DNA of 5,681 bases, taken from positions 1 to 5,681 of IMG/VR virus record IMGVR_UViG_3300045988_002123. The stretch is one strand, 5' to 3'. This stretch comes from a virus. The stretch's first letter is position 1, and every line of letters begins with the position of its first letter. Below the pieces are notes generated by a model that was given only the letters and a program-made list of their open reading frames with translations, was not told the origin of the DNA and did no database searches. Positions 1 to 5,681 of the stretch are shown piece after piece. The position numbers were made by a program, and so were the translations under genes.

Positions 1-55
1 AATTGCACAACGTGAGGACTGGACAACAAGAATTGAAATGGAAGCAAGAGGATAT
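1..55. repeat. Terminal redundancy, copy 1 (identical to 5627-5681): circular-contig overlap, not a biological repeat
   Basis: Read directly: aattgcacaacgtgaggactggacaacaagaattgaaatggaagcaagaggatat occurs at 1-55 and again at 5627-5681 with 55/55 identity. Confidence 0.97.
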
Positions 56-844
56 CCAAAAGATCAAGTATGGTTTGTTACACTAACATACGATGATGAC
101 CACGTACCGGGCATGATAGTAAAAACGGGTGAAATCCTCAGAAAAGTACAATACACATGGAAACCGGGCACAGAGCGTCCAGAGAGCGTGCAAATCTTAC
201 TCTATACAGATATCCAAAAATTTATAAAAAGGCTCAGAAAGGCCACAGGAGACGGGCTAAGATACTTTTGTGCGGGTGAATACGGAGAAAAAACAGCAAG
301 ACCACACTACCACATGATTTTGTACGGTTGGAAACCAACAGACCTTGAACCAATCTACAAAAAAAGATGTAACGGTTACTTTACAAGTAAAACAATGGCA
401 GACCTATGGGGAATGGGTCAAATTCAGATAGCACAAGCAGTGCCAGAAACCTATAGATATGTTGCAGGGTATGTTACAAAAAAAATGTATGAAATTGACG
501 GGAAAAAAGCGAATTCTTATTATGATCTAGGCCAACCGAAACCATTTGCAAAAATGTCACTCAAACCGGGCATCGGAGATCAGTGGTACAAAGAGCACAA
601 AGAAGAAATCTGGAAACAAGGCTATATTCAATGCGCAAACGGAAAAAGAGCAAGAATACCACGATTTTACGAAAAGCAAATGGAAGCAGAAGACCCAATG
701 AGACTGTGGCAGATTAAAAAAGAAAGACAAGCAAAGATCATAGCAGCCAACCGCTACACATACCAAAACAAAGACTATGCAGAAGATTTAAAAACAAAAG
801 AAAGAATAACCAAAAAGAAAATGCACGCATCCGGAAAGCTGTAA
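2..844 (+). CDS. VP4: Replication initiator protein VP4 (HUH rolling-circle endonuclease), C-terminal 280 codons; the 5' part lies at 5448-5626 across the circular junction
   Basis: The frame is open from base 2 (IAQREDWTTRIE precedes the ATG at 38). HUH motif 1 is FVTLTYDD (74-97). Motif 2 is PHYHMILYG (HYH at 305-313). Motif 3 has two catalytic-type tyrosines, YVAGYVTKK (458-484), close to phiX174 gpA YVAKYVNKK as I recall it. The stop is TAA at 842-844. The ATG at 38 used by the ORF track is an internal Met (residue 73 of a 340-aa protein). Confidence 0.93.
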   Translation: MAQREDWTTRIEMEARGYPKDQVWFVTLTYDDDHVPGMIVKTGEILRKVQYTWKPGTERPESVQILLYTDIQKFIKRLRKATGDGLRYFCAGEYGEKTARPHYHMILYGWKPTDLEPIYKKRCNGYFTSKTMADLWGMGQIQIAQAVPETYRYVAGYVTKKMYEIDGKKANSYYDLGQPKPFAKMSLKPGIGDQWYKEHKEEIWKQGYIQCANGKRARIPRFYEKQMEAEDPMRLWQIKKERQAKIIAANRYTYQNKDYAEDLKTKERITKKKMHASGKL

Positions 845-855
845 GCGGTGTCACC

Positions 856-900
856 TAGCCAAGTACCTATCAAGTAAGGTACTTGGCTATATTATTTTAT
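856..900 (+). terminator. Perfect 13-bp stem / 8-nt loop hairpin followed by a T-rich tail: candidate rho-independent terminator of the Rep-distal end of the transcription unit (alternatively origin-related)
   Basis: tagccaagtacct (856-868) pairs perfectly with aggtacttggcta (877-889). The loop is atcaagta. The tail tattattttat (890-900) follows. The hairpin starts 12 nt after the Rep stop. Confidence 0.6.
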
Positions 901-902
901 CA

Positions 903-945
903 GCACGCGCACGCACGCGCGTAGACGCACGCGCACGCACGTGTA
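903..945. repeat. Twin alternating purine-pyrimidine (CG/CA)n tracts: Z-DNA-prone, CpG-dense, containing a 15-nt direct repeat
   Basis: Positions 903-923 and 925-945 are each 21 nt of strict R-Y alternation, separated by one out-of-phase base (g924). gcacgcgcacgcacg occurs at 903-917 and 927-941 (15/15). There are 11 CpG in 43 nt. AT-rich DNA flanks both sides (890-900 and 945-960). Confidence 0.85.
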
Positions 946-986
946 ATTATTATTATTTATTTGTTGTAGCCGTAGTAGTAGAGTAC

Positions 987-1150
987 GTGGAAAAGTTGAA
1001 AACAGATAATTTTGAACGTTAGAACGTTAGAAAACAGCAAAAACAAATGTTGAGAGATTTGTTGAAAAAATGTTGAAACGTTGAATCACTCTGTTATGCT
1101 AAAGTTTAACAATGTGGAAATGTTGAAAACTCTGTGGAAAATGTTGAAAG
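987..1150. repeat. Iteron-like array: GTTGAAA-family heptamers, three composite GTGGAAA(A)(T)GTTGAAA units, tandem GAACGTTA x2, three AACGTT palindromes
   Basis: GTTGAAA occurs at 995, 1061, 1072, 1122 and 1143. Variants are GTTGAGA at 1049 and GTTGAAT at 1080. Composite units lie at 987-1001, 1114-1128 and 1134-1149. gaacgtta is tandem at 1014-1021 and 1022-1029. AACGTT occurs at 1015, 1023 and 1077. tgtggaaaa (1133-1141) is the reverse complement of TTTTCCACA and fits the relaxed DnaA box TTWTNCACA. tgtggaaat (1113-1121) is one mismatch off. Confidence 0.8.
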
Positions 1151-1329
1151 AACGGCAAATAGAGCAGGGCAAGCGGTGGCAGCAAAGCCTGACGGAGCGC
1201 GCCAATATTTGAAGAAGTGCGCCTGCGGGCGGGAGTTTAATGGCGCTCCTACTCTAGGAAAACTTTTCTAAAAAAATTAGAAAAAAACCTTGTCGAAGAA
1301 ATAGAGATATATTTCACCGAAAAGGAGAA

Positions 1330-1358
1330 TTGACAATCAGGAGTCCTTATAATATAAT
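1330..1358 (+). promoter_or_regulatory. Consensus sigma70-type promoter: TTGACA - 17 nt - TATAAT
   Basis: TTGACA is at 1330-1335 and TATAAT at 1353-1358, with an exact 17-nt spacer. It lies just upstream of the first gene of the co-oriented block (SD AAGGAG 1365-1370, ATG 1380). Caveat: the predicted start site near 1364-1367 would put the SD at the extreme 5' end of the mRNA. Confidence 0.6.
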
Positions 1359-1379
1359 AAAGAAAAGGAGCGACAGAAC

Positions 1380-1772
1380 ATGGAAATTAAAGCATATGTA
1401 GTAGAAACAGAAGGAAACAAAAACATTGCAGACCACTTCAAAGTAAAAGAATTTGCATGCAAAGACGGGACGCCAATTGTATTCGTTGACGAATATTTAG
1501 CAGTCATTCTAGAAATCGCAAGAAAAACAATCAAAAAACCAATCATAATCACAAGCGGATACCGCACAGTAAGCCACAACGCGAAAGTGAACGGAGCAAA
1601 ATACAGTTACCATACAAGAGGTATGGCAGCGGACATAAAAGCAGACGGCATAAAGCCGAAAGAACTTGCAAAAGTACTAGACAAAATAGCACCAAACAGC
1701 TGTGGTATCATCGTATACAACAATTGGGTGCATTTTGATACACGAAACACAAAATACAGAAAGGGGGTGTAA
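1380..1772 (+). CDS. Zinc D-Ala-D-Ala carboxypeptidase-like peptidase, family M15 (Peptidase_M15_3 / VanY-like fold): putative endolysin
   Basis: The 130-aa product carries the family signature SGYRTVSHNAKVNGAKYSYHTRGMAADI ... WVHFDTR. The inferred Zn ligands are H78 (1611-1613), D85 (1632-1634) and H118 (1731-1733), an H-x6-D...H arrangement. HFKVKEFACKDG is typical of the N-terminal part of the family. SD AAGGAG lies 9 nt upstream of the ATG. Confidence 0.85.
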   Translation: MEIKAYVVETEGNKNIADHFKVKEFACKDGTPIVFVDEYLAVILEIARKTIKKPIIITSGYRTVSHNAKVNGAKYSYHTRGMAADIKADGIKPKELAKVLDKIAPNSCGIIVYNNWVHFDTRNTKYRKGV

Positions 1773-1774
1773 AA

Positions 1775-1897
1775 ATGGCACTGATTTCCATTAAAGACGT
1801 GAAGCATGCAATCGAGATTATGATGCAGATTCTTGAAAAGTTGGACGAGATTTATCACGCACTGCACGACAACGACATGAACTCAAAGGAGAAGTAA
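1775..1897 (+). CDS. Hypothetical 40-aa protein (not in the supplied ORF track)
   Basis: The ATG at 1775 lies 2 nt after the peptidase stop, with SD AAGGGGG (1761-1767) 7 nt upstream. The translation is MALISIKDVKHAIEIMMQILEKLDEIYHALHDNDMNSKEK, with TAA at 1895-1897. The next gene starts 1 nt later. The packing and the SD support expression. I recognise no homology. Confidence 0.5.
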   Translation: MALISIKDVKHAIEIMMQILEKLDEIYHALHDNDMNSKEK

Positions 1898-1898
1898 A

Positions 1899-2126
1899 AT
1901 GTTAAATCTGAAAACATGGAACGCACGAGATCAGCCCAGAGAAGAACTTAACAACCTACTGACAAAAAAATACAAAGAGATCGAAGGAGCATACAAAATG
2001 CTTAGAAAGGTCTCAGATATTAACGACGCGAAAAAAATCATAGATGAAATATGGATGATGAAAAGCTTTGCAAACAGCATTGAAATGGAACTTTTAAGGA
2101 GAGACTACAATGGCGCATCGGAGTAG
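1899..2126 (+). CDS. Hypothetical 75-aa protein, predicted helical, no recognisable family
   Basis: SD AAGGAG (1886-1891) lies 7 nt upstream of the ATG at 1899. The ORF is co-oriented and tightly packed, and it overlaps the next gene by 17 nt. Its codon and composition style matches its neighbours. Confidence 0.6.
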   Translation: MLNLKTWNARDQPREELNNLLTKKYKEIEGAYKMLRKVSDINDAKKIIDEIWMMKSFANSIEMELLRRDYNGASE

Positions 2127-2229
2127 AACCACGAAAAGTAAGGACGGAAAGGTATTCAACCAGACCGCAAACAAAACGAAAAGAATCAACGTTCAGGGCA
2201 AACCAATGAGAGGGGGTACGCGGCTGTGA
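2110..2229 (+). CDS. Small basic DNA-binding/packaging peptide (gokushovirus ORF8/VP8-like, functional analogue of phiX174 protein J); not in the supplied ORF track
   Basis: The translation is MAHRSRTTKSKDGKVFNQTANKTKRINVQGKPMRGGTRL (39 aa, strongly basic). The C-terminal K-P-M-R-G-G-x-R-L matches the conserved ending of small basic proteins of gokushoviruses as I recall them. SD AAGGAG (2096-2101) lies 8 nt upstream. The stop TGA at 2227-2229 overlaps the next start. Confidence 0.75.
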   Translation: MAHRSRTTKSKDGKVFNQTANKTKRINVQGKPMRGGTRL

Positions 2230-2468
2230 TTCATAACTATTACACGATCAGAGACAAAGTTGCAAAAAAATTTGTACACGTCTGCGAGAGCGAAAACGAC
2301 CAGACCATGGAACGAATGTGCAAAATCCTTGAGAAGGATGAAAAATCATTCATTGGACAAAGCGCAGGAGACTATGTTGCATATCTGTGTGCGAAGTTCA
2401 ACGACGAAAACGGCGAATTTCAGAAAGTAGAACTTACCAAAGTATGGGAAGGTAAAACCAATGAGTAA
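2226..2468 (+). CDS. Conserved small microvirus non-structural protein (VP5-like), GTG start
   Basis: The 80-aa product MIHNYYTIRDKVAKKF...ENDQTMERMCKIL...GDYVAYLCAKFNDENGEF follows a pattern I associate with the about 80-90 aa gokushovirus small protein: N-terminal Y-x-I-x-D-x-(K)-A, a mid A/M-x-R-x-F/C segment, then (E/G)DY-x-L-x-x-(L/A)-G/K-x-F-D/N-D-x-x-G-E. The GTG at 2226 overlaps the upstream TGA (GTGA). SD AGGGGG is at 2211-2216. Confidence 0.65.
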   Translation: MIHNYYTIRDKVAKKFVHVCESENDQTMERMCKILEKDEKSFIGQSAGDYVAYLCAKFNDENGEFQKVELTKVWEGKTNE

Positions 2469-2877
2469 AGTATACAGCAGATACAACCTGCCACCGAAAG
2501 AAGCAAGCACAGCAGGAGAACGAACACGAGACACATACAAGTGGACAATGAACGAAAAAGGAGAAAAAAAACTAATTCACGATGTAGACATAGACCGACA
2601 AGCAGAAATTCAGTCATATGCCGAAGAATGTGACATTAAAAACATCGTCGCACGAGCAGCATTTGATCCGAATTTTGCACAAGCACTAGCAAGTGGAGCA
2701 ATGGACGGAAGCAACGCAGATATCACAGACTATCCGGAAAACATCCACGAACTTAAAAAGATGGCAGAAAAAGCAGGCAAAACCATTGAAGAAATCACGG
2801 AAGAGCTGAATAAACCGAAGCAGCCGGAACAGCCGGAACAGAAGAAAGAAGAGGTGAAGCAGAATGAACCGGAATAA
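2461..2877 (+). CDS. VP3: Internal scaffolding protein VP3
   Basis: The 138-aa acidic protein sits immediately upstream of VP1 and overlaps it. YAEECDIKNIVARAAF resembles the conserved (E/D)ECDINxIV core of gokushovirus VP3. The ATG overlaps the previous stop (ATGAGTAA). SD GGAAGG is at 2447-2452. Confidence 0.75.
   Translation: MSKVYSRYNLPPKEASTAGERTRDTYKWTMNEKGEKKLIHDVDIDRQAEIQSYAEECDIKNIVARAAFDPNFAQALASGAMDGSNADITDYPENIHELKKMAEKAGKTIEEITEELNKPKQPEQPEQKKEEVKQNEPE
2821..2838 (+). repeat. Tandem 9-nt repeat cagccggaa x2 (+cag) encoding QPEQPEQ in the VP3 C-terminal tail
   Basis: Read directly: cagccggaa at 2821-2829 and 2830-2838. Confidence 0.9.
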
Positions 2878-4609
2878 CGAAGCGCATTTTAACAGGATTC
2901 CACAGACACACATCAGCCGATCAAGATTCAAGCGAGATCAGAATGTGAAATTCACGTTTGACGCTGGCAAGTTGATTCCATTTTATGTGGATGAAGTGCT
3001 GCCGGGTGACACTTTCAGTGTAGACACGGCAGGCCTTGTGCGTATGACCACACCGATCTTCCCGGTGATGGACAATGCGTACCTAGACGTATATTACTTC
3101 TTTGTACCAAACCGCATTGTGTGGGAACACTGGAAAGAGTTCATGGGTGAAAACACAACCGGAGCATGGGAACAAAAAACAGAATACAGCGTACCGCAAC
3201 AGTATCTAGCAGGATATACCATGAAAAGTGGAACTGAAATAGAAGCGTCACCAATCGGAACAGTACCAGAAGAAGGAACCATACTTGACTATATGGGCAT
3301 CCCAACCAAATGCAACCGAGTAGCCGCAATTACACCTGAGCAAGCAGAAAAAGACATCAGTGTAAACGCACTACCAATCAGAGGATACGTAAAGATCTGG
3401 AACGAATGGTTCAGAGACCAAAACCTAACGGACCCAGTAAAAGAATTAAAAGACGATAAACCAGCGGTATATGTAAGGCTGGACGAAAGCCACGAATGGA
3501 CAGACACACAGCTAAACTTAAACGCAGCAACGGGCGGAAAGCCGCTGCCTGTCGCAAAATATCACGACTACTTTACAAGTGCACTGCCGACACCACAAAA
3601 GGGGCCAAGCGTAGCTATCGGAATCACCGGAGATGCAAGAGTACAATGGGCATTTACAGTAGAAGAGCTGCAGAGCTATGGAATCATGACCAGCAACGGC
3701 GAATCGCACCTTGTACCGGCAAACGGAAACACTTTAGGAGCGCCGACAAGGGCCGACACAAACGGATACCCGCGCGTGTTACTGGGAAAAGATTCAGGCG
3801 GCACGAGTACATGGGTACCGATGCAGGCACGTCTTGACAATGTAGAAGCAGCGACAGTAAACCAACTGCGAGAAGCGTTTGCAGTGCAGCACTACTACGA
3901 AGCACTCGCAAGAGGCGGCAGCAGATACCGCGAAATTATTCGCAGTGTCTTTGGCACGACCATCTCAGACAAAACGGTACAAATCCCGGAATATCTGGGG
4001 GGCGGTCGCTATCCTATCAACATGTCTCAGGTCGTACAGACGAGCAGCACAACGGCAGACAGTCCGCAGGGCAACACGGCTGCGATCAGTGTAACACCGT
4101 TCAGTGAAAGCAGCTTTACAAAATCCTTCGAAGAACACGGTTTTATCATCGGTGTATGCTGTGTGAGACACGATCACACATACCAGCAGGGTATCGAAAG
4201 AATGTGGAGCAGACAGGACGCACTAGATTACTATTATCCGCAGTTTGCAAACCTGGGCGAGCAGGCCGTAAAAGTCAAAGAAATCTACACGGGAAAAGAA
4301 CTCACAAAAGAAAACACAGAAGAGGTATTTGGCTATCAAGAAGCATGGAGCGAATACAGAATGAAACCTAACCGTGTGGCGGGCAAATTCCGGTCAAACG
4401 CAACAGGCACATTAGACACATGGCACTATGCTGACAACTACGACAAAAGGCCGTATCTGTCAGACGAATGGATTAAGGAAGGGAAGCAAGAAATTCAGCG
4501 TACTCTTGCAGTACAGGACGAACCGCAATTTATTGCAGATTTCCTGATTCAAAACAATACAACCAGACCGATGCCGCTTTACAGCGTGCCAGGTCTCGAA
4601 AAACTGTAA
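2864..4609 (+). CDS. VP1: Major capsid protein VP1 (Microviridae F-type jelly-roll capsid)
   Basis: The 581-aa product has the characteristic gokushovirus VP1 opening HFNRIPQTHISRSRFKRDQNVKFTFDAGKLIPFYVDEVLPGDTF. Size and position are typical. SD GAGGTGA (2851-2857) lies 6 nt upstream. The gene overlaps the VP3 end by 14 nt. Confidence 0.95.
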   Translation: MNRNNEAHFNRIPQTHISRSRFKRDQNVKFTFDAGKLIPFYVDEVLPGDTFSVDTAGLVRMTTPIFPVMDNAYLDVYYFFVPNRIVWEHWKEFMGENTTGAWEQKTEYSVPQQYLAGYTMKSGTEIEASPIGTVPEEGTILDYMGIPTKCNRVAAITPEQAEKDISVNALPIRGYVKIWNEWFRDQNLTDPVKELKDDKPAVYVRLDESHEWTDTQLNLNAATGGKPLPVAKYHDYFTSALPTPQKGPSVAIGITGDARVQWAFTVEELQSYGIMTSNGESHLVPANGNTLGAPTRADTNGYPRVLLGKDSGGTSTWVPMQARLDNVEAATVNQLREAFAVQHYYEALARGGSRYREIIRSVFGTTISDKTVQIPEYLGGGRYPINMSQVVQTSSTTADSPQGNTAAISVTPFSESSFTKSFEEHGFIIGVCCVRHDHTYQQGIERMWSRQDALDYYYPQFANLGEQAVKVKEIYTGKELTKENTEEVFGYQEAWSEYRMKPNRVAGKFRSNATGTLDTWHYADNYDKRPYLSDEWIKEGKQEIQRTLAVQDEPQFIADFLIQNNTTRPMPLYSVPGLEKL

Positions 4610-4620
4610 AGAAAGGAGAG

Positions 4621-4645
4621 GCCCGGAGAAATCCGGGCAATTTTT
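4621..4645 (+). terminator. Intergenic stem-loop with GAAA tetraloop and T5 run between VP1 and VP2: candidate partial terminator/attenuator and translational spacer element
   Basis: gcccgga (4621-4627) pairs with tccgggc (4632-4638). The loop is gaaa. It is followed by aattttt (T run 4641-4645). It lies 12 nt after the VP1 stop and 11 nt before the VP2 ATG. Confidence 0.6.
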
Positions 4646-4648
4646 AAA

Positions 4649-5443
4649 ATGGCATTTTCACTGTTATCAGCAATACCAATGATCACAGGCGGTATCAACG
4701 CAGTAAGCGGGCTTGTATCAAGTGGTGCACAACTGGCAAATGCGTTTAAAGGCATGTCAGGCGGCGGGACAAGCTGGAATCAAAGCGGAAACGTCAGCCA
4801 TGGAGAAAGCGCAAGCACAGGTGCAAGCGGCGTAGACTACAACGCAGCACAAGCAATGAACGCCAATCTATGGAATCAAGCACTTGCAGGACAAAGCGCA
4901 CAAGCAACACAGAACGCAAAAAACAGCATCTATGCGATGGGCTTAAACACCTTAGGAGCAATTACACAGGGCGTATATAACAAAATCTCACAAGATACAG
5001 CCATGAACTACAATTCAGCAGAAGCGCAAAAAGCTAGAGACTGGTCAGAAAAAATGAGCAACACGGCCTATCAAAGAGCCGTAAAAGACATGAGAGCAGC
5101 AGGAATCAACCCGATTCTTGCGTATACACAGGGTGGAGCAAGCACACCAAGCAGCGCACAAGGAACAGCAAGCGCACAGAGTATCAGTGCGCCAAGTGTA
5201 GGGACACAATCAAGCGGAATGCCGACACCGCAGCAACCGTTGCCGGGGTGGAGCAAAACAGAAAGCTGGTCAAAAACAGATTCAAGCGGATACAGCACAG
5301 GGGGCAGCACGCAAAGCTATGGGTCAAAATGGATAGACATACCAAACGGAGAACTTAAAAACTGGTTAAGCGAAGATAAACCATCAGCCTTTAAAGCAGG
5401 CGGCGGAAGAACGCAAGGCGGCGGTGGCGGAAGAGGAAGGTGA
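4649..5443 (+). CDS. VP2: Minor capsid / DNA pilot protein VP2
   Basis: The 264-aa product has a hydrophobic N-terminus (MAFSLLSAIPMITGGINAVSGLV). Its conserved core DWSEKMSNTAYQRAVKDMRAAGINPILAY (5039-5125) matches the (MSNTA-x-QR...AG-L/I-NPIL) signature of gokushovirus VP2. The remainder is S/G/Q-rich low complexity with a GGGRTQGGGGGRGR tail. It is positioned directly after VP1. Confidence 0.88.
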   Translation: MAFSLLSAIPMITGGINAVSGLVSSGAQLANAFKGMSGGGTSWNQSGNVSHGESASTGASGVDYNAAQAMNANLWNQALAGQSAQATQNAKNSIYAMGLNTLGAITQGVYNKISQDTAMNYNSAEAQKARDWSEKMSNTAYQRAVKDMRAAGINPILAYTQGGASTPSSAQGTASAQSISAPSVGTQSSGMPTPQQPLPGWSKTESWSKTDSSGYSTGGSTQSYGSKWIDIPNGELKNWLSEDKPSAFKAGGGRTQGGGGGRGR

Positions 5444-5447
5444 AAAA

Positions 5448-5681
5448 ATGGGATGCAGTAGGCCGTTAATCCGGTTCTATTCTCCTGAAAACAAAGAAGT
5501 CAGCGGCAGGGTTTACACCCTGTCGCGTTTTTGTAAGGAGAGAGCACACAAAAATCTTAAATATGAAGATTTGATGTACAGAACGGATGTAATGTTAATA
5601 CCATGTGGACAGTGTATAGGATGTAGAATTGCACAACGTGAGGACTGGACAACAAGAATTGAAATGGAAGCAAGAGGATAT
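5448..5681 (+). CDS. VP4: Replication initiator protein VP4, N-terminal 78 codons (continues at base 56 of the window after removing the terminal redundancy; full protein 340 aa)
   Basis: The ATG at 5448 has SD GAGGAAGG (5433-5440) upstream. The translation is MGCSRPLIRFYSPENKEVSGRVYTLSRFCKERAHKNLKYEDLMYRTDVMLIPCGQCIGCRIAQREDWTTRIEMEARGY. The IPCGxCIGCR cysteine cluster is a conserved N-terminal element of gokushovirus VP4. It is in frame with 38-844 across the 5,626-nt circle. Confidence 0.9.
   Translation, partial: MGCSRPLIRFYSPENKEVSGRVYTLSRFCKERAHKNLKYEDLMYRTDVMLIPCGQCIGCRIAQREDWTTRIEMEARGY
5627..5681. repeat. Terminal redundancy, copy 2 (identical to 1-55)
   Basis: 55/55 identity with bases 1-55, read directly. 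Confidence 0.97.

Follow-up and report, generated by a model that had tools for sequence, protein, structure and literature searches.

The stretch of DNA analysed here, referred to as the window, is 5,681 nucleotides long and contains a circular genome of 5,626 nt, window positions 1-55 being the same as 5627-5681. The genome is that of a small gut single-stranded-DNA phage, a gokushovirus, and every gene lies on the + strand. VP4, the replication protein (Rep), is an HUH-type enzyme with a YxxxY motif; small ORFs, VP5 and VP3 are listed between the genes for peptidase M15 and VP1, and no theta-type initiator encoded by the phage is evident among the genome's genes. Positions 845-1379 form the sole large gap, all other gene junctions ranging from -17 to +39 nt, so that 535 of the 5626 nt (9.5%) are non-coding in this region. 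An earlier sequence-only reading had singled out this gap as oversized and free of credible ORFs, and both points held. The only ORFs found in it are 39-45 aa long, start with TTG or GTG and overlap the GC island; they were rejected as coding because the island is optional and has a frame-breaking 22-nt insert. Each of the sub-elements listed in that reading was present. The features of the locus and of the remaining genome are as follows:

5448 through the wrap to 844, + strand: VP4/Rep gene, stop codon 842-844
848-889, + strand: conserved hairpin directly 3′ of the VP4 stop codon
890-902, + strand: T-rich tail TATATTATTTTATCA, 3′ of the hairpin
903-923 and 925-945: alternating purine-pyrimidine GC-rich tracts, 21 nt each, Z-DNA-prone, adjoining the A/T stretch
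945-962: pure A/T stretch, 18 nt, candidate DNA-unwinding element
961-981, + strand: trinucleotide array TTG TTG TAG CCG TAG TAG TAG, 99% conserved
986-1002, + strand: putative tandem DnaA boxes, CGTGGAAAA (986-994) and GTTGAAAA (995-1002), 8-nt offset
1003-1047: variable spacer with a GAACGTTA tandem repeat at 1014-1032, often palindromic in relatives
1048-1087, + strand: middle array of four DnaA-box-like repeats, TGTTGAGAG, TGTTGAAAA, TGTTGAAAC and GTTGAATC
1088-1112, + strand: conserved spacer ACTCTGTTATGCTAAAGTTTAACAA
1113-1150, + strand: distal array of four DnaA-box-like repeats, TGTGGAAAT, TGTTGAAAA, TGTGGAAAA and TGTTGAAAG
1151-1262, + strand: accessory GC island, 60% GC at 1150-1249
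1330-1358, + strand: sigma-70/sigma-A consensus promoter TTGACA-17-TATAAT, 12/12 match
1380-1772, + strand: peptidase M15 gene, start codon at 1380
2864-4609, + strand: VP1 gene
4649-5443, + strand: VP2 gene

The hairpin has a perfect 13-bp stem (arms 856-868 and 877-889) and an 8-nt loop, ATCAAGTA, at 869-876. It was found in 116 of 121 relatives. Positions 848-876, which comprise the 5′ arm and the loop (29 nt, GTGTCACCTAGCCAAGTACCTATCAAGTA), are nearly invariant, and the 3′ arm is kept mainly for pairing: all 73 unique variants of the hairpin fold, with 10-15 bp, and compensatory changes occur at 5 stem positions. While the stem is conserved and covarying, the tail that follows it is only loosely T-rich and variable among relatives, and the two together resemble a weak intrinsic-terminator-like site. 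The reverse complement of the loop, TACTTGATAG, contains CTTG/ATA, the nick motif of phiX174 and pC194. A phiX-type nick site in the loop was considered and is weakened by two other copies of CTTGATA in the genome on the same strand, which is the gene-antisense one, and by the absence or non-conservation of the motif in Chp2, SpV4 and phiMH2K.

The conserved core of the gap, approximately positions 903-1150, leads from the A/T stretch to DnaA-trios (TAG nnG TAG TAG TAG), tandem boxes and two further arrays made of TGT(T/G)GAAA boxes. Runs of alternating purines and pyrimidines that reach 14 nt or more, 14 being the maximum in shuffled sequences, were present in 96 of 100 relatives and end 8-13 nt 5′ of TTGTTG. 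The CACGCGC within this tract might be a Lactococcus-type Chi site (GCGCGTG). Across 106 unique relatives a block of ~13 nt in the A/T stretch is 100% A/T; its bases vary and its composition is kept. The four TAG units at 967-969 and 973-981 correspond to DnaA-trio motifs (5′-TAG-3′ being 3′-GAT-5′), and some relatives have five. This trio run, whose orientation and spacing relative to the AT-rich stretch on one side and the boxes on the other are canonical, had gone unnoticed in the sequence-only reading. The tandem box pair, which written out reads GTGGAAAA GTTGAAAA, follows the trios at a distance of 4-5 nt. Conservation of the trios and boxes is 95-99% in the 106 unique relatives, whose consensus consists of the alternating GC tract, ~13 nt of A/T, TTGTTG TAG nnG TAG TAG TAG, 5 nt, and GT(G/T)GAAAA GTTGAAAA. 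The combination of invariant trios with a maintained A/T composition points to selection for duplex opening and not for DnaA binding alone.

The repeat array reported earlier was confirmed, with a span of 987-1150. DnaA-box-like 9-mers occur in it at 25 per kb, all on one strand, compared to ~1 per kb elsewhere in the genome, and their number was reached by none of 2000 shuffles; no second box cluster exists elsewhere in the genome. The conserved spacer at 1088-1112 includes a TRTG-n-TAAAGT motif that resembles an extended -10 element, and its sequence differs in another sub-clade. The + strand of the core is C-poor and unstructured. Reading TGTTGAA as a Spo0A '0A box' (TGNCGAA) was dropped: almost every copy lacks the C, and the match to host origins described below explains the repeats better.

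Downstream of the core, the GC island is an occasional component, found in only 13 of ~214 fetched loci, always in the + orientation (13/13). In its consensus fold GGAGCGC pairs with GCGCTCC as the outer stem, CGCC/GGCG form an inner hairpin, and an insert of 22 nt optionally adds a further hairpin, with double changes at 4 of the 18 predicted pairs; its folding energy was no better than that of shuffled sequences on either strand (z = +0.6 and +0.36). The promoter at 1330-1358 is the only 12/12 match in the genome, and a Shine-Dalgarno sequence, GGAG, lies at 1367-1370, between the promoter and the peptidase start codon. Promoters matching at 11 or more of the 12 positions with a 17-nt spacer were found downstream of the core repeats in 76 of 95 relatives versus 1 of 95 shuffles.

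The sequence-only reading had suggested aligning the intergenic regions of related phages. When this was done, the hairpin, the alternating GC tract, the promoter and the module formed by trios, boxes and arrays (hereafter the cassette) were all conserved. The cassette is present in ~115 of 121 relatives and occupies the same site in over 110 genomes that were assembled independently and come from several studies and from pig, human and monkey hosts, some of these genomes showing only 52-54% VP4 identity. A strict version of the cassette pattern was detected in 61 of 72 relatives picked by VP4 homology alone and in 2 of 940 shuffled genomes. Median conservation at the DNA level is 74.5% for the cassette versus 73.8% for VP4 and 63.9% for VP1, and the cassette was more conserved than VP1 in all 56 comparisons. 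In 7 genomes it is inverted as one unit of ~205 nt. The treatment of the 535 nt as a single unit was, in turn, not borne out: conserved and accessory parts are mixed, since the GC island and the A-tracts are lineage-specific accessories. The gap is probably a modular control region. Identification of the packaged strand was attempted through polarised C>T versus G>A singletons and gave no answer because the fetched relatives are too divergent, with no cluster of at least four genomes reaching 93% identity. An 18-mer match in a 13-kb contig that is not a microvirus proved to be a chance match of 32 nt.

The repeats have a counterpart in bacterial chromosomes. The 31-nt pattern GTAGTAGTAGN5GTKGAAAAGTTGAAAA matched 15 bacterial contigs, all of them from Clostridia (Oscillospiraceae, Ruminococcus and Lachnospiraceae). 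All 15 matches fall within the dnaA-dnaN spacer, at 37-120 nt from dnaN on its upstream side; dnaA was found on the far side of the match in 12 of them, and the other 3 are cut by the end of the locus. VP1 and VP4 were sought on the 15 contigs and none was found, nor were integrated copies. Identical tandem boxes are present in the 15 host spacers, which are colinear with the phage cassette over ~210 nt with a mean column identity of 71% in the alignment. The host variable spacer, ~45 nt, is close in length to that at 1003-1047 in the phage, the middle array is colinear with the host array TTGTTGAAAAAATGTTGAAAAGTTGAAAAC, and the host box arrays read TGTTGAAAA/TGTGGAAAA. There are also differences. 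Where hosts have the GC cluster GGGCT between trios and boxes the phage has AGTAC, and the 18-nt A/T stretch of the phage is shorter than the A-rich tracts of the hosts and is abutted by the alternating GC tract, which is phage-specific and takes the place of the host A-rich tract. Judged by sequence, the repeats that had been called iterons are a DnaA-box variant of Clostridia chromosomal origins. From the flavour of the boxes we infer that the host is one of the Clostridia of the Oscillospiraceae, Ruminococcaceae or Lachnospiraceae type. In a distant microvirus lineage VP4 is likewise followed directly by a cassette, here with canonical TGTGGATAA boxes and in the opposite orientation.

The layout was compared with the basal unwinding system (BUS; Richardson 2016, Pelliciari 2021) of bacterial origins, which is defined by a DnaA box with no more than 2 mismatches located 0-16 bp from at least three consecutive NAN trios, preferably 3′-GAT-5′, and an optional tandem box (PMC8287927). 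In B. subtilis the order is 5′-AT-rich, TAGTAGAAGTAATAGTAG, GGCC, TGTGGATT, TGTGGATAA-3′ (PMC8287927; PMC10201434). The C. difficile origin also carries trios, and in vitro its oriC2 did not unwind by itself (PMC7561715). In the phage, the first box, CGTGGAAAA, differs from TTATCCACA at 2 positions and is separated from the last TAG by 4 nt; in most relatives this box is TGTGGAAAA, with 1 mismatch. Three consecutive trios (973-981) are accompanied by the one at 967-969, the A/T stretch at 945-962 is distal to them, and the succession AT-rich, trios and boxes (in the TGTGGATAA direction) is found on the 5′-TAG-3′ strand. The second box, AGTTGAAAA at 994-1002, has 3 mismatches, where up to 4 were accepted. 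The same element occurs at the chromosomal origins of plausible hosts, upstream of dnaN in 15 of 15 cases. Order of the parts, strand and spacing are like those of B. subtilis incC (DnaA-boxes 6/7, DnaA-trios and AT-rich 27-mer) and C. difficile oriC2, the 8-nt offset of the tandem boxes is the one seen in the B. subtilis TGTGGATT-TGTGGATAA pair, and, as in a bacterial BUS, TnnT repeats are found on the complementary strand. Unlike a bacterial BUS, the cassette has no GC-rich spacer between trios and boxes, and its A/T stretch borders on an alternating GC tract. Unlike a bacterial oriC, the cassette is compact (~210 nt), is carried by a 5.6-kb single-stranded-DNA phage, is found in either orientation and lies away from dnaA and dnaN, between VP4 and peptidase M15; an oriC1-like second box cluster, as in Firmicutes oriC, is missing. 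Being neither at dnaA/dnaN nor bipartite, the element is origin-module-like and not a chromosomal origin. It does not have the make-up of an iteron-type plasmid origin either, as its repeats are the 8-9-mers that fill the host dnaA-dnaN spacers.

These comparisons supported and sharpened the proposal that the gap is laid out like a replication-control region of a plasmid or chromosome: it has host-type boxes and trios in a pattern that recurs in 15 Clostridia dnaA-dnaN spacers. The further claim that this layout is not that of a classical microvirus origin was upheld by the same boxes, trios and colinear spacers; the phiX174 origin is a 30-nt site inside gene A. The core at ~903-1150 is probably a phage-borne mimic of the unwinding module of the host chromosomal origin (dnaA-dnaN spacer, oriC2/incC, BUS). 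The identity of the cassette as a DnaA-box/trio module matching the host origin is very probable, and the likeness suggests that the phage uses the host initiator DnaA. For its predicted function, helicase loading and replication of the replicative form, we regard the case as close to evenly balanced.

According to this model, host DnaA-ATP would bind the double-stranded replicative form at the box pair (986-1002) and at both additional arrays, and would then polymerise along the TAG trios, melting the adjoining A/T stretch. The host helicase loaders (DnaD, DnaB and DnaI-DnaC in Firmicutes) would then build a replisome at the cassette. The replicative form would thereby gain a host-driven round of theta-type replication, and possibly plasmid-like persistence, acting beside or feeding the VP4-dependent rolling-circle synthesis of progeny strands. 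The upstream hairpin would end the single long transcription unit, and might also be a recognition site for VP4; together with the strong downstream promoter it would keep the cassette free of transcription, and transcription leaving the cassette would favour melting. The presence of the cassette in both orientations fits an action on double-stranded DNA. Some considerations weigh against reading the cassette as an origin: the proximal box has 2 mismatches to TGTGGATAA and the second box 3, AGTAC stands in for the GC cluster of the hosts, the A/T stretch is short and next to a GC-rich tract, the host is predicted from sequence resemblance, and we know of no microvirus that needs DnaA, phiX174 replication depending on gpA, the Rep helicase and the PriA primosome. 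The predicted DnaA cassette may, moreover, not fire alone, because Firmicutes origins are usually bipartite and the oriC2 of C. difficile is not unwound by itself. Origin plasmids of B. subtilis also need the box cluster upstream of dnaA.

A cassette of this type could instead bind host DnaA without being a start site. As a sink, the copies of the replicative form, with ~12 boxes each, would titrate DnaA and stop or delay host initiation; as a sensor, DnaA occupancy would tune phage gene expression to the growth state of the host. Titration of DnaA by chromosomal box clusters has precedents (E. coli datA and the B. subtilis box clusters), the dense one-strand array of host-type boxes agrees with such a role, and independence of orientation fits it equally well. 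Boxes alone would suffice for it, yet the trios are the most invariant part and the A/T composition is kept, and both serve strand opening. The promoter that a sensor would act upon is 180-400 nt away from the boxes, with variable inserts between them. We consider a sink or sensor unlikely.

Every microvirus requires a complementary-strand origin, and to our knowledge neither a plus-strand nor a complementary-strand origin has been mapped for gokushoviruses. On the incoming single-stranded genome, DnaA or DnaD could be recruited by the strand with the trios or by the complementary one, which carries the DnaD recognition element (TnnT repeats), and a primosome would then start second-strand synthesis. 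The C-poor, unstructured + strand of the cassette would suit this role, and DnaD, when bound to single-stranded DNA, promotes loading of the helicase at single-strand origins (PMC10201434). The function would be strand-dependent, however, and relative to the genes the cassette is found either way round. Duplex DNA is the form in which DnaA boxes are recognised, the repeats are direct and so cannot pair within a single strand, and a maintained A/T composition would be pointless in DNA that is already single-stranded. Such an origin is, in our view, quite unlikely.

A classical rolling-circle double-strand origin would have the hairpin as the VP4 nick site and the TGTTGAAA repeats as VP4-binding iterons, with an arrangement like the 'bind' locus of pMV158 and an incidental likeness to DnaA boxes. 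Iterons close to a nick hairpin are common among rolling-circle replicons, and the near-invariance of the 29 nt of 5′ arm and loop goes beyond what a terminator needs. As in the phiX174, pC194 and pMV158 systems, an HUH Rep is accompanied by a conserved hairpin, here with this block of ~29 nt adjoining rep. The loop complement holds CTTG/ATA; that motif is antisense, with the additional copies and poor conservation described above. The same repeats, trios and spacing are found in 15 dnaA-dnaN spacers without phage genes, and the distant microvirus has perfect TGTGGATAA boxes instead. Among relatives, hairpin and repeats are separated by as little as ~60 nt or by over 250 nt, the inserts between them being unrelated, and the cassette is invertible. 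The large repeat array of the phage is apparently not a Rep iteron set, and we judge this explanation very unlikely. The non-homologous GC-rich cassettes swapped near the phage hairpin are reminiscent of plasmid single-strand origins (ssoA/ssoU). Such ssoA-like origins fold extensively and stably in a fixed orientation; the GC island shows the fixed orientation and a few covarying pairs, with a folding energy no better than in shuffled sequences.

High conservation with no coding capacity would also be expected of a structured non-coding RNA or a long regulatory 5′ leader for the downstream genes. The whole gap folds better than shuffled sequences (z = -4.5), and a few compensatory pairs are present in the GC island. 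Most of this folding excess is due to the hairpin, the island is missing from most relatives, and an Rfam search of the whole window produced no match at E ≤ 1. The C-poor strand and direct repeats of the cassette, its occurrence in either orientation and the location of the promoter downstream of it make an RNA highly improbable. A chimeric assembly that joined phage DNA to host origin DNA, or a single past recombination with a host that left a neutral relic, would account for the resemblance to host DNA and can practically be dismissed, given the same placement in more than 110 independent assemblies (including the relatives with 52-54% VP4 identity), phage-specific invariant features such as TAACTTGTTG and the alternating GC tract, and a conservation equal to that of the Rep gene.

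The preferred reading, a phage-borne copy of the host unwinding module, has partial precedents. Other mobile elements carry host DnaA boxes, as in P1 oriR, pSC101, F, R6K, RK2 and the T5 injection-stop cluster. Such DnaA-auxiliary plasmid and phage origins pair one to few boxes with their own initiator and iterons, and we know of none described with a trio array and a full host BUS layout. The oriC plasmids or minichromosomes of E. coli, Spiroplasma and Mycoplasma are small circles with a chromosomal-type origin for host DnaA to fire, as is proposed for the phage; they are laboratory constructs with a complete origin and usually dnaA, whereas the phage cassette is natural and partial, and its carrier is a lytic-type virus with a rolling-circle Rep of its own. 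Lysogenic gokushoviruses have dif-like XerC/XerD sites in their non-coding regions (Kirchberger and Ochman 2020, PMC7062461). Like those, the cassette is a host-type cis-element in a non-coding region that would exploit a host chromosome-maintenance system and could underlie persistence; unlike them, it concerns initiation of replication and not dimer resolution, and no integration was seen. That report led us to consider a dif-like XerCD site in the gap, and the candidate was rejected: no dif-like palindrome was seen and the genome matches included no integrated copies.

Among the papers searched, none relevant to oriC or DnaA boxes of gokushoviruses or other Microviridae came up. If the model is correct, this would apparently be the first natural virus shown with a full host-origin unwinding module. 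Theta-type, cell-cycle-coupled and plasmid-like replication, with persistence that does not need integration, would then exist alongside rolling-circle production of progeny, and would provide a mechanism by which gut bacteria carry microviruses over long periods. A plasmid-like carrier state and multi-year persistence have been reported for gut microviruses, and the cassette is a candidate mechanism for both. Gokushovirus replication is essentially unmapped and the gut hosts are mostly not known; the cassette provides a concrete cis-element of ~210 nt with a named candidate host partner, DnaA, and the flavour of its boxes yields a host prediction, an idea applicable to other uncultured phages. 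Should DnaA fire the cassette, a virus that replicates by rolling circle would also exploit the chromosome's own initiation system. It is possible, and we put it forward only tentatively, that a copy of the host origin, acquired by capture or by evolution and fired by DnaA as in a minichromosome, exists in gut gokushoviruses that infect Clostridia and in one or more further microvirus lineages, the latter with canonical DnaA boxes. Host-origin mimicry may be a general, overlooked strategy. In side scans, patterns suggesting that unrelated double-stranded-DNA phages do likewise were also encountered.

The stretch is a 5,626-nt circular genome whose ends overlap by 55 nt. Among public records, gut gokushoviruses sampled from the faeces of pigs, humans and monkeys come closest, with genes about 70% identical. 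All of its genes are on the + strand and are arranged as follows:

5448 via the wrap to 844, + strand: VP4 (Rep)
1380-1772, + strand: peptidase M15 endolysin-like gene
+ strand: three small ORFs
+ strand: VP5, VP3, VP1 (2864-4609) and VP2

The sequence-only reading had singled out the gap at 845-1379, and on recheck we obtained the same size (535 nt, 9.5% of the genome), the same range of -17 to +39 nt for all other gene junctions, and every sub-element at the place assigned to it. The gap was also described as lacking a credible ORF. Only a few were found, each of 39-45 amino acids with a TTG or GTG start, and they were considered non-coding because they overlap a segment that is absent from most relatives and carries a 22-nt indel.

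A blastn search with the gap alone as query returned 72 phage records. Positions 846-1265 share 77-89% identity with the closest of them, while the whole-genome matches of the same records average only about 70%. Relatives were collected through VP4 homology (80 genomes) and a conserved 18-mer (38 genomes), and all were oriented by VP4. The alignment of their gaps, a check proposed with the original description, showed that the hairpin, a core block (949-1150) and the promoter are kept in most relatives; hardly any lack the block, which persists even where VP4 identity falls to 52-54%. When 56 relatives were aligned globally, the median identities were 74.5% for the block, 73.8% for VP4 DNA and 63.9% for VP1 DNA, and the block exceeded VP1 in 56 of 56 comparisons. 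The consensus of 106 unique copies consists of an alternating GC tract, about 13 nt of pure A/T, TTGTTG TAG nnG TAG TAG TAG, 5 variable nt, and GT(G/T)GAAAA GTTGAAAA. Across these copies the trinucleotides and both 8-mers are 95-99% conserved, and the A/T stretch is conserved in composition but not in sequence.

This arrangement was compared with the bacterial basal unwinding system (BUS), in which DnaA-trios (3′-GAT-5′, or 5′-TAG-3′) come after a tandem pair of DnaA boxes and are succeeded by an AT-rich stretch (PMC8287927). The published search rule, a box with up to two mismatches located 0-16 bp from at least three NAN trios with an optional second box (PMC8287927), picks out the phage block. 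The Bacillus subtilis sequence given 5′ to 3′ in a supplementary table is AT-rich, TAGTAGAAGTAATAGTAG, GGCC, TGTGGATT, TGTGGATAA (PMC8287927), an order that agrees with the DRE sequence (PMC10201434); its strand order and 8-nt box offset are the same as those of the phage. Clostridioides difficile carries CTACTACTATTACTACTA, on the opposite strand (PMC7561715). The repeat array was confirmed across 987-1150. Box-like 9-mers (TGTGNAWAA, up to one mismatch) reach a density of 25 per kb in the block, versus about 1 per kb elsewhere in the window; all are on the + strand, and the observed count was reached in 0 of 2000 shuffles. A strict pattern, (TAG)3 followed after 0-16 nt by a box with up to two mismatches, was present in 61 of 72 relatives chosen by VP4 homology alone versus 2 of 940 shuffled genomes.

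Scanning 185,579 species genomes with the pattern GTAGTAGTAGNNNNNGTKGAAAAGTTGAAAA identified 15 contigs, all from Clostridia (Oscillospiraceae, Ruminococcus flavefaciens, other Ruminococcus, Lachnospiraceae and unclassified Clostridia), and neither VP1 nor VP4 is encoded in any of the 15. All 15 matches are located upstream of dnaN, at a distance of 37-120 nt, and read on the other strand from the genes; dnaA is on the far side in 12, and in the other three the fetched locus stops short of dnaA. Pairwise identity among the DnaA proteins of the matched genomes is only 35-100%, so the motif is an origin feature shared across the group. In order, the host spacers comprise an A-rich tract, (TAG)5, GGGCT, GT(G/T)GAAAAGTTGAAAA, about 45 nt, three TGTTGAAAA boxes, about 20 nt, and four or five TGTTGAAA/TGTGGAAAA boxes. 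Over about 210 nt these spacers and the phage block are colinear, with 71% mean column identity for two phages and four hosts. This colinearity indicates that the repeats, previously called iterons, are a Clostridia variant of the DnaA box, and that the block is a compact mimic of the Clostridia oriC2, the part of the origin located in the dnaA-dnaN spacer. The suggested replication-control layout was thus supported and sharpened to a BUS match shared with Clostridia dnaA-dnaN spacers. The strong Shine-Dalgarno sites and sigma-A consensus promoter fit a Firmicutes host. Among the papers searched there was no relevant report of DnaA boxes or oriC in Microviridae or gokushoviruses; the known gokushovirus cis-elements are dif-like sites (PMC7062461), and very small microviruses have conserved hairpins with no assigned role (PMC9865509).

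In seven relatives (L005, L023, L036, L039, L051, L075 and L079) the block, in the region after VP4, is inverted in place, with the hairpin, the alternating GC tract and the downstream parts retaining their orientation. The inverted copies delimit the mobile unit as exactly the A/T stretch, trios and boxes, about 205 nt, and leave the GC tract behind. Judging by VP4 identities and flanking sequence, the inversions seem to have arisen independently at least three or four times; no inverted repeats were seen flanking the seven inverted cassettes.

Judged by its sequence, the element is a host-origin unwinding module on a rolling-circle single-stranded-DNA phage, and an unwinding function is plausible. 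Host DnaA-ATP would bind the boxes in the double-stranded replicative form, extend along the trios and melt the A/T stretch, and host loaders would then place the replicative helicase at the melted site. The replicative form could in this way be amplified by theta-type replication or carried like a plasmid, in concert with VP4-driven rolling-circle synthesis. Duplex opening is favoured over DnaA binding alone and over a role on single strands, since the trios are invariant, the A/T stretch is constrained in composition only, and the cassette survives inversion. As a counterpoint, Firmicutes origins are usually bipartite, and the finding that C. difficile oriC2 alone did not open in vitro (PMC7561715) counts against this mechanism. 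A sink or sensor that binds DnaA would account for the boxes but leaves the trios and the A/T stretch unexplained, and we consider it improbable. Somewhat less probable still is a complementary-strand origin, which is strand-dependent by nature and so contradicted by the inversions; furthermore, direct repeats in single-stranded DNA cannot form duplex boxes. A structured RNA is unlikely given that an Rfam search of the window gave no match, the cassette occurs inverted and the promoter is downstream of the block. Iterons for Rep are excluded since bacterial origins have identical arrays and a distant microvirus lineage uses perfect TGTGGATAA boxes, and an assembly artefact is excluded by the presence of the block in more than 110 independent genomes.

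Similar cassettes were found in other viruses. Over 119 viral contigs contain the Clostridia-type pattern, and almost every one is 5-6 kb long. Two non-microvirus loci, L192 (about 2280-2560, in a 140.5-kb IMG/VR phage contig) and L157 (about 2030-2313, in a 23.6-kb contig), have the Clostridia-type cassette, made up of an AT-rich stretch, (TAG)4, GTTGAAAAGTTGAAAA and box arrays. That of L192 occupies an intergenic gap among genes for RNA ligase, dCMP deaminase, an Mre11-like phosphoesterase (nuclease) and a GyrB/GyrA-like topoisomerase; the fetched part contains neither dnaA nor dnaN. A canonical-box version of the pattern matched 36 viral contigs, and dnaA and dnaN were absent from the vicinity in all of them. 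Two of the 36 are the distant microviruses L243 (about 1-330, across the contig ends) and L247 (about 2250-2600), of 4.65 and 4.79 kb, which share 35-37% VP1 and about 29% VP4 identity with the window. Their cassette, an AT-rich stretch, (TAG)5-6, GCAT, TGTGGAAATGTGGAAAA and four to five perfect TGTGGATAA boxes, lies directly 3′ of VP4 in the orientation opposite to the window's, and its box flavour is unlike that of the window, as though fitted to some other host. L215, L217, L233 and about 30 other canonical-pattern loci are in high-GC viral contigs of about 34 kb, with GGTAGTAGATAGTAG-GCACC-TGTGGATATGTGGATAA and clusters of TTATCCACA boxes; the stretches fetched from them contain neither dnaA nor dnaN. 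Taken by their sequences, phage-borne origin-like modules may be widespread. A 32-nt intergenic stretch of a 13-kb non-microvirus viral contig (L090, 11214-11245) is 90% identical to window 1096-1127; this was judged a chance match, the contig having no other similarity to the window.

The hairpin (856-889) has a perfect 13-bp stem and, in 116 of 121 sequences, comes after the VP4 stop codon. The 29 nt of its 5′ arm and loop (848-876) are almost invariant, and the 3′ arm drifts with pairing kept. All 73 unique variants fold (10-15 bp), with compensatory changes at five stem positions; on this comparison the hairpin is real and sequence-constrained. The loop (869-876; minus strand 868-877) reads TACTTGATAG on the gene-antisense strand and includes CTTGATA, the nick motif of phiX174 and pC194 (cut CTTG/ATA). 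The motif recurs twice on the minus strand (4340 and 4722), and no conserved counterpart was found in Chp2, SpV4 or phiMH2K. Much as in the 30-nt phiX174 origin, the invariant 23 nt come after CTTGATA on the antisense strand. If the loop motif has significance, it would be the gene-antisense strand that is packaged. A terminator, a VP4 site, or both, are possible roles. The coding strand of the whole genome is skewed (A 38.1%, T 18.0%, G 23.8%, C 20.2%), which bears on the strand packaged; the skew of phiMH2K is similar, whereas those of SpV4 and Chp2 differ.

The Z-DNA-prone tract (903-945) comprises two 21-nt runs of strictly alternating purine/pyrimidine. Such a tract, typically of 20-26 nt and ending 8-13 nt before TTGTTG, is present in 96 of 100 relatives but not in the Clostridia host origins, and could limit melting or respond to supercoiling as Z-DNA. 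The promoter (1330-1358) is, as proposed, a consensus one, the sole 12/12 match in the genome; a promoter of at least 11/12 with a 17-nt spacer occurs downstream of the block in 76 of 95 relatives versus 1 of 95 shuffles. As the genes all read from the promoter round to the hairpin, the block would be the only part of the circle expected to be untranscribed.

The GC island reaches 60% GC at 1150-1249 and is present in only 13 of about 214 fetched loci, being absent from the closest relative spanning the region (97% VP4 identity). Its consensus fold, with an optional 22-nt hairpin, retains pairing through two-sided change at 4 of 18 predicted pairs, and its folding energy is nothing unusual. 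The island is an accessory element. Its positions 1186-1250 and their homologs contain two to three copies of GTCT(G/A)AC(G/C)G (AGTCTGACGGAGCGC, CAGTCTGACCGGC in the optional insert, and GAGTCTAACGGCGC), which could be a protein-binding repeat instead of or besides the fold. Between the hairpin and the GC tract, relatives have or lack short, unrelated inserts with many GC hairpins (e.g., GGGGTTGACTTAAAAGTCAACCCC, GCGCCCCAATCATGGGGC, GGGGGAGACTAAAGGTCTCCCCC; relatives L003 about 5390-5540, L002 about 1125-1210, and L039 down-sequence 95-165), which by sequence look like small mobile or exchangeable cassettes. Finally, the 39-nt VP1-VP2 gap holds a GC-rich hairpin of 7 bp (GCCCGGAGAAATCCGGGC) and, after it, a T-run (4621-4638); this element scores as terminator-like on both strands and may serve as an internal attenuator at the capsid-pilot gene junction.

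Follow-up and report, generated by a model that had tools for sequence, protein, structure and literature searches.

The intergenic region downstream of the rep gene of a gokushovirus contains a module of about 210 nt that, judging from its sequence, is very probably a mimic of a DnaA-binding replication origin. We consider it probable that this module (943-1150) is of the oriC type and would support both DnaA assembly and DNA unwinding. Comparisons at the level of sequence establish how it is built, that it is conserved and that it is of one type with chromosomal origins, which suggests that the phage recruits the master replication initiator of its host, DnaA. Microviruses are textbook examples of minimal replication, using a Rep nickase and few host enzymes, and few phages of the mammalian gut are as abundant and persistent as gokushoviruses, whose hosts, origins and lifestyle are largely obscure. 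As the module lies outside the chromosome and away from dnaA and dnaN, we regard it as an oriC-like element and not as a chromosomal oriC.

Architecture of the intergenic module

The window analysed here is the whole stretch of 5,681 nt of IMG/VR record IMGVR_UViG_3300045988_002123. It holds a complete circular gokushovirus genome of 5626 nt together with a 55-nt terminal redundancy, and the + strand is the coding strand of every gene. The module is located between rep (VP4) and the peptidase M15 gene, not beside dnaA or dnaN (Table 1). The repeat array within it lies between the strongly conserved Rep hairpin and the downstream promoter, on a stretch over which no transcription is predicted.

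Table 1. Features of the window, with predicted DnaA boxes given by position and sequence.
Feature	Position	Strand	Remarks
Rep/VP4 gene	5448-5626 continuing 1-844	+	
Hairpin, 13-bp stem with T-rich tail, Rep terminator-like	856-889		Start of intergenic region
A+T tract GTAATTATTATTATTTAT, candidate DNA unwinding element	943-960		94% A+T; 5' of the trios on the trio strand
DnaA-trio block TTG TTG TAG CCG TAG TAG TAG	961-981	+	Three box-proximal units are consensus 5'-TAG-3'
Gap AGTA, trios to first box	982-985		4 nt; length kept, sequence varies
Two tandem trio-proximal DnaA boxes (predicted)	986-1002	-	8-nt period; order, strand and period as in B. subtilis/S. aureus BUS
Box 1 (predicted)	986-994	-	Minus strand TTTTCCACG, 2 mismatches to TTATCCACA
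Box 2 (predicted)	994-1002	-	Minus strand TTTTCAACT, 3 mismatches to TTATCCACA
Spacer with tandem GAACGTTA and small ACG..CGT palindrome	1003-1047		Variable sequence; weak hairpin potential
Middle cluster, four co-oriented boxes (predicted)	1048-1056, 1060-1068, 1071-1079, 1079-1087	-	Conserved columns; on the + strand, in order, TGTTGAGAG, TGTTGAAAA, TGTTGAAAC, CGTTGAATC
Variable spacer	1088-1112		Two versions among relatives; low conservation in alignment
Distal cluster, four co-oriented boxes (predicted)	1113-1150	-	1113-1121 ATTTCCACA, 1121-1129 TTTTCAACA, 1133-1141 TTTTCCACA, 1142-1150 CTTTCAACA; homology with most relatives stops here
Promoter, perfect TTGACA-17-TATAAT	1330-1358		End of intergenic region
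Peptidase M15 gene	1380-1772	+	After 535-nt intergenic region
ORF5-like gene, then scaffold protein gene	Between peptidase M15 gene and 2864	+	
Large ORF, probably VP1	2864-4609	+	Judged by position
Large ORF, probably VP2	4649-5443	+	Judged by position

A first-pass annotation of this DNA had reported at least seven GTTGA(A/G)(A/T) heptamers within 160 nt, and seven GTTGARW words are indeed present on the + strand (995, 1049, 1061, 1072, 1080, 1122 and 1143), with one further copy in the whole window on either strand. The other elements that it had listed were recovered as well: three composite copies of GTGGAAA(A)(T)GTTGAAA (987-1001, 1114-1128 and 1134-1149), ATGTTGA at 1047, 1070, 1120 and 1141, a tandem gaacgtta pair (GAACGTTA at 1014 and 1022), three AACGTT palindromes (1015, 1023 and 1077), and two DnaA-box-like words on the minus strand, TTTTCCACA at 1133-1141, which fits TTWTNCACA, and ATTTCCACA at 1113-1121. 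The heptamer is far above expectation when compared with a composition-matched shuffle. GTKGAAA occurs eight times in the 5626-nt genome with both strands counted, and all eight copies are on the + strand within 987-1149, whereas none of 5000 dinucleotide-preserving shuffles of 940-1160 alone reached eight (mean 0.37, maximum 4). The spacing of the ATGTTGA words, which had been read as roughly whole helical turns, is incidental; what matters is that the two trio-proximal boxes repeat every 8 nt and stand 4 nt from the trios.

The repeat unit is an 8/9-mer, TGT[T/G]GAAA(N), and is therefore longer than the reported heptamer. Over 770 sites its fourth position is T in 81%, G in 19% and C in 0%, and G and T replace each other at the same site between relatives. 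The feature also begins further upstream than the reported 987, at about 943, when the A+T tract and the TAG-repeat block are included. It is these two parts, absent from the first-pass annotation, that define the element.

The order of parts is an A+T tract, TAG repeats, a 4-nt gap, two tandem boxes and about eight further co-oriented boxes, so that the + strand reads as an 18-nt A+T tract followed by TAGTAGTAG-AGTA-cGTGGAAA-AGTTGAAAA. The A+T tract is short, and next to it lies a tract of 72% G+C; an A+T-rich stretch is found at the same place in all relatives. Three trios are consecutive (TAG TAG TAG, 973-981) and a fourth TAG at 967-969 is set off by CCG, so that the run of consecutive NAN trios in the window numbers exactly three, the lowest count that the published rules allow. 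Most boxes in the window are weak, with 2-3 mismatches, as measured against the E. coli consensus.

In bacterial oriC, the basal unwinding system (BUS) is composed of two tandem DnaA boxes, a gap of about 4 bp and DnaA-trios, the last of which are single-strand binding sites of DnaA (PMC8287927). The published search rules specify a DnaA box within 2 mismatches of TTATCCACA beside the trios; a second tandem box with at most 4 mismatches, in the same orientation and at most 3 bp from the first; a distance of about 4 bp from the proximal box to the first trio, with a spacer of at most 16 bp; and at least three consecutive NAN trinucleotides with the consensus 3'-GAT-5' (PMC8287927). Gaps in chromosomal BUS are 4 bp on average (PMC8287927). 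The window agrees with every one of these rules in its predicted parts: the first box (986-994) has 2 mismatches and the second (994-1002) has 3, their period of 8 nt is that of the entries for B. subtilis and S. aureus, 4 nt separate the trios from the proximal box, three consecutive trios are found at 973-981, and the boxes are 3' of the 5'-TAG-3' trios on the same strand, reading like TGTGGATAA. Table S1 of PMC8287927 runs 3'->5' (AATAGGTGT...CCGG GATGAT), and on the trio strand the B. subtilis BUS in that table is (TAG)n-GGCC-TGTGGATT-TGTGGATAA. The same source lists Ruminococcus albus with tandem AAAAGTTGT (= TGTTGAAAA) boxes.

[quoted passage not shown] The phage module differs in that it resides in a 5.6-kb ssDNA phage and not beside dnaA, in that its boxes are of the GAAA type with the fourth base mostly T, and in that its A+T tract comprises just 18 nt and a second (incA/B-like) box cluster is absent.

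Other candidate features of the region were considered and rejected. Homology with most relatives stops in the middle of two small ORFs (1081-1212, 43 aa, and 1134-1271, 45 aa), at 1149/1150, and indels in the alignment are not in triplets. A structured hairpin in 1003-1047 is not a general property, as most relatives fold weakly there (mean -3.6 kcal/mol) and a strong stem is seen just in L117 and L004. For a XerCD/dif-like site at 1077-1104, for which enterogokushoviruses provide a precedent, one arm matches at 9/11 positions and the other arm not at all. A search of the whole window against Rfam at a permissive threshold returned no match to a known RNA family.

Conservation among gut gokushoviruses

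Among GenBank gokushoviruses, 38 contain the module (940-1155); they come from samples of human, pig, monkey, dog, mink and raccoon, and in none of these 38 records is it annotated. It was also found in more than 100 gut gokushoviruses of IMG/VR, including nearly all of 80 relatives with Rep protein identities of 73-100%. Conservation of the intergenic region exceeds that of the genes: the 535-nt region used as query retrieved 72 phage records, while megablast with the whole genome retrieved patches. Homology stops repeatedly at 1149/1150, which is the end of the last repeat. We rejected an assembly chimera with host DNA, since more than 100 circular genomes, obtained independently in several studies and from several host animals, have the module at one and the same position.

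Conservation in relatives had been named in the first-pass annotation as a test of the array, and in an alignment of 89 non-identical modules, 83 of which were parsed for gap and box 1, the repeats are conserved columns. The best-conserved columns are those of trios and boxes, whereas sequences between repeats vary. A near-invariant block, (A)ACTTGTTGTAG-NN-GTAGTAGTAG, precedes the first repeat pair on its 5' side, with the A+T tract before it, and GTAG-NN-GTAGTAGTAG is almost unchanged across the 89 modules. The gap between trios and box is 4 nt in 80 of the 83 parsed modules. Box 1 contains GTGGAAA, the variant closest to the consensus, in 70 of the 83; its commonest forms are TGTGGAAA (38 modules) and AGTGGAAA (25 modules). 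In the aligned relatives TGTGGAAA is followed by A, so that box 1 of the commonest relatives is TTTTCCACA, with 1 mismatch to TTATCCACA. Boxes are strongly co-oriented, with a mean per module of 8.7 on one strand and 0.07 on the other. The trio block of L032 has grown by whole triplets, L117 and L032 both have more trios than the window, and some relatives (L053) carry one or two extra copies of the repeat at 9-nt spacing.

About 90% of relatives carry the trios on the coding (+) strand. In six others (L024, L037, L040, L052, L076 and L080) the A+T tract, trios and boxes are all turned round together relative to Rep; the unit is still located between the same Rep hairpin and promoter, and CG-rich alternating tracts are found on its flanks. 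This tolerance of inversion suggests, most simply, that the element acts on double-stranded DNA, and argues against both a signal on the packaged single strand and repeats placed by the Rep nick site. Such orientation independence fits an autonomous double-stranded element.

Counterparts in bacterial chromosomes and probable host

We derived the pattern TAGTAGTAG-N4-6-GTKGAAA-N1-3-GTKGAAA from the phage sequence and searched one genome per bacterial species (596 Gb) for it. Matches were found in at least 120 bacterial contigs, compared with about 0.6 matches estimated to occur by chance. Among the matches listed, dnaA and/or dnaN adjoin the match in 112 of 120 cases (tblastn), the match lies between the two genes at every one of the 77 loci that have both, and the boxes face dnaA in 79 of 82, an orientation that agrees with the phage and with Table S1 of PMC8287927. 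Pfam confirmed DnaA and DnaN of L190 and L203. The matches belong to Oscillospiraceae, Ruminococcus, other Clostridia, Selenomonas, cyanobacteria, Streptomyces, Acidobacteriota and Deinococcus, and the 60 nt upstream of the trios in chromosomal origins average 70% A+T. From this position beside dnaA and/or dnaN we conclude that the signature found in the phage is the canonical signature of dnaA-dnaN origins. No microvirus protein was found at any of the 120 chromosomal loci among the matches listed, and integration of the phages into host origins was rejected on this count.

Among the matches listed, the phage module recalls, in box type and position, the dnaA-dnaN spacer origins of gut Oscillospiraceae and Ruminococcus (L190 = CAKSDC010000015.1, L203 = JAITEB010000017.1, and L200), which have TGTTGAAA-dominated co-oriented boxes at nearly equal offsets. 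Boxes with GTTG make up 11/13 in L190, 9/12 in L203 and 8/10 in L200, and none in the Acidobacteria origins among the matches listed. Measured from the trios, boxes are located at 14, 23, 87, 98, 106 and 145-168 in L190 and L203, and at 14, 22, 88, 99, (107) and 141-170 in the window, where the middle boxes sit at about 76, 88, 99 and 107; a spacer of comparable length takes the place of 1003-1047 in chromosomal origins. Nearly the whole length of a profile built from the phage modules could be aligned to L190 (nhmmer, E = 1.3e-16). Unlike the phage module, the L190/L203-type origins contain some reverse-oriented boxes and longer A+T regions, and the phage module has its own invariant AACTTGTTG on the 5' side of the trios. 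The sequences between boxes are unrelated in phage and chromosome, and capture from a host can therefore not be told apart from convergence.

Since both the box variant (TGTTGAAA/TGTGGAAA) and the box positions mirror origins of gut Clostridia, members of Oscillospiraceae/Ruminococcus are the probable hosts, although the closest host origin may lie beyond the matches listed. Shine-Dalgarno sites and the TTGACA-17-TATAAT promoter, which is of the sigma-70 type, fit a Firmicutes-like host. With respect to the first-pass annotation, its recognition of DnaA-box-like content is borne out by the same box variants and layout in Clostridia oriC, while most of the roles it had proposed for the array are not.

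Proposed function and alternative explanations

In the mechanism that we propose, the incoming single strand would be converted to the double-stranded replicative form (RF), after which host DnaA-ATP would fill the boxes. The trio-proximal boxes at 986-1002 would seed a DnaA oligomer that spreads onto the TAG trios of the + strand, and this oligomer would stretch and open the adjoining A+T tract (943-960). The opened tract would then recruit the helicase-loading and priming machinery of the host, resulting in a host-driven, Rep-independent start on the RF that could serve either RF amplification or plasmid-like maintenance; as an alternative outcome, the module might melt the DNA for the Rep protein. 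A role in helicase loading and RF replication is plausible, although we rate it slightly below an even chance. Somewhat more tentatively, we suggest that a large clade of gokushoviruses from mammalian guts may carry a functional copy of the chromosomal origin of its host, with the RF as a mini-chromosome fired by DnaA and independent of viral Rep. To our knowledge, no microvirus needs DnaA, which counts against such a reading; phiX174-type replication needs only the Rep protein, host helicase and Pol III. It also counts against an origin that Bacillus-type origins are bipartite, and that incC alone gives no autonomous replication in B. subtilis. The 27-mer of B. subtilis is longer than the A+T tract of the phage.

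As the main alternative, the boxes could act as a sink, in which about ten of them on a high-copy RF titrate DnaA without any start of replication. Host chromosome initiation would thereby be blocked, or DnaA-regulated genes derepressed, in favour of host takeover. The evidence of the boxes speaks equally for this explanation, which shares the step of DnaA binding with the origin reading, and orientation independence suits it equally. The incA, incB and incC regions of B. subtilis are reportedly named for the incompatibility that results when DnaA-box regions are placed on plasmids (Moriya 1988, as cited in PMC6669920), which favours titration. However, a sink needs boxes alone, whereas TAG trios, the exact 4-nt gap and the A+T tract are conserved as well as the boxes are. 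This conservation speaks for DnaA acting in its mode of single-strand binding and unwinding, and we therefore regard titration as unlikely, both in itself and as a means of host takeover.

The first-pass annotation had suggested a DnaA-dependent primosome loading site on single-stranded DNA. A complementary-strand origin of this kind would have DnaA, bound to single-stranded TAG trios and folded boxes, nucleate a primosome on the packaged strand. It is consistent with the presence of the trios on the + strand, presumably the packaged one, in about nine tenths of relatives, with the binding of DnaA-trios as single strand (PMC8287927), and with a reverse-oriented TTTTCCACA after the array in L091 and L176, where a box hairpin could form. 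In the window and most relatives, however, the boxes are co-oriented, which keeps every one of them out of hairpin stems; the hairpins predicted are weak and confined to spacers, and the six inverted modules would place the complement on the + strand. A known site of this kind is the R6K ssiA 'A site' (ABC primosome), a hairpin with a DnaA box in its stem. Like the phage module, it recruits DnaA to a replicon with a single-stranded stage, but the phage module has no box-containing stem and tolerates inversion. Co-orientation and inversion together make this role very unlikely.

Binding sites for Rep, also proposed earlier, would be iterons with which Rep (VP4) finds or opens its nick site, as in the bind locus of pMV158 or the iterons of geminiviruses and circoviruses. 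The repeats are direct and lie just downstream of rep, about 100 nt from the conserved hairpin at 856-889, which is a candidate for the nick site, as is AACTTG/TTG at about 958-966 in relatives. Yet the same array with trios is found in at least 120 bacterial chromosomes, at dnaA-dnaN and without a microvirus gene nearby, and the repeat remains constant while Rep proteins range from 73 to 100% identity, that is, without covariation with Rep. The orientation relative to rep and the hairpin varies as well (six inverted loci), and we consider a Rep-binding function highly improbable.

An array of operator or promoter elements for another regulator of the downstream genes, for example Spo0A (0A boxes, TGTCGAA) or stacked -35-like TTGAAA, has an equally slight chance. 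TTGAAA does resemble a -35 hexamer, the 0A box resembles the repeat unit, and phi29 uses 0A boxes; the fourth position of the unit, however, is never the C that an 0A box requires, and Spo0A boxes were rejected on these 770 sites. The sole sigma-70 candidate inside the array is a weak TTGAAA-16-TATGCT (1073-1100, 9/12 positions) whose -10 falls within the module's least conserved part, and it was likewise rejected. The real promoter at 1330-1358 lies 180 nt beyond the end of the array, and the module occurs either way round, so the earlier idea of operator sites for that promoter is not supported; nor would an operator explain the trios and the chromosomal counterpart at dnaA-dnaN.

The use of host DnaA by mobile replicons is itself known, from plasmid and P1-type origins and from the single-strand site of R6K. 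The origins of P1 (oriR), F, pSC101, R6K and RK2 resemble the phage module in borrowing DnaA through boxes, but they combine Rep iterons with one to few accessory DnaA boxes and have no DnaA-trio block, whereas the phage module has the entire layout of a chromosomal origin, in a rolling-circle ssDNA virus. phiX174, for its part, has a 30-nt gpA recognition and nick site and a hairpin recognised by PriA. These are likewise replication signals in a microvirus intergenic region, but they lack the DnaA boxes, trios and repeats that the phage module has. In the literature searched we found no link between gokushoviruses or other Microviridae and DnaA or DnaA boxes, and nothing relevant on oriC-like DnaA-box sites of phages. 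A full chromosomal-type origin of boxes and trios in an ssDNA virus thus appears to be undescribed within that literature.

If the origin reading is correct, the module would be the first oriC-type origin with DnaA-trios known from a single-stranded DNA virus, and ssDNA phages would have a second mechanism of replication or host control, one that depends on the host initiator. The RF could be amplified or, as a plasmid-like carrier state, maintained in time with the cell cycle of its host, which could account for the long-term persistence of gokushoviruses without an integrase and would make persistence in the gut without lysogeny genes testable. The box variant and layout would provide a sequence handle on host range, pointing to Oscillospiraceae/Ruminococcus, and the module would be a compact natural origin of about 200 bp for DnaA-trio studies and for vectors of gut Clostridia, which are hard to manipulate.

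The phage pattern also matches more than 120 viral contigs, which among the matches listed are almost all of microvirus size. A few larger viral contigs carry it too, one of which (L325) has 11 co-oriented GTTG boxes, and the box-trio strategy may extend beyond microviruses.

Hairpin, G+C-rich tract and motif on the 5' side of the trio block

The hairpin that follows the rep (VP4) gene is conserved at 95-100% among about 100 relatives, in all of which its loop, CTATCAAGTAAG, is invariant, and its stem carries compensatory changes, namely A-T to C-G and GCC/GGC variants. In minus-strand orientation the loop sequence is TTACTTGATAGG. The gpA cleavage site of phiX174 is CAACTTG/ATA, and ACTTGATA is common to this site and the minus-strand loop. 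The hairpin may be more than a terminator, and we regard it as a candidate for Rep recognition or nicking.

The A+T tract of the oriC-like module (943-1150) is directly adjoined by a G+C-rich tract, which may serve as a clamp or a Z-DNA-prone element beside the unwinding region. Directly 5' of the DnaA-trios lies a near-invariant, phage-specific motif that is absent from the chromosomal origins with which the phage modules were compared. Its sequence is similar to CAACTTG in the origin of phiX174, and once DnaA has opened the DNA, Rep could act at this motif.

Features in and around the module and in related contigs
Feature	Position	Description
Hairpin	856-889 (flanks 850-900)	directly 3' of rep stop codon
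G+C-rich tract	901-942	72% G+C, largely alternating purine-pyrimidine; GCACGCGCACGCACG three times
Phage motif	957-966	AACTTGTTG, window form ATTTGTTG; immediately 5' of trios
Small ACG..CGT palindrome	1003-1047	spacer between box clusters; AACGTTAGAACGTTAG in window; kept across relatives
G+C-rich segment	1150-1262	conserved in subset of relatives only
Inverted repeat, 16-nt arms	1288-1303 and 1310-1325	81% complementary
Inverted module (example)	2270-2475 of L040	
Trio-plus-box signature	1737-2070 of L325	IMGVR_UViG_3300045988_134603, 39 kb

Box array and the region up to the promoter

At the position of the spacer palindrome, two related genomes (L117 and L004) have a perfect 12-bp hairpin with a compensatory GC-to-AT change; a second factor might bind here. 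Two other relatives (L091 and L176) differ from the window in carrying a perfect reverse-oriented DnaA box, TTTTCCACA, just 3' of the last box; by pairing with the TGTGGAAAA that precedes it, this extra box could give rise to a box hairpin.

In the G+C-rich segment beyond the array, conserved among the relatives only in L001-L006, L093, L167, L118 and L072, positions 1194-1207 and 1238-1249 form a long, imperfect inverted repeat; the segment could be an RNA element or serve as a single-strand origin. The inverted repeat with 16-nt arms is directly followed by a perfect TTGACA-17-TATAAT promoter (1330-1358), which drives the peptidase M15 gene, whose product is probably an endolysin. Homology to window 1295-1336 was found again in L050 and L080.

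Genome circularity and module orientation

Window positions 1-55 and 5627-5681 are identical. This exact 55-nt terminal redundancy shows that the window holds a complete 5626-nt genome, circularly permuted, with its junction inside the rep gene.

In six relatives (L024, L037, L040, L052, L076 and L080) the entire module is flipped with respect to both rep and the promoter downstream. At least two GenBank records with VP4 annotated on the plus strand, MG945388.1 and MG945447.1, show a module match in minus orientation as well. CGCGCA/TGCGCG tracts like that at 901-942 also occur in relatives and lie on both sides of inverted modules; such alternating G+C-rich tracts may mark inversion breakpoints.

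Trio-plus-box signatures on larger contigs

A few larger viral contigs (L325, and also L319, L332 and L375) share the trio-plus-box signature. Searches of L319, L325 and L332 found no dnaA, dnaN or microvirus genes, suggesting that other mobile elements of gokushovirus hosts may use oriC-like modules. In L325 the signature comprises 11 co-oriented GTTG-type boxes.
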